Origin: Candidatus Eiseniibacteriota bacterium
GTDB taxonomy: Bacteria; Eisenbacteria; RBG-16-71-46
Direction: 5' to 3'
Length of the DNA stretch: 64,000 bases
Assembly: GCA_963717935.1 (NCBI GenBank)
Contig: CAVQXP010000002.1
Span: 384,001-448,000, forward strand
The number at the start of each line of letters is the position of its first letter. The stretch's first letter is position 1. The translations under genes were made by a program, and so were the position numbers. Of this stretch, positions 1-64,000 are shown piece after piece. The notes beneath the pieces were generated by a model. That model saw only the letters and a list, made by a program, of their open reading frames with translations, searched no databases and was not told where the DNA came from.

Positions 1-575
1 CGGCGCGGACCTCTACCCGCCCGGACACCGCACGCGCGTGAGGGTCGCGGGCCTGGGCGACGTGCTCGAGGGCGCCACGCGCCCCGGGCACTTCGACGGG
101 CGTGACCACGGTGGTGCTCGTCCTGCTCGAGGTGGTGGCGCCGCACGTGCTGTGGCTCGGACAGAAGGACGCCCAGCAGGCGCTGCTGATCGAGCGCATG
201 GTGCGCGACCTGCGCCTGCCGGTGAAGGTGCGGCGCGGCCCGACGGTGCGCGAGCCCGACGGGCTGGCGATGTCCTCGCGCAACGCCTACCTGTCGCCCG
301 CGGAGCGCGCGCAGGCGGTGGCGCTGTCGCGCGGCCTGGCCGCGGCCCGCGCCGCGCTGGTGGCGGGCGAGCGCTCGGCGGCGCGCGTGGCGCGGGCGGT
401 GCGCGCGGTGTGGCGCCGCCACCCGCTGGTGCGCGAGGACTACGTGGCGGTGGTGGACGCGCAGACGCTCGAGCCGGTGAAGGACGTGCGCGCGGCGCGC
501 CGGCTGCTGGTCGCGGTGGCCGCGCGCGTAGGTCCCGCGCGGCTCATCGACAACTTCGAGTGGAGCCGGCGATGA
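1..575 (+). CDS. panC: Pantoate-beta-alanine ligase, 3' part (5' end outside window; apparent frameshift near 101)
   Basis: LEGATRPGHFDG, GQKDAQQ, VREPDGLAMSSRNAYL and RLIDN motifs across two frames. Confidence 0.93.
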
Positions 576-1216
576 GCGCGCGGCGGGTGGCATCGGCGCG
601 GCCACGACGCGGGACGGCAGAGCGGGCAACGGGCGGTGAGCCGAAACGCCTCCGGCCGGCCGCCCCGGCGGGCGCACGGGGCGCGCTCGAGCGGCTGTGG
701 GCTCCGTGGCGGATGGCGTATGTCGGCCGGGCGCAGGAGCCGGCCGGTTGTCTGTTCTGCCGGGTGGCCCGCGCGCGCGCCGACCGGCCGCTCCTGGTCC
801 TGGCGCGCCGGCCGCACGCCTTCCTGATGCTGAACCGCTACCCGTACAACGGCGGGCACCTGATGGTGGCGGTGCGCGAGCACCGGGCCTGCTTCGCGCG
901 TCTCACGGCGGAGGAGCGCGCGGACCTGCTGGAGCTCGTGGGGCTTGCGGAACGGGCCCTGGAGACGGAGTATCACCCGCACGGCATGAACTTCGGCGTG
1001 AACGTCGGGCGCGTGGCCGGCGCCGGTTTCCCCGGGCATCTGCACATGCACGTGGTGCCGCGCTGGGACGGCGACACCAATTTCATGGCGGCGGTCGGCG
1101 AGACCCGCGTGCTCCCGGAGTCCCTGGCGCGGACCTGGATCCGTCTGCGCCGGGCCATCCGGATGCTCGAACGGGGGCCGGGCGGGCGACGGAGGGCGCG
1201 TGGCCCGAAGGGGTGA
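572..1216 (+). CDS. HIT-family nucleotide hydrolase / Ap4A phosphorylase-like
   Basis: LWAPWRMAYV, CLFC, LNRYPYNGGHLMV and HLHMHVVPRW (HxHxH); ATGA overlap with panC stop. Confidence 0.9.
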   Translation: MSARRVASARPRRGTAERATGGEPKRLRPAAPAGARGALERLWAPWRMAYVGRAQEPAGCLFCRVARARADRPLLVLARRPHAFLMLNRYPYNGGHLMVAVREHRACFARLTAEERADLLELVGLAERALETEYHPHGMNFGVNVGRVAGAGFPGHLHMHVVPRWDGDTNFMAAVGETRVLPESLARTWIRLRRAIRMLERGPGGRRRARGPKG

Positions 1217-1625
1217 GGCGCTGGCACGCGCGGGCACGGGCCTCCTCGCGTTGGTCGTCGTGGCGCTTCTGCTCTCGTGGGTCTGGGCCCGTTTCGGGGC
1301 CGGTCGCGCCGGGGATGGCGCGGGCGCGGTGCAGCCCGTGGTCCGCGTGCAGGTGCTGAACGGCTCGGGTGAGGGGGGAGTGGCGGGACGGCTGGCCTCC
1401 AGCCTGCGGGAGGGCGGCTTCCGCGTCGTGGAGGTGCGGAATGCGGACCGCGACGACTACTTCGCCACGCTCGTGGTGGCGCGGCGCGAGGACCCCGCGG
1501 GCGCGCTGGCCGTGGCGCGCTACCTCGGTGGCCCGCCGGTGATCCGCCAGGCGCTGGGTTCCGATCGGGTTGATGTCACGGTGGTGCTCGGGAGCGACCG
1601 TAGCCGGCTCCGCCTCGGTCAATAG
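1200..1625 (+). CDS. LytR C-terminal domain membrane protein (start uncertain, possibly GTG 1213 with an indel)
   Basis: N-terminal TM segment, then VQVLNGSG..GVA...L...GF.V..V.NAD and DVTVVLGSD. Confidence 0.82.
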   Translation: MARRGEALARAGTGLLALVVVALLLSWVWARFGAGRAGDGAGAVQPVVRVQVLNGSGEGGVAGRLASSLREGGFRVVEVRNADRDDYFATLVVARREDPAGALAVARYLGGPPVIRQALGSDRVDVTVVLGSDRSRLRLGQ

Positions 1626-1649
1626 GCAGGTCTCACAAAGGAGGTCAAG

Positions 1650-1886
1650 GTGTTCGGATTCGGTCCCGGCGAGATGATGATCGTGTTCATCATCGTGCTC
1701 CTCATCTTCGGGCCCAGCCAGCTGCCCAAGCTCGCCAAGGGCCTGGGGAACGCCATGCGCGAGTTCCGCAAGGCGCAACACGAGATCTCCGACGAGCTGA
1801 ACCGGGATTCGACGGAGACCAAGCCCGACGTCCCGCACAAGCCCGCGGACGCCACGCCTCCCGAGAACAACAAGCCCGTCCAGTAG
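1650..1886 (+). CDS. tatA: Twin-arginine translocase TatA/TatE subunit
   Basis: MFGFGPGEMMIVFIIVLLIFGPSQLPKLAKGLGNAMREFRK; SD AAGGAGG upstream. Confidence 0.93.
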   Translation: MFGFGPGEMMIVFIIVLLIFGPSQLPKLAKGLGNAMREFRKAQHEISDELNRDSTETKPDVPHKPADATPPENNKPVQ

Positions 1887-1903
1887 CGCGGCGCCAGGAA
1901 CGG

Positions 1904-1936
1904 GACGGGCGGCGGGATTCGCTCCCGCCGCCCGTC
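1904..1936. terminator. GC-rich hairpin between convergent tatA and surA/ppiD
   Basis: GACGGGCGGCGGGA-TTCGC-TCCCGCCGCCCGTC, perfect 14-bp stem. Confidence 0.6.
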
Positions 1937-1991
1937 GTCTGTGCGGTTCCATGGCCGCCGGCGCACCGCCGGCGCGGGATCCCGTGTGCGC

Positions 1992-3815
1992 CTACCGCGA
2001 GCCCAGGTAGCGCAGGTCCTGGATCTTCGCCTTCGCCCGCAGACCGCCCACCCAGTCGTTGAAGAAGACCTGCTGCCGGGTGGTCAGGATCTCCCTGGTG
2101 AGCTCGGTCTTCGCCTTCTCGTAGGTGGAATCCATCGGGGCCACGGTCCTCCGTTCCACGCGGGCGAAGAACCAGCCAGCCGGACCGCGCAGCGGGCCTA
2201 CGACCTTGCCCGGGGCTGTCACGAAGAGCGTTCCGACCGTCTCGCCCGCTCCCGCCAGGCGCGGGTCCGCCTGGGCTCGCGTCAGCTCCACGGTGAGCGG
2301 AGTGAGCCCGTTCGCCTTCGCGGCGTTCTCGAGCGAGCGCCCCTGCGCGAGCGCCTGGGCGATGCGGTCGGCCACCGGCTTCGCGCGGTCCACACGAGCC
2401 TCGAGCTCCGCGATCTGGCGTAGCGTCTCCGTCAACTGTTCGCGCGACACCAGGCCGCCGGGATGACGCTCGGCCACCTGCACGATGGCGTAGTCGTCCG
2501 TCCCATCGAAGATCGGGCTCACCGCCTTCAGCTTGGCGCCGAATCCCCACTCGCTCGCTTCCGGCGTGCCGGCGAGCGAAGGGGGCGTGGTGCCCAGGTC
2601 GAAGAAGCCCGTGCGCGTCGTGGAAAGGGCCTTCTCCGTCGCCGCCCTGCCCAGGTTCTTCAGGGCCGCGGCGCGCGCCCGCAGCTTCTGCAACTCGCCG
2701 TACTGCTCCTGCCGGGCGGTGTCGCTGGGTCGCACGTGGACGATGATCTGGGCCAGACGCAGGCCGGACGCGGCCTGGCCAGGCTGTGGCACCCGCTCGA
2801 GGAGCTTCATGATGATGAAGCGCCCGTTGGCCTGGTAGGGGTCGGTCACCTGGCCGGGCTGCAGGTCACGCATGTACGGCCCCAACTCGGGCCCCAGCTC
2901 GTCCAGCCGGACGACCCGGTTGATGACACCGCCCTGCGCCGCCGCGGGGCCCTCGGAGTAGTCCTTGGCCAGCTGGGCGAAGTCTTCGCCCCTGCGCACG
3001 CGATCGACCAGGTTCTGGGCGAACTGGCGGGCGGTGCGCACGTCGTCGTCGGTGAACTTCATCGGCACCAGGAGCACCTCGAGGTCGACCCGCGGGCCGG
3101 AGTAGAAGCGCCCCTTGTACTCCTGGTAGACCCGGTCGAGGTCGGCGGGCTGGGGCGGCGGCACCTTGGTCTGCAGGTCCGGCGTCACGGCGACGGTCGT
3201 GGCCACCACGCGGTCGAAACGCTCGTGGTAGGCCTCGCGCAACTCGGGCTCGCTCAGCTTGACCGAGGACAGCAGGCGTTCCTGCAGCTTGCGGACCGGC
3301 AGCTGGGACCGCGCGATCTCCTCGAAGGTCGCCCAGAAGGTGTTGTTGGGGTCACGCAGGGCGGCCCGGTACTTCTCCGGGTCGAACTTGCCGTCGGTCT
3401 GGAACGCGGGCTGGTCGATCAGCTCCTGCGGGGGGGAGGTCTGCAGCGCCAGCACCACCTCGCGATCGTGGGCCTTGATGCCGGCCAGGCGTGCCTGGCG
3501 GGCCAGCAGCTTCTGGCTCACGAGCACGCGCCAGGCCTGCGCCTCGGCGTTCTTCTCGTCGCGGTCGGCGGGGTCCGAGCCGTACTGTCGGCGGAATGCC
3601 TCGCGCTGGGTGGTGATGGCGGTCTGGTACTCCGCGGTGCTGATGGGGCTGCCATCCACGGAGCCCGCGGTCCCGGTCTGTTGCCCGCCGCCGAAATCGA
3701 CCCCCGCGCCGAAGATGAACACGAACCCGCCGAGGAAGGTGACGACGATGACGACGGTGAGCAGCCACCAGATTGCCTTGGTGTGTTTGCCGCCAGCACG
3801 CAGTTGACGAAGCAT
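1992..3815 (-). CDS. PpiD/SurA-type periplasmic chaperone with parvulin PPIase domain
   Basis: N-terminal TM, SurA-N-like FQTDGKFDPEKY, rotamase GEDFAQLAKDYSEGPAAAQGG, C-terminal LRAKAKIQDLR. Confidence 0.85.
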   Translation of the reverse strand: MLRQLRAGGKHTKAIWWLLTVVIVVTFLGGFVFIFGAGVDFGGGQQTGTAGSVDGSPISTAEYQTAITTQREAFRRQYGSDPADRDEKNAEAQAWRVLVSQKLLARQARLAGIKAHDREVVLALQTSPPQELIDQPAFQTDGKFDPEKYRAALRDPNNTFWATFEEIARSQLPVRKLQERLLSSVKLSEPELREAYHERFDRVVATTVAVTPDLQTKVPPPQPADLDRVYQEYKGRFYSGPRVDLEVLLVPMKFTDDDVRTARQFAQNLVDRVRRGEDFAQLAKDYSEGPAAAQGGVINRVVRLDELGPELGPYMRDLQPGQVTDPYQANGRFIIMKLLERVPQPGQAASGLRLAQIIVHVRPSDTARQEQYGELQKLRARAAALKNLGRAATEKALSTTRTGFFDLGTTPPSLAGTPEASEWGFGAKLKAVSPIFDGTDDYAIVQVAERHPGGLVSREQLTETLRQIAELEARVDRAKPVADRIAQALAQGRSLENAAKANGLTPLTVELTRAQADPRLAGAGETVGTLFVTAPGKVVGPLRGPAGWFFARVERRTVAPMDSTYEKAKTELTREILTTRQQVFFNDWVGGLRAKAKIQDLRYLGSR

Positions 3816-4006
3816 TCAGGGCTCCCGGAACGGGCCGAAGCGATCGTGGAGGAGAGTGACCCGGCATTCTACCAGCCACCTCCGGCGCGCTCAACCAGCC
3901 GGTCCCGCCCCGGGCGGGTGCGGGAAACCGCGCATCCTCCGTTGCCTGCGTGGGCGGCGTGTGCTACCTCTCAGCCTGCATCGTTGATTCCGCCCGTGGA
4001 GGGCCG

Positions 4007-5122
4007 ATGAGCACGCGCAGCGAAGCCCCCGCCCGTCCGGCCGATTCGGAGCCCGCGCCGCGCCCGATCCCGTGGCCCACGCAGGTGCTGGACGCGCTGG
4101 AACAGGGGGTGGTGGCACTCGACCGTGAGCGCCGTGTCACCTACAACAACCGCCGCATCGAGGAGCTGTTCGCCATCGAGCCGGGCGGGCTGCTGGGGCT
4201 GCCGGCGTCGCGCCTGTTCCCCGGGGCCGACGCGCGCTGGCTGAAGGGCTCCTCGCGCGAGCCGCGCGAGTTCCGCATCGAAGCCGAGGGCCGCGAGTTG
4301 ACGCTCAAGGCCGAGTCCCTGCCGTTGCGCGACGAGGATGGCGCCCTGATGGGCTCGCTCGTGATGGTGGAGGCCACCTCCGAGAGCGAGGACGGCGAGT
4401 TCCAGAAGAACATCGACCGTCTGGTCTCGCTGGGCGAGTTGTCGGCCTACGTGGCCCACGAGATCCGCAACCCGCTGACAGGCATCCGCACCACCGTCCA
4501 GTACGTGGGCTCGAAGTTCAAGCCCAACGACGCCCGGCGCGAGGATCTCGAGGACGTCATCAAGGAGCTGGACCGCATCGAGCAGATCATCACCGGCCTG
4601 CTCATGTTCGCCCGGCCGCCCGCGGCCCGCCCGCAGTCGTGCGACCTGCGCCAGGTGCTCGAGAAGACGCTGGACCTGCTCGAGCTGCAGCTGGGGGACG
4701 CGCAGGTGACGCTCTCCAAGGATTACGCCGAGGTGACCGAGGAGATCCCGCTCGTCTACGCGGACCCCGACCTCACGCAGCAGGTGTTCCTCAACCTCTG
4801 CCTGAACGCCGTGCAGGCCATGCCCGAAGGGGGCGAGCTGCACGTCATGCTGGGGGTGCGGCGCTACCGCACGCGGCGCTCGGTGGTGGACGTCTCCTTC
4901 CGGGACACCGGCGTGGGCATCCCCAAGGATCTCATGGAGAAGATCTTCGACCCCTTCTTCACGACGCGTTCCATGGGCACCGGGCTGGGCCTGCCCATCT
5001 CGCTGCAGATCGTGCGCGAGGTGGGCGGCGTGATCACCGCCAAGAACAACGCGGGCGGTGGCGCGACGCTGCGCGTCTCCTTCCCGGTCCCGGCGGAGCC
5101 GCCGGGACCGCCGGAGGACTAG
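4007..5122 (+). CDS. Cytoplasmic PAS-domain sensor histidine kinase (NtrB/AtoS-like)
   Basis: PAS (LDALEQGVVALD..TYNN), H-box AHEIRNPLT, N-box QVFLNLCLNA, DTGVG, FDPFFTT, GTGLGL; no TM segment. Confidence 0.92.
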   Translation: MSTRSEAPARPADSEPAPRPIPWPTQVLDALEQGVVALDRERRVTYNNRRIEELFAIEPGGLLGLPASRLFPGADARWLKGSSREPREFRIEAEGRELTLKAESLPLRDEDGALMGSLVMVEATSESEDGEFQKNIDRLVSLGELSAYVAHEIRNPLTGIRTTVQYVGSKFKPNDARREDLEDVIKELDRIEQIITGLLMFARPPAARPQSCDLRQVLEKTLDLLELQLGDAQVTLSKDYAEVTEEIPLVYADPDLTQQVFLNLCLNAVQAMPEGGELHVMLGVRRYRTRRSVVDVSFRDTGVGIPKDLMEKIFDPFFTTRSMGTGLGLPISLQIVREVGGVITAKNNAGGGATLRVSFPVPAEPPGPPED

Positions 5123-5126
5123 GACC

Positions 5127-6501
5127 GTGAAGAACACCGTGCTCGTCGTGGACGACGAGACTCCTCATCCGCAAGTCGCTGTCCCGCGTGCTGCGCGAGA
5201 AGGGCTACCTGGTCGAGGGGGCGAGCACCGGGGCGGAGGGTCTCGAGAAGGTCGAAAGCGTGCGGCCGCAGGTCATCATCCTCGACATGCGCCTGCCGGA
5301 CACCGACGGCCTCTCCGTGCTGCGGCGCGTACGCCAGTTGGATGCGCTGGTCCAGGTCATCGTCATCACCGCCTACGGCGACGTCCAGTCGGCGGTCGAG
5401 GCCATGAAGCTCGGAGCCTGCGATTTCCTCCGGAAGCCGTACGAGAAGGAGGACATCGAGATGGCGGTCGAGGCTGCGGCCCGCACGTTCCGCCAGGCCA
5501 ACGAACTCGACCTCTACCGCCGCAAGGAGAAGCGCCGGTACACGGGGGAGGAGATCATCGGCACCTCCGTCCCCATGCAGGAGGTGCGGGATCTCATCGA
5601 GAAGGTGGTGCGCAGCCAGGCGACCTCCGTGTTCATCACCGGGGAGAGCGGGACCGGCAAGGAACTGGTCGCGCGGGCGATCCACTACCGCAGCGATCGT
5701 GCCCAGGCGCCGCTCATGGAGGTCAACTGCTCCTCGTTCCAGGAGACCCTGCTCGAGAACGAGCTGTTCGGGCACGAGCGCGGCGCCTTCACGGACGCCG
5801 GGGACCTGAAGAAGGGCCTGGTCGAGCTTTGCGACGGCGGCACGCTCTTCCTGGACGAGGTGGCGGACATGTCGATGCCGACCCAGGCCAAGCTCCTGCG
5901 CTTCATCGACTACCGGAACTTCAAGCGGGTGGGCGGGGCCGAGGACATCAGCGTGGACATCCGCATCGTGGCCGCCTCGAACAAGGATCTCGAGAGCGAC
6001 ATCCGCACCGGGCGCTTCCGCAGCGACCTGTACTTCCGCCTCAAGGTCGTGAGCATCCACCTGCCTCCGCTCAACGAGCGCGGTGACGACATCCTGCTGC
6101 TGGCGCGGCACTTCCTGCGCGAGTTCTCCCGCCAGTTCCAGAAGGACTTCCGCGACATCACGCCCGACGCGGCGCGCCTGCTGCTGTCCTACCGCTGGCC
6201 GGGCAACGTTCGCGAGCTGCGCAACCTCATCGAGCGCGTCGTGCTCCTCGAGGATGGGCGGCAACTGGAACTCGATCACCTGCCGGCGGAGGTCGCGGGC
6301 CGGCGCCTGGCCTCCGACCACTCGATCGCGCTGCCCACGCTCGCGCAGATCGAAGCCGACCACATCGCCGAGGTGCTGCGGCTCACCGCGGGGAACAAGA
6401 GCCGCGCCGCGCGCGTCCTCGGCATCTCGCGGCAGGGTCTCATCGAGAAGCTGCGGCGCTCGCGCGTGCTCGACGAGGGTGGTGGTCGTCAAGTATCTTG
6501 A
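5127..6501 (+). CDS. Sigma54-dependent response regulator (REC-AAA+-HTH), apparent +1 frameshift near 5160
   Basis: VLVVDDE, LDMRLP, GESGTGKE, ELFGHERGAFTDA, LFLDE, WPGNVREL, HTH NKSRAARVLGISR. Confidence 0.92.
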
Positions 6502-6547
6502 CACCCACAAGGAAGTGGACACCGTCCTGCAATCTATTGTATTGCAG
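6488..6547. promoter_or_regulatory. Two inverted repeats, candidate activator-binding (UAS) sites
   Basis: GTCAAG-TAT-CTTGAC (6488-6502) and CTGCAAT-N7-ATTGCAG (6527-6547) in an AT-rich intergenic stretch about 170-230 bp upstream of a sigma54 motif. Confidence 0.45.
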
Positions 6548-6713
6548 TTGTTTGCGATTCACGTTCCGGCTAACTCACCATTAAATTGACGGTTAGAACG
6601 GTTCGAGCCAGTCGAAAACGGCAAGGTGCGAGCCTGGGTAGAACCCACGGCTATTTTTTATTGCCTTGTACTGCAATGTCTTACGCGATGAATGACGCTG
6701 CCTCCCTGCCGTG

Positions 6714-6729
6714 TGGAATGGAACCTGCT
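6714..6729 (+). promoter_or_regulatory. Putative sigma54 (-24/-12) promoter
   Basis: TGGAATGGAACCTGCT: GG 6715-16, 10-nt spacer, GC 6727-28; downstream of a bEBP gene, with AT-rich DNA upstream. Confidence 0.6.
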
Positions 6730-6870
6730 TCCGAGTTCGGGCGAGGCCAAGTGGGGTTCTCGGGAACTCCGCCGGGCCGCCGGGGCCGCGCCCAAGGCGG
6801 CGGCCAACAGTGCCCCAGCGAGAAGTTGGGGACTCCACCATCGAGATCAGATCCAAGGAGGTGATCAGGA

Positions 6871-6939
6871 ATGGCAGCGAAGAAGAAGGTCGCCAAGAAG
6901 AAGGTCGCCAAGAAGAAGGTCGCCAAGAAGAAGAAGTAA
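6871..6939 (+). CDS. 22-aa lysine-rich histone-like micropeptide MAAKKKVAKKKVAKKKVAKKKK
   Basis: ATG 6871 to TAA 6937-39; 12-nt perfect anti-SD complement AAGGAGGTGATC at 6855-6866; all Lys codons AAG; 15-bp tandem repeat; hairpin downstream. Confidence 0.8.
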   Translation: MAAKKKVAKKKVAKKKVAKKKK

Positions 6940-6967
6940 GCCCGTCTCAGGACCTGGCACGTCCTCA

Positions 6968-6998
6968 GGGGATTGGTCGGCGATGCCGGCCAATCCCC
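6968..6998 (+). terminator. Hairpin after micropeptide gene
   Basis: GGGGATTGGTCGGC-GAT-GCCGGCCAATCCCC, 14-bp stem with one G-U pair; no clear U-tract. Confidence 0.45.
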
Positions 6999-7394
6999 GA
7001 TTGCTGGGGGAGCGGCTCTCGACCCGGCGGGGAGGTCCAGGGGAGAGGATGCGCGCCGGCTGCCACGCCCGTTCGCGGGAGCGACCCTCGCTCCGCCTGG
7101 AGTGGAAGCCGATCGACCGGCGGGTCGGCCTTACCTGAGGCCACCGGTCGCGCGAGAGAGAACGCACCGCGGGACGGTGACCTGACGGTGCGGGTTTGGG
7201 GCTGGAGGTTTCCGTGCTAGGGCTGGCCGTCTTCCTCCAGTGACCCGCGACGGTTCGCTCATGGATGGGCGGGCCGTTCGCGTCTTCTGAGGATCCCCCG
7301 CAGCGTTCCCTGCAGCGAGCCTTGCCGCCGGTGGCGCGTGCTATAGTCGTGCAGCTCGCCACCGCCGCGTGCTCTTCGCCTGCCCGAGGCCCCG

Positions 7395-10184
<2,790 letters not shown>

Positions 10185-10218
10185 ACGCCGCCCATCCCGG
10201 GCGCAGACTCCCGCCGCC

Positions 10219-11680
10219 ATGGACGCCATCTCCGCCGCCGGGCTCGAGCGGCTCGACGACTTCCGCTGGATGATCCCGCGCGCGGGCGCGATGCGCGTGC
10301 CCGGGGTCATCTTCGCGGACCGGCCGCTGCTCGAGCAGATCCTCGGCCGACCGCACCTGCGAGCAGATCCGCAATGCCGCGACCCTGCCGGGCATCCTCG
10401 AGGCCTCGATCGCCATGCCCGACGCCCACTGGGGCTACGGGCTGCCGGTCGGCGGCGTGGTGGCCTTCGATCCCGGACGAGGGCGTGGTCTCGCCGGGCG
10501 CGGTGGGCTACGACATCGGCTGCGGCGTGCGCCTGATGCGCACCCGCCTCGACGCGCGCCGACCTGGCCCCGCAGGTGGAGGCCCTGGCCGACGCGCTCT
10601 ACCGCGAGGTGCCCGTGCGGCGTGGGCTCCACCGGGCGCGGTGCGGCTCAAGCCCGGGCGATCTGGACCGGGTGCTGCGCGACGGGCCGCGCTGGGCGGT
10701 CGGGCGCGGCCTGGGCACCGCGGGCGACCTCGAGCACTGCGAGGAGGCCGGCGTGCTGGCCGACGCCGACCCGGGCGCGGTGAGCGAGGCCGCGAAGGAC
10801 CGCGGCCGCGACCAGCTCGGCACGCTGGGCTCGGGCAACCACTTCCTCGAGGTGCAGGAGGTGGACGAGATCCACGACGAGGACGGCGGCGCGGGCGCTC
10901 GGGCTCGAGCGGGGCATGGTCACCGTGATGATCCACTGCGGCTCGCGCGGGCTGGGCCACCAGGTCTGCACCGACCACGTGCGCGACGTCGCGCGCAAGC
11001 TCACCGGCTGGGGCATCGACGCTGCCGGACCGGCAGCTCGCCTGCGCCCCGCTGCGCTCGCCCGAGGCCACGGCCTACCTGGGCGCGATGCGCGCGGCCG
11101 CGAACTTCGCCTGGGCGAACCGGCAGTGCATCGCCGACGAGGTGCGGCGCGCCTTCGAGCGCACGCTGCGCCGCAGCCACGAGTCGCTTGGACCTCACGC
11201 TGGTCTACGACGTGGCGCACAACATCGCCAAGTTCGAGCGCCACCGGACCGCGGCGGGCACGGTGCGCTGCCTGGTGCACCGCAAGGGCGCGACGCGGGC
11301 CTTCCCGGCGGGCCACCCCGACGTGCCCGCGGCCTACCGTGCGGTGGGCCAGCCGGTGCTGGTGCCCGGGCGACATGGGGCGCTACTCGTTCGTGCTGGT
11401 CGGGCGTCCGGGCTCGATGGCGCACGCCTTCGGCTCCACCTGCCACGGCGCCGGACGCCGCATGAGCCGCACCCAGGCGGTGCGCGAGACGCGCGGCCGC
11501 GACCTGGTCGCCGAGCTGCGCGAGGCCGGCGTCGCCGTGCGCTCCAAGGGCCGCGACACGCTGCGCGAGGAGACCAGCGAGGCCTACAAGGACGTGGCCG
11601 ACGTCGTGCGCGTGGTCGAGGGCGCGGACCTGGCGAGGCGCGTGGCGCGGCTCAGGCCGTTCCTGGTGGTCAAGGGCTGA
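10219..11680 (+). CDS. rtcB: RtcB RNA ligase (several apparent frameshifts)
   Basis: [63 protein letters not shown]. Confidence 0.92.
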
Positions 11681-11692
11681 CTGCTACGCGAA

Positions 11693-11720
11693 GCCCCGCC
11701 CCGGTGCTCCGGGACGGGGC
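11693..11720. terminator. Hairpin between convergent rtcB and sdhB
   Basis: GCCCCGcCCCGG-TGCT-CCGGGaCGGGGC. Confidence 0.45.
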
Positions 11721-11754
11721 CTCGTTCGACTCGGGGCGCCCTGCGAACCCAGCC

Positions 11755-12591
11755 TCAGGCCTTCGTGATCGTCCGTGGCGGCGCCGCCGGGATGTCCTCG
11801 CGCCGCTTGCCGCAGGGCTTGTCCGCCAGCCTGGAGGCCGGCTTGCGCACGCGCAGCCGCAGCAGGTCGAAGCACGAGGTCCTGCTTCATCAGCTGGATC
11901 GCCTTGGCCGGGTCCACCCCCTTGGGGCAGACCTGCGAGCACTCGCCCGCGAAGTGGCAGCGCCACGGTCCGCTGCCCACGGAGAGCAGCTCGCGCCGCC
12001 GCGCGAACCCGCCGTCGCGCGTGTCGCTGTTGTAGCGGTGGGCCTGTGCCAGCGGCATCGGCCCGGAGTACTTCGGGTCCGTTGCCACCGTCGGGCATGC
12101 CGCCATGCAGCAGCCGCACTTGATGCAGTAGCTGAACTGCAGGTAGCGCTCCAACTCGTGCGGCGTCTGCCAGTACTCCCCGGTCGGGTCGTTCTGCTCC
12201 TTGACGTCCTCGCGGATCAGGTAGGGCATCAGCTCGCGGTGGGCCTCGAACATCAGGTGCAGGTCGGGCACGAGGTCCTTGATGATGCCGAAGTTGGGCA
12301 GCGGCCCCACCGCGACGACGTCGCTCTGCAGTTCGGAGATCTGCGTGTTGCAGGCCAGTCGCGGGCGGCCGTTGATGAGCATGCCGCACGAGCCGCAGAT
12401 GCCCATGCGACACGAGGAGCGCCACGCCAGGGTCGGCGCGAACAACTCCTTCACCTTCCACAGGCCGTCGAGCACGGTCATGCCGGGCAGTGACGTCGAT
12501 CTTGTACGTGCTCCCAGTGCGGCTCGCGGTCCTTGCCGGGCTCGTAGCGGCGGAGGTGGAAGACCACCTGCTTCAGGCTCGTGTCGGCCAT
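11755..12591 (-). CDS. sdhB: Succinate dehydrogenase/fumarate reductase Fe-S subunit (apparent frameshifts at both ends; end coordinate inferred)
   Basis: SSCRMGICGSCG..LACNT, CIKCGCCMAACP, WRCHFAGECSQVCPKG. Confidence 0.88.
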
Positions 12592-12592
12592 G

Positions 12593-12974
12593 TCAGCCTC
12601 CCACCGGGCGGCGACGCGCGGGGCCGTGACGGCGACCCAGGCCGCCGAAGGCGAACAACGCCAGGCCGAGCCCCGCGAGCGCGACGTCGATGCTCTTGCG
12701 CAGCCCGTCGCCGGGATTCAGCTCGAGCAGGATGTTCCGCAGGCCGAAGAGCCCGTGGTACAGCGCCGCGCCGAGCATGACGACGTAGGTGACGGCGAAG
12801 AACACGCTCCTCATCCGCGCCGCGACGTTCGCCCAGGCCTCCGCCTCGCCGCCGGCGGGGTTGAAGAGGTCGGAACGTCCCGTTGAGGTGCATGATGGTC
12901 ATGTGCAGGCCCAGGAAGACCAGGATGACCACGCCTGCGAAGAGGTGCCAGGTCCAGAGCGTGCGGTCTCGCAT
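12593..12974 (-). CDS. sdhD: Succinate dehydrogenase membrane anchor (SdhD-like), frameshifted
   Basis: WTWHLFAGVVILVFLGLHM and ALYHGLFGLRNILLE with conserved His residues; operon context. Confidence 0.7.
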
Positions 12975-12990
12975 GGTCGGCTCCTAGCGT

Positions 12991-13419
12991 TCACAGGAAG
13001 AAGTCGAGGCCACCCCAGACCGCGAGCGCGCCCGCGATCAGCATCGCCGCGATCGCGAGCGGCCGCTGCCGGCCGACCGAGGTCGCGTAGGGGTAGATGG
13101 GTTCGATGGGCCTGCCGACCGCAAAGCCGAGCTCGATCAGCACGAGCCGGACGCCGTTGACGGCGTGGAAGGCGAAGGCGGCGAAGACCAGGTACTCACC
13201 GGCCTTGAAGACCGGGCCCTCGACGGCGTCCATCGCCCGCTCCCAGCTCCCGGGGCCGAGGACCCGGGTCGAGGTGACGAAGATGTGCATCAGGAAGTAG
13301 GTCAGCAGGCCGAGCCCGGTGAGGCGGTGGAGCGTGTACAGGTAGCGCTCGAGGCCCCAGCGGCCGCCGCCGACCCACCCCCGGATGCCCAGCCGATTCG
13401 GATGTGCGCGGGATTCCAT
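12991..13419 (-). CDS. sdhC: Succinate dehydrogenase cytochrome b subunit
   Basis: YTLHRLTG..YFLMHI and FHAVNGVRLVLIE. Confidence 0.8.
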   Translation of the reverse strand: MESRAHPNRLGIRGWVGGGRWGLERYLYTLHRLTGLGLLTYFLMHIFVTSTRVLGPGSWERAMDAVEGPVFKAGEYLVFAAFAFHAVNGVRLVLIELGFAVGRPIEPIYPYATSVGRQRPLAIAAMLIAGALAVWGGLDFFL

Positions 13420-13433
13420 GATCTCCTCCGGGG

Positions 13434-15150
13434 CTAGTACTTGCGCTCGACCGGCTGCCACATGTCGACGGTCACGGACTTGTACTCGAGCCGCGGTCCG
13501 GTCCCGGTGTGGAAGGCCAGCGTGTGCTTGAGCCAGTTCACGTCGTCGCGCACGGCGAAGTCGCGCCGGGCGTGGGCGCCGCGTGATTCCTGCCGCTTCA
13601 AAGCCCCGGCCACCGTCACCTCGGCCAGGTCCACGAGGTTCTCCAGCTCGAGCGCGTGGATGAGGTTCGAGTTGTAGACCCGCGACTGGTCCGCCACGGG
13701 CGCCTGCTCGGAGCGGGCGCGGATCTCCTGGATCTGCTTCAGCGCCTTCGCCAGGTCGTCGCCGTTGCGGAACACGCCGACGCACGAGTCCATCGTCGCG
13801 CGCAGCTGCCGCCGCAGCTCGTACATGTTCTCGCTGCCGCGCCGCGCCAGCACCGACAGGACGTGTTCCTCGGCGCCGCGCGCCTTCTCCGCCGGCAGCG
13901 GCGCGGCCTGGCCCAGCCCGGGCAGTGCCGCCGCGATCTCCCGGCCGGTGATGCCGCCCCACACCAGGCACTCCCCGGTCGAGTTCGAGCCCAGCCGGTT
14001 GGCGCCGTGCAGCGACACGCAGGCCGCCTCGCCCGCCGCCCAGATGCCGGCGACGCGCGTGAGCCCGTTGATGTCGGTCTCGATGCCGCCCATCGAGTAG
14101 TGGGCCACCGGGCGGATCGGGATCGGCTTGATGATCGGGTCGAGGCCGAGGAACTTGATGGTCACCTCGCGGATCAGCGGCAGCCGCGTGTTGATGCGGT
14201 CCGCGCCGAGGTGGGTGAGGTCGAGCTCGAGGTAGTCCTGGCCGTCGGGGGTCTTGAAGCCGCGCCCGGCGAGGATCTCCTCGGTCTCGGCGCGCGAGAC
14301 CATGTCGCGCGGGGCGAGCTCGATCAGCTTGGGCGCGTACTTCTCCATGAAGCGCTCGCCCTTGTTGTTGCGCAGGTAGCCGCCCTCGCCGCGGCAGGCC
14401 TCGGTCATCAGGATGCCGTTGGGCACCAGGCCCGGTGGGGTGGAACTGCAGGAACTCCATGTCCTCGAGCGGCAGGCCGGCCCGGTAGGCCATGGCCATG
14501 CCGTCGCCGGTGACGGTCTGCGAGTAGGTCGTGAAGCCGTAGAGCGTGCCGCCGCCGCCCGAGGCGATGAGCAGCGCCTTGCCGCGGATCGCCACGGTCT
14601 CGCCGGTGCCGGTGTCCAGGCCGACCAGGCCCGCGAAGCGGCCGTCGTGGACCAGGATGTCGGTGACGAAGAACTCGTCGTAGCGCGTGAAGTTGCGGTA
14701 GCGCTGGAGCTGGTCGTAGAGCGTCTGCATCTCGAAGAAGCCGGTCTTGTCGGCCGCCAGGGTCGCCCGCGGGTAGCTGTGCCCGCCGAACGGGCGCTGG
14801 GCGATGTGGCCCTCGGCGTCGCGCGTCCAGGGGATGCCCCAGTGGTCGAGCTGGCGGATCTCCTTCGGGATGGTGTCGACGAAGGTCCGCACCACGTCCT
14901 GGTCGGCCAGGAAGTCGGAGCCCTTCACCGTGTCCCAGGCGTGCAGCTCGATCGAGTCGCCCAGGTCGGTGCGCAGCACGGCGGCGGTGCCGCCCTCGGC
15001 GCAGACCGAGTGGGCGCGCATGAGCTGCACCTTGGAGACGATGCCGATGTCGACCTGGCCCTCGAGACGTCTGGAGATCTCCACGGCGGCGCGCAGGCCG
15101 GCCAGCCCGGCTCCCAGGATGACCACATCGTGCTTCAGTTCACGATCCAT
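13434..15150 (-). CDS. sdhA: Succinate dehydrogenase/fumarate reductase flavoprotein (frameshift near 14435)
   Basis: GAGLAGLRAA, RAHSVCAEGG, QFHPTG, TEACRGEGG, HYSMGG, HGANRLGSNS, ESRGAH. Confidence 0.92.
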
Positions 15151-15299
15151 GAAGGAACCTCGTTCGCGACTACGGTGGGCAGGGATTCCCGGTGGGTGTG
15201 GCGCCGCAGTCTGCCACAAAACCCCGCGCATCATACAACCCGACTCGCATCGGACGAAATCGGAGTCCGCGCCCGCGGAGCGCGCGGACGTCCGGCGGG

Positions 15300-16219
15300 T
15301 CAACCGGCTGGCGGTCTGGCGCTTCCGCCAGCGGACCGGGGAGCGGCCGCTCGCGCGCCACCGTGGCCGCCTCGAGCGGCCCGAGCACGCCGTCCTCGAC
15401 CACCACGCCGCGCAGCAGCTCCAGCGGCACCATCTCGGCGTGCACGTTGCGCGGCCGCACGCCCGGCGGGCGGCGCGTCCCATACCTCCGCGGTCGGCCG
15501 CTCCTCGATCCGCAGCGCCGCGGTCGTCACCGGCAGGAACTTGCGGCGCGGCGCGAGCACGTAGACCGGCACCGAGTGCTCGCGTGCCGCGAGCGCCGCG
15601 GCGTAGCCGCCCACCGCCACGATGGCGCCGCGGTCGGTGACCGCATCGGCCCCGAGCCAGAGCGCCGCGGTCTGCGAGAGCAGCATCGGGAGCGCCGCGT
15701 CCACCACGAGCCAGGTCGGCACGCCGGCCAGGCCCAGCGCGGCCGCCAGCGCGCGGCCGTGCAGGAGCGGCCGCCCTTCGCCCACCAGCGCGCGCGGGCC
15801 GCGGCCACGGTCGTGAAGCTCGAGCAGGGCCGCGCGCACGGTCGTGCCGCAGGAGAGCGTGGAGACCCACGCGCCGCGCTCGGTCAGGAGCGCGCTCGCG
15901 GTGCGCGCCACCGCCGCCCGCGCGCCCTCGAGGTCGGCGCGCTCCGCGGCGCACGACCGTGCGATCTGGACCCGCAGCTCGGGCGGCGGCTCACCGCGAT
16001 GCAGGCCCGCGTCGGCCACGTCGAGCGCGCGCGCGGCGAGCTGGTGGACCAGCCCGTTGACCGCGTAGGCGGCCTGTTCGCCGCGCAGCCGGACGAGCAG
16101 GGCGGCACGCAGCGCCGCCGCATCGACCGACGCGTCGACGGCCGCCCAGCGCTCGAGGCGAGCCAGGAAGCCAAGGGCCTCCCGCTCGCGCCCGGCTCAT
16201 GCACCGGCGCGTCCGCCAT
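15300..16219 (-). CDS. IF-2B / ribose-1,5-bisphosphate isomerase family protein (frameshifted, divergent)
   Basis: TLSCGTTV, EGRPLLHGRALA, LVVDAA, LGADAV, AAREHSVPVYV..KF, RNVHAEMVPLELLRGVVVEDG. Confidence 0.7.
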
Positions 16220-16399
16220 GGACTCTTCGGAACGCAACCGGGCGAGCCGGGATCCGCATGCGGTGTGCCTCCGAGGATGAAGGACCAGAACGCAGGGACC
16301 ATATCATGGCCTTCATCGGCGTCCCACCGCGTCCAGTCCCGCGGTCCGGCCCGCTCCGGCGCCGGGCGGGCCGGAGTTGACGCCGGTCCCGCCCGCGCA

Positions 16400-17241
16400 T
16401 CAGGCCGTGGAGGGCTCCAGCCGATCCCGTCCGGCAGGAACCGGGAGGGGCGCGCGCAGCGACCACTCCCGGTCCAGCCACTCCAGGAACCAGATCACGT
16501 CGCCGGGCGTCGGCAGGACGTACTCGGCGCGGGAGACGACGCGGTCCACCGCCACGGCGAGGCCGCCGCGCCGCCGGACCGCCGCGTGCACCGGCTCGTC
16601 GCGCGTGTCGTCGCCGAAGTAGAAGAGTCAGCGTCTCCGGCAGAGCCGGCTCCAGCCAGCGCTCGAGTGCCGCGACCTTGTCCCGAGCCGTCGGCGGGCA
16701 TCACCTCGAATCCGGTCCGGCCGTGGACCAGGGTCACCTGGGACTGGCAGGAGCGCACGCGGCGTCTCACGCCGGCCCCGAAGGCCGGATGCAGGCTGGG
16801 AGCGACCCCCGCGAAGTGCAGCACGCAGGAACCGACCCGGGGCTCGAGGTGCGCGCCCGGGAAACGCTGGCACCATCCTTCGAGCTCACGCAGCAGCGGC
16901 ATCGGCAGGGAGAAGGTGGCTCCGGCGTGGGTTTCGAGCCGGCCCCGCTCGTCCCGGGTCTCGAGTCCCGAGGATCCGGCATAGAAGACATGCTCGATGC
17001 CGATCCTGCGCCACAGGTCGTCGAGCGTGCGGCTCGAGAGGATCGCGAGCCGTGCCCCGGCCTGCCGCGACAGCCGCTCGAGCACCTCGCGGGCGCGCAC
17101 CGGCAGCGTGGCCTCCCGCGGATCGACCGAGATCGGGATGAGGGTCCCGTCGAAATCGAGGCCCACGTGCAACGAGTCGGCGCGGCGCAATCGCTCGCTC
17201 AGCGAACCGACCGACAGCCAGAGGGGCTTCAGGCTGGCCAT
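16400..17241 (-). CDS. Trehalose-6-phosphate phosphatase-like HAD phosphatase (frameshifted near 3' end)
   Basis: LDFDGTLIPI..DP, ILSSR, G...FEV, DK..A and YFGDDTRDE across frames. Confidence 0.75.
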
Positions 17242-17505
17242 GACGGCATCCTCGCATGGGTGGCCGCGCAGACGCGCCCCGGTGGCAACCGTCACCGGCT
17301 CCGCCCGCCGCCGGCAGCGCCGGCGAGCAACGGTCCGCATGCCACGCAGAGCAAACGTACTCCTCCCGGACCGGGCGAAGTCAATCCCGAAACGCGGGCC
17401 GGAGCCCGGCCGCTGTCCCGTTCAGGAGACGGGGGCGCTCGCGGGGACGCGTCCATGGCCCCCGGCACGGCCCCGGCAGGGGACCGCCCGGCGGTCGGGC
17501 GGCGG

Positions 17506-17534
17506 TTGGCAGCCCCCGGAGGCTGTGCTAGCTT
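17506..17534 (+). promoter_or_regulatory. Putative sigma70 promoter for the radical SAM-rng genes
   Basis: TTGGCA-17 bp-TAGCTT with extended -10 TGn. Confidence 0.4.
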
Positions 17535-17701
17535 GGCCTTGCCCGGGCCGAGCCCTGCGCCCCGCGGCGCAGGGCTCGGCCGCGTGACAGGGCCCGCTCT
17601 GCGGGCGCCCCCGCCTCGCGCTCGCGCCTGCCGGGCACCGGTCCCCGGGCGGTGCCGTCTGCGGCCGGCGCACCCTTCCGTATCGGAGAAGTCCAGAGCC
17701 C

Positions 17702-20401
17702 ATGACGACCCCCGTCGCGGACCGCATCCAGCATGAGCTGTTGCCGCGCATCTCCAAGCCCAATCGTTACTTGGGCAGTGCGTCTCATGCTCCGCGAAAG
17801 CCCCTGGACCCGGCCGCGGTGCGCGTGCTCCTGGCGTTCCCGGACGCCTACGAGATCGGGATGTCGAACCTCGGCATCCGTATCATCCATCATGTGCTGA
17901 ACCAGCGCCCCGACGCGGCCGCCGAGCTCACGTTCGCCCCCTGGCCGGACGCCGAGGCCGAGATGCGGCGGCTGGCGATCCCGCTCTTCTCGCTCGATTC
18001 CCACAGTCCCGCCCGGTCGTTCGACGTCCTGGGCTTCTCCCTCCAGTACGAGCTGCAGTACACGAACGTGCTCATGATGCTCGACCTGGCGGGGCTGCCG
18101 CTGCGCTCGCTCGATCGCGACGCGCGCCACCCGCTCGTCATCGCGGGCGGGGCGCAGGCCTTCAGCCCGGAGCCGATGGCCGAGTTCGTGGACGCCTTCG
18201 TCATCGGGGACGGGGAGGACGTCATCCACGCGATCGTGGACCAGGTGAAGCAGGCGAAGCGGGAGCGGCTCGGCCGGCCGGCGCTGCTGCGGCGTCTCGC
18301 CCGCGTGCGCGGCGTCTACGTGCCCAGGGGCTACGTCGCCGACGTGACGCCCGAGGGCTGGCTCGTGCCCCGGGCGCGGCCCGGCTACCCGGCGCGCGTG
18401 GAGTCGGTGTGGACGCCCCGGCTGCGCGGCGACTCGTACCCGGCCGCGCCGCTCCTGCCGCTCGGCGAGATCACGCATGACCGGTTCTCGGTCGAGATCA
18501 TGCGTGGCTGCACCCGCGGCTGCCGCTTCTGTCAGGCGGGCATGATCGAACCGCCCGGTGCGCGAGAAGCCGGCCCAGCAGATCGTGGAGGAGGTGCTGC
18601 GCGGATTGCAGGCGACGGGGCTCGAGGAGGTCTCGCTGGTCTCGCTCTCCTCCACCGACCACACGCAGATCACGGAACTGGTGAACGCGCTGGCCGGCGA
18701 ACTGTGCCCGACGCGGGTGCAGATCGCCCTGCCCTCGACCCGGCCCGACAACCTGCCGCCCGAGCTGGCGCGACGGCTGGCCGGGCAGAAGAAGAGCTCC
18801 ATCACCCTCGCGCCCGAGGCCGGCAGCCAGCGCCTGCGCGACGTGATCAACAAGAACCACTCCGAGGAGGAGCTGCTGGCTTCGGTCGCCACGGCGGCGC
18901 GCGAGGGCTACAACGGCGTGAAGCTCTACTTCATGTGCGGGCTGCCCGGCGAGACCGACGAGGACCTCCACGCGATCGTCGCTCTGTCGGTCAAGGCCTG
19001 GCAGCGCGCCCGGGCCGAGGGGCGGAAGAACTTCCACGTCACCGTGAGCGTCTCGCCGCACGTGCCCAAGCCGCATACGCCCTTCGCCTGGGCCGGGCAG
19101 CTCTCGACGGCCGAGCTCGTGCGCCGGCTGGGCGTGCTGCGCGCCGCGGCGCGTGGCACGCCCGTCACGCTCAAGTACCGCGACGCGGAGACCTCGCTGC
19201 TCGAGGGTGTGTTCACCCGCGGGGACCGCCGCATGGGCCGGATGGTGGAGGAGGCCTGGCGGCGGGGCTGCCGCTTCGACGCCTGGAGCGAGCACCTGCG
19301 CTTCGGTACCTGGCTCGAGGTGTTCCGCGACCACGGCCTGGACCCCGAGCACGCCCTCGAGGAGCGCTCTCCAGGGTTCGAGCAGCCCTGGGAGGTGGTG
19401 CAGCCGCCCGTGACGAAGCGCTTCCTGGTGCGCGAGAAGCAGCGCGCCGAGCGTGCCGCCGTCACCGGCGACTGCCGGCTCGAGGACCGCTGCTTCTCCT
19501 GCGGCGTGACCGACTGCGCGCAGCGCCCGTGGGTCAGACAGCCGCACCCGCCGCTCGACCTGGAGCAGGCGCGGGCCGCGGTCGCCCCGCCCGCCTACGG
19601 CCGCAGCGCCCGTCGGCGCCCGGCCGGCTCGAGCGCGCCGGTGTCGCGCGCCGCCGGAGCGCCGTCTCCAGCGTCGCCTCGAGCACGCGATTCCGCATCC
19701 TCTTCGAGAAGGGGATCGAGCTGCGCTTCACCTCGCATCTCGATCTCATGCGCACATGGGAGCGGGCCCTGCGTCGCTCGGGGCTCCCGCTCGCTTTCAG
19801 CCAGGGGCATCACCCGCACATCAAGATGTCGTTCGGGCCGCCGCTGCCCCTGGGGTACCGTTCCCGGGCCGAGGTCTTCGACCTGGAGTTCGCCCGTCCG
19901 CCCGCCGTGGATCTGGCCGAGAGGCTCAACGCGGTGCTGCCGGGCTCGCTCCGGGTGCTGGCCTTCCGTCCCATCCTCTTCAAGACGCCTTCGCTCATGA
20001 GTCAGCTCGAAGGCGCGTCGTACCGGGTCCGCTTCCCGGGCGGGTTCCTCGCGGAGGCCGGCGTAGCGCCGGAGCACCTCCAGGCGGAGCTCGAGGCGCG
20101 CGTCGGCCGGCTGCTTGCGCAGGAGCACCTCATCGTGCGCCGGCAGAGCGAGGGGCAGATCCGCGAATTCGACGCCCGTTCTTCCCTCGTCGCCCTCGAG
20201 CCCTCGAACGCCGAGACGCCGGCGGTACTGGACGTGCACGCGCTCTTCATCCCGCGCGGGCAGGTCCGCCCCGACGATCTCGTCGCCCTGCTCTTTCCCG
20301 GCGCGGATGTCCGCACCGTGGATGTCGAGCGCACGGTCCTGTGGGCGGCCGCGAGCGGCCGGCGGCTCGACGCGCTCGAGCTGCTCGGGGCACGCACGTG
20401 A
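17702..20401 (+). CDS. TIGR03960-type B12-binding radical SAM protein fused to (or abutting) a TIGR03936-type radical SAM-linked domain; frameshifts near 18545 and 19640
   Basis: FPDAYEIGMSNLG, RGCTRGCRFCQAG (CxxxCxxC), TLAPEAGSQRLRDVINK, PKPHTPF; then RFTSHLDLMR..RRSGLP..SQG.HP...SFG. Confidence 0.85.
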   Translation: MTTPVADRIQHELLPRISKPNRYLGSASHAPRKPLDPAAVRVLLAFPDAYEIGMSNLGIRIIHHVLNQRPDAAAELTFAPWPDAEAEMRRLAIPLFSLDSHSPARSFDVLGFSLQYELQYTNVLMMLDLAGLPLRSLDRDARHPLVIAGGAQAFSPEPMAEFVDAFVIGDGEDVIHAIVDQVKQAKRERLGRPALLRRLARVRGVYVPRGYVADVTPEGWLVPRARPGYPARVESVWTPRLRGDSYPAAPLLPLGEITHDRFSVEIMRGCTRGCRFCQAGMIEPPGAREAGPADRGGGAARIAGDGARGGLAGLALLHRPHADHGTGERAGRRTVPDAGADRPALDPARQPAARAGATAGRAEEELHHPRARGRQPAPARRDQQEPLRGGAAGFGRHGGARGLQRREALLHVRAARRDRRGPPRDRRSVGQGLAARPGRGAEELPRHRERLAARAQAAYALRLGRAALDGRARAPAGRAARRGAWHARHAQVPRRGDLAARGCVHPRGPPHGPDGGGGLAAGLPLRRLERAPALRYLARGVPRPRPGPRARPRGALSRVRAALGGGAAARDEALPGAREAARRACRRHRRLPARGPLLLLRRDRLRAAPVGQTAAPAARPGAGAGRGRPARLRPQRPSAPGRLERAGVARRRSAVSSVASSTRFRILFEKGIELRFTSHLDLMRTWERALRRSGLPLAFSQGHHPHIKMSFGPPLPLGYRSRAEVFDLEFARPPAVDLAERLNAVLPGSLRVLAFRPILFKTPSLMSQLEGASYRVRFPGGFLAEAGVAPEHLQAELEARVGRLLAQEHLIVRRQSEGQIREFDARSSLVALEPSNAETPAVLDVHALFIPRGQVRPDDLVALLFPGADVRTVDVERTVLWAAASGRRLDALELLGART

Positions 20402-20468
20402 TGCGGGCGGAGCACGGATCTGAGAACGGAGGTCGGCCGGTCCGTCCGTCCGCCTCGCGAAGGACCCC

Positions 20469-22022
20469 GTGAGACAGCAGATCATCATCAACGCCGATCC
20501 GTACGAGACCCGCATCGCCATCCTCGAGGAGGGCGAGCTGGCCGAACTGAGGGTCGAGCGCTCCGAGCAGCGACGCAGCGTGGGCGACATCTACAAGGGC
20601 CGGGTCAACGCCGTGCTGCCGGGCATGCAGTCCGCGTTCGTGGACCTGGGGCTCGCCAAGACCGGCTTCCTCCATGCCTCGGACCTGGCCGAGAACCTCG
20701 CTGCGCTCGAAGACCTCTCCGACGTCGAGGAGAGCGGGGAGCGCGGCGGCCACCGCCGCCGGGCCGCGGCCCCCAAGATCGAGGAGCACCTCAAGAAGGG
20801 CCAGGAGGTGCTGGTGCAGATCACCAAGGAATCGATGGGCACCAAGGGCCCGCGCATCACCCAGCAGGTGAGCCTGCCCGGGCGCTTCTGCGTGCTCATG
20901 CCGGGCGTGGATCACGTCGGCGTGTCGCGCCGTATCGAGGACCGGGCCGAGCGCCAGCGCATCAAGGCCATCATCACGGACCTCAGGCCCAAGGGTGTCG
21001 GCCTGATCGCGCGCACCGCCGGCGAGGGCAAGGGCGATCCGGAGTTCGCCGCCGACGTCAAGCACCTGCACAAGCTCTGGCAGAAGGTGGACAAGAAGGC
21101 CGGCACCACGCGTGCGCCCGCGCTCGTGCACCGTGAGCTGGAGATGACCGCGGGCCTCATCCGCGACCTGTTCACCGACGAGGTGGACGAGGTCATCATC
21201 GACGACAAGGAGTCCTTCGCCGAGACCCAGGCCTACCTGAAGGCGGTCTCGCCCGAGCTGCGCGAGCGCGTGAAGCTCTACAAGGGCACGGAGCCCATCT
21301 TCGACCACTACGGCATCGAAACGCAGATCGAGAAGACCTTCGAGCGCAAGGTGTGGCTCAAGAAGGGTGGCTACATCTGCGTGGACCACGCCGAGGCGCT
21401 GGTCGCCATCGACGTGAACACCGGGCGCTTCACCGGCAAGAAGAACCAGGAAGAGACCATCTTCCGCACCAACCTCGAGGCGGCGCGGGAGATCCCCCGG
21501 CAGCTGCGCCTGCGCGACATCGGCGGCATCATCGTGATCGACTTCATCGACATGGAGATCGAGGCGAACAAGCGCGCCGTGCTGGACGAGCTACGCACCG
21601 AGCTCCGCGCGGACCGCGCCCGCACCCGGGCGTTCGCGGTCTCGGACCTGGGGCTCGTCGAGATGACCCGCCAGCGCGAGCGCTCGAGCCTGCTCCACTA
21701 CTACACCGAGGACTGCCCGCACTGCGGCGGCCTCGGCAAGGTGGCCTCGCCCGAGACCATGCTCGTCAAGCTCGAGCGTGCCGTGCGGCGGGTGGCCGCC
21801 ATGGGCGGCGAGAAGCGCATCACGGTCAAGGTGGCGCCCGAGATCGCACTGTTCTTCGTCGAACAGGAGGCGCGGCGCTTCGCCGAGCTGGAGAAGCGCT
21901 TCAGGATCCAGGTGGATCTGAAGGACGATCCGCAGTTGAAGCGCGGCGAGATGAAGGTCTTCGGCGCCGGCGGCAAGCGCGACCTGACCAAGCAGGTGGT
22001 CGGGAGCGTGCCCGGCACGTAG
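20469..22022 (+). CDS. rng: Ribonuclease G/E family endoribonuclease
   Basis: IYKGRV..VLPGMQSAFVD, VQITKE..GTKGPR, IDVNTG, QLRLRDIGGIIVIDFIDM, CPHCGG. Confidence 0.93.
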   Translation: MRQQIIINADPYETRIAILEEGELAELRVERSEQRRSVGDIYKGRVNAVLPGMQSAFVDLGLAKTGFLHASDLAENLAALEDLSDVEESGERGGHRRRAAAPKIEEHLKKGQEVLVQITKESMGTKGPRITQQVSLPGRFCVLMPGVDHVGVSRRIEDRAERQRIKAIITDLRPKGVGLIARTAGEGKGDPEFAADVKHLHKLWQKVDKKAGTTRAPALVHRELEMTAGLIRDLFTDEVDEVIIDDKESFAETQAYLKAVSPELRERVKLYKGTEPIFDHYGIETQIEKTFERKVWLKKGGYICVDHAEALVAIDVNTGRFTGKKNQEETIFRTNLEAAREIPRQLRLRDIGGIIVIDFIDMEIEANKRAVLDELRTELRADRARTRAFAVSDLGLVEMTRQRERSSLLHYYTEDCPHCGGLGKVASPETMLVKLERAVRRVAAMGGEKRITVKVAPEIALFFVEQEARRFAELEKRFRIQVDLKDDPQLKRGEMKVFGAGGKRDLTKQVVGSVPGT

Positions 22023-22084
22023 ACCGGGCGGCAGACCACGGTCATCTCGCACCCTCGCGTTCCGGGTCGAGAATCGTCCGGGTC

Positions 22085-22116
22085 AGGGGCCGGGCGGAGG
22101 GCTCCGCCCGGCCCCT
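22085..22116. terminator. Bidirectional hairpin between convergent genes
   Basis: AGGGGCCGGGCGGAG-GG-CTCCGCCCGGCCCCT. Confidence 0.6.
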
Positions 22117-22123
22117 CGCGTCC

Positions 22124-22714
22124 CTACTCCACCAGCTTGAGGAAGCTCAGGGGCCGCTGGAGGCGCTCGAAGCCGGCACGCGAGGGCGGGTCCACCTCGG
22201 CGATCACCCGTTCGAGCGCGCGCATCGTGTTGAGATCCTGCACCACGGTGGGGGAGGGTGGCGCGTCGGGCACGAGCAGCACGAGCCGCAGCCGCGCGTG
22301 GACCAGGTTCCAGGCCTCCGCCGCCTCGCGGCTCGGTGGGTAGCCCCGGAGCAGCACGATGACGTCGCATTCCTGAGGCAGCAGGTCGAGCGCGGTGAGC
22401 GCCTCGTAGCTCTCGGGCCAGGCGTCCAGCGCGAGGACCACGTGCGCGAGCCCGGCGGTCTGGCCCAGGTCGACGATCTCGTCCGGCGCGGGGATGCGCG
22501 CGAACTGCACGGTCACGCCGATGCGCAGGTCGCTGCGGTCCAGGATGAGCGGCAGAAGGGCAGGCCGGGCGGTCGGCCCTTCGGACGGCCGGTCGGAGGA
22601 GGCCCGCGGTGGGGTGACGGGTCGGGGCGGCTGGGCGGTGGTGGCCGGGCCGTTGGCCATGCAGCCGACGACCATGCCGGCCGCGATCAGGGCGGTGACG
22701 GTCCAGGATCTCAT
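22124..22714 (-). CDS. Hypothetical lipoprotein
   Basis: Lipobox-like VVGC after a hydrophobic signal, Pro-rich linker, alpha/beta domain; SD GGAG upstream. Confidence 0.65.
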   Translation of the reverse strand: MRSWTVTALIAAGMVVGCMANGPATTAQPPRPVTPPRASSDRPSEGPTARPALLPLILDRSDLRIGVTVQFARIPAPDEIVDLGQTAGLAHVVLALDAWPESYEALTALDLLPQECDVIVLLRGYPPSREAAEAWNLVHARLRLVLLVPDAPPSPTVVQDLNTMRALERVIAEVDPPSRAGFERLQRPLSFLKLVE

Positions 22715-22924
22715 GGGATCTCCGCGGTTGGGTGCTCGACGGGTGACGACACCGGGCCAGTATGCCACGGGCGGGATCCCACGGGTGGCGTGCTTGACCC
22801 GGTCGGGGGGGGCATGGTAGAAAGTATCGCTCCGCGCGCCCTGGTGGGCGCTTCTCGAGTGTCCGCGGGCCCGTGGCGGGGCTTCGCCTCTCGCATGCCT
22901 GCGTCTTCAGGAGACAGTCCAACG

Positions 22925-23236
22925 ATGTACGCGATCGTGAACATCAACGGTGTCCAGACCCGCGTCGAGCCCGAGGCCGTGATCCAGGTGGCACGCCTGA
23001 CGGGCGAGCCGGGCGCCAGGCTCACCTTCGGTCAGGTGCTGCTCGTGGCCGACGGCGACTCGATCGCGGTCGGACAGCCCTACGTGGAGGGCGCGAGCCT
23101 GACGGCCGAGGTCGTCGAGCATTTCCGCGGCCCCAAGATCCACATCTTCAGGTACAAGCGCCGGCAGGACTACCGGAAGCGGCGCGGTTACCGCGACGAC
23201 CTCACGCGTCTGCGCGTGACCGGCATCCAGCGCTAG
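22925..23236 (+). CDS. rplU: 50S ribosomal protein L21
   Basis: MYAIVNINGVQTRV...GQPYVEGA...RGPKI..FRYKRR..YRKRRGYR. Confidence 0.95.
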   Translation: MYAIVNINGVQTRVEPEAVIQVARLTGEPGARLTFGQVLLVADGDSIAVGQPYVEGASLTAEVVEHFRGPKIHIFRYKRRQDYRKRRGYRDDLTRLRVTGIQR

Positions 23237-23245
23237 GGAGACGTC

Positions 23246-23503
23246 ATGGCACACAAGAAAGGCCAGTCCTCGTCCCGGAACAACCGCGAGTCGAACGCGC
23301 AGCGCCTCGGCGTGAAGCGCTTCGGCGGCGAGCGCGTGCGGTCCGGGGGCATCATCGTGCGGCAGCGCGGCACCAAGTTCTTCCCTGGCCTGAACGTGGG
23401 CATCGGCAAGGACCACACCCTGTTCGCCATGATCGACGGCCACGTCAAGTTCGTCCGTCGCAAGGTCCACGTCCTGCCGCCGGCGGCCGCCGAGACCGCC
23501 TAG
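23246..23503 (+). CDS. rpmA: 50S ribosomal protein L27
   Basis: [40 protein letters not shown]. Confidence 0.97.
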
Positions 23504-23519
23504 CCGCAGCCGTTCCTCA

Positions 23520-23560
23520 CGCCGCCCGGCCCCGGGTCCGAGACCCGCGGCCGGGCGGCG
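23520..23560 (+). terminator. Hairpin after rpmA
   Basis: CGCCGCCCGGCC...GGCCGGGCGGCG 12-bp outer stem. Confidence 0.55.
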
Positions 23561-23781
23561 TTCGTCCTGGGTGGGCGTGACCGGGCCAGGCCCGCCTCGG
23601 GAGCGCGCGGTCGGCGCCCCGCCTCCGCGCTTCGGCCCCCTTCGGCGGGTGTGCTAGTCTGCCGCTCCGTGCGCAAGCATGGCCCGATCAGCACCCGCGC
23701 CGTCCCGGGGGAGAAGACGCCCGGCGACGGCGTGCCGCGTTTCCAACGGGTGCCGCCGCCGGATCATCCCGGAGCCCGTCC

Positions 23782-24510
23782 GTGACCGACACCGTTCTCG
23801 CCGTCATCCCCGCCCGTTTCGCGGCCACGCGCTTCCCGGGCAAGCCGCTCGCGGTGCTGTGGGGCAAGCCCATGCTCCAGCACGTCTGGGAGCGGGCGCG
23901 TGCGGCGCGCGGCCTCGACGAGCTGCTGATCGCGACCGACGACGAGCGCATCGCCGCGGCGGCGCGCGGCTTCGGCGCCAGGGTCGAGCTGACCTCCTCC
24001 GGTTGCGCGAGTGGCACCGACCGCGTGGCCGAGGTGGCGCGGCGCCGGCCCCGCGCCGGCCTGGTGCTCAACCTGCAGGGCGACGAGCCCGAGCTCGAGA
24101 CCGAAGCGGTCTCGCGGCTGGTCGAGGTGATGCGTGGCGATGCGTCCCTGCGCATGGGGACCGTCGCGCACCACGAGCCCGATGCCGCGCTGCTGGCCCG
24201 GCCGGACGTGGTCAAGGTGGTGGTGGACGCCGCCGGCTTCGCGCTCTACTTTAGCCGCGCGGACGTCGCGGAGGGCTCGCGGGGCGGACCGGCGCTGCGC
24301 CACGCGGGCGTCTACGCCTTCCGCCGCGACCTGCTCCTCGAGTTCGCCTCGTGGCCGCCGGGCCGGCTGGAACAGGCCGAGCGGCTCGAGCAGTTGCGCG
24401 CGCTCGAGCGCGGCGTGCGCATCAAGGTCGTGCCGGGCGAGCGCCCGTTCGCGGGCGTGGACACGCCCGAGCAGTTGCAGACGTTGGAGAGACGCGGGCC
24501 GCGTCCCTGA
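23782..24510 (+). CDS. kdsB: CMP-Kdo synthetase
   Basis: IPARFAATRFPGKPL, SGTDRV, NLQGDEP, ALYFSR, ERLEQLRAL, GVDTPE. Confidence 0.95.
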   Translation: MTDTVLAVIPARFAATRFPGKPLAVLWGKPMLQHVWERARAARGLDELLIATDDERIAAAARGFGARVELTSSGCASGTDRVAEVARRRPRAGLVLNLQGDEPELETEAVSRLVEVMRGDASLRMGTVAHHEPDAALLARPDVVKVVVDAAGFALYFSRADVAEGSRGGPALRHAGVYAFRRDLLLEFASWPPGRLEQAERLEQLRALERGVRIKVVPGERPFAGVDTPEQLQTLERRGPRP

Positions 24511-24555
24511 GGCGCAGCCCTGAGCGGAGACCCTCCGGGAAGGGGAGGCACGGAG

Positions 24556-26275
24556 ATGCCGAAGTACGTCGTGGTCACGGGGGGCGTGGTGTCGTCCCTC
24601 GGCAAGGGGATCGCCGCGGCCTCGCTGGGGTTGCTGCTCAAGGCGCGCGGCCTGCGTGTCACGCTGCAGAAGCTCGACCCCTACCTCAACGTGGACCCCG
24701 GGCACCATGAGCCCGTTCCAGCACGGCGAGGTCTTCGTCACCGACGACGGCGCCGAGACCGACCTGGACCTGGGCCACTACGAGCGCTTCACCAACACCT
24801 CGGTGACCCGCAGCCACAACGTCACGGCCGGCCAGGTCTACGACACCATCCTCTCGAAGGAGCGGCGCGGCGACTACCTGGGCCGCACCGTGCAGGTCAT
24901 CCCCCACGTCACCGACGAGATCAAGCGCCGCATCACGAGCCTGGCGCTCACCTCCCAGGCCGACGTGGCCATCATCGAGATCGGCGGCACGGTGGGCGAC
25001 ATCGAGTCGCTGCCGTTCCTCGAGGCGGTGCGCCAGCTGCGGCTCGAGTTGCGCCGCGACACGCTGTTCGTGCACGTCACGCTGGTGCCCTTCCTGAAGG
25101 TCGCGGGCGAGGTGAAGACCAAGCCCACCCAGCACTCGGTGCGCGAGTTGCGGGAGATCGGCATCCAGCCCGACATCCTGCTGTGCCGCAGCGAGGTGTC
25201 GCTCGACAGCGAGGTGCGCGAGAAGATCGCGCTGTTCTGCAACGTCCCGACCGAGGCGGTCATCGGCGCCACCGACCGGGCGTCGATCTACGAGGTCCCG
25301 CTCATGTTCCACGAGGGCGGACTCGACTCGCTGGTGGTGCAGGGGCTGGGCCTCGACACCGACGCGCCCGACCTCCGGGTCTGGACCGATTTCGTCTCCC
25401 GCGTGCGCGACCCCGAGAAGGAGTGCGAGATCGCGGTGGTCGGCAAGTACACGCACGTGCGCGACGCCTACAAGAGCATCGTGGAGGCCTTCGTCCACGC
25501 CGGGGCCGCCAATCGCGCGCGGGTCCGGGTGCGCTGGGTCGAGGCCGGCGACCTCGAGACGCGCGGGGCCGCGGAGTCGCTCGCCGACGTGGACGGCGTG
25601 CTCGTGCCGGGCGGCTTCGGCGAGCGCGGCATCGAGGGCAAGATCGAGGCGGCGCGCTACGCGCGCGAGCGCGGCATGCCCGTACTTCGGCCTGTGCCTG
25701 GGCATGCAGGTCGCGACCATCGAGTTCGCGCGCCACGTGGTGGGCTGGCAGGAGGCGCACTCCAGCGAGTTCGACCCGCACGCCGCGCAGAAGGTGATCG
25801 ACCTGATGGCCGACCAGGAGGGCATCAGCGAGAAGGGCGGCACGATGCGGCTGGGCTCGTATCGCTGCGCGCTGCAGCCGGGCAGCCTGGCTGCGCGCGC
25901 CTACGGCCGGACCGAGGTCGAGGAACGCCATCGGCACCGCTACGAGTTCAACAACAAGTACGCGGCGCAGCTGCAGTCGCGCGGGCTGGTGCTGTCGGGC
26001 CGCTGCGTGGGGCGCGACCTGGTCGAGATCGTCGAGCTGCCCGACCACCCGTGGTTCCTGGCGGTGCAGTTCCACCCCGAGCTCAAGTCGCGACCCTACG
26101 ATCCACACCCGCTGTTCGTGGACTTCGTGCGCGCCGCCCTGGAGCGCCGGCGCGCGCGGCTGGGCAGCGACGCGCGCGCGCGCGCCGGTGCGCCGGCCGT
26201 GGACGGGATGCAGCGGGGAGAGGCGCCCTCCACGGGCCCGGCGGTGGGCGCGCCGGCGCCGCGCGTGAGGGACGC

Positions 26276-26279
<4 letters not shown>
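24556..26279 (+). CDS. pyrG: CTP synthase (apparent +1 frameshifts near 24700 and 25681)
   Basis: [58 protein letters not shown]. Confidence 0.95.
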
Positions 26280-27624
<1,345 letters not shown>

Positions 27625-27625
<1 letters not shown>

Positions 27626-28601
27626 TGGCGCGCGACCTGATCGAGCTGGCGCGAGAGGTGGTGCGCGGCGAGACCGCGGCGGTCGCCGGGCTCGAGAGCC
27701 GGCTCGGCCCGGAGTTCCTCGCGGCGGTCGAGTGCCTGCACGGCTGCCGCGGCAAGGTGGTGGTCTCGGGTGTGGGCAAGTCCGGGCTGCTCGCCCACAA
27801 GCTCGCGGCCACGCTCACCAGCACCGGCACGCCGGCGGTGTTCCTGCACCCGGCCGACGCCCTGCACGGCGACGCCGGCCTGTTCGCCTCCGGCGATGTC
27901 GCCCTGTTCCTCTCGAAGAGCGGCGCCAGCGACGAGTTGCTGGCGCTGCTGCCCTACCTCGAGCGGCACGGCATCCCGCTCGTGAGCATCGTCGCGACCC
28001 CGGGCTCCGCCCTCGGGCGCAAGAGCGGCGTCTGCCTGGTGACCGGCCCGGTGCGCGAGGTCTGCCCCATGGACCTCACGCCCGACGACCAGCATCACGG
28101 TGGCCCAGGTGATGGGCGATTGTCTCGCCGTGGCGCTGCTCGAGCGGCGCGGTTTCAAGGCCGAGGACTTCCGCTTCCTGCACCCGGGCGGGGTCATCGG
28201 GCGCTCCGCGGCGCGCCGCGTCGAGGAGCTGATGCACGAGGGCGCCGCGCTGCCGCGGGTGGCGGAGAGCGCCCCGCTGCGCGAGGTGATGCTCGAGATC
28301 ATGGACAAGCGGCTCGGCATCACGACCGTGCTGGACGGCGCCGGACGGCTCGCCGGCGTGATCACCGACGGTGATTTCAAGCGCATCCTGCTCAAGCACC
28401 CGGACCCCTGGGACGCTCAGCGCGCGGGAGGTCATGGCCCGCGCGCCGAGCACGACCGGCCGGGACACGCTGGTGGCGGCCGCGGTGCGCCAGATGGAGG
28501 AGCGGCCTGCCGGCCCGATCACCGCGCTGGTCGTGGTGGACGGGGAGGGCATGCCCGTCGGTGTGCTGCACCTGCACGACTGCCTCCGCGCAGGACGTTA
28601 G
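27625..28601 (+). CDS. kdsD: Arabinose-5-phosphate isomerase KpsF/GutQ (SIS + CBS), frameshifted
   Basis: SGVGKSG..K.AAT.TSTGTP, HGDAG, SKSG, HPGG, GVITDGD, LHLHD. Confidence 0.9.
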
Positions 28602-28741
28602 CCCGGACGTCGTCGCGGCGGCCGGGGCGCGGTCCGGCCCGGCCTCGCCAGTCTCCATCCGTCGACGGCGCCGTCACCCCGGCGTCAAGTCCGGGCCCGT
28701 TCGGACCGATAACCCCTCAGGATTTCAACGCGCAGACGCGC

Positions 28742-28785
28742 TGGCACTTGTCGTGCTTGCGACCCGTCCCCCCCTTTGTTAGCGT
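28742..28785 (+). promoter_or_regulatory. Overlapping sigma54 motif and sigma70 promoter upstream of lptC-lptB-rpoN
   Basis: TGGCACTTGTCGTGCT (GG 28743-44, GC 28755-56) abutting TTGCGA (28757-62), 17 bp, then TGn-TAGCGT (28780-85). Confidence 0.6.
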
Positions 28786-28798
28786 GGGCTTCGACGTG

Positions 28799-29434
28799 AT
28801 GAACCGGGCACCTTTGATCCCCAGGGGGCGTTGGTCCCCCCGCTTCCGTGGTCTCCCTCCGGGGGCCCGAAGCCTCGTGGCGTTGGCGCTGCTGCTGCTC
28901 GTCGTCGCGGGCTGCGGCACCGAGCGCTCCAGCGTGCCCTCGCGGGCCGCCGGCGAGCTGCCGGACCAGGAGGTGAGCGATTTCGCCCTCACCGAGACCG
29001 ACCAGGGTGCCCCGCAGTGGAAGCTCTATGCCCGCTACGCGGCCACCTACAACGCCCGCAACGTCATCGTCGCCCGCGCCGTCCGCGTGGACTTCTTCGA
29101 CGAGCAGGGCGCCCAGTCCTCCGAGCTCACCGCGCGCGAGGGCGAGATCCAGCTGCAGACGCGCGACATGACGGCGCGCGGCAACGTGGTCCTGCAGACG
29201 CGCGAGGGCACGCGCATGTCCACGCAGGAGATTCGTTTCCTGAACCGCGAGCAGAGGATCGTCTCTCCGCTCGAGCAGATGGTGCGGGTGGAGCGCGCGG
29301 GTGACGTGCTCACCGGCTACGGCTTCGAGAGCGATCCCGGGCTCAAGCACTTCGAGTTCAAGCGCAAGGTGGAGGCGACGGTGCAGACGCGCTCGGGCGG
29401 CGGAGTCTCCGAGCGCAAGAGCGGTGCCCGGTGA
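28799..29434 (+). CDS. lptC: LPS export protein LptC (start uncertain)
   Basis: Hydrophobic N-term/lipobox VAGC, PDQE...., W.L.A..A, VDFFD, LTA..G, GNV, LTGYGFESD; context between kdsD and lptB. Confidence 0.8.
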   Translation: MNRAPLIPRGRWSPRFRGLPPGARSLVALALLLLVVAGCGTERSSVPSRAAGELPDQEVSDFALTETDQGAPQWKLYARYAATYNARNVIVARAVRVDFFDEQGAQSSELTAREGEIQLQTRDMTARGNVVLQTREGTRMSTQEIRFLNREQRIVSPLEQMVRVERAGDVLTGYGFESDPGLKHFEFKRKVEATVQTRSGGGVSERKSGAR

Positions 29435-30243
29435 GCGGTGACGGCGACCGCCGGCCCGCCCTGGACCCGCCGAACGAGGGTGCCCGTGCCCCGGACGTCC
29501 CGGTGGCGCCGCCGGGCCCGGCCGAGGGCCTGGTAGCCAGCGGGCTCGAGCGCTACTACGGGCGCTGGCGCGTCGTGGACGACGTGACCTTCCACGTGCG
29601 CCGCGGCGAGGTCGTGGGGCTGCTCGGACCGAACGGGGCCGGCAAGACCACGTCCTTCTACATGATCGTGGGCTTGCTCCGGCCGAGCCGGGGGCGCATC
29701 CTGCTCGAGGGCCGCGACGTCACCGACGAACCCGTCTACCGGAGGGCGCGGCTCGGGCTCGGCTACCTCGCGCAGGAATCGAGCATCTTCCGCCGCCTGA
29801 CGGTCAGCGACAACGTGATGGCCGTGCTGGAGACCATGCCCCTCACCAAGGCCGAGCGCGAGGCGCGGCTGAAGCTGCTGCTGGAGGAGTTGAACCTCAC
29901 GCACCTGGCGGGCCGCATGGCCACGAAGCTCTCGGGCGGCGAGCGCCGCCGCGTGGAGATCACGCGGGCGCTGGCGCGGCAGCCGTCCTACATGCTGCTC
30001 GACGAGCCCTTCGTCGGCATCGACCCCATCGCGGTCGCGGAGATCCAGGACATCGTGGGTCGCCTGCGCCAGCGAGGGCTCGGAGTGCTCATCACCGACC
30101 ACAACGTGCGCGAGACGCTGCGGATCACCGACCGCGCGTACATCATGTACGAGGGCCGTATCCTCCTGCAGGGAACCTCGCAGGAGCTGGCCAGCGACTC
30201 GAGAGCGCGTGAGATCTACCTGGGCGACCGATTCAGTCTCTGA
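29431..30243 (+). CDS. lptB: LPS export ABC transporter ATPase
   Basis: GLLGPNGAGKTTSFYM, GYLAQESSIFR, LSGGERRRVEI, LDEPF, TDHNVRETL, YLG..F. Confidence 0.96.
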   Translation: MSGDGDRRPALDPPNEGARAPDVPVAPPGPAEGLVASGLERYYGRWRVVDDVTFHVRRGEVVGLLGPNGAGKTTSFYMIVGLLRPSRGRILLEGRDVTDEPVYRRARLGLGYLAQESSIFRRLTVSDNVMAVLETMPLTKAEREARLKLLLEELNLTHLAGRMATKLSGGERRRVEITRALARQPSYMLLDEPFVGIDPIAVAEIQDIVGRLRQRGLGVLITDHNVRETLRITDRAYIMYEGRILLQGTSQELASDSRAREIYLGDRFSL

Positions 30244-30273
30244 CGCCAGCCGCCGCACGGAGCCAATCCCATC

Positions 30274-31707
30274 ATGGAAATGAAACCTTCGCTGAACCTG
30301 AGCCTGCGGCCGGCCCTCATCATGACGCCGCGCCTGCAGCAGGCGCTCAAGCTGCTGCAGGTGCCGACGCTCGAGCTTCAGCAGATCCTCAAGCAGGAGA
30401 TGATCCAGAACCCGCTGCTCGAGGAGGTGGACGAGGTCACGGAGAGCGAGGACCTCGCCAAGGAGGACTCTCCCGAGGAGAAGGCCAACGAAGAGGCGGA
30501 GGACCCGACCGAGGAAGATCCCATCGACTGGTCGGATTACATGCAGGACGGGGCGCTCGACCGGGTCTACGTGCCCCAGCAGGAGACCTCGGTGGAGTTC
30601 CTCGAGAAGGTGCCGGTCACGCGCACCTCGCTGGCCGAGAGCCTGCTCGAGCAGCTCCACTTCCTGGCGCTCTCGCCGCGCGACCTGATGCTCGCGGAGT
30701 TCCTGGTCGGCTCGCTGGACGAGCGCGGCTGGCTGGCGACCCCGCTCGATGAGGTGGCGCAGTCCACGGGCCAGCCGCTCGAGCTCTGCGAGCGGATCCT
30801 GAAGGTCATCCAGGCGCTCGAGCCGGTCGGGGTGGGAGCGCGCGACCTGCGGGAGTGCCTGCTCATCCAGCTCGAGGCGCGCAACGAGCGCGATACGCTG
30901 CCGTGGAAGCTCATCCACGACCAGTTCGACAACCTGGTGAACCGGCGCTTCCCCGAGATCGCGCGCCAGCTCAAGTGCACGTCCGAGGAGGTGCAGGCGG
31001 GGGCCGACGCCATCGCCACGCTGAACCCCAAGCCGGGGCTCCAGGTCTCGAGCGAGGATCCCAGGTACGTGGTGCCCGACCTGGTCGTCGAGCGCGTGAA
31101 CGACGAGTACCTCGTCATGCTCAACGACCGGCACCTGCCCCGGTTGCGCATCTCCGCGGCCTACGAAGGCGTGATGCGCGGCAAGAAGAAGTCGGAGTGC
31201 ACCGTCGGCGAGGTCAAGACCCGCGAGTACATCCAGGGCAAGCTGAACTCGGCGCGCTGGCTCATCCAGACCATCGAGCAGCGGCGCCGCACCATGATCA
31301 AGGTGATGAACTGCATCATCCGCGAGCAGCGGGAGTTCTTCGACAAGGGGATCGCGTTCCTGCGGCCGCTCACGCTCCAGCAGGTCGCCCGGCAGATCGA
31401 CATGCACGAGTCCACGGTGAGCCGCGTCTGCAGCGCGAAGTACGTGCAGACGCCGCGCGGCGTGTTCGAGCTCAAGTTCTTCTTCTCGAGCGGGCTCGAG
31501 ACCGAGGACGGCGAGGACGTGTCGGCCCGGACGGCCCGTGACATCATCAAGACCCTCATCGACGAGGAGGTCAAGACCGAGCCGCTGTCCGACCAGCGCA
31601 TCGCCGAGCTCCTGCACGAGACGGGGCTCAAGATCGCCCGGCGGACGGTGGCCAAGTACCGGGAACAGCTCAGCATCCTGCCGGCGCGGTTCCGCCGGCG
31701 CGTGTGA
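30274..31707 (+). CDS. rpoN: RNA polymerase sigma-54 factor
   Basis: MTPRLQQALKLLQ, NPLLE, GARDLRECLLIQ, HESTVSR, RpoN box ARRTVAKYRE. Confidence 0.97.
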   Translation: MEMKPSLNLSLRPALIMTPRLQQALKLLQVPTLELQQILKQEMIQNPLLEEVDEVTESEDLAKEDSPEEKANEEAEDPTEEDPIDWSDYMQDGALDRVYVPQQETSVEFLEKVPVTRTSLAESLLEQLHFLALSPRDLMLAEFLVGSLDERGWLATPLDEVAQSTGQPLELCERILKVIQALEPVGVGARDLRECLLIQLEARNERDTLPWKLIHDQFDNLVNRRFPEIARQLKCTSEEVQAGADAIATLNPKPGLQVSSEDPRYVVPDLVVERVNDEYLVMLNDRHLPRLRISAAYEGVMRGKKKSECTVGEVKTREYIQGKLNSARWLIQTIEQRRRTMIKVMNCIIREQREFFDKGIAFLRPLTLQQVARQIDMHESTVSRVCSAKYVQTPRGVFELKFFFSSGLETEDGEDVSARTARDIIKTLIDEEVKTEPLSDQRIAELLHETGLKIARRTVAKYREQLSILPARFRRRV

Positions 31708-31737
31708 CATTCGTCCTGGAAGGGGAAGGATCCCGCC

Positions 31738-32124
31738 ATGCAGATCAGCACGACCGCTCGCCACTGCGAGCTCGATGCCCAGGTCCGCGAATTCGCGCTG
31801 CAGCGTCTGACGAAGCTCGAACGCTTCGCCCGTGACATCCAGGAGGCGCACCTCGTCGTCACCGTCGAGAAATTCCGCCACTCGGCCGAGATCACCCTGC
31901 GGATCAAACACCACGAGATGGTGAGCCGCGAGGAGGCGGACTCCAGCAAGGTGGCCATCGACCAGGCCGCCCACCGGCTGGAGCAGCAGCTCCGCCGGCT
32001 CAAGGACAAGCGCACCGCGCACAAGGGGGCCGTCCACGAGCTGCCCGGGACCGCCGGCGGCAGCGACGAGGCGGAGCCCGAGTTCGACCAGGAGCCGGAC
32101 CTCCGGTCTGGCACGGAGGACTAG
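31738..32124 (+). CDS. hpf: Ribosome hibernation factor HPF/RaiA
   Basis: MQISTTARH....., AID...RLEQQLRRLKDK; follows rpoN. Confidence 0.88.
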   Translation: MQISTTARHCELDAQVREFALQRLTKLERFARDIQEAHLVVTVEKFRHSAEITLRIKHHEMVSREEADSSKVAIDQAAHRLEQQLRRLKDKRTAHKGAVHELPGTAGGSDEAEPEFDQEPDLRSGTED

Positions 32125-32131
32125 GATCGCC

Positions 32132-33103
32132 GTGGAATCCATCAGCCCGACCCGTCTCTACGAGGACCAGAAGGAGGAGCTCCACCTGGAGATCCTCACC
32201 GAGTCGCTGGCCTCGCGCCGCGAGATCACCGTGAGCGACACGAATCGCCCGGGCATGGCGCTCATGGGATTCGTCGAGAACTTCCTGTCCGAGCGGATCC
32301 AGATCCTGGCGCAGACCGAGTTCGCGTACCTCGCGACGCTGCCCGAGGCGAAGATGCGCGAGGCGGTGGACCGGCTGTTCCAGTTCTCGATCCCGCTCAT
32401 CGTGGTCTGCAAGGCCCTCAACGTGCCGCCCTACCTGGTCCGGCGGGCGAACGAGTGCCAGGTGCCGGTGATGCGCACGCCGGAGAGCACGACGCCGTTC
32501 ATCCACAGCCTGACGCTCTACCTGGACCACATGTTCGCGCCGGTGACGTCGGTCCATGCCTCGCTCGTGGACGTCTACGGCTGCGGACTGCTGTTCACCG
32601 GGCAGAGCGGGATCGGCAAGTCGGAGACCGCGCTCGACCTGGTCGAGCGCGGCCACCGGCTGGTGGCCGACGACATCGTGACCATCACCCGGCGCCACGG
32701 AGGCGTGCTGGTCGGCGGCGGGAACCAGCTGCTGCGCCACCACATGGAGATCCGGGGGCTGGGCATCATCGACGTGCAGTCGATCTTCGGCATCCGCTCG
32801 ATCCGCTTGCAGAAGCGGGTCGAGGTGGAGGTGCAGCTCAGGGAGTGGTCGAACGAGGAGAGCTACGAGCGCGTCGGGATCGACGAGCGCAAGACCGAGA
32901 TCCTGGGCGTGCCCATCCCGCACGTCGTGGTCCCGATCGTCCCGGGGAAGAACATCACGGTGATCGCCGAGGCCCTGGCGCTCAACTACCTGGTCAAGGT
33001 CTACGGCGGCTACTCGCCGGCCGACCGGCTCAACCAGCACCTGATCGAACACATGAAGCGCAAGAGCGCCGCGCGCGCCTGGGTGCGCGAGGACACGGAG
33101 TGA
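32132..33103 (+). CDS. hprK: HPr(Ser) kinase/phosphatase
   Basis: NRPGMAL.G, GQSGIGKSETALDLVERGHRLVADD, HHMEIRGLGIIDV, PGKN. Confidence 0.96.
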   Translation: MESISPTRLYEDQKEELHLEILTESLASRREITVSDTNRPGMALMGFVENFLSERIQILAQTEFAYLATLPEAKMREAVDRLFQFSIPLIVVCKALNVPPYLVRRANECQVPVMRTPESTTPFIHSLTLYLDHMFAPVTSVHASLVDVYGCGLLFTGQSGIGKSETALDLVERGHRLVADDIVTITRRHGGVLVGGGNQLLRHHMEIRGLGIIDVQSIFGIRSIRLQKRVEVEVQLREWSNEESYERVGIDERKTEILGVPIPHVVVPIVPGKNITVIAEALALNYLVKVYGGYSPADRLNQHLIEHMKRKSAARAWVREDTE

Positions 33104-33495
33104 GCCGCATCCCGGCGCTGCTCGTGACGCACGCGGACCTGGGGGCGGCGCTGCTGCGCGCCGCCCAGCAGATCTACGGGCCGGTCACGGACGTCGATTT
33201 CCTCTCGAACTCCGAGCTCTCGCGGACCGATCTCGAGAACGCCATCCGGGAGCGCGTCTCGGGCTGGGCCCACGGCGGGCTCGTGCTCACCGACTTCCCG
33301 GGCGGCTCGTGCCAGCAGTGCGGCCTGCTGGCCGCGCGGGACAACGCCGAGATCGTGGTGGTCACCGGGGTGAACCTGCCGGGCCTGCTCGACTACCTGC
33401 ACAACCGCGAGCACTACCCCGCCGCCGAACTGGCCGAGCGCCTCATGACCCGGGCGCGGAACAGCGTGTGCGTGCAGCACGCCCGGCCCGAATGA
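33100..33495 (+). CDS. PTS mannose/fructose-type EIIA
   Basis: LLVTHADLG, LVLTDFPGGS, VVTGVNLP. Confidence 0.85.
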   Translation: MSRIPALLVTHADLGAALLRAAQQIYGPVTDVDFLSNSELSRTDLENAIRERVSGWAHGGLVLTDFPGGSCQQCGLLAARDNAEIVVVTGVNLPGLLDYLHNREHYPAAELAERLMTRARNSVCVQHARPE

Positions 33496-33977
33496 GCTGG
33501 CTGAACCAGCGGGTGGACGACCGGCTCATCCACGGCCAGGTCGTGGTCGCCTGGGGTTCGGCGCTGCGCCCCGCGCGGCTCTACGTGGTGGACGACCAGG
33601 CGGCGGCGAGCCCCTGGGAGCGCGACCTGCTCGTCTCGGCCGCGCCGGGCACCGAGGTGCGCGTGCTCACCGTGGTCGAGGCCGCGGCCGCCTGGGAGGC
33701 CGAGCGGAGCGCGCCGGGCGGGGCGATGCTCGTGCTGCGGGACCTGCGCACCGCGCGCGTCCTGGTCGAGTCGGGGGCCGCGGTGCCCGCCTTCACCCTG
33801 GGGGGGCTGCACTACGCCCCGGGCAAGGACAAGATCGCCGAGTACGTCTACCTGGACGATGCCGACCGCGAGGACGCGCGCGCGCTGCTGCGGCGCGGGG
33901 TGAAGCTCGAGGTCCAGGACGTGCCGGCCACGCGACCGCAGGCCCTGATGGCTCTGGACCCGACCATCGCGCCGTGA
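33492..33977 (+). CDS. PTS mannose-type EIIB
   Basis: RVDDRLIHGQVVVAW, LGGLH, VYLD..D, QDVP. Confidence 0.9.
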   Translation: MSWLNQRVDDRLIHGQVVVAWGSALRPARLYVVDDQAAASPWERDLLVSAAPGTEVRVLTVVEAAAAWEAERSAPGGAMLVLRDLRTARVLVESGAAVPAFTLGGLHYAPGKDKIAEYVYLDDADREDARALLRRGVKLEVQDVPATRPQALMALDPTIAP

Positions 33978-34681
33978 GCCTCCGGGTCTTCGCCACCCTG
34001 CTGCTGGGGGGCGTGGCCGTGCTGGACGCCACGCCCGTCGCCCAGACGCTGCTCTCGCAGCCGCTCGTGACCGCCACGCTGCTGGGCGCGCTCTGGGGCG
34101 AGTGGCGCGTGGCGCTCGAGGTGGGCGTGGTGCTGCAGATCCTGGCGGCGAGCACGCTGCCGATCGGCGCGCGCACCCCCGAGGACTACGCCTCGGGCGG
34201 GGTGGTGGGCGCGGGCGTGGCGCTGGCCATCGTCTCGCGGCAGCACTTCCTCATGCTGGACGACGCCGCGGCGCTGGTGGGCGTGCTCGCCGGGCTCGTC
34301 ACCGCGACCCTGGGCGTGCCGCTCATCAAGTGGCAGCGGCGGCGCAACGAGGGCCTGAGCCGCTGGTGCGAGGCCGAGGTGCGGCGCGGTGATGCGGGCG
34401 CCATCGGCGCCGCGCAGCGCGCGGGCGCTGTCCTGGCGTTCGCGGTCGGTGTAGGGTACTGCGCCGTCTGCCTGGCGCTCGGGGTGTGGCTCCTGGGTCC
34501 CCTGGCGGGACGCCATTCGCTGCGGCTTGCCCGCGCCTGGTCGCTGGCGCAGCCGCTGTGGATCGGGCTCGGCCTCGCCCAGCTGCTCCAGGCGTTCGTG
34601 CAGCGGCGGCTCACTCGGACGGCGCTGTTCGCGATGGCGATGCTGGGGGCCTGGCTGCTCCTCATGGTGACGGGGCGCTGA
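33974..34681 (+). CDS. PTS mannose-type EIIC
   Basis: LD..AQ.LLSQPLV...L.G...G, PIGA.TPED; multi-TM; operon context. Confidence 0.8.
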   Translation: MSLRVFATLLLGGVAVLDATPVAQTLLSQPLVTATLLGALWGEWRVALEVGVVLQILAASTLPIGARTPEDYASGGVVGAGVALAIVSRQHFLMLDDAAALVGVLAGLVTATLGVPLIKWQRRRNEGLSRWCEAEVRRGDAGAIGAAQRAGAVLAFAVGVGYCAVCLALGVWLLGPLAGRHSLRLARAWSLAQPLWIGLGLAQLLQAFVQRRLTRTALFAMAMLGAWLLLMVTGR

Positions 34682-35430
34682 TGGGTAGACTGAAGAATCG
34701 GGATCTCTGGCGCATGGCGGCGCGCAGCCTGTTCCTGCAGGCCACGTTCAATTACGAACGCCAGCAGGGCCTGGGCTGGGCGTGGGCGCTGCAGCCGGCG
34801 CTGGAGCGCCTCTACCCCGACCCGGCCGAGTACCGGGAGCGCCTGGCCGAGCACACCGCCTACTTCAACACCCAGCCCACGCTGGCCTCGCTCGCGCTCG
34901 GCGCGGTGGCCGGGCTGGAGGAGAGCCGCGCGGCGGGCGAGGGGCCCGACGCCGCGGCCGTGGCGCGCATCAAGAGCGTGCTCGGCTCCTCGCTCGCCGC
35001 CCTCGGGGACCGGCTCTTCTGGCTCACGCTGCGGCCCTTCGCCGCCTGCCTCGGGGTGCTCGTGGCGCTCGGTGGCTCGTGGGGGGGGGCGGTCGCGCTC
35101 TGGGTGTGCTACAACCTGTTCCACCTCGGGGTCCGCTTCCTCGGGGTGGGCTGGGGATACAGGGCGGGGACCGCGGTGCTGGACCTGGCGCAGCGGCGGC
35201 GCTTCGAGCGCCTGACCGGGTACATCGCCCTGCTGGGCACGATGCTCACGGGCGTGACGACGGCCTGGCTGCTGGTGCCCGCCGGCGAGCCCCGCCCGCT
35301 CGTGTTCCAGGCCGTGTTCGCGGCGGGGCTGGGACTGGGGCTGGTGGCCGCCGCGCGGCCGCGGCCCTCGCCGACCGAGTGGGCGCTGGGCGTGGGCGCG
35401 CTGTGCGTGGCCGCCACGTGGTTCCGGTAG
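34681..35430 (+). CDS. PTS mannose-type EIID
   Basis: LQATFNYERQQGLG, YFNTQP, LAALGDRLFW.TLRP. Confidence 0.9.
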   Translation: MGRLKNRDLWRMAARSLFLQATFNYERQQGLGWAWALQPALERLYPDPAEYRERLAEHTAYFNTQPTLASLALGAVAGLEESRAAGEGPDAAAVARIKSVLGSSLAALGDRLFWLTLRPFAACLGVLVALGGSWGGAVALWVCYNLFHLGVRFLGVGWGYRAGTAVLDLAQRRRFERLTGYIALLGTMLTGVTTAWLLVPAGEPRPLVFQAVFAAGLGLGLVAAARPRPSPTEWALGVGALCVAATWFR

Positions 35431-35474
35431 GCCGTGATGAACGTACCGGGGTGGATCCGCCAGGGGAGCCGAGC

Positions 35475-35744
35475 GTGACCGAGGCCGAACTTCTGATCCG
35501 CAACCAGCTCGGGCTGCACGCCCGGGCCTGCGCGTTGTTCGTGAAGACCGCGGCCCGGTTCGCCTCGGAGGTCTACGTGAGCCGGGACGACCTCGAAGTC
35601 AACGGCAAGAGCATCATGGGCGTCATGATGCTCGCGGCCGAGGAGGGCAGTACCATCCGGGTGCGGGCCGAGGGCGCCGACGAGCGCGAGGCCGTGGCGG
35701 CCCTGCGTGGGCTCGTGGACGGCAAGTTCGGGGGAGAGCCATGA
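35475..35744 (+). CDS. ptsH: Phosphocarrier HPr
   Basis: NQLGLHAR (His15) and VNGKSIMGVMML (Ser46). Confidence 0.93.
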   Translation: MTEAELLIRNQLGLHARACALFVKTAARFASEVYVSRDDLEVNGKSIMGVMMLAAEEGSTIRVRAEGADEREAVAALRGLVDGKFGGEP

Positions 35745-37498
35745 AGTTCACCGGCATGGCGGCATCGCCCGGGGTGGGTGTGGCCCCCATCTGCCTGCTG
35801 GAGCGCGAGGAGCTGGCGGTGCGCGACACCGCGGTCCCCGCGCAATCGGTGGAGCAGGAGGTGGCGCGCTTCCATGCCGCCCTCGAGGCCTCGCGCGCCG
35901 ACCTCGCCAGCATCCGCGACCGCATCTCCCGCGAACTGAGCGAAGCCGAGGCCGAGATCTACAACGCCCACCTGATGATCCTCGGCGATCCCGACCTGGT
36001 GGGCGCGGTCGAGCAGGGCATCCGCGAGCAGCGCCGCAACGCGGCCTGGGTGTTCCGCGGCCACATGGCGAGCGTGGCGGCGCACCTGGCGAACGTGCAG
36101 TCGGAGCACCTGCGCGAGCGCCAGGCCGACGTGCTCGACGTGGAGCGGCGCGTGCTGCGCTACCTGCTCGGTGACGGCCACCGGGCGCCCTTCCTGCCCG
36201 AGCGGCCCTCCGTGCTGGTCGCGCACGACGTCGCGCCCAGCGAGATCGCCCTGCTCGACCGCGAACGCATCGTCGGCATGGTGACCGAGGTGGGCTCGCG
36301 CTCCTCCCACTGCGCCATCGTGGCCCGCGGCCGGGGCATCCCGGCGGTGGTCTCCTGCCGGGGCATCCTGCAGCGGGCCGCGAACGGCATGGTGGGCGCG
36401 GTGGATGGCTTCCTGGGCACGGTGGAGCTCGACCCCGATGCCGAGACCACGGAGTTCTTCGTCGCCCGGCGCAAGCGCATCGAGGAAGAGGACCGCTCGC
36501 TGCTCCTGATCCAGGACCAGCCGACCGTCACCCTCGACGGGCACGCCATCGACCTGGGCGCGAACCTCGAGCTGCCGGGCGACGTCGAGCGGGCGCTCAG
36601 CGTGGGGGCCGCCAGCGTCGGGCTGTTCCGCACCGAGTTCTTCTACCTGGACCGGCTCGAACTGCCGTCGGAGGAGGAGCAGTACCAGGCCTACCGTGGC
36701 GTGGTGGAACGCATGAGCCCGCGCCCGGTGCTGTTCCGCACCATGGACGTCGGGGGCGACAAGGTGGCCTCGTACCTCGGCACCATCCACGAGAACAACC
36801 CCTTCCTCGGCCGGCGCGGCATCCGCCTGTCGCTCGAGTTCCCGGAGGTGTTCCGCGCCCAGGTGCGCGCCATCTACCGGGCCAGCGCCCACGGCCGGGT
36901 GCGCATCATGTTCCCGATGGTCTCGAACCTGGACGAACTGCTGAGCGCCCGGGCGATGTGCCACGGAGTGCGCGACGAGCTGACGCGCGCGGGGGTGCCG
37001 CACGATCCCGGGCTGGAGATCGGGCTCATGATCGAGACCCCGAGCGCGGTCTGGATGGCGGACGTGCTGGCGCGCGAGGCGGACTTCTTCTCGATCGGCA
37101 CCAACGACCTGACCCAGTACACGCTGGCCATGGACCGCGGCAACGAACGGCTTGCGCACCTGTACGAACCGCTCGATCCCTCGGTCCTGCGCAGCGTCCG
37201 CCACACCGTGCAGGTCGGGCACGCGGCCGGCCGCTGGGTGGGCGTGTGCGGGGAGATGGCCGGGGACCCGCAGGTCGCGGTGCTGCTCGTCGGGCTCGAC
37301 GTGGACGAGTTGTCCGTGGCCTGCTTCGACCTGCCGCGCGTCAAGGCGGCGATCCGCGGGGTGACGCGCGAGGGCGCCCGCCGGCTGGCCGACGAGGCCC
37401 TGGCGCAGTCCACGGCCGACGCCGTGAAGGAGGTGCTGCAGCGCCACTGCGACATGCTGCTGCCCCGCGGTCAGGGCCGCCGCGGAGGTTCGTCATGA
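35741..37498 (+). CDS. ptsI: PTS enzyme I
   Basis: GSRSSHCAIVAR, GLFRTEF, RTMDVGGDK, ENNPFLGRRGIR, MIETP, SIGTNDLTQY, GVCGEMAGD. Confidence 0.96.
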   Translation: MKFTGMAASPGVGVAPICLLEREELAVRDTAVPAQSVEQEVARFHAALEASRADLASIRDRISRELSEAEAEIYNAHLMILGDPDLVGAVEQGIREQRRNAAWVFRGHMASVAAHLANVQSEHLRERQADVLDVERRVLRYLLGDGHRAPFLPERPSVLVAHDVAPSEIALLDRERIVGMVTEVGSRSSHCAIVARGRGIPAVVSCRGILQRAANGMVGAVDGFLGTVELDPDAETTEFFVARRKRIEEEDRSLLLIQDQPTVTLDGHAIDLGANLELPGDVERALSVGAASVGLFRTEFFYLDRLELPSEEEQYQAYRGVVERMSPRPVLFRTMDVGGDKVASYLGTIHENNPFLGRRGIRLSLEFPEVFRAQVRAIYRASAHGRVRIMFPMVSNLDELLSARAMCHGVRDELTRAGVPHDPGLEIGLMIETPSAVWMADVLAREADFFSIGTNDLTQYTLAMDRGNERLAHLYEPLDPSVLRSVRHTVQVGHAAGRWVGVCGEMAGDPQVAVLLVGLDVDELSVACFDLPRVKAAIRGVTREGARRLADEALAQSTADAVKEVLQRHCDMLLPRGQGRRGGSS

Positions 37499-38569
37499 GC
37501 GGGCTCGAACCGCCCTACGGCGAGCGGGACCGCGGCGGCATGGCCGCGCGCATCGCGGGCATCCCGGAGCAGATCGAACAGGCGCTCGAGCGGCTCGCGG
37601 CGCGTCCCTGGCCCGCGCCGCGAGCGCGAGCCCGCGCGGCTGGTCGTGGGCGGCATGGGCGGGTCGGCCATCGCCGCCGACCTGACGCGCGGGCTCTACG
37701 AGGACCACCTGCCCCGGCCGCTCGAGGTGGTGCGCACCTACCGCTGGCCGGGCTGGGTGGCGGGCGACGCCCTGGCGCTGCTCTCCTCGTACTCGGGCGA
37801 CACCGAGGAGACGCTCGCGCTCTACCGCGACGCCACGAGCCGCGGGGTGCCGCGGCTCGCGCTCACCACGGGCGGGGCGCTCGGCGCGCTGTGCGCGCGC
37901 GACGGCGTGTTCGCGCAGCCGCTGCCGCCCGGCTCGCCGCCCCGCGCGGCGCTGTTCGCCTCGTGGGTGGCGCTCACCGGGCTGCTGCACGCGCTGGGCT
38001 GGGTCGAGGACCCGGCGCCCGGGTGGCGCGAGGCGGCGCAGCTGCTGCGCGACCGCGACGGCCAGCTGGGGCCGGCCGCGCCCGAGTCGGGGAACCCGGC
38101 GAAGCAGCTGGCGCGCGCCCTGGAGGGGCGGCTGGTGTACGTCTACGCCGGCGCGGGCCCGCTCGAGGCCGTGGCCCTGCGCTGGCGGCAGCAGCTCCAC
38201 GAAAATGCTAAGGTGCTCGCTCATTCGGCGGTGGTGCCGGAGCTCGACCACAACGAGATCGTGGGTTGGGAGCGCCCCGGGGCCCTGCACCGCGGCATCG
38301 CGGTGGTCGCGCTGAACGACCCCGAGGACGCGCCGGAGATCCGCGCCCGGCTCGCGCTCACGGCCGAGTACGCGCGCCGCCAGGGCGCCGCGGTGCACGA
38401 GTGGGAGGCGGCGCCGGGCCCGCGGCTGGCGCGGCTCGCCTCGCTGGTGCAGTTCGGTGACTACCTGAGTCTCTACCTCGCGCTGCTGGGCGGGGTCGAT
38501 CCGACCTCGATCCCCAGCATCGACGAATTCAAGCGGCGGTTGTCGAGCCGCGGGAGTCCTTCAGCGTGA
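37495..38569 (+). CDS. Bifunctional phosphoglucose/phosphomannose isomerase (frameshift near 37625)
   Basis: GMGGSAI, SSYSGDTEET, TTGG.L, PRAA, RW.QQ.HENAK, PELDHNEIVGW. Confidence 0.9.
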
Positions 38570-39559
38570 CGCCCGAGATCTTCGCCGTCATCCCGGTGGC
38601 CGGCGTGGGCACGCGCCTGCGGCCGCACACGCACACCCTGCCCAAGGTGCTGCTGCACGTGGCCGGCAAGCCCATCCTCGCGCACATCCTCGACGACCTG
38701 CCCGGGCTCGGCATCCGGCGTGTCGTCCTGATCGTGGGCCACATGGGCGACCTGGTGCGCGAGTACGTGGACGCGCACTACCAGAACCTCGAGGTGGACT
38801 ACGTCGAGCAGCCCGAACCGATGGGCCTGGGTCACGCGGTCTCGCTGGCCGCGCCCTTCGTCGGCGACGGGCGCGTGCTCATCATCCTCGGCGACACGAT
38901 CTTCGCGGCCGACCTCAAGCCGGTGCTGGCCGGGGGCGTGAACAGCATCGGCGTGAAGGAGGTCCAGGACCCGCGGCGCTTCGGCATCGTGGAGCGGGGG
39001 CCCGACGGCCGGGTCACGCGCACTGGTCGAGAAGCCCGAGCATCCGACCTCGAACCTGGCGATCACCGGCATCTACTACTTCGACCGCGGCCGGCCGCTG
39101 TTCGACGCGCTGGCCGATCTGCAGCGGCGCGACCTGCGCACCAAGGGCGAGTTCCAGCTCACCGACGCCATGCAGCTGCTGGTCTCGCGCGGCGAGCTCA
39201 TCACCACCTTCCTGGTGGACGGCTGGTACGACTGCGGGAAGACCGAGACCCTGCTCGAGACCAACCGCGTGCTGCTCGGCAAGTGCAACGGCGCCAAGGC
39301 CATCGCCGGCTCGGTCGTGCATCCGCCGATCTGCATCGCGGGCGATGCCGTCATCGAGAACTGCATCCTCGGGCCGCACGTCTCGGTCGCGGCCGGGGCC
39401 CAGCTCAGGAACGCCGTGGTGCGCGATGCCATCATCAACGAGAACGCCACGGTCGAGGACATCATGCTCGAGAGCTCCGTGGTGGGCGTGAACGCCGTGG
39501 TCCGCGGCGGCTACCGCCGCGTCAACGTCGGCGACTCGAGCGAAGTGAACTTCACCTAG
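38566..39559 (+). CDS. Sugar-1-phosphate nucleotidyltransferase (long RmlA/GraD-like), frameshift near 39020
   Basis: IPVAGVGTRLRPHT.T.PK, GLGHAV, LGD, RFG.V, EFQLTDA, WYDCG, C-terminal LbH-like tail. Confidence 0.87.
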
Positions 39560-39640
39560 ACAGCCCTGCGCCGGGCGCCCGGCGGCCCCGGCCATCGCGA
39601 TCCACCCCTGACCCGATCCGTACTTCCGGAGAACGTTCCC

Positions 39641-40786
39641 ATGGGCGCTCGTCACCTCTTCACCTCCGAGTCCGTCACCGAAGGCCACCCCGACAAGATC
39701 GCCGACCAGATCTCCGATTCGGTGCTCGACGCGCTGATCGCGCAGGACAAGACGAGCCGCGTGGCCTGCGAGGTGCTGGTCACCACCGGGCTCGCCTTCG
39801 TGGCGGGGGAGATCACCAGCCGTGGCTACGTCGAGATCCCCTCGCTGGTGCGCCGGGTGATCGGCGAGATCGGCTACGACAGCGCCGAGTTCGGCTTCGA
39901 CAGCCACACCTGCGCGGTGATCACGGCGATCGACGACCAGTCGCCCGACATCGCCCTGGGCGTGGACAAGGGCGGCGCCGGCGACCAGGGCCTGATGTTC
40001 GGCTTCGCCTGCCGCGAGACCCCCCAGTTGATGCCCCTGCCCATCATGCTCGCGCACGCCATCACCCGGCGGCTCGCGCAGGTGCGGCGCAGCGGCACCA
40101 TCCCCTACCTGCGCCCCGACGGGAAGTCGCAGGTCACCATCGAGTACGAGGACGGCAAGCCGCTGCGGGTGGACACCGTGGTGGTCTCGAGCCAGCACGC
40201 GGACGGCGTCAAGCACGCGGTGATCGAGCGCGACGTCATCGAGAAGGTGGTGATGCCGGTGCTGCCCAAGCGGCTGCTCAAGCGCGACCGCAAGCCGAAG
40301 TTCTACATCAACCCGACCGGCTCGTTCGTCAAGGGCGGCCCGATGGCCGACACCGGGCTCACCGGGCGCAAGATCATCGTGGACACCTACGGCGGCGTGG
40401 GCAGCCACGGCGGTGGCGCGCTCTCGGGCAAGGACCCCAGCAAGGTGGACCGCTCGGCCGCCTACGGCGCGCGCTACGTCGCCAAGAACCTGGTGGCGAG
40501 CGGCCTGTGCGACCGCGCCGAGGTGCAGATCGCGTACGCCATCGGCGTGCCCGAGCCGGTGAGCATCATGGTGGACACCAAGGGCACCGGGAAGGTGAGC
40601 GACCACAAGCTCACGGACCTGGTGCGCAGGCACTTCGACCTGTCGCCGCTCGGGCTCATCCGGGACCTCAAGCTGCGCCGTCCCATCTACCGTCTGACCG
40701 CGGCCTATGGCCACTTCGGCCGCAGCGAGCCCTCGTTCACCTGGGAGAAGACGGACAAGGCACGGCTGCTGGCGAAGAGCGTCTAG
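39641..40786 (+). CDS. metK: S-adenosylmethionine synthetase
   Basis: [57 protein letters not shown]. Confidence 0.98.
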
Positions 40787-40812
40787 CCGTTCCGCCGCGA
40801 GATCGGGGACGG

Positions 40813-40839
40813 CGCGGGGATCCGCTGCGAATCCCCGCG
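40813..40839 (+). terminator. Hairpin after metK
   Basis: CGCGGGGAT-N9-ATCCCCGCG. Confidence 0.45.
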
Positions 40840-41039
40840 GTCCATCCCGCACTGCGGCGGCCTGCGGGCTGCGCAGCATCTTGACCGCGGGGGATTCGTG
40901 CTCTCTGCGTCTCCATCGCGGCGCTCGCGATCCTGGCAGCCGGCGTGGTCGGTTCCGTGATTGCCGGGCGGCGAGACCCGGGTCGGTGGGCGGCCGGGCG
41001 CTGGACGGCCCAGCGCGTCGGCGGAGGCCAAGGACGCAC

Positions 41040-41606
41040 ATGACGGCGAAGACCCTCGGGACCCTGGACGTCCGCACCCGGCAGGCATGGCGGAAGTGGC
41101 TGCGGGAGCACCACGACGCGGTGGCCGGGATCTGGCTCGTCTTCCACAAGCGCCACACGGGGGTCGGGTGCCTGGCCTACGACGACGCGGTCGAGGAGGC
41201 GCTCTGCTACGGCTGGATCGACAGCATCCTCAAACGCCTCGACGACGAGCGGTACGTGCGGAAGTTCACGCCGCGCAAGGCCGGCAGCCGTTGGTCCACC
41301 GCGAATCGCCGGCGCCACGCCGACCTCGAGGTGCGCGGGCGGCTGGCGGCGCCGGGACGGGAGCGCGCGCCGACGGAGCGCAGCGGGGACTCCCCGCGCC
41401 GCGCCGGGCCGGGGCTTCCCGCGTACCTCGAGCGGGCGTTGAAGGCGAATCCCCGCGCCTGGGCACACTTCCGACAACTGGCCCCGTCGCGCCAGCGGAA
41501 CTACGTCGGCTGGATCGACTCGGCGAAGCGCGAGGAGACGAGAGAGCGTCGCCTGCGCGAGGCGCTGGAGGTCCTGGCGGCTGGCGGGAAGCTGGGGATG
41601 AAGTGA
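41040..41606 (+). CDS. YdeI/OmdA (bacteriocin-protection) family protein
   Basis: WRKWL..HH, EEALCYGWIDS, FTPRK..S.WS..N, WIDSAKREETRERRL. Confidence 0.9.
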   Translation: MTAKTLGTLDVRTRQAWRKWLREHHDAVAGIWLVFHKRHTGVGCLAYDDAVEEALCYGWIDSILKRLDDERYVRKFTPRKAGSRWSTANRRRHADLEVRGRLAAPGRERAPTERSGDSPRRAGPGLPAYLERALKANPRAWAHFRQLAPSRQRNYVGWIDSAKREETRERRLREALEVLAAGGKLGMK

Positions 41607-41729
41607 GGCGGTGCGGGGCCGGACGGCCGCACGGGGCGTGGTCGTGCCGGCCGGGCGCCCCCAGGGGGGCCGCGGAGCGGCTCCCCGCCGGCGTGCTGGA
41701 TTGACGCACCGACACCACAAGGGAGTGAC

Positions 41730-42269
41730 ATGCTCAAGCCGATCCTCGACCGTCGCAGCATCCGCAAGTACACGTCGGAGCCCGTCTCGGACGCCGCCGT
41801 TCGGCAGATCCTCCAGGCGGCGCGCCTGGCGCCCTCGAGCAACAACTCGCAGCCCTGGCACTTCATCGTCGTTCGCTCGGAGGAGCGGCGGCGGGCCATC
41901 GCGGAGGTCTCACACCGCCAGGCGTGGATGGTCGAGGCGCCGGTGCACGTGGTCTGCGTCGGCGACATCGGCTGCCGCATCCCGGACTACCAGGGACCGC
42001 CCCTGGACGAGGACAGTCCGTTGCCCGAGTTGAAGAAGGTGATCCTCGACGTGGCCATCGCCGTCGAGCACCTCGCGCTCGAGGCCACGAGCCTGGGCCT
42101 CGGCACCTGCTGGGTCGCCTGGTTCACGCAACGGGAGATCCGCCCCGTGCTCGGGATCCCGGAGGACAAGTACGTGGTCGCGGTCGTCACCGTCGGCCAC
42201 CCGGCCGAAGGCCCCGCGCCGCGCGCCCGCCGGCCCCTGGACGAAGTGGTACGCGAGGAGCGCTGGTAG
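41730..42269 (+). CDS. Nitroreductase family protein
   Basis: RRSIRKY, AARLAPSSNNSQPWHFIVV, D..IA..HL.L.A..LGLGTCWV. Confidence 0.92.
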   Translation: MLKPILDRRSIRKYTSEPVSDAAVRQILQAARLAPSSNNSQPWHFIVVRSEERRRAIAEVSHRQAWMVEAPVHVVCVGDIGCRIPDYQGPPLDEDSPLPELKKVILDVAIAVEHLALEATSLGLGTCWVAWFTQREIRPVLGIPEDKYVVAVVTVGHPAEGPAPRARRPLDEVVREERW

Positions 42270-42410
42270 CACGGGCCCGGGCGGGCGGCAGTGCGCGCCC
42301 CTTCCTGTGGCACCTTCCTCGTCCTTTCGGCCGCTGCGCCGCCTGTGCCATAGTGCCACCTTCTTCCCCTGGACCCCCGCTTCACGACCCGCAATGGAGG
42401 GACCCACCCC

Positions 42411-44003
42411 ATGCCCGCCCCGACTCCGCCGCGTCGCGCATCACGCCGGACGCTCTCGTGGCTCCTCACGCTCGCGCTGGCCGCCGCGCTGGCCGGCCCC
42501 GCGGCCGCCGCGCCGAAGGTTGCGACGAAGGCCGCGCCCGTACGTACCGGCCTCGAGAACCTCGAGAAGCAGGTCAAGGAGTTCACGCTCCCCAACGGCC
42601 TCAAGTTCATCGTGGTCGAGCGGCACAATGCGCCGGTCTTCTCGTTCGAGACCATGGTGAACGCCGGCGGTGTGGATGAGCAGGTGGGGACCACCGGCAT
42701 CGCCCACATGATGGAGCACATGGCCTTCAAGGGCACCGCGGTGGTGGGTACGAAGGACTGGGCGAAGGAGCAACCCCTGCTCGCCGCCGAGGAGAGCGCC
42801 TGGCAGGCGCTGCGCGACGAGCGCCGCCGGGGCCTGCGCGCCGACACCACGCGGCTGGCCGCGCTGCAGCAGGCGTTCGGCGAGGCGCAGGAGGCGGCCC
42901 GCGAGCAGGTCGAGCCGAACGAGTTCTCGCGCATCATCGAGGCGGCCGGCGCCCCGGACATGAACGCCGAGACCAGCGACGACGTCACCCGCTACTACTA
43001 CTCGCTGCCCTCGAACCGGCTCGAGCTGTGGGCGCTGATGGAAGGCGGCCGCATGGCGAGCCCGGTGCTCCGCGAGTTCTACAAGGAGCGCGACGTCGTC
43101 TACGAAGAGCGCCGCATGGCGGTGGAGTCCTCGCCGTTCGGGCGGCTCTTCATGGGCTTCCTCAACATCGCCTACGTGGCGCATCCCTACAAGACCGGCG
43201 TGATCGGCTTCCCGTCCGACCTGAAGAGCTTCAGCCGCACGCAGGGCGAGCAGTTCTTCCGCGAGCACTACGTGGCCAAGAACATGGCCGTCGCGGTGGT
43301 GGGCGACGTCACCGTGCCGGAGCTGCAGGCGCTCGGCACCCGCTACTTCAACGCGATCTCCGACGCCCCCGCGCCGCCCCCGCTGGACACCCAGGAGCCC
43401 GAGCAGCAGGCCGAGCGCCGCGTCATCTTCGAGGACCCGGCGCAGCCCATGATCCTGGTCGGCTGGCACATCCCGGCCGGGAACGACCCGCGCTTCACCG
43501 CCTACGAGGCGCTCGCCAGTCTGCTGGGCGGCGGCGACTGGGCGCGGCTCAACAAGGCGCTGGTGAAGGAGCGCAAGATCGCCGTGCAGTTGCAGGCCTT
43601 CGCCGGCCTGCCCGGCGAGAAGTACGCGAGCATGCTGGGCATGCTGGTCGTGCCCGCGAGCGGGCAGGACCCGCTCCAGGTCGAGCAGGCCGTCTACGAC
43701 GTCATCGACAGCGTGCTGACCGTGAACCCGTTCACCGCCGCCGAGCTCGACGGCTACAAGGTGCGCGTGCGGGCGCGGAACATCGCCCGGGCCGAGGGCA
43801 ACTCGAGCCTGACCGACGCGCTCTCGCGGGCGCAGATCCTGCAGGGCGACTGGCGGGAGTTCTTCCGCGAACAGGAGCGCGTGCAGGCGCTCCGGGTGGA
43901 CGACCTGCGGGCCGCGATGGAACGCTCGCTGATCAAGAGCAACCGCACCGTGGGACTCATCGTGAACCCGCCGAAACAGGCCTCGAACGAGGGAGGGCGC
44001 TGA
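42411..44003 (+). CDS. Exported M16 (pitrilysin-like) zinc peptidase, catalytic subunit
   Basis: Signal peptide, LPNGL, GIAHMMEHMAFKG (HxxEH), NAETS.D.T.Y, ERDVV.EERRM. Confidence 0.92.
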   Translation: MPAPTPPRRASRRTLSWLLTLALAAALAGPAAAAPKVATKAAPVRTGLENLEKQVKEFTLPNGLKFIVVERHNAPVFSFETMVNAGGVDEQVGTTGIAHMMEHMAFKGTAVVGTKDWAKEQPLLAAEESAWQALRDERRRGLRADTTRLAALQQAFGEAQEAAREQVEPNEFSRIIEAAGAPDMNAETSDDVTRYYYSLPSNRLELWALMEGGRMASPVLREFYKERDVVYEERRMAVESSPFGRLFMGFLNIAYVAHPYKTGVIGFPSDLKSFSRTQGEQFFREHYVAKNMAVAVVGDVTVPELQALGTRYFNAISDAPAPPPLDTQEPEQQAERRVIFEDPAQPMILVGWHIPAGNDPRFTAYEALASLLGGGDWARLNKALVKERKIAVQLQAFAGLPGEKYASMLGMLVVPASGQDPLQVEQAVYDVIDSVLTVNPFTAAELDGYKVRVRARNIARAEGNSSLTDALSRAQILQGDWREFFREQERVQALRVDDLRAAMERSLIKSNRTVGLIVNPPKQASNEGGR

Positions 44004-44005
44004 CC

Positions 44006-46167
44006 ATGACGACCGCACGCACGATGTTCCGCGTGGCCCTCCTGGGCCTGCTCGCGCTGGTCGCGGCGAGCCCCGCCGCGGGCGCAGGACGATGCGAAGT
44101 TCGATCCGAAGCAGCTCACGACCCCGCCGCTGCGGCGCGTGCAGGTGCCCAAGCCGGAGCGCTACGTGATGCCCAACGGCATCGTGGTCTTCCTGCTCGA
44201 GAACCACGACCTGCCGGTGGTGCGGGCGCGGGCGCTCTTCAAGTCCAGCCCGCTGTGGGTGCCCGGCCGAGAAGGCCGGGCTGGCCGACCTGACCGGCGA
44301 GGTCATCCGCAGCGGCGGCAGCGCCGCGCACGGCGGCGACTGGCTCGACGACCGGCTGGCCGCCATCGGGGCCTCGATCAGCACCGGCGTCTCGACCGAC
44401 CAGGCGAGCGGCGGCTTCCGCTGCCTGGCCGAGAACACCGCCGAGGTCCTGGCGCTGTTCGCCGAGGTGCTGCGCGCGCCCGCGTTCCCCGCGGACAAGA
44501 TCGAGCTGTCCAAGGTCGGCCTGCGGCAGGGCATCGCCAGCCGCAACGACGAGATGATCCCGATGCTGATCCGCGTCTCGACCGAGGCGGTCTACGGCAA
44601 GGACAACCCGTACGCGCGCAAGCCGGAGTACGCCACCGTCGAGGCCATCGCGCGGGAGGACTGCCAGACAGCTGCACGCGCGCGTCTTCCAGCCCAACCG
44701 CATGGTGCTGGCCGTCTACGGCGACTTCAAGGACGTCCGAGATGAAGAAGCTGCTGGCCGCGAAGTTCGGCGACTGGAAGCGGGGCGACGCCGCGGCGGT
44801 GCCGCCGCCGCCCGTGCGCCGGCGTGGCGAAGCCGCGGCTGGTGTTCGCCCCGAAGGAGGACGTCACCCAGGCCGGCGTCATCATCTGCGCACCTGGGCT
44901 TCCGCGCCGACGACCCCGACTACGCCTCGATGACCGTGTACGAGATGGCGCTGGGCGGCGGCTTCCAGTCGCGGCTGGTCAACAAGATCCGCACCGAGCG
45001 CGGGCTGGCCTACGCCGCCGGCGCCATGGCCGGCGCCGACTTCGTCGCGCCCCGGCGTGTTCCTGGCCTACTCGCTCACCCGCACCGACTCGGCCCTCAC
45101 CGCGCTCGACCTGCTGCGGGAGCGAGACGCGCAAGACCACCGAGGCGCCCTTCACCGACGCCGAACTCAAGGCCGCCAAGGAGTCGGTGGTCAACGGGCT
45201 GGTGTTCAGCTTCGCCGAGCCTTCGGCGATCCTGTTCCGCTCGTCGTACTACGAGCTGACCGGCTACCCGCTCGACTTCCTGGAGCGCTACCAGAAGGCG
45301 CTCGAGGGCGTGAACGCGGCCACCGTGCTGAGGCCGCGAAGCGCAAGATCCACCCCGACCGGTTCGTGGCCGTCGTGGTGGGCAAGGAGAAGGAGTTCGA
45401 GAAGCCGCTCGAGAGCATGGGCCTGGCCGTCGAGCGCGCGGACATCAGCATCCCGCCGCCGGCCTCGAAGGTGGCGGCCGGCGAGGCCAGCCCCGCAGGC
45501 GCTGGCCCGGGGACAGGCGCTGCTCGCCAGGGCCGCCGGCCTGGCCGGCGGGAGCGCCGCCTGGGGCGCGATCAAGAGCGTGAGCATGAAGCGCGACGAG
45601 GTCATCACCATGCAGGGTCAGTCCATGGCGATGACCAGCGTCATGCACTGGCGGATGCCCGACCGCTACGTCGCCACGCGCAAGCTCGCCATGGGGGAGA
45701 TCGCGCAGGGCTTCGACGGCACCAGCGGCTGGATGGCCGGCATGGGCCAGGTGCGGGACGAGCCCAAGGTGGGCGAGGAACTGAGGAAGCAGTACGAGCG
45801 CTCGTTCTTCCGGCTGTTCGCCGAGCCCGGCGCGTACCAGGTGCAGGCGCTGGACGAGCCCAGGACCGTGGACGGCGTGACCTGCAGCGTGGCGCTCGTC
45901 AAGAGCGAGACCACGCGGGACTGGCTGCTCTACTTCGCCCCCGACGGCGCGCTCGCCCGCATGGAGTACCTGGGCGAGGGCATGGGCGGCGGGCCGGCGA
46001 GGATCGCCGAGATCTACGGCGACTGGAAGCCGGTCGGCGACGTCCGCTACCCGCACAGCGAGAAGACGCTCATGGACGACAAGCCCGTGATGGAGGCCAA
46101 GGTCACGAGCCTGGAGCTGAACCCCACGCTGGCGGACGAGCTGTTCCAGAAGCCGGCGGCGAAGTAG
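44006..46167 (+). CDS. Exported M16 non-catalytic partner with an extra C-terminal beta-rich domain (many frameshifts)
   Basis: MPNGIVVFLLENHDLP, LGGGFQSRL...IRTERGLAY; C-terminal ~230 aa domain (GFDGTSGW.., YGDWK.VG.V.YP, LELNP.L...LF.KP). Confidence 0.78.
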
Positions 46168-46202
46168 GGGAGCGGCACGGGGCCCGGGAGGCCCGGATCG
46201 AG

Positions 46203-46229
46203 GAGGCCAGCCCCGCATGGGCTGGCCTC
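46203..46229 (+). terminator. Hairpin after M16 operon
   Basis: GAGGCCAGCCC-CGCAT-GGGCTGGCCTC followed by TT. Confidence 0.6.
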
Positions 46230-46557
46230 TTCGATAGTTGCGCCCTGGGCGCGGTTAACATTCCGGGCCACCCTGGGCCAGGTGCCCCAGCGGCCGCGCG
46301 CGGCACGGGATGGGAGACGAAATGAGCTTGACCGCTCCGACCCGGAATCCTAACGTTAAAGCCGTTAGGTGAACCGGCAGTCTGGATCGGAAGCGTCATG
46401 GCCCCACCGCCCTTGTTCCGAACCGAGACTTCCCCCCGGCCCTGCGCGGATGGCCCCTTGCCATCGGCGCGGGGCCGTTGTGTTTGTCCCCGGGCCGCGC
46501 CGACCTCGCCAGCGCGGCCGATGTGCACGGAGGCGAGACTCCGAAGGAGGCTGGGAG

Positions 46558-46587
46558 TTGACTTGGCCTTTTGGGTCGTGGCCTTGA
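46558..46587 (+). CDS. Candidate 9-aa peptide (M)TWPFGSWP
   Basis: AAGGAGG at 46544-50, 7-nt spacer, TTG start, TGA 46585-87; 55 bp upstream of the TPR-bEBP. Confidence 0.35.
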   Translation: MTWPFGSWP

Positions 46588-46642
46588 AGGGTTCCATGGC
46601 TACTCGGCTTGTGCGCGGCACACGTTGCCCTGCAGCGAAACC

Positions 46643-49129
46643 ATGACTACTGTCCTTGCGCGCGCTGCGTCTCTGATGACGCTTCTTCAGGAGAAGACCT
46701 CGGAGGAGTCGCTCCAACCCCTTGTCGAAGCTGCCACCCGACTCTGCGACGACTTGCTTTCGGCGGGCGAGCCTCTTGTCGCCCTATCTCTGCTGATGGA
46801 ACTTGAGCCTCTCAGTGAATCCCTTTCACCTGAGACCGCAGTCAAGGCAAGGACGGCAAAGGTCGGGGTGTTGAGTTCGTTGGAGCGCTACGCGGAGGCC
46901 CTTGAATTGGCGGAAACAACCGAATCGAGCTATGCCGCGCTCTTGCACAGACTTCCCGATACGGCCTACCACCTTCAGATACTGGCAGGAACGAGCCTCT
47001 GGTTGCTGAACAGACCTGAAGAAGCGGCTCGACGATTGTCCAAATTGAGAGAACGCCTTCTCCTGCAGCCAGACTCTGATCTACTCGCCGATTGCTCTGT
47101 ACAGCTCTCCGCGGCGCACTCAATCCGTGGCGACTATGGGGCAGCGCGATACTTCGCGCTCGATGGTCTGGTTTCTGCAAGACGGTCTGGCAATAGGGCA
47201 AGCGAAGGCATGGCGTTGGCGAACTACGCCATGCTGGCACGCCTGTTCTGTAGATGGGCGGAAGCGGCCGATGCAATCGAAGAGTCGCTAAGGATCCATG
47301 AGTCCTTGGGGAACAGGAAGCAATTGAATTACTCACGCCGTGGGCTCGCGCTCCTTCATTGGAGGCGAGGGCGCCTCGAGAGCGCGAGGCAGCTGAGCGA
47401 CACATGTATCGCCAACGAAGCGGAATCAGGGAACTCCGCGACGCTATTGTTTGCAAAACTGCTGAAGGCGGCAATTCTGATTCATCAGGGAGACGTCGTT
47501 GCGGCGTCAGAGTTGTGCGAAGCAGCTACCACATGGGGCGTGCTGACAAAAGAGTCACGAGCCGCGTTGCTCGCTAAGGAGTTCCAAGGTGACGCGAAGT
47601 TGGAGCGGGGTGATGCAGCGGGCGCCATGAGCCATTATGAAGATGTCTACCCAAAGGCGTTGGCGCTATCCCCAAAAGATGACATTGTTGGCGATCTCCA
47701 TCGTCGTCTCGCGGAGTGCCACTATCTCCTTGGCCGCCACGACGAGGCGTACGCCGAGGCGAAGGCTGGGCTTGAGCACTGTCGTGCGCTTAGCGACCGC
47801 TACGAGGAAGCGGCCAGTTACCGCATCCTAGCCCTGAGCGCGGCTGCAGTGGGCAAGACGGACGAGGCGAAGAAGCGGTTTGATGAGGGCTTCGCCTATT
47901 ACGAGGAGATTGATACGCCGTACGAGTGGGGCAAGCTGTGGATGGCGTATGGGGACTGGCTGCTGGGACCACATGCGGGAGCGTACGCTGACCGCAAGGG
48001 CGCGCTGGAGGCGTACTACGCAGCGCGCGATCATTTCGAACGGATGGGTGCGGAGGCGAAGGTTCGTGAGGTGATTGCGAAGCTCGAGAAACTGGTCGAG
48101 CCGGGAGCCGGTGCCTCGTACGGCCATGGTGCCCACGTGGGCTCGGCTGGGATGCGCCACACGCCGCGCCGCCCACGTCGCTCGACGCGGCTGGAGCGGC
48201 GTTCGGTCTGGGCGTTTGAAACATTCAAGCTCGTCACGCGCAACAAGGCTGTGCTGGCCCTGCTTGGCGACGTAGGCAAGCTCGCCGTCAGCCAGACGCC
48301 GATGCTCGTCCTGGGCGAGTCGGGGACCGGGAAGGAGTTGATTGCGCGGGGCATCCACGCCCTCTCCCTGCGCAAGGGGCCGTTCATGGCGATCAACGCA
48401 GGGTCGCTCCCGCGGGAAATCATTGAGAGTGAACTGTTTGGCCACACGGCCGGCGCTTTCACGGGGGCGATGCGTGACAAGGCAGGCATGTTCGAGGTCT
48501 GCGACAAGGGCACGGTGTTCCTCGACGAGATTGCTGAGATGTCGGTTGACCTCCAGTCACGGCTGCTGCGCTTTCTTGAGACCGGCGAGTCGCGGCGCGT
48601 GGGGTCGAACGTGAACATCGCTGTGGATACGCGGATTATCACGGCTACAAATCGCGAGCGCGGTGCGCTCGAGCGGGGCGAAGGGTTCCGCCTTGACCTC
48701 TACTACCGGTTGGCCCATGCGGTAATCGCCCTGCCGCCGCTGCGCCACCGAGGGGACGATATCGAAATGCTCCTCGAGTATTTTCTCGAAGAGGCCTGTG
48801 CGGCGGCGCAACGGCAGGTCCGCCTGTCACCCGCGGCGGTCGCCCGCTTGGTTGGCTACTCATGGCCGGGCAACATCCGGCAGTTGCGGTCGGTCATCAA
48901 GCGCGTGGTTCTGCTGGGTAACGAGGGCCACGAGGTGACACCGGAGGAGCTCCAACTCGAGAACGCCGAGGTCCCGACCACGCTCATTGAGGAGTTAGAG
49001 CAGGCCGAGCGTCGCCGTGTGGGGGAGGCGCTCTCACAATCCCGCGGCTCGCGCACCGAGGCGGCCAAGGCTCTCGGGATGCCGCGCACGACGCTCATCA
49101 ACCGGATGAAGCGCTACGGGCTGACGTAG
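46643..49129 (+). CDS. TPR-repeat sigma54-dependent transcriptional activator (TPR-AAA+-HTH)
   Basis: Helical TPR-like N-terminal ~480 aa; GESGTGKE, ELFGHTAGAFTGA, FLDEI, WPGNIRQL, HTH RTEAAKALGMPRTTL. Confidence 0.9.
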   Translation: MTTVLARAASLMTLLQEKTSEESLQPLVEAATRLCDDLLSAGEPLVALSLLMELEPLSESLSPETAVKARTAKVGVLSSLERYAEALELAETTESSYAALLHRLPDTAYHLQILAGTSLWLLNRPEEAARRLSKLRERLLLQPDSDLLADCSVQLSAAHSIRGDYGAARYFALDGLVSARRSGNRASEGMALANYAMLARLFCRWAEAADAIEESLRIHESLGNRKQLNYSRRGLALLHWRRGRLESARQLSDTCIANEAESGNSATLLFAKLLKAAILIHQGDVVAASELCEAATTWGVLTKESRAALLAKEFQGDAKLERGDAAGAMSHYEDVYPKALALSPKDDIVGDLHRRLAECHYLLGRHDEAYAEAKAGLEHCRALSDRYEEAASYRILALSAAAVGKTDEAKKRFDEGFAYYEEIDTPYEWGKLWMAYGDWLLGPHAGAYADRKGALEAYYAARDHFERMGAEAKVREVIAKLEKLVEPGAGASYGHGAHVGSAGMRHTPRRPRRSTRLERRSVWAFETFKLVTRNKAVLALLGDVGKLAVSQTPMLVLGESGTGKELIARGIHALSLRKGPFMAINAGSLPREIIESELFGHTAGAFTGAMRDKAGMFEVCDKGTVFLDEIAEMSVDLQSRLLRFLETGESRRVGSNVNIAVDTRIITATNRERGALERGEGFRLDLYYRLAHAVIALPPLRHRGDDIEMLLEYFLEEACAAAQRQVRLSPAAVARLVGYSWPGNIRQLRSVIKRVVLLGNEGHEVTPEELQLENAEVPTTLIEELEQAERRRVGEALSQSRGSRTEAAKALGMPRTTLINRMKRYGLT

Positions 49130-49302
49130 CCCCCGCGGCCGCGATTCAGGGCTCAGCGCCCTTCGCCGGCCCTCGGACCCGGGGCAACTCCATTCGAGTC
49201 CGGACGGCCCGCGCGAGCATCCTAGGGAAGGCAGCCTCAGCCCCCGGCCGGCACCGCGCCCACCGCGGGTTGCGAATCCCGCCCCTCACAAGGAGTGCAG
49301 AC

Positions 49303-50388
49303 GTGCCCGCTCTCTCGCTGTTCGCGCCCACCACGCTCGGCCCCCTGGCCCTGCGCAACCGCCTGGTCATGGCCCCCATGACGCGCAGCCGCGCGCTCGA
49401 GGCCAGCACCCCCAACGCGCTCATGGCCGAGTACTACGGCCAGCGCGCGGGGGCGGGGCTCATCCTCACCGAGGGCACCTCGCCCGCGCCCAACGGCACG
49501 GGCTACCCGCGCATCCCGGGCCTCTGGTCGGCCGCGCAGGTCGAAGGCTGGAAGCCGGTCACGCAGGCCGTCCACTCCCGGGGGGGCCGCATCTTCGTGC
49601 AGCTCATGCACACCGGCCGCGTGGGTCATCCGCTCAACCTGCCGGCGGGCGCCGAGCTGGTCGCGCCCAGCGCGGTGGCGCTCGAAGGCGAGATCTACAC
49701 CGACGCCAAGGGCCTGCAGCCGCACCCCGTGCCGCGGGCGATGAACGAGGCCGACGTGCGCCAGGCCATCGCCGAGTTCGTCCTGGCTTCGCGCAATGCC
49801 ATCGCCGCCGGCTTCGACGGGGTCGAGCTGCACGGCGCCAACGGCTACCTGATCGAGCAGTTCCTCAGCCCGCAGACCAACCAGCGCAGCGACGCCTGGG
49901 GCGGCTCGGTCGAGAAGCGGCTGGGTTTCGCGCTGCAGGTGGCGCAGGCCGTGTCCGCGGCCATCGGCGGCGCGCGGGTCGGCATCCGGCTCTCGCCGTA
50001 CGGGGCGAACGCCGGCATGAAGCCCTATCCCGGGATCGAGGAGACCTACACCACGCTCGTGGCGCGCCTGGCGGCCACCGGGATCCAGTACGTCCACGTC
50101 GTGGACCACTCGGCGATGGGGGCGCCCGCGGTCCCCGAGACCCTCAAGCGCGCGCTGCGCCAGGCCTGGCCGCGCACCTTCATCCTGGCCGGCGGCTTCG
50201 ACCGGGCGAGCGCCGAGGCGGCGCTGAACGCGGGCGGCTGCGACCTGGTGGCCTTCGGCCGGCCGTTCCTCGCCAACCCCGATCTGGTCACCCGGCTCGA
50301 GCGCGGGCTGGCGCTCAACGCCCCCGACTTCGCGACCTTCTACACGCCGGGGCCCAAGGGGTACACGGACTACCCGGTAGTGGCCTGA
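49303..50388 (+). CDS. Old yellow enzyme alkene reductase (NemA-like)
   Basis: NRLVMAPMTRSRA, YYGQRA.AGLI, QLMHTGR, GFDGVELHGANGYL, FGRPFLANPDL, GYTDYP. Confidence 0.94.
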   Translation: MPALSLFAPTTLGPLALRNRLVMAPMTRSRALEASTPNALMAEYYGQRAGAGLILTEGTSPAPNGTGYPRIPGLWSAAQVEGWKPVTQAVHSRGGRIFVQLMHTGRVGHPLNLPAGAELVAPSAVALEGEIYTDAKGLQPHPVPRAMNEADVRQAIAEFVLASRNAIAAGFDGVELHGANGYLIEQFLSPQTNQRSDAWGGSVEKRLGFALQVAQAVSAAIGGARVGIRLSPYGANAGMKPYPGIEETYTTLVARLAATGIQYVHVVDHSAMGAPAVPETLKRALRQAWPRTFILAGGFDRASAEAALNAGGCDLVAFGRPFLANPDLVTRLERGLALNAPDFATFYTPGPKGYTDYPVVA

Positions 50389-50652
50389 GCCCAAGGCGGC
50401 AGGGACGGCCCTCCGGCGGTTCCGGACGGGGAGTCGCCTGCCGACCCTTCCTCACATCCATCCCCCGAGTGGCTTCACGGAATGGCACCGCCGGCGTGCC
50501 CGGGGATTCCCCCGTTGCGCACCCCCTGCTTATTGATAGACCGCCCGTAAGCCGCGGCGTATGCTCCTGACCGCCGGGAGCCCCCAGGTGTCGAACATCA
50601 AGTCGGTCCCGCGTCGATCCCGCCCGGACGGGGCCAACCCTCGGAGCCCGCC

Positions 50653-51111
50653 ATGAGAGGTGTCTTCGCCTGCATCTCACTCCTCGCCGTCGTCGCTGGC
50701 GTCGGTTGTGCCGCGCGTCAGCCCGTCGTGGTGGTACCCCCGGCGCCGGCGCCAGAGGCCGAGCTTGAACGGCGTGAGCGGATCGTGGTCGCACCCTTCT
50801 CCTTGACGGATGAGGAACTCCCGAAGTTCGGGGAGTACGTCTACGTCGAGGTGCTGCCTGAGGCCATCCGGAACGTGACCCCGCAGTATCCCGATGTCGC
50901 CCGCGAGTCGAGGGTGGAAGGCACCGTGATGGTGCAGGCGTTGGTGGGCAAGGACGGAACGGTGAAGGACACCCGCATCGTCAAGTCGATCCCGATGCTG
51001 GACGCCGCGGCAACAGCGGCCGTCAGGCAGTGGCTCTTCAAGCCAGCGCAGGTCCGCGGCGAGCCGGTGGCGGTCTGGGTTGCCGTGCCGGTGACGTTCA
51101 GGCTGCACTGA
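50653..51111 (+). CDS. Short TonB C-terminal domain protein, probable lipoprotein
   Basis: Lipobox-like AGVGC; P.YP..ARE..VEGTV.V...VGKDG.V, LDAAA..AVRQW.FKPA..GEPV. Confidence 0.85.
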   Translation: MRGVFACISLLAVVAGVGCAARQPVVVVPPAPAPEAELERRERIVVAPFSLTDEELPKFGEYVYVEVLPEAIRNVTPQYPDVARESRVEGTVMVQALVGKDGTVKDTRIVKSIPMLDAAATAAVRQWLFKPAQVRGEPVAVWVAVPVTFRLH

Positions 51112-51135
51112 CAAGGTCCACCCGCGGAGGCCGTC

Positions 51136-52830
51136 GTGCACAGGGCTGGAGCATTCTTCCTCGTCTGCGCGGGGTTGCTCGGTCTCGCGCTGCCGTTGCC
51201 GCGCGCCGCCACGGCGGCCTGGCCGACCGACCCGCTCGTGAACGTACCGCTGTGCATCGCCACCGGAGACCAGGAACGGCCCGAGATCGTATTGGACGGT
51301 GTGGGTGGGACGATCGTCACCTGGCAGGACGCCCGTGACGGTTGCTGCGACATCTACGCCCAGCGCATCTCGGGCGATGGCACGGCGCAGTGGTCGGCCA
51401 ACGGGGTGGCCCTCTGCACCGCCACCGGCGAGCAGGGCTGCCCCGTGATCGTCTCGGACGGCGCGGGCGGGGCCATCGCCACCTGGATCGACACGCGTGG
51501 AGGCAGCCCCAACGGCGACCTCTACGCGCAGCGGATCTCGTCCACTGGCACGACTCAGTGGATGGCCGACGGCGCGGTCCTCTGCACCGCCCCCGCGTAT
51601 CAGTACACTCCCAAGCTCATGTCGGACGGTGCAGGCGGGGCCATCGTCACCTGGTGGGACGAGCGCAGTGGCAACTACGACATCTACGCCCAGCGCATCT
51701 CGGGCGATGGCACGGTGCAGTGGCCGGCCGACGGGGTGGCCCTCTGCACCGCCGCCGCCAGCCAGTACTTCCCCGCGCTCACGTCGGACGGTGCAGACGG
51801 GGCCATCGTCACCTGGTCGGACTACCGCAGCGGCAACGGGGACATCTACGCCCAGCGCGTCTCGGGCGATGGCACGGTGCAGTGGTCGGCCAACGGGGTG
51901 GCCCTCTGCACCGCCACCGGCGAGCAGTACTACCCCACCCTCGTCGCGGACGGCGCGGGCGGGGCCATCGTTACCTGGGGCGACGAACGCAGCGGCAACT
52001 ACGACATCTACGCACAACGAATCTCGGGCGATGGCGATGTGCAGTGGTCGGCCAACGGCGTGGCCCTCTGCACCGCCCCTGGTGAGCAGCACTACCCCAG
52101 GATCGTCTCGGACGGCGCGGGCGGGGCCATCGTCACCTGGTCGGACTACCGCAGCGGCAATAGGGATATCTACGCCCAGCGCGTCTCGGGCGATGGCACG
52201 GTGCAGTGGTCGGCCAACGGGGTGGCCCTCTGCACTGCCATCGGCACTCAGCAGGGGCCCGCCATCGTCTCGGACGGCGCGGCCGGGGCCGTCGTCAGCT
52301 GGTGGGACTACCGCAGCGGCAACTGCGACGTCTACGCCCAGCGCGTCTCGGGCGATGGCACGGTGCAGTGGCCGACCGACGGCGCGGCCCTCTGCACCGC
52401 CACCGGCGAGCAGTACTACCCCACCCTCGTCGCGGACGGCGCGGGCGGGGCCATCGCGGTCTGGCAGGAGCCCCGCAGCGGCAACTGGGACATCTACGCG
52501 CAGAGCGTGAAGGCAAGCGGCGAACTCGGCAGTGACTTGAGCGTGCCGGCCGAGGCCGTGCTCTCGTTCGCGCTCGAACCGGTGTGTCCGAATCCCTCGC
52601 GGGGTGGCGCGCTGACGGTGCACTTCACGCTGCCGAGCGGGTCGGTGGCTTGGCTCGAGTTGCTCGATGTGGCCGGGCGCCGCATCGCCATGCGTGAGGT
52701 GGGCTCGCTGGGCGCGGGACGCCACACGCTCGATCTTGGCGAGGGCCGTCGGCTTGCCCCGGGGCTCTATCTGGTGTGGCTCACGCAGGGCACGAGCACG
52801 CGCACGACGAGGGCGGTGGTGCTGAGGTAG
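51136..52830 (+). CDS. Secreted repeat (probable beta-propeller) protein with T9SS-CTD/FlgD-like C-terminal domain
   Basis: Signal peptide; eight ~54-aa repeats (DIYAQR..W..NGVALCTA..Q..P..SDGAGGAIVTW.D.R); C-term PNP..DVAGRR..PGLY.V. Confidence 0.85.
   Translation: MHRAGAFFLVCAGLLGLALPLPRAATAAWPTDPLVNVPLCIATGDQERPEIVLDGVGGTIVTWQDARDGCCDIYAQRISGDGTAQWSANGVALCTATGEQGCPVIVSDGAGGAIATWIDTRGGSPNGDLYAQRISSTGTTQWMADGAVLCTAPAYQYTPKLMSDGAGGAIVTWWDERSGNYDIYAQRISGDGTVQWPADGVALCTAAASQYFPALTSDGADGAIVTWSDYRSGNGDIYAQRVSGDGTVQWSANGVALCTATGEQYYPTLVADGAGGAIVTWGDERSGNYDIYAQRISGDGDVQWSANGVALCTAPGEQHYPRIVSDGAGGAIVTWSDYRSGNRDIYAQRVSGDGTVQWSANGVALCTAIGTQQGPAIVSDGAAGAVVSWWDYRSGNCDVYAQRVSGDGTVQWPTDGAALCTATGEQYYPTLVADGAGGAIAVWQEPRSGNWDIYAQSVKASGELGSDLSVPAEAVLSFALEPVCPNPSRGGALTVHFTLPSGSVAWLELLDVAGRRIAMREVGSLGAGRHTLDLGEGRRLAPGLYLVWLTQGTSTRTTRAVVLR
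51230..52510 (+). repeat. Intragenic tandem repeat, ~162-bp unit x8
   Basis: Recurrent gacatctacgcccagcgc..tcgggcgatggcacggtgcagtgg..gccctctgcacc units. Confidence 0.85.
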
Positions 52831-52939
52831 CGCGAGCGAGGAAGATCAGGAATCCGCGGCCGAGTTCCGCCGCGAACGGCAGACGATTGCGGACACCGGG
52901 TGTCAGGGGCCAGAGCGCCGGGATGAAAGGAGTGATGGC

Positions 52940-53866
52940 ATGCGGTGGATGTTGCTTTGGACTGGATTGACCCTGGTGGGCTCTGGCTGGCTGTGTTCCG
53001 TGCCACCGGTCGAGGCCGACGAAGCTACTCCGGTCGAGTGCATTCGCGTGTGGTGGTCGTGCGGTCCGGCCAGTCTGGCGTTCGCGGCTGATGGTTCGGT
53101 GGTTGTGGCGAATGCCATGTGCGGCCAGGTGACCCACTACGACTCGACGGGTGCGGAGCTGAATCACTGGACCAGCCCGACCGGGGACAGCGGGTTGCCG
53201 TACTTCCCGAGCGGGATCGACCTTGATGGGGCCGGGAACGTCTTCGTTGCGAATCTGTATGAGAAGCGGGTCGAGAAGTTCACTGCAGGCGGAACGCTCG
53301 TGGTGGCATATGGGGTGGGGACTCTCATCCATCCCACAGGGATTGCCGTTGATCGGGGGACGGGCCACCTCCTTGTGTGCGATGGGGGTGGGGGCGTGAT
53401 CCGTGAGTACGACGCGACGGGGACACTGCTGAGGAACGTCGTGGCGGGCTACGAGGTGACCGACGTCGCACTGGCCCCCGGTGGGAATCTCTACGTCTGT
53501 TTCTACAACGGAGTGGTATGGGCGTTGGATGCCGGCGGGAGTCTGCTCGCCTCGTGGACGGTCCCTGATCAAGGGCCGGAAACGACGTTCAGAGGGATTG
53601 CCGTGAGCCCCGACGGAAACGTCCATGTGGCCTACAGGAGCAGTGGGAGAGTCCTCACGCTCTCGTCGAGTCTCCAGTATCTCGGGGACTGGCCGATCAC
53701 CTGTTTCGAACCAAGTCCCGCGTTCTCCGGACTTGACTTCGATGGCCGGGGTCAGGCTGTGCTCAGCCAGGATTACGGTCTGGGTCAGATTGGACTCTTT
53801 AGCCTCGAGACCTCTGTTCCCGTCGCGTCGACGACTTGGGGAAAGCTCAAATCGCTCTATCGCTGA
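52940..53866 (+). CDS. Secreted NHL-repeat beta-propeller protein with C-terminal TWGKLKSLYR tail
   Basis: Signal peptide; PSGIDLDGAGNVFVA, HPTGIAVD, GIAVSPDGNVHVA; ends VPVASTTWGKLKSLYR; more A/T-ending codons than neighbours. Confidence 0.8.
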   Translation: MRWMLLWTGLTLVGSGWLCSVPPVEADEATPVECIRVWWSCGPASLAFAADGSVVVANAMCGQVTHYDSTGAELNHWTSPTGDSGLPYFPSGIDLDGAGNVFVANLYEKRVEKFTAGGTLVVAYGVGTLIHPTGIAVDRGTGHLLVCDGGGGVIREYDATGTLLRNVVAGYEVTDVALAPGGNLYVCFYNGVVWALDAGGSLLASWTVPDQGPETTFRGIAVSPDGNVHVAYRSSGRVLTLSSSLQYLGDWPITCFEPSPAFSGLDFDGRGQAVLSQDYGLGQIGLFSLETSVPVASTTWGKLKSLYR

Positions 53867-54096
53867 CGTGCAGAGACGAACAACGCGGGTCGGTCCTCGC
53901 AGATCGGCCCGTACCGGTGGCCGGCGGGCGCGGAGTGACGATGCCAGGGTCCGGCTAGAGTCTGGCGCGCCCTTCGGGTCGCCCCGGGAGGCGTGGGGCG
54001 GCCAGTGCCGGGGACTCCCGGGCCGCTCCCTCTCGCGTCGGAGGCGGGCCGGAGCGGATTGTTGTGGCAAAGGGGTCGGGTCGGGCTGTAAGCTTT

Positions 54097-54119
54097 TGTC
54101 AGCTTTGTGGTTGCTGACA
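54097..54119. promoter_or_regulatory. Inverted repeat, candidate operator upstream of the FG-GAP operon
   Basis: TGTCAGC-N9-GCTGACA immediately after a -10-like TAAGCT (54089-94). Confidence 0.35.
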
Positions 54120-54152
54120 GCCCTGCGCGCGTTTCCTCCCTCGGAGGTCGCC

Positions 54153-57100
54153 ATGCTCCCCACCGGTCCCTTCCGGCTGGCGTTCTGCCCTGCCCTGGTG
54201 GTCCTTCTTCTCGTCCTTACCTCCCTGTCTCCGCCCCACGCCCACGCCATCTCGATCCACACGCTCTTCACGCCGACCGGTGCCGCCGCGTACGACCAGT
54301 TCGGCCTCTCGGTCGCCGGGGCGGGCGACGTCAACGGGGATGGCTACGACGATGTCATCGTCGGGGCCCTCTACAACGACGCGGGCGGGACGTATGCCGG
54401 CCGTGCCTACGTCTATTTCGGCGGACCGGGCGCGGACGCCGTCGCCGACCTCACCCTGGCCGGCGCCGCCGGGGACGACTACTTCGGCCACTCGGTCGCC
54501 GGGGCGGGGGACGTGAACGGGGATGGCTACGGCGATGTCATCGTCGGGGCCCACGGGAACGACGCGGGCGGGACGAACGCCGGCCGTGCGTACGTCTATT
54601 TCGGGGGTCCGGGCGCGGACGCCAGCGCCGACCTCATCCTGACCGGCGCCGCCGCGGGCGACAACTTCGGCTACTCGGTCGCCGGGGCGGGGGACGTCAA
54701 CGGGGATGGCTACGGCGATGTCATCGTCGGGGCCCTCTACAACGACGCGGGCGAGTCGGACGCCGGCCGCGCGTACGTGTACTACGGGGGCCCGGGTGCG
54801 GACGCCGTCGCCGACCTCACCCTGACCGGCGCCGCCGCGTCCGACTACCTCGGCACCTCGGTTGCCGGGGCGGGGGACGTCAACGGGGATGGCTACGGCG
54901 ATGTCATCGTCGGGGCCAGCAGCGACGACGCGGGCGGGGCGGACGCCGGCCGCGCGTACGTGTACTACGGGGGCCCGGGCGCGGACGCCGTCGCCGACCT
55001 CACCCTGACCGGCGCCGCCGTTGGCGACTACTTCGGCTACTCGGTCGCCGGGGCGGGGGACGTGAACGGGGATGGCTACGGCGATGTCATCGCCGGGGCC
55101 CTCTACAACGACGCGGGTGGGGCGAACGCCGGCCGTGCGTACGTGTACTACGGGGGCCCGGGCGCGGACGCCGTCGCCGACCTCACCCTGACCGGCGCCA
55201 CGGGCGACTACCTCGGCCACTCGGTCGCCGGGGCGGGCGACGTGAACGGGGATGGCTACGGCGATGTCATCGTCGGGGCCCCCTTCAACGACGCGGGCGG
55301 GGGGGACGCCGGCCGTGCGTACGTCCATTTCGGGGGCCCGGGCGCGGACGCCGTCGCCGACCTCACCCTGACCGGCGCCGCCGCGTCCGACTACTTCGGC
55401 CGCTCGGTCGCCGGGGCGGGGGACGTCAACGGGGATGGCTACGGCGACGTCATCGTCGGGGCGAACGGCAACGACGCGGGCGGGACGGACGCCGGCCGGG
55501 CGTACGTGGCGACGGCCTATCCGTACAATGTGCTGTCTCCCAACGGTGGTGAGCAGTGGGTGGCGGGCACGACGGCGACGGTGCGCTGGCTGGGACCCGA
55601 CGTGGCGGACATCGCCGTCTCGATGGACGGTGGGGCGAGCTACAGCACGCTGGCGAGCGGCGTGGGCGGGGCAACGGAGAACGAATTCCCGATCACGGTG
55701 CCGGGGATCGCGACCGAGTTCGGCAAGGTCCGACTGAGCCAGACGGGGCTGACGGTGGAACGTTTGACCTCGGACGCGAGCGACGGGGTGTTCCGAATCG
55801 TGCTGCCGCACGCTCCACCGGCGGCGGCGAGTGCGCTGGCCTGCACGCCGACCGGTGCCGCCGCGTCCGACAACTTCGGCAACTCGGTCGCCGGGGCGGG
55901 GGACGTCAACGGGGATGGCTACGGCGATGTCATCATCGGGGCCAACAACAACGACGCGGGCGGGACGAACGCGGGCCGGGCGTACGTGTACTTCGGGGGC
56001 CCGGGCGCGGACGCCGCCGCCGACCTCACTCTGACGGGTGTTGCCGCGTATGACTACTTCGGGTACTCGGTCGCGGGGGCGGGGGACGTGGACGGGGATG
56101 GCTTTGGTGATGTCCTCGTCGGGGCCTACTCCAACGACGCGGGCGCGATGGACGCCGGCCAGGCGTACGTCTACCTCGGGGGACCGGGCGCGGACGCGGT
56201 CGCCGACCTCACCCTGACCGGCGCTGCCACGGGCGACCAGTTCGGCCGCTCGGTCGCCGGGGCGGGGGACGTCAACGGGGATGGCTATGGCGATGTCATC
56301 GTCGGGGCCGAGCGCGACGCCGCGGGCGGGATGTACGCGGGTCGTGCCTACGTGTACTACGGTGGTCCTGGCGCGGACGCCAGCGCCGACCTCACCCTGA
56401 CCGGCGCCGCCACGGGCGACAACTTCGGCACCTCGGTCGCCGGGGCGGGGGACGTCAACGGGGATGGCTACGACGATGTCATCGTCGGGGCCTGCTACAA
56501 CGACGCGGGCGGGACGGACGCCGGCCGTGCGTACGTGTACTTCGGGGGACCAGGTGCCGACGCGGTCGCCGACCTCACCCTGACCGGCGCCGCCGCGCTC
56601 GACTACTTCGGCAACTCGGTGGCCGGGGCGGGGGACGTCAACGGGGACGGCTACGACGATGTCATCGTCGGGGCCTACCACAACGGCGCAAGCGGGACGG
56701 AAGCCGGCCGGGCCTACGTCTACTTCGGGGGACCTGGCGCCGACGCCGTCGCCGACCTCACCCTGACGGGCGCGGCCGTTGGCGACATGTTCGGCCGCTC
56801 GGTCGCGGGGGCGGGGGACGTCAACGGGGACGGCTACGGCGATGTCATCGTCGGGGCCTACCACAACAGCGCAAGCGGGATGTACGCCGGCCGGGCGTAC
56901 GTGTACTTCGGCGGTCCCGGAGCCGACGCCGTCGCCGACCTCATCGTGACCGGCGCCGCCGCGCTCGACTACTTCGGCTGCTCGGTGGCCGGGGCGGGCG
57001 ACATCACCGGGGATGGCTTCGGCGATGTCATCGTCGGGGCGTACGGCAACGACGCGGGCGGGTCGAGCGCCGGCCGGGCGTACGTGTACGACTGCAACCG

Positions 57101-57956
57101 CTACTTCGTGACCACGCCCAACGGTGGCGAGACCTGGAACGTGGGTGCGACGCAGACCGTCTCGTGGCTGGGCGCGGAGCCGGCCGACCTGTGGCTGTCG
57201 ACCGACAACGGCGGCACGTACGGGCTGCTGCGCAGTGAGGTGGGCGGCTCGGAGAGCAACGCCCTGGCGCTGCTGGTCCCGCACCAGCCGACCCGCTTCG
57301 CCCGCATCCGTCTGACGCCGCACGACGGCGGCGTGAAGGGGGTGGGTGAGTCGGATTCGTCGTTCACCATCCAGTCGAGCGTCGAACTGCTGTCGCTGGT
57401 GGCGACGCTGGAGCCCGCGGGCGGGGCCACGCTGGCCTGGTCGAGCGAGCCCGCGGTGGGGCCCGGGGGGCTGGCCGGCTACCGGGTCTATCGGCTGGCG
57501 GACGGCGAGACGGGCAGTGGCACACGCGTCGGCGAGGAGCTGATCGTGACGACGACCTATCACGACGCGGGCGGCGCCGCGGGCAGTACGTACCGGCTGA
57601 TCGCGGTGAACGGGCTGGCGGAGGAGCTGGAGCTGGGCCGGGTCACGGTGGCCGGCATGGTGACAGGGCTGCAGGCGTGGCCGTCGCCACTGCCGGCAGG
57701 CGGCGAGCTGCAGGTCCGCTTCGGGGTGCCGCTGGCGGCTCCGGGCTATCCGGCGACGGATCTGGATGTGGGGCTGTTCGACCTGGCGGGCCGTCGTGTG
57801 GCGACGCTGGCGCGCGGCCTGCAGGTGACGAGCACGGGGGTGGCGAGCCTGCGCTGGAACCCGCGGGGCTCGGCGGGCCCGGGCATCTACTTCCTGCGGG
57901 TGACGGCGCCGAGCGTGAACTTCAAACTCGAGAGGAAAGTGGTGGTGATCCCATGA
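54153..57956 (+). CDS. Secreted double FG-GAP (integrin-alpha-like) beta-propeller protein with Ig-like linkers and T9SS-CTD/FlgD-like C-terminus
   Basis: SD GGAGG; signal peptide; 7+7 repeats FGxSVAGAGDVNGDGYGDVIVGA..AGRAYVY; (S/T)PNGGE.W domains; C-term PSP..DLAGRRV..PGIYFLR. Confidence 0.92.
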   Translation: MLPTGPFRLAFCPALVVLLLVLTSLSPPHAHAISIHTLFTPTGAAAYDQFGLSVAGAGDVNGDGYDDVIVGALYNDAGGTYAGRAYVYFGGPGADAVADLTLAGAAGDDYFGHSVAGAGDVNGDGYGDVIVGAHGNDAGGTNAGRAYVYFGGPGADASADLILTGAAAGDNFGYSVAGAGDVNGDGYGDVIVGALYNDAGESDAGRAYVYYGGPGADAVADLTLTGAAASDYLGTSVAGAGDVNGDGYGDVIVGASSDDAGGADAGRAYVYYGGPGADAVADLTLTGAAVGDYFGYSVAGAGDVNGDGYGDVIAGALYNDAGGANAGRAYVYYGGPGADAVADLTLTGATGDYLGHSVAGAGDVNGDGYGDVIVGAPFNDAGGGDAGRAYVHFGGPGADAVADLTLTGAAASDYFGRSVAGAGDVNGDGYGDVIVGANGNDAGGTDAGRAYVATAYPYNVLSPNGGEQWVAGTTATVRWLGPDVADIAVSMDGGASYSTLASGVGGATENEFPITVPGIATEFGKVRLSQTGLTVERLTSDASDGVFRIVLPHAPPAAASALACTPTGAAASDNFGNSVAGAGDVNGDGYGDVIIGANNNDAGGTNAGRAYVYFGGPGADAAADLTLTGVAAYDYFGYSVAGAGDVDGDGFGDVLVGAYSNDAGAMDAGQAYVYLGGPGADAVADLTLTGAATGDQFGRSVAGAGDVNGDGYGDVIVGAERDAAGGMYAGRAYVYYGGPGADASADLTLTGAATGDNFGTSVAGAGDVNGDGYDDVIVGACYNDAGGTDAGRAYVYFGGPGADAVADLTLTGAAALDYFGNSVAGAGDVNGDGYDDVIVGAYHNGASGTEAGRAYVYFGGPGADAVADLTLTGAAVGDMFGRSVAGAGDVNGDGYGDVIVGAYHNSASGMYAGRAYVYFGGPGADAVADLIVTGAAALDYFGCSVAGAGDITGDGFGDVIVGAYGNDAGGSSAGRAYVYDCNRYFVTTPNGGETWNVGATQTVSWLGAEPADLWLSTDNGGTYGLLRSEVGGSESNALALLVPHQPTRFARIRLTPHDGGVKGVGESDSSFTIQSSVELLSLVATLEPAGGATLAWSSEPAVGPGGLAGYRVYRLADGETGSGTRVGEELIVTTTYHDAGGAAGSTYRLIAVNGLAEELELGRVTVAGMVTGLQAWPSPLPAGGELQVRFGVPLAAPGYPATDLDVGLFDLAGRRVATLARGLQVTSTGVASLRWNPRGSAGPGIYFLRVTAPSVNFKLERKVVVIP

Positions 57957-60895
57957 AGACCAGCACGGGTGCATTCCGTACGACCGCATGGCTTGGCCTG
58001 ATGGGTCTGTGTCTCGTGCTTGCCTCTCTGGCTCCGGGATCCGCCCACGCCATCTCGAGCCGCACACTCTTTACGCCGACCGGCGCCGCCGCGCTCGACT
58101 ACCTGGGCTACTCGGTCGCCGGGGCGGGGGACGTCAACGGTGATGGCTACGGCGATGTCATCGTCGGGGCCTATGCCAACGACGCGGGCGGGGCGAGCGC
58201 CGGCCGTGCGTACGTGTACTACGGGGGCCCGGGCGTGGACGCCAGCGCCGACCTCATCCTGACCGGCGCGGTCGCGGGCGACAACTTCGGCTTCTCGGTC
58301 GCTGGGGCGGGCGACGTCAACGGGGATGGCTACGGCGATGTCATCGTCGGGGCCCTCTACAACGACGCGGGCGGGTCGAGCGCCGGCCGGGCCTACGTCT
58401 ACTTCGGGGGCCCGGGCGTGGACGCCAGCGCCGACCTCATCCTGACCGGCGCGGCCGCGGGCGACGGCTTCGGCATCTCGGTGGCCGGGGCGGGGGACGT
58501 CAACGGGGATGGCTACGGCGATGTCATCGTCGGGGCCTATGCCAACGACGCGGGCGGGGTGGATGCCGGCCGTGCGTACGTGTACTTCGGGGGCCCGGGC
58601 GCGGACGCCGTCGCCGACCTCACCCTGACCGGTGCGACCGCGTCCGACTACTTCGGCATCTCGGTGGCCGGGGCGGGGGACGTCAACGGGGACGGCTACG
58701 GCGATGTCATCGTCGGGGCTAGAGGCAACGACGCGGGCGGGACGGACGCCGGCCGCGCCTACGTGTACTTCGGGGGCCCGGGCGCGGACGCCGTCGCCGA
58801 CCTCACCCTGACCGGCGCCGCCACGGGCGACTTCTTCGGCCACTCGGTTGCCGGGGCGGGGGACGTCAACGGGGATGGCTACGGCGATGTGATTGTCGGG
58901 GCCTACTACAACGATGCGGGTGGGACGAACGCCGGCCGTGCGTACGTGTACTACGGGGGACCGGGTGCGGACGCCGTCGCCGACCTCACCCTGACCGGCG
59001 CCGCCGCGGGCGACGAGTTCGGCACCTCGGTCGCCGGGGCGGGGGACGTCAACGGGGACGGCTACGGCGATGTCATCGTCGGGGCCAGAGGCAACGACGC
59101 GGGCGGGACGGACGCCGGCCGCGCCTACGTGTACTTCGGGGGCCCGGGCGCGGACGCCATCGCCGACCTCACCCTGACCGGCGCCGCCGCGTACGACGAC
59201 TTCGGCCACTCGGTCGCGGGGGCGGGGGACGTCAACGGGGATGGCTACGGTGATGTCATCGTCGGTGCTAGCGGCAACAACGCGGGCGGGACGGACGCCG
59301 GCCGGGCGTACGTGACGGCGATCTATACGTACATGGTGCTGTCGCCGAACGGTGGTGAGCAGTGGGTGGCGGGCGCGACGGCGACGGTGCACTGGCTGGG
59401 ACACGACGTAGCGGACATCGCCGTCTCGACCAACGGCGGGGCGAGCTACAGCACGCTGGTGAGCGGCGTGGGCGGTGACGAGCAGAACGAATTCCCGATC
59501 ATCGTGCCGGGGCCGGCCACGGACCTGGCGCGGGTCCGACTGAGCCGGACGGGGCTGACGGTGCAGCGCTCGACCTCCGACGCCAGCGACGGGGTGTTCC
59601 GGATCGTGCTGCCGCACGCTCCACCGGCGGTGGCGAGTGCGCTGGCCTGCACGCCGACCGGCACCGCCGCGGGCGACTACTTCGGCCGCTCGGTCGCCGG
59701 GGCGGGGGACGTCAACGGGGATGGCTACGGTGATGTCATCGTCGGGGCCCACCACAACGACGCGGGCGGGACGGACGCCGGCCGTGCGTACGTGTACTAC
59801 GGGGGCCCGGGCGCGGACGCCATCGCCGACCTGACCCTGACCGGCGCGGACGCGAGCGACTACTTCGGGTGGTCGGTCGCCGGAGCGGGCGATGTCAACG
59901 GGGATGGCTATGGCGACGTGATCGTCGGGGCCTACGGGAACGACAAGGACGGGGTGGACGCCGGCCGGGCGTACGTGTACTACGGGGGCCCGGGCGCGGA
60001 CGCCGTCGCCGACCTCACCCTGACCGGCGCGGCCGCGGGCGACGGTTTCGGCTACTCGGTCGCCGGGGCGGGCGACGTCAACGGGGATGGCTACGGCGAT
60101 GTCATCGTCGGGGCCTATGGCAACGACGCGGGCGGGGCGGAGGCCGGGCGGGCGTACGTGTACTACGGGGGCCCGGGCGCCGACGCCGTGGCCGACCTCA
60201 CCCTGACCGGCGCCACCGCGGGCGACTTGTTCGGCAGTTCGGTCGCCGGGGCTGGCGATGTCAACGGGGATGGCTATGGCGATGTCATCGTCGGGGCCTA
60301 CAGCAACGACGCGGGCGGGACGAACGTCGGCCGGGCCTATGTGTACTTCGGGGGACCGGGTGCCGACGCCAGCGCCGACCTCACCCTGGCGGGTGCGGCC
60401 GCGGGCGACGACTTCGGCAACTCGGTCGCCGGGGCGGGCGACGTTAACGGGGATGGCTATGGCGATGTCATCGCCGGGGCCTACAGCAACGACGCGGGCG
60501 GGACGAACGCCGGCCGGGCCTATGTGTACTTCGGGGGCCCGGGTGCGGACGCCGTTGCCGACCTCACCCTGACCGGTGCGGCCGCGTACGACTACTTCGG
60601 CCGCTCGGTCGCCGGGGCGGGGGACGTCAACGGGGATGGCTACGGCGATGTCGTCGTCGGGGCGAACGGCAACGACGCGGGCGGGATGGGCGCCGGCCGG
60701 GCGTACGTCTATTTCGGGGGACCGGGCGCGGACGCCGTCGCCGACCTCACCCTGACCGGTGCCTTGGGCGACTCGTTCGGCTACTCGGTCACCGGGGCGG
60801 GGGACGTCAACGGGGATGGCTACGGCGATGTCATCGTCGGCGCCTATCTCAACGACGCGGCCGGGACGGACGCCGGCCGGGCGTACGTCTACGAC
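54270..60895 (+). repeat. Four intragenic tandem arrays of ~183-bp FG-GAP units (7 units each, 28 total)
   Basis: Unit period 183 bp (e.g. tcggtcgccgggg at 54309 and 54492); blocks approx 54270-55510, 55845-57090, 58070-59315, 59650-60895. Confidence 0.9.
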
Positions 60896-61756
60896 TGCAA
60901 CCGCTACTTCGTGACCACGCCCAACGGCGGCGAGACCTGGAACGTCGGTGCCACGCAGACCGTGTCGTGGCTGGGCGCGGAGCCAGCCGACCTGTGGCTG
61001 TCGGTGGACGGGGGGCGCACGTACGACCTGCTCGAGAGCACCGTGGGCGGCAAGGAGTCGAACGCATTCTCCATGCGTGTGCCGCATGCGCCGACGCGGT
61101 TCGCGCGGGTGAAGGTGACGCCGCACGACCAGGCGATCCCGGGCAGCGACAAGAGCGACTCGCTCTTCACGATCCAGTCGAGCGTCGAACTGCTGTCGCT
61201 GGTGGCGGCGCTGGCGCCCGAGGGCGGGACGACGCTGGCGTGGTCGAGCGAGCCCGCGGTGGGGCCCGACGGGCTGGCCGGCTACCGGCTCTACCGGCTG
61301 GCGGACGGCGAGACGGGCAGTGGCACGCGCGTCGGCGAGGAGCTGATCGTGACGACGACCTATCACGACGCGGGCGGCGCCGCGGGCAGCACCTACCGTC
61401 TGATCGCGGTGAACGGGCTGGCGGAGGAGCTGGAGCTGGGCCGGGTCACGGTGGCCGGCATGGTGACAGGGCTGCAGGCGTGGCCGTCGCCGCTGCCGGC
61501 GGGCGGCGAGCTGCAGGTCCGCTTCGCAGTGCCGGCGGCGGCGGGCTTCCCGGCGACGGACCTGGATGTGGGGCTGTTCGACCTGGCGGGTCGTCGTGTG
61601 GCGACGCTGGCGCACGGACCGCGGGCCTCGAGCAGCGGCGTGGTGAGTCTGCGCTGGAGCCCGCGGGGGTCGGTCGGGGCGGGCATCTACTTCCTGCGGG
61701 TCCTGGCGCCAAGTGCGAACGTCAGACTCCAGAAGAGGGTGGTGGTGATCCGATGA
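57953..61756 (+). CDS. Paralogous secreted double FG-GAP beta-propeller protein with T9SS-CTD/FlgD-like C-terminus
   Basis: ATGA overlap with upstream paralog; same 7+7 architecture; near-identical C-terminal region. Confidence 0.92.
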   Translation: MKTSTGAFRTTAWLGLMGLCLVLASLAPGSAHAISSRTLFTPTGAAALDYLGYSVAGAGDVNGDGYGDVIVGAYANDAGGASAGRAYVYYGGPGVDASADLILTGAVAGDNFGFSVAGAGDVNGDGYGDVIVGALYNDAGGSSAGRAYVYFGGPGVDASADLILTGAAAGDGFGISVAGAGDVNGDGYGDVIVGAYANDAGGVDAGRAYVYFGGPGADAVADLTLTGATASDYFGISVAGAGDVNGDGYGDVIVGARGNDAGGTDAGRAYVYFGGPGADAVADLTLTGAATGDFFGHSVAGAGDVNGDGYGDVIVGAYYNDAGGTNAGRAYVYYGGPGADAVADLTLTGAAAGDEFGTSVAGAGDVNGDGYGDVIVGARGNDAGGTDAGRAYVYFGGPGADAIADLTLTGAAAYDDFGHSVAGAGDVNGDGYGDVIVGASGNNAGGTDAGRAYVTAIYTYMVLSPNGGEQWVAGATATVHWLGHDVADIAVSTNGGASYSTLVSGVGGDEQNEFPIIVPGPATDLARVRLSRTGLTVQRSTSDASDGVFRIVLPHAPPAVASALACTPTGTAAGDYFGRSVAGAGDVNGDGYGDVIVGAHHNDAGGTDAGRAYVYYGGPGADAIADLTLTGADASDYFGWSVAGAGDVNGDGYGDVIVGAYGNDKDGVDAGRAYVYYGGPGADAVADLTLTGAAAGDGFGYSVAGAGDVNGDGYGDVIVGAYGNDAGGAEAGRAYVYYGGPGADAVADLTLTGATAGDLFGSSVAGAGDVNGDGYGDVIVGAYSNDAGGTNVGRAYVYFGGPGADASADLTLAGAAAGDDFGNSVAGAGDVNGDGYGDVIAGAYSNDAGGTNAGRAYVYFGGPGADAVADLTLTGAAAYDYFGRSVAGAGDVNGDGYGDVVVGANGNDAGGMGAGRAYVYFGGPGADAVADLTLTGALGDSFGYSVTGAGDVNGDGYGDVIVGAYLNDAAGTDAGRAYVYDCNRYFVTTPNGGETWNVGATQTVSWLGAEPADLWLSVDGGRTYDLLESTVGGKESNAFSMRVPHAPTRFARVKVTPHDQAIPGSDKSDSLFTIQSSVELLSLVAALAPEGGTTLAWSSEPAVGPDGLAGYRLYRLADGETGSGTRVGEELIVTTTYHDAGGAAGSTYRLIAVNGLAEELELGRVTVAGMVTGLQAWPSPLPAGGELQVRFAVPAAAGFPATDLDVGLFDLAGRRVATLAHGPRASSSGVVSLRWSPRGSVGAGIYFLRVLAPSANVRLQKRVVVIR

Positions 61757-62854
61757 AGCGCCTGGCGGGGATCCTGTTCGGCTGCGCGCTGGCCGGCCTG
61801 CTGCTCGCCGGCCCCGCGCGAGCCGTGACGCTGTTCGGCCTGCTCGACACGGGTGAACTGTACGCGAGCGCCGACGGCGGGGTGACGTGGAGCATCCGCG
61901 CCACGCTGCCGGTGCGCGACGCGGTGGCTCTGGTCGCGCGCGAGTCCAGCACGGAGCTGCTGCTCGCCTCGGCAGAGCGGCTCGATCTATGCGTCGGGCG
62001 ATGCGGGGGCGAGCTGGGTTGCGGTCGCGGCCGTGCCGGCCTCGGACGTGGCGGCGCTCGGTGGCGCGCCCGGCCTCTGCCTGCTGCTGACCGAAAGCGG
62101 GAGCGTGTATCGGTCCACCGACACCGGAGTGACCTGGGTGGGGGTGGGCGCGATCACGGCCTCCGACCTGACGAGCGTCGCGCGGCTGAACGGCGCGTGG
62201 TACGCGCTGGCGCGCACGGGTGGTGTCTACCGCTCGCAGGACGACGGGGCGACCTGGACGGCGGTGGCCGCCATCACCACGTCGGAGGCGGTCGAGCTGG
62301 TGGCGTACGTTGGGAGGCTGTACGCCATCAGTGCGAGCGGTGACGCGTACGAGAGCCAGGACGCCGGCGTGAGCTTCGCGGCGGTGGGCACGCTGTCGCA
62401 CGTGGGGACGAGCGCGCTGGCGGCCAGCGAGGGGGAGTTGGTGGCGGGGCTGGAGACCGGGGAGACGGCGGCGAGCAGCGGCGCGACGAGCTGGACCTGG
62501 CGCGGGACGATCAACCAGCTGAGGCTGCGCGCGCTGGCGACGGACATCCCCACGACGACCGGCGTGGCGATGCCCGGGGAGGTGGTGCTGGCGTTGCGGA
62601 CGCCGTACCCGAACCCGGCGACGAGCGCGGTGCGGCTGGCGCTGGACCTGGCGCGGGAGAGCGTCGTGACGCTGAGCGTGCACGACGTCGCGGGTCGCGA
62701 GGTGGCGCGGCCGATCGCGGGTGAGCTGCTGGCGGCCGGGAGGGTGACGCGGTTGTGGCGACCGGAGGGGCTGCGGCCGGGCGTGTACGTGGTGCGCGCG
62801 ACCGCGGACGGCGCGGCTCTCACGCGCCGGCTGGTCTGGCTGGGCGGGCGGTAG
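61753..62854 (+). CDS. Secreted BNR/Asp-box propeller protein with T9SS-CTD-like C-terminus (frameshift near 61975)
   Basis: Signal peptide; SADGGVTW, STDTGVTW, SQDDGATW Asp-boxes; C-term YPNP..DVAGREV..PGVYVVR. Confidence 0.8.
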
Positions 62855-62960
62855 TTCCACACGGGTGAAGTGATGGCCCGGTCCCGCGTGGGGCCGGGCC
62901 GAACACCTGGACGCGGGCGTTGCCGTGGCCCAATCGGCGGGCCCGCCCGTGTGCGCCTGC

Positions 62961-63917
62961 CTAACGAGCCGTCCCCGCCATGGGGTGGAAGTCGCCGGTC
63001 AGTCCGACGGCGTGCGAGGTCCGGATGCGATGCGCCATCTCGATCGCCGGGCGCGCGTCGCGGATGCCGAAGCCCCGGCCCGCCAGCAGCTCGCGGTAGC
63101 AGGCGGTGTGCAGGTCGGCGAACCCCTCGGAGAACTCGACCGCCTTACCGTCCAGGGTGAGGGCGCGGAAGGTGGTCTTGCCCGCGGCCGCGGCCGGCAG
63201 GTCGGCCCGGTCGAGAGACAGGAACCAGCGCACGCGCGCCCGCTCCAGTTCCAGGAAGCCCGCCATCTTGTCGGGCTTCGCCAGGTGGACCCGCTGATCG
63301 CGCAGTGGCCCGAAGATCCAGGCGAGCATGTCGAAGAAGTGGATGCCGATGTTGGTGCCGATGCCGCCGGAGCGGCTCTCGTCGCCCTTCCACGAGACGA
63401 AGTACCACGGGCCCCGCGACGTGATGTAGGTGAGGTCGAGGTCGTGGATGCGGTCGGCCGGCTCCGCCGCGATGCGCCGGCGCAGGTCCGCGATCGCGGG
63501 GTGCAGGCGAAGCTGCAGCAACGCATGGACGCGCCGCTCGTACTCCGTCTCCAGCTCCTCGAGCGCATCGAGGTTCCAGGGGTTGAGCACCAGGGGCTTC
63601 TCGCAGAGCACGTCGGCATGGATGCGCAGCGCGAAGCGGATGTGCGCGTCGTGCAGGTAGTTCGGGGAGCAGATCGAGACGACGTGGATGCGCTGCTCCG
63701 GCTCCATGCGACGCAGCTTCTCCGCGTGGCGGTCGAAGCGCTCGAAGTCGACGAAGAAGCGGGCCTGCGGGAAGTAGCGGTCGAGGATGCCCACGGAATC
63801 CGACGGGTCCAGGGCGGCGACCAGCCGCTGGCCGGTGTCGTGGATGGCCTGCAGGTGCCGCGGGGCGATGTAACCCGCCGCGCCGGTGAGCGCGAAGTTG
63901 CGAGGAGACGTGTCCAT
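62961..63917 (-). CDS. wbpB: UDP-GlcNAcA 3-dehydrogenase WbpB/WlbA-type (Gfo/Idh/MocA family)
   Basis: FALTGAAGYIAPRHL.AI, DSVGILD.YFP, SICSPNYLHDAH, CEKPLVLNP, YITSRG.WY..SWKGD..RSGG..TNIGIHFFD. Confidence 0.88.
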   Translation of the reverse strand: MDTSPRNFALTGAAGYIAPRHLQAIHDTGQRLVAALDPSDSVGILDRYFPQARFFVDFERFDRHAEKLRRMEPEQRIHVVSICSPNYLHDAHIRFALRIHADVLCEKPLVLNPWNLDALEELETEYERRVHALLQLRLHPAIADLRRRIAAEPADRIHDLDLTYITSRGPWYFVSWKGDESRSGGIGTNIGIHFFDMLAWIFGPLRDQRVHLAKPDKMAGFLELERARVRWFLSLDRADLPAAAAGKTTFRALTLDGKAVEFSEGFADLHTACYRELLAGRGFGIRDARPAIEMAHRIRTSHAVGLTGDFHPMAGTAR

Positions 63918-64000
63918 GGATCCTCTCTGCGGCTGCACGTGAGCCCGACCGGCGGCTCGGGGGCATCGGGACGAAACCGGGCCGCAATCCTACCTCATCG

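Follow-up and report, generated by a model that had tools for sequence, protein, structure and literature searches.

A micro-protein gene encoding a lysine-rich polycation of 22 residues lies in the window, the 64,000-nt stretch analysed here from the 3.0-Mb genome of an uncultured soil/sediment bacterium of Ca. Eisenbacteria. We consider it slightly better than an even chance that the product is a miniaturised form of the K-rich repeat proteins of Ca. Eisenbacteria, switched by sigma-54 and probably binding nucleic acid, with DNA as the likeliest target. Bacterial K-rich H1-like proteins are already known from a few lineages. What would be new is a stand-alone version of 16-27 residues, a dedicated (predicted) two-component, sigma-54 switch for such a protein, and the occupation of a single conserved slot by products ranging in size between 16 and 112 aa, a series that would constitute a natural titration of the minimal nucleic-acid-coating polycation. 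The gene represents a conserved class that is missed entirely by gene callers. The features of the locus are listed in Table 1.

Table 1 Features of the micro-protein locus and their coordinates in the window.
Feature	Position	Strand	Description and basis
Soluble PAS-HisKA-HATPase sensor histidine kinase	3950-5122	+	Pfam PAS_4, HisKA, HATPase_c; translation
NtrC-type sigma-54 activator (receiver, AAA+, Fis-type HTH)	5128-6501	+	Pfam Response_reg, Sigma54_activat, AAA_lid_14, HTH_8
DNA boxes: palindrome GTCAAG-N3-CTTGAC, then CACCCACAAGGAAGTGGACA	6488-6521		14-locus family alignment
Second conserved box AATTGACGGTTA	6584-6595		Alignment; unique in genome
Predicted sigma-54 (-24/-12) promoter TGGAATGGAACCTGCT	6714-6729	+	Sequence; GG and GC 10 nt apart
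Structured 5' leader, several G+C-rich hairpins	6741-6854	+	Alignments; conserved within family only
Shine-Dalgarno sequence AAGGAGGTGATC	6855-6866	+	Complements the 16S 3' end of this genome perfectly over 12 nt
Micro-protein gene	6871-6939	+	Encodes MAAKKKVAKKKVAKKKVAKKKK, 22 aa, 13 Lys; conserved frame, start, stop and charge; positional orthologues
Invariant 15-mer GGACCTGGCACGTCC	6950-6964	+	Potential stem of 4 bp closing a loop of 7 nt
14-bp G+C-rich hairpin, candidate intrinsic terminator	6969-6999	+	14 pairs (one G-U), 3-nt loop
uvrA	7347-10270	+	Conserved downstream neighbour; spread over several reading frames in this assembly

Anatomy and conservation of the micro-ORF

The first-pass annotation of this DNA had claimed an unannotated Lys-rich ORF with VAKKK repeats, preceded by a Shine-Dalgarno sequence with full 12-nt complementarity to 16S rRNA and followed by a 14-bp hairpin. 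The ORF is present as described: it opens with ATG GCA GCG, continues with three copies of AAG AAG AAG GTC GCC and closes with four AAG codons and TAA. Tandem Repeats Finder reported a period-15 array at 6880-6933 with 3.6 copies and 100% matches. Lys is encoded by AAG throughout, and the AAA share is just 3.8% genome-wide. The peptide is composed only of K, A, V, and M, with no acidic or bulky residue, and its computed mass, pI, and net charge are 2468 Da, 11.1, and approximately +12.5, respectively. A scan of the genome found four K-rich ORFs of 12-60 aa, and only the micro-ORF has its K blocks behind a Shine-Dalgarno sequence. Three larger ORFs overlap the gene (6692-7138 and 6711-7220 on the forward strand, and 6865-7362 on the reverse strand). 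None of them had a Pfam match, and they were set aside as spurious high-GC frames, their protein matches being confined to places where the DNA of close relatives is itself conserved.

The complementarity of the Shine-Dalgarno sequence also held against this genome: AAGGAGGTGATC is a perfect 12-nt complement because its own 16S gene ends in ...GGATCACCTCCTTTCT. This 12-mer occurs in the genome only at the micro-ORF and, antisense, at the rRNA gene. Two matches with ≤1 mismatch were present in the window, a number reached in 0/100 shuffles. Among 89 distinct related loci of Ca. Eisenbacteria from the order of the host, the form GGAGGTGA was found in 82 and GGGGGTGA in 7, and GGAGG stands 8-11 nt ahead of the start codon. 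Such a near-perfect site would be expected to support very efficient translation, and the level of expression is probably high. The predicted fold of 6741-7003 has an energy of -119.6 kcal/mol (z = -4.24), which was equalled by 0/200 shuffles.

The Shine-Dalgarno sequence, start, frame, and stop are kept in all 89 loci. Because it is conserved across related loci, the micro-ORF is more than a chance frame; on this comparative evidence it is a real gene, which is very probably translated. The 63 unique coding sequences start with ATG (61) or GTG (2) and stop with TAA (46) or TAG (17), and the length of the peptide within the order (17-27 aa) changes by whole codons only. Across the 89 loci the residues are restricted to K, A, G, T, V, S, P, R, and M, and Lys is sometimes swapped for Arg via CGC or AGG codons. 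The spacer codons specify A (360), T (57), G (53), V (18), S (9), P (7), R (6), and M (3); D and E do not occur among them, even though a single substitution would turn GCN, GGN, or GTN into GAN. In the 22-aa class, the summed entropies of the first, second, and third codon positions are 3.4, 6.8, and 10.3, respectively, the third being the most variable. At the level of sequence, the charge of the micro-ORF product is under selection.

An additional constraint may act on the nucleotides. GCT makes up 24% of the Ala codons in the micro-ORFs, compared with 4-5% both genome-wide and in ribosomal protein genes; the corresponding values for the present genome are 4.3% and 5.5%. The codon bias of highly expressed genes was considered as the source of the excess in the relatives and was rejected, since GCT is no commoner in the ribosomal protein genes of this genome than in the genome as a whole. 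The excess hints at selection on the nucleotide sequence as such.

K-rich ORFs, with lengths of 16-112 aa, were also found in 17/18 loci sampled from eight other families of the phylum, in which the slot is ordered as kinase, activator, receiver-only gene, K-rich ORF, and often uvrA. The search that had been proposed to check the ORF, namely for a Shine-Dalgarno sequence and ORF downstream of an orthologous kinase/regulator pair, was positive for 89/89 loci of the order and for 15/17 loci of the other families, the latter having the kinase, activator, and receiver gene upstream; uvrA lies downstream in 12/17. The 17 orthologues contain 48-65% K+R and no D+E, five residues is the best-scoring period for 15 of them, and the long positional orthologues of 62-112 aa carry the same K-rich pentapeptide period. 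One among 68 relatives of the receiver-only protein, P0044 (186 aa), has the micro-ORF peptide at its C-terminal end and was considered as a "Rosetta stone" fusion with the receiver domain. Because its middle part resembles spacer sequence that has been read through in a shifted frame, it was taken as an artefact.

A predicted sigma-54 circuit upstream

Throughout the phylum the histidine kinase is retained ahead of the K-rich ORF, and no hydrophobic segment was seen in its translation. The activator (Sigma54_activat match, 2.6e-64) has an adjacent orthologue in each of the larger loci that were examined. Its frame shifts in this assembly just after the VVDDE motif, near 5167; a genuine shift might compromise the circuit of this strain. 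The DNA boxes at 6488-6521, which stand at and just past the activator stop codon and occur once each in the whole genome, are candidate activator binding sites. The second conserved box is located in an A+T-rich stretch from the activator gene to the promoter, where the GC content falls to 0.485.

The promoter has its GG and GC elements at the canonical -24/-12 spacing, and the genome encodes both rpoN (Sigma54_DBD at G000:C2:415225-415701) and the enhancer-binding activator, as well as approximately 16 sigma-54 activators in total. The pattern TGG[ACT][AT][CTG]-N6-[TC]GC[ATC] occurs exactly once, 104-168 nt ahead of the start codon, in 77/89 distinct loci, and its chance rate was calculated by hand from the base composition as ~5e-4 per 260 nt. 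In families f2 and f3, the promoter is 483-552 nt upstream, before the receiver gene, in 7/7 loci with enough sequence. Transcription would start near 6741. Because a sigma-54 promoter precedes it, the micro-ORF is probably the inducible output of the neighbouring two-component system. We infer a phosphorelay in which the soluble PAS histidine kinase phosphorylates the NtrC-type activator; the activator would then open the promoter, giving a short transcript of ~260 nt that would end at the 6969-6999 hairpin. The promoter was absent from the first-pass annotation, as were the invariant 3' hairpin and the probable intrinsic-terminator character of the 6969-6999 hairpin. No publication was found in a literature search combining lysine-rich small proteins with sigma-54.

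An intact uvrA orthologue in locus L128 matches UvrA_DNA-bind, UvrA_inter, and ABC_tran. We regard uvrA as a conserved neighbour whose membership of the unit is only putative. Its position bears on a reading that we consider highly improbable, in which the ORF would be a Lys-rich leader peptide of an attenuator and ribosome stalling at the Lys codons would decide whether transcription continues past the hairpin into uvrA or further downstream genes. A short ORF packed with one codon and followed by a hairpin fits this scheme, as do the location of uvrA as the next gene in many families (within ~110-140 nt of the ORF stop in family f18) and one RNA contig extending ~90 nt beyond the hairpin. 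It fails, however, because the orthologues reach 112 aa, and those of 62-112 aa greatly exceed the size of a leader. Moreover, uvrA does not belong to a lysine pathway, its distance varies from ~130 to ~1000 nt across loci, and the ORF has its own predicted sigma-54 promoter, often common to the receiver gene. Neither a cognate amino-acid operon downstream nor mutually exclusive terminator and antiterminator folds were found, and no conserved alternative to the terminator fold was predicted.

The RNA runs comprised contigs of relatives, and the share of the sampled words in each run was ≤0.26. Run X17 has a depth of 109 for a 189-nt contig spanning 6904-7094, and the six listed contigs of neighbouring genes have depths of 3.7-8.7 (five) and 18.6 (the sixth); in run X18, a contig over 6708-6909 has a depth of 9.6 versus 17.9-26.1 in longer contigs of neighbouring genes. 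These values fix neither expression, transcript ends, nor habitat, since contig depth reflects expression poorly and the RNA may come from a different organism.

Conserved elements at the 3' end

The invariant 3' hairpin has the sequence GGACCUGGCACGUCC. Its 15-mer starts 6-16 nt past the stop codon and is invariant in alignments that were built without reference to it. Exact copies, almost always single per genome, were found in 84/88 (family f1) and 8/10 (f3); the count in other families, 3/104, is at the chance level. Family f18 likewise retains the core GGCACGTCC, and the long orthologues (62-112 codons) lack the 15-mer. The conservation of the 15-mer surpasses that of the coding spacers; a model based only on the peptide does not account for it, and it points to an added function at the RNA or DNA level. 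The element is flagged here as an invariant, single-copy 15-nt sequence.

The hairpin that had been claimed after the ORF was located at 6969-6999. A hairpin of this type is predicted in 89/89 loci with a mean energy of -29.5 kcal/mol, and compensatory changes alter both sides in 6 of 15 predicted pairs of the stem. At least four T are present in the 9 nt past the stem in 51/89 loci. The U-tract is weak in this genome (GAUUGCU), and a terminator scan of the window did not list the site.

Several roles for the invariant 3' hairpin were considered and rejected. RNAalifold pairs GGAgGUG of the Shine-Dalgarno sequence with CACgUCC of the 3' motif, but the pairing is unsupported: both sides are invariant and so offer no covariation, the pairing probability exceeded 0.2 in only 11/77 transcripts in partition-function folding, and the complementarity was equalled by 2534/20000 shuffles and 2718/20000 random genomic 15-mers. 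An anticodon-loop mimic is broken by the f18 loop, UGGGCAC, and ARAGORN found nothing. A second sigma-54 promoter was dismissed because the GC at -12 is not kept and the spacing to the next element varies. Searches of 5500-8500 against Rfam gave matches below threshold only (toga_FSE, 23.4 versus 40 bits; sX6, 21.8 versus 40; gyrA RNA, 19.1 versus 45).

In Pseudomonas, crcZ adjoins cbrB, and LuxO/qrr, GlrK/GlrR/glmY, and Myxococcus pxr are comparable systems of an activator, sigma-54, and a short RNA. CbrB directly activates the sigmaN-dependent crcZ (PMC6296734, excerpt). The present locus resembles CbrA/CbrB-crcZ in its NtrC-type activator, sigma-54 promoter, and single terminated transcript of very small size and high expression, all predicted here. 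The products of crcZ-type genes are non-coding RNAs acting via Hfq/Crc or by base pairing, whereas the transcript here carries a conserved, well-initiated ORF. The possibility that the locus produces a regulatory RNA like CrcZ, Qrr, or GlmY, in which the AAG blocks or the 3' hairpin would be active and the ORF incidental or secondary (dual-function), is one that we judge improbable. Besides the shared layout, the AAG blocks would fit the A-R-N triplets bound by Hfq, the 15-mer outdoes the coding spacers in conservation, and the GCT codons are kept beyond the requirement of the amino acid. Against this, the translation signals and frame are invariably kept, as described above, Lys-to-Arg changes break the AAG blocks yet keep the charge, and the orthologues extend to 62-112 codons without the 15-mer. 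Hfq (PF17209) was found neither in the own genome nor in any of 56 genomes of the order with at least 90% completeness (control genomes matched), and the reading as an Hfq sponge fails because of this absence. CsrA is present, but a hand count of the 6741-7003 sequence gave GGA motifs about as frequent as the composition predicts and so offers no indication of a CsrA sponge.

Likeness to known polycations and the probable target

Chlamydial Hc2 binds DNA and has a length of 165-237 aa depending on the number of lysine-rich pentamers (PMC2848022, excerpt). The K-rich peptides of the present slot share with Hc2 the Lys-rich pentapeptide repeats, variable in number among strains or lineages, and the absence of acidic residues, and the expression of both is tied to a regulatory programme, predicted in the case of the micro-ORF. 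They differ from Hc2 in size (22 aa here, 16-112 aa in the phylum), in phylum, and in their predicted control by a sigma-54 two-component circuit, and their DNA binding is putative. The likeness to histone H1/Hc2 that had been proposed is strengthened by the long orthologues, which are positional counterparts with the same period; the profile matches are weak and far below the cut-offs. Specifically, the window peptide had no family match at E ≤10 in Pfam or NCBIfam, and the best matches of the long orthologues were to HC2 (PF07382; E 0.0049, 17.4 bits versus a cut-off of 40), to NF038053 (95-aa orthologue in locus L156; E 4.6e-4, 20.5 bits versus 80), and to NF038052 (9.6 bits versus 135). 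These matches may reflect composition only. Among the nearest ESM Atlas clusters, one carries HC2 on 15% of its members, and a protein search with a 96-aa orthologue gave only 10 weak matches, nine of which have a SWIB/MDM2 domain (PF02201). By profile scores and length, the micro-peptide is outside the Hc2 family.

Mycobacterial HupB, an HU-type protein, has a K/A-rich tail. The Burkholderia-type H1-like proteins (NF038053) are K/A-rich, low-complexity polycations like the present peptides; compared with these and HupB, the micro-peptide is far shorter and stands alone without an attached folded domain. Protamines, which belong to eukaryotes, are short, extreme polycations rich in Arg. Small acid-soluble spore proteins, by contrast, fold on DNA and are not polycations. 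With both groups the micro-peptide may share a functional analogy only (small, abundant, inducible, DNA-coating), with no sequence relation.

The K-rich peptides were absent from every protein collection and family library searched, and none of 16 peptide and protein variants was present in a collection of 15 billion sequences. The papers found on lysine-rich microproteins and the nucleoid in bacteria do not describe a stand-alone micro-peptide. The titles and opening parts of abstracts in the portion of the Eisenbacteria literature covered likewise contain nothing on a polylysine micro-protein gene.

Nucleic-acid binding by non-specific electrostatics would be the most likely activity of the peptide, because its charge is approximately +12, it has no acidic or bulky residues, and it has the period of Hc2 and H1 tails. 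DNA would be the most probable target; when the inducing signal arrives, the peptide would compact or shield the nucleoid. An RNA or ribosome target, by which the product would be a stress-induced, ribosome-associated or hibernation-type polycation, an RNA chaperone, or a condensate former, seems unlikely to us. The smallest ribosomal proteins, bTHX, bS22, and bL37, are Lys/Arg-rich, have 20-35 aa, and are often missed by gene callers, and the micro-peptide belongs to the same class of size and charge. The ribosomal protein S16 of a relative has a K/A-rich tail, the mRNA has the strongest possible Shine-Dalgarno sequence, and the invariant 3' hairpin suggests an interplay at the RNA level. Unlike these proteins, the micro-peptide has repeats and a variable length; lengths of 16-112 aa are unlike a protein fitted to a fixed ribosomal site. 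It matches no ribosomal-protein model of NCBIfam, its gene has a predicted sigma-54 promoter and lies outside the ribosomal operon (the ribosomal protein cluster is on another contig), and the sole profile leads are to DNA-binding H1-like proteins.

With a net charge of this size, the peptide could also bind another polyanion or a surface, such as polyphosphate, the membrane or envelope, or extracellular matrix DNA, or act like an antimicrobial peptide. We regard this as quite improbable: the product lacks both a signal peptide and a hydrophobic face, repeats with a period of 5 are not amphipathic, and the conserved neighbourhood showed no genes for export or polyphosphate.

A bolder extension of the DNA-binding reading is conceivable but, taken as a whole, doubtful. 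The locus would encode a bacterial "protamine", with the polylysine polycation as the only dedicated output of the PAS kinase/NtrC/sigma-54 circuit. The peptide, made in bulk from its maximal Shine-Dalgarno sequence, would serve as a reversible switch for dormancy or protection, either by coating and compacting the chromosome or by shutting down ribosomes. The 15-mer hairpin would be a new RNA element required for expressing or controlling ORFs whose peptides are too short to emerge from the ribosomal tunnel. Within this proposal, the shortening is counted as reaching 17-27 residues in one order and 16 in another family, and the invariant 3' hairpin accompanies only the very short forms.

For an uncultured phylum, the locus provides a directly testable regulatory module, consisting of a peptide that can be made synthetically and a promoter that can be reconstituted. 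In the phylum, K/A-rich tails occur on proteins related to nucleic acids, such as S16 and a DksA/TraR-type protein, but also on a glyoxalase-fold protein.

Anatomy and coding character of the micro-ORF

The micro-ORF in the window reads ATG GCA GCG (AAG AAG AAG GTC GCC)x3 AAG AAG AAG AAG TAA, as the first-pass annotation had described, and its lysines are encoded exclusively by AAG. The genome has 71% G+C and AAA accounts for 3.8% of its Lys codons; therefore, AAG-only usage is expected in one gene. The computed mass, pI, and net charge of the peptide are 2468 Da, 11.1, and about +12.5, respectively, and its spacer residues are all small. The Shine-Dalgarno (SD) sequence had been called perfect, and the 12-mer is indeed the exact complement of the genome's own 16S rRNA, because the 3' end of this gene is GGATCACCTCCTTTCT. 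In the 3.02-Mb genome, the 12-mer occurs at the micro-ORF site and otherwise only antisense to the rRNA gene. The 14-bp hairpin reported downstream was also recovered.

Features of the micro-ORF locus (window positions)
Feature	Position	Strand	Description
Soluble PAS-HisKA-HATPase kinase	3950-5122		upstream of micro-ORF
NtrC-type activator	5128-5175 (start); ends 6501		domains: receiver, AAA+ (sigma-54 interaction), HTH (Fis-type)
Terminator-like hairpin with T-run	6527-6547		CTGCAATCTATTGTATTGCAG
Terminator-like hairpin with T-run	6635-6658		TGGGTAGAACCCA then CGGCTATTTTTT
Sigma-54 promoter (putative)	6714-6729		TGGAATGGAACCTGCT; GG and GC at sigma-54 spacing
SD	6855-6866	+	AAGGAGGTGATC; four bases before ATG
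Micro-ORF	6871..6939	+	22 aa (ORF listing)
Repeat array	6880-6933		perfect 15-nt array, 3.6 copies (Tandem Repeats Finder)
15-mer	6950-6964		GGACCTGGCACGTCC; invariant in alignments made without using it
Terminator-type hairpin	6969-6999		14 pairs
uvrA	7347-10270		
rpoN	about 31225-31701		Sigma54_DBD, E 1.7e-62

Comparison with relatives indicates that the micro-ORF is coding. Length differences between micro-ORFs are whole codons, and one 15-nt unit has been gained or lost within the genus (17 vs 22 aa). The 63 distinct coding sequences start with ATG (61) or GTG (2) and stop with TAA (46) or TAG (17). Their Lys codons are AAG in 817 of 817 cases, a count from related sequences in many of which the search pattern fixed the last three Lys codons. 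Occasional changes from Lys to Arg via CGC, AGG, or AGA keep the charge and lose the AAG word. The 513 spacer codons specify A, T, G, V, S, P, R, and M only, with no D or E though GAN is one mutation away, and codon variation increases from position 1 to position 3. The strongest indication of coding comes from other families, whose ORFs in the same genomic slot reach 112 codons. Large overlapping ORFs on both strands matched no family, and their conservation was not above that of the DNA itself.

Conservation and length series in the phylum

A pattern scan with one genome per species found holders almost entirely among Candidatus Eisenbacteria MAGs (85 stretches, 3 with other labels). With 6500-7100 as the query, a DNA search hit 39 of 41 relatives, and the part shared with them is 6853-7006, comprising the SD, the ORF, and both 3' hairpins. 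The micro-ORF was present in 14/15 and 17/20 loci of two similarity-fetched sets; among the loci without it, one is truncated at a contig end, two lack the ORF, and one represents the tail of a 252-aa protein. The pooled set contained 114 loci with the 3' 15-mer, 89 of which were distinct. The SD and ORF that the first-pass annotation proposed to look for in syntenic relatives are there: all 89 distinct loci carry a K-rich ORF, with its stop codon 6-16 nt 5' of the 15-mer in every case. The upstream SD is GGAGGTGA in 82 loci and GGGGGTGA in 7, with a GGAGG-to-start spacing of 8-11 nt, and the peptides are 17-27 aa long (median 22) with K+R of 54-64%. The peptides seen most often are MAAKKKAAKKKGTKKKAAKKKK, in 19 loci, and MAAKKKAAKKKATKKKAAKKKK, in 16; the form encoded in the window was found in 4 loci, all from its own genus.

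A pattern consisting of the SD end, ATG, and the first K block matched 140 of the 206 phylum genomes (81/88 in f1, the window's own family, and 3/3 in f2, 3/10 in f3, 30/41 in f18, 7/8 in f15, and fewer in others), and the reversed control pattern matched about 10 genomes. Eight further families supplied 18 loci, and a K-rich ORF was present in 17 of them. Its length is 16 aa in f18 (7 loci, e.g. MPAKKKAAKKKAAKKK), 17 aa in f17, 25 aa in f14, 62-112 aa in f15, 92-96 aa in f10, 95 aa in f7, and 90 aa in f9. The association with orthologous kinase/regulator pairs extends to these families, as tblastn located the kinase, the activator, and a receiver-only response-regulator gene upstream in 15/17 loci; uvrA was found downstream in 12/17. 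All 17 ORFs have K+R of 48-65% without D or E, and a five-residue period scored best in 15 of them. The shared slot, neighbours, composition, and period thus identify the 22-aa peptide as a positional orthologue of ~100-aa proteins with K-rich pentapeptide repeats, and it is the short extreme of this family. A Lys leader peptide is ruled out by the long orthologues, the variable distance to uvrA, and the lack of an alternative fold.

Short non-basic tails missing from the short forms were observed at the ends of the long forms, namely ...SNRM[IV]KM in f15 (among loci L147-L149, L156, and L157) and ...LLPAIMPPA or ...VMPPSLPPL in f7 and f9.

Promoter, transcript, and 3' element

The promoter has the form TGGCAC-N5-nTGCW in relatives, and this pattern occurs exactly once, 104-168 nt 5' of the start codon, in 77 of the 89 loci. 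The 12 misses comprise one locus without upstream sequence, three one-letter variants (by eye), and eight loci with an alternative layout, in which the receiver-only gene lies between promoter and micro-ORF. The promoter is located 483-552 nt upstream, before the receiver-only gene, in all seven f2/f3 loci of this layout whose sequence extends far enough. The genome encodes about 16 sigma-54 activators of the NtrC class, and its rpoN is located inside the window, ~24 kb downstream of the micro-ORF. Family-conserved boxes, one of them the perfect palindrome GTCAAG-N3-CTTGAC, lie between the activator stop codon and this promoter, and each is unique in the genome. They are candidate activator sites, and in that role they would make the regulator dedicated to the micro-ORF promoter. 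Of the two terminator-like hairpins in the same gap, the one nearer the activator is kept in the closest relatives only.

In every examined family except f1, the receiver-only gene (L128:9445-9915, with equivalents in L023-L034 and L142-L159) separates the sigma-54 promoter from the K-rich ORF; in f1, a structured leader of ~130 nt takes its place. Speculatively, this gene, which most families have in the operon, might serve as a phosphate sink or a partner.

The transcript is predicted to start near 6741, to contain a strongly folded leader, and to end at the terminator-type hairpin. Its fold has a z of -4.24, the hairpin stem shows both-side compensatory changes in 6 of 15 predicted pairs, and a U-tract follows in 51/89 loci. 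The locus has its layout in common with CrcZ-type RNA; PMC6296734 describes activation of the sigmaN-dependent crcZ by CbrB. An Hfq-sponge RNA of this type was rejected, as the partner is missing (Hfq in 0/56 genomes) and the coding signals of the micro-ORF would be left unaccounted for.

The exact 15-mer was found in 84/88 f1 and 8/10 f3 genomes, almost always as a single copy, and in 3/104 genomes of other families, a rate not above that of the reversed control (about 10/206). A variant is present in f2, and f18 keeps the core GGCACGTCC, with the hairpin preserved by a U-G pair. The 15-mer occurs in short-form families and is absent from the long forms; therefore, it accompanies very short ORFs. 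Proposals that it pairs with the SD, mimics an anticodon loop, or forms a second sigma-54 promoter failed their tests. The Ala codon GCT reaches 24% in micro-ORFs vs 4-5% in the genome and ribosomal protein genes, which hints that the RNA is itself constrained. The unpublished genome G026 was counted only in the tallies of DNA-search relatives, 15-mer, Hfq, and phylum-wide SD/K-block pattern.

In three f18 loci (L143, L144, and L158), a -10-like hexamer, TACAAT or TATGAT, was seen by eye directly before the uvrA start and ~10 nt past the K-ORF terminator; therefore, the uvrA promoter must overlap the K-ORF 3' elements there.

Candidate function, database status, and frame breaks

The likeness to histone H1 and Hc2 drawn in the first-pass annotation holds in part. 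Hc2 has the same repeat period as the micro-ORF peptide; as described in PMC2848022, it binds DNA and varies in its number of lysine-rich pentamers. The long forms also gave weak profile matches to HC2 (PF07382; E 0.0049, 17.4 bits, cut-off 40) and to the H1-like DNA-binding protein NF038053 of NCBIfam (E 4.6e-4, 20.5 bits, cut-off 80). Both scores are below the cut-offs and do not establish membership in either family. Among the nearest ESM Atlas clusters, one carries HC2 on 15% of its members. The HC2 and H1-like matches are leads, and their basis may be composition.

In the best-supported reading, the peptide would be induced by a signal, translated abundantly, and bind nucleic acid non-specifically, most likely DNA; the inducing signal would be whatever the cytoplasmic PAS domain senses. 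Binding to RNA or the ribosome instead appears less likely. Similar K/A tails occur in the phylum on ribosomal protein S16, a DksA/TraR-type zinc-finger protein, and glyoxalase-fold proteins (long tails at loci L136, L139, L140, and L141), and the tail carrier at L137 is presumably a topoisomerase I-like protein.

Exact look-up in a 15-billion-protein collection returned 0/8 short variants and 0/8 long orthologues. The short forms matched no family in Pfam and NCBIfam, a homology search with a 96-aa form gave only compositionally similar tails, and a literature search found no description of the K-rich micro-protein. The only route seen for the peptide into a protein collection is P0044, a 186-aa database protein with the start of a receiver-only regulator, an apparent frame-shifted spacer, and the end of the micro-ORF peptide. 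Matches in RNA runs are contigs of relatives and leave expression unsettled.

The activator starts with GTG AAG AAC ACC GTG CTC GTC GTG GAC GAC GAG, and near 5167, ahead of the conserved LLIRKSL, its frame moves by one base. The shift falls immediately past the acidic pocket of the receiver and represents an assembly indel or else a genuine break. Set against intact orthologues (955 aa in L128), uvrA occupies three or four frames at the least, and since its breaks recur against every relative, they lie in the window's own assembly. Outside the window, a sigma-54 activator gene at G000:C4:502373-502872 (own genome) forms three consecutive Pfam pieces in different frames, which suggests assembly indel errors. 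The frame breaks in these three genes look like assembly indels. On the same contig, a 31-aa Arg/Lys-rich ORF (MGSGKKRKRKK...) behind GGAGGA was noticed at G000:C4:2078787-2078882, which we take to resemble the small ribosomal protein bS22 family.
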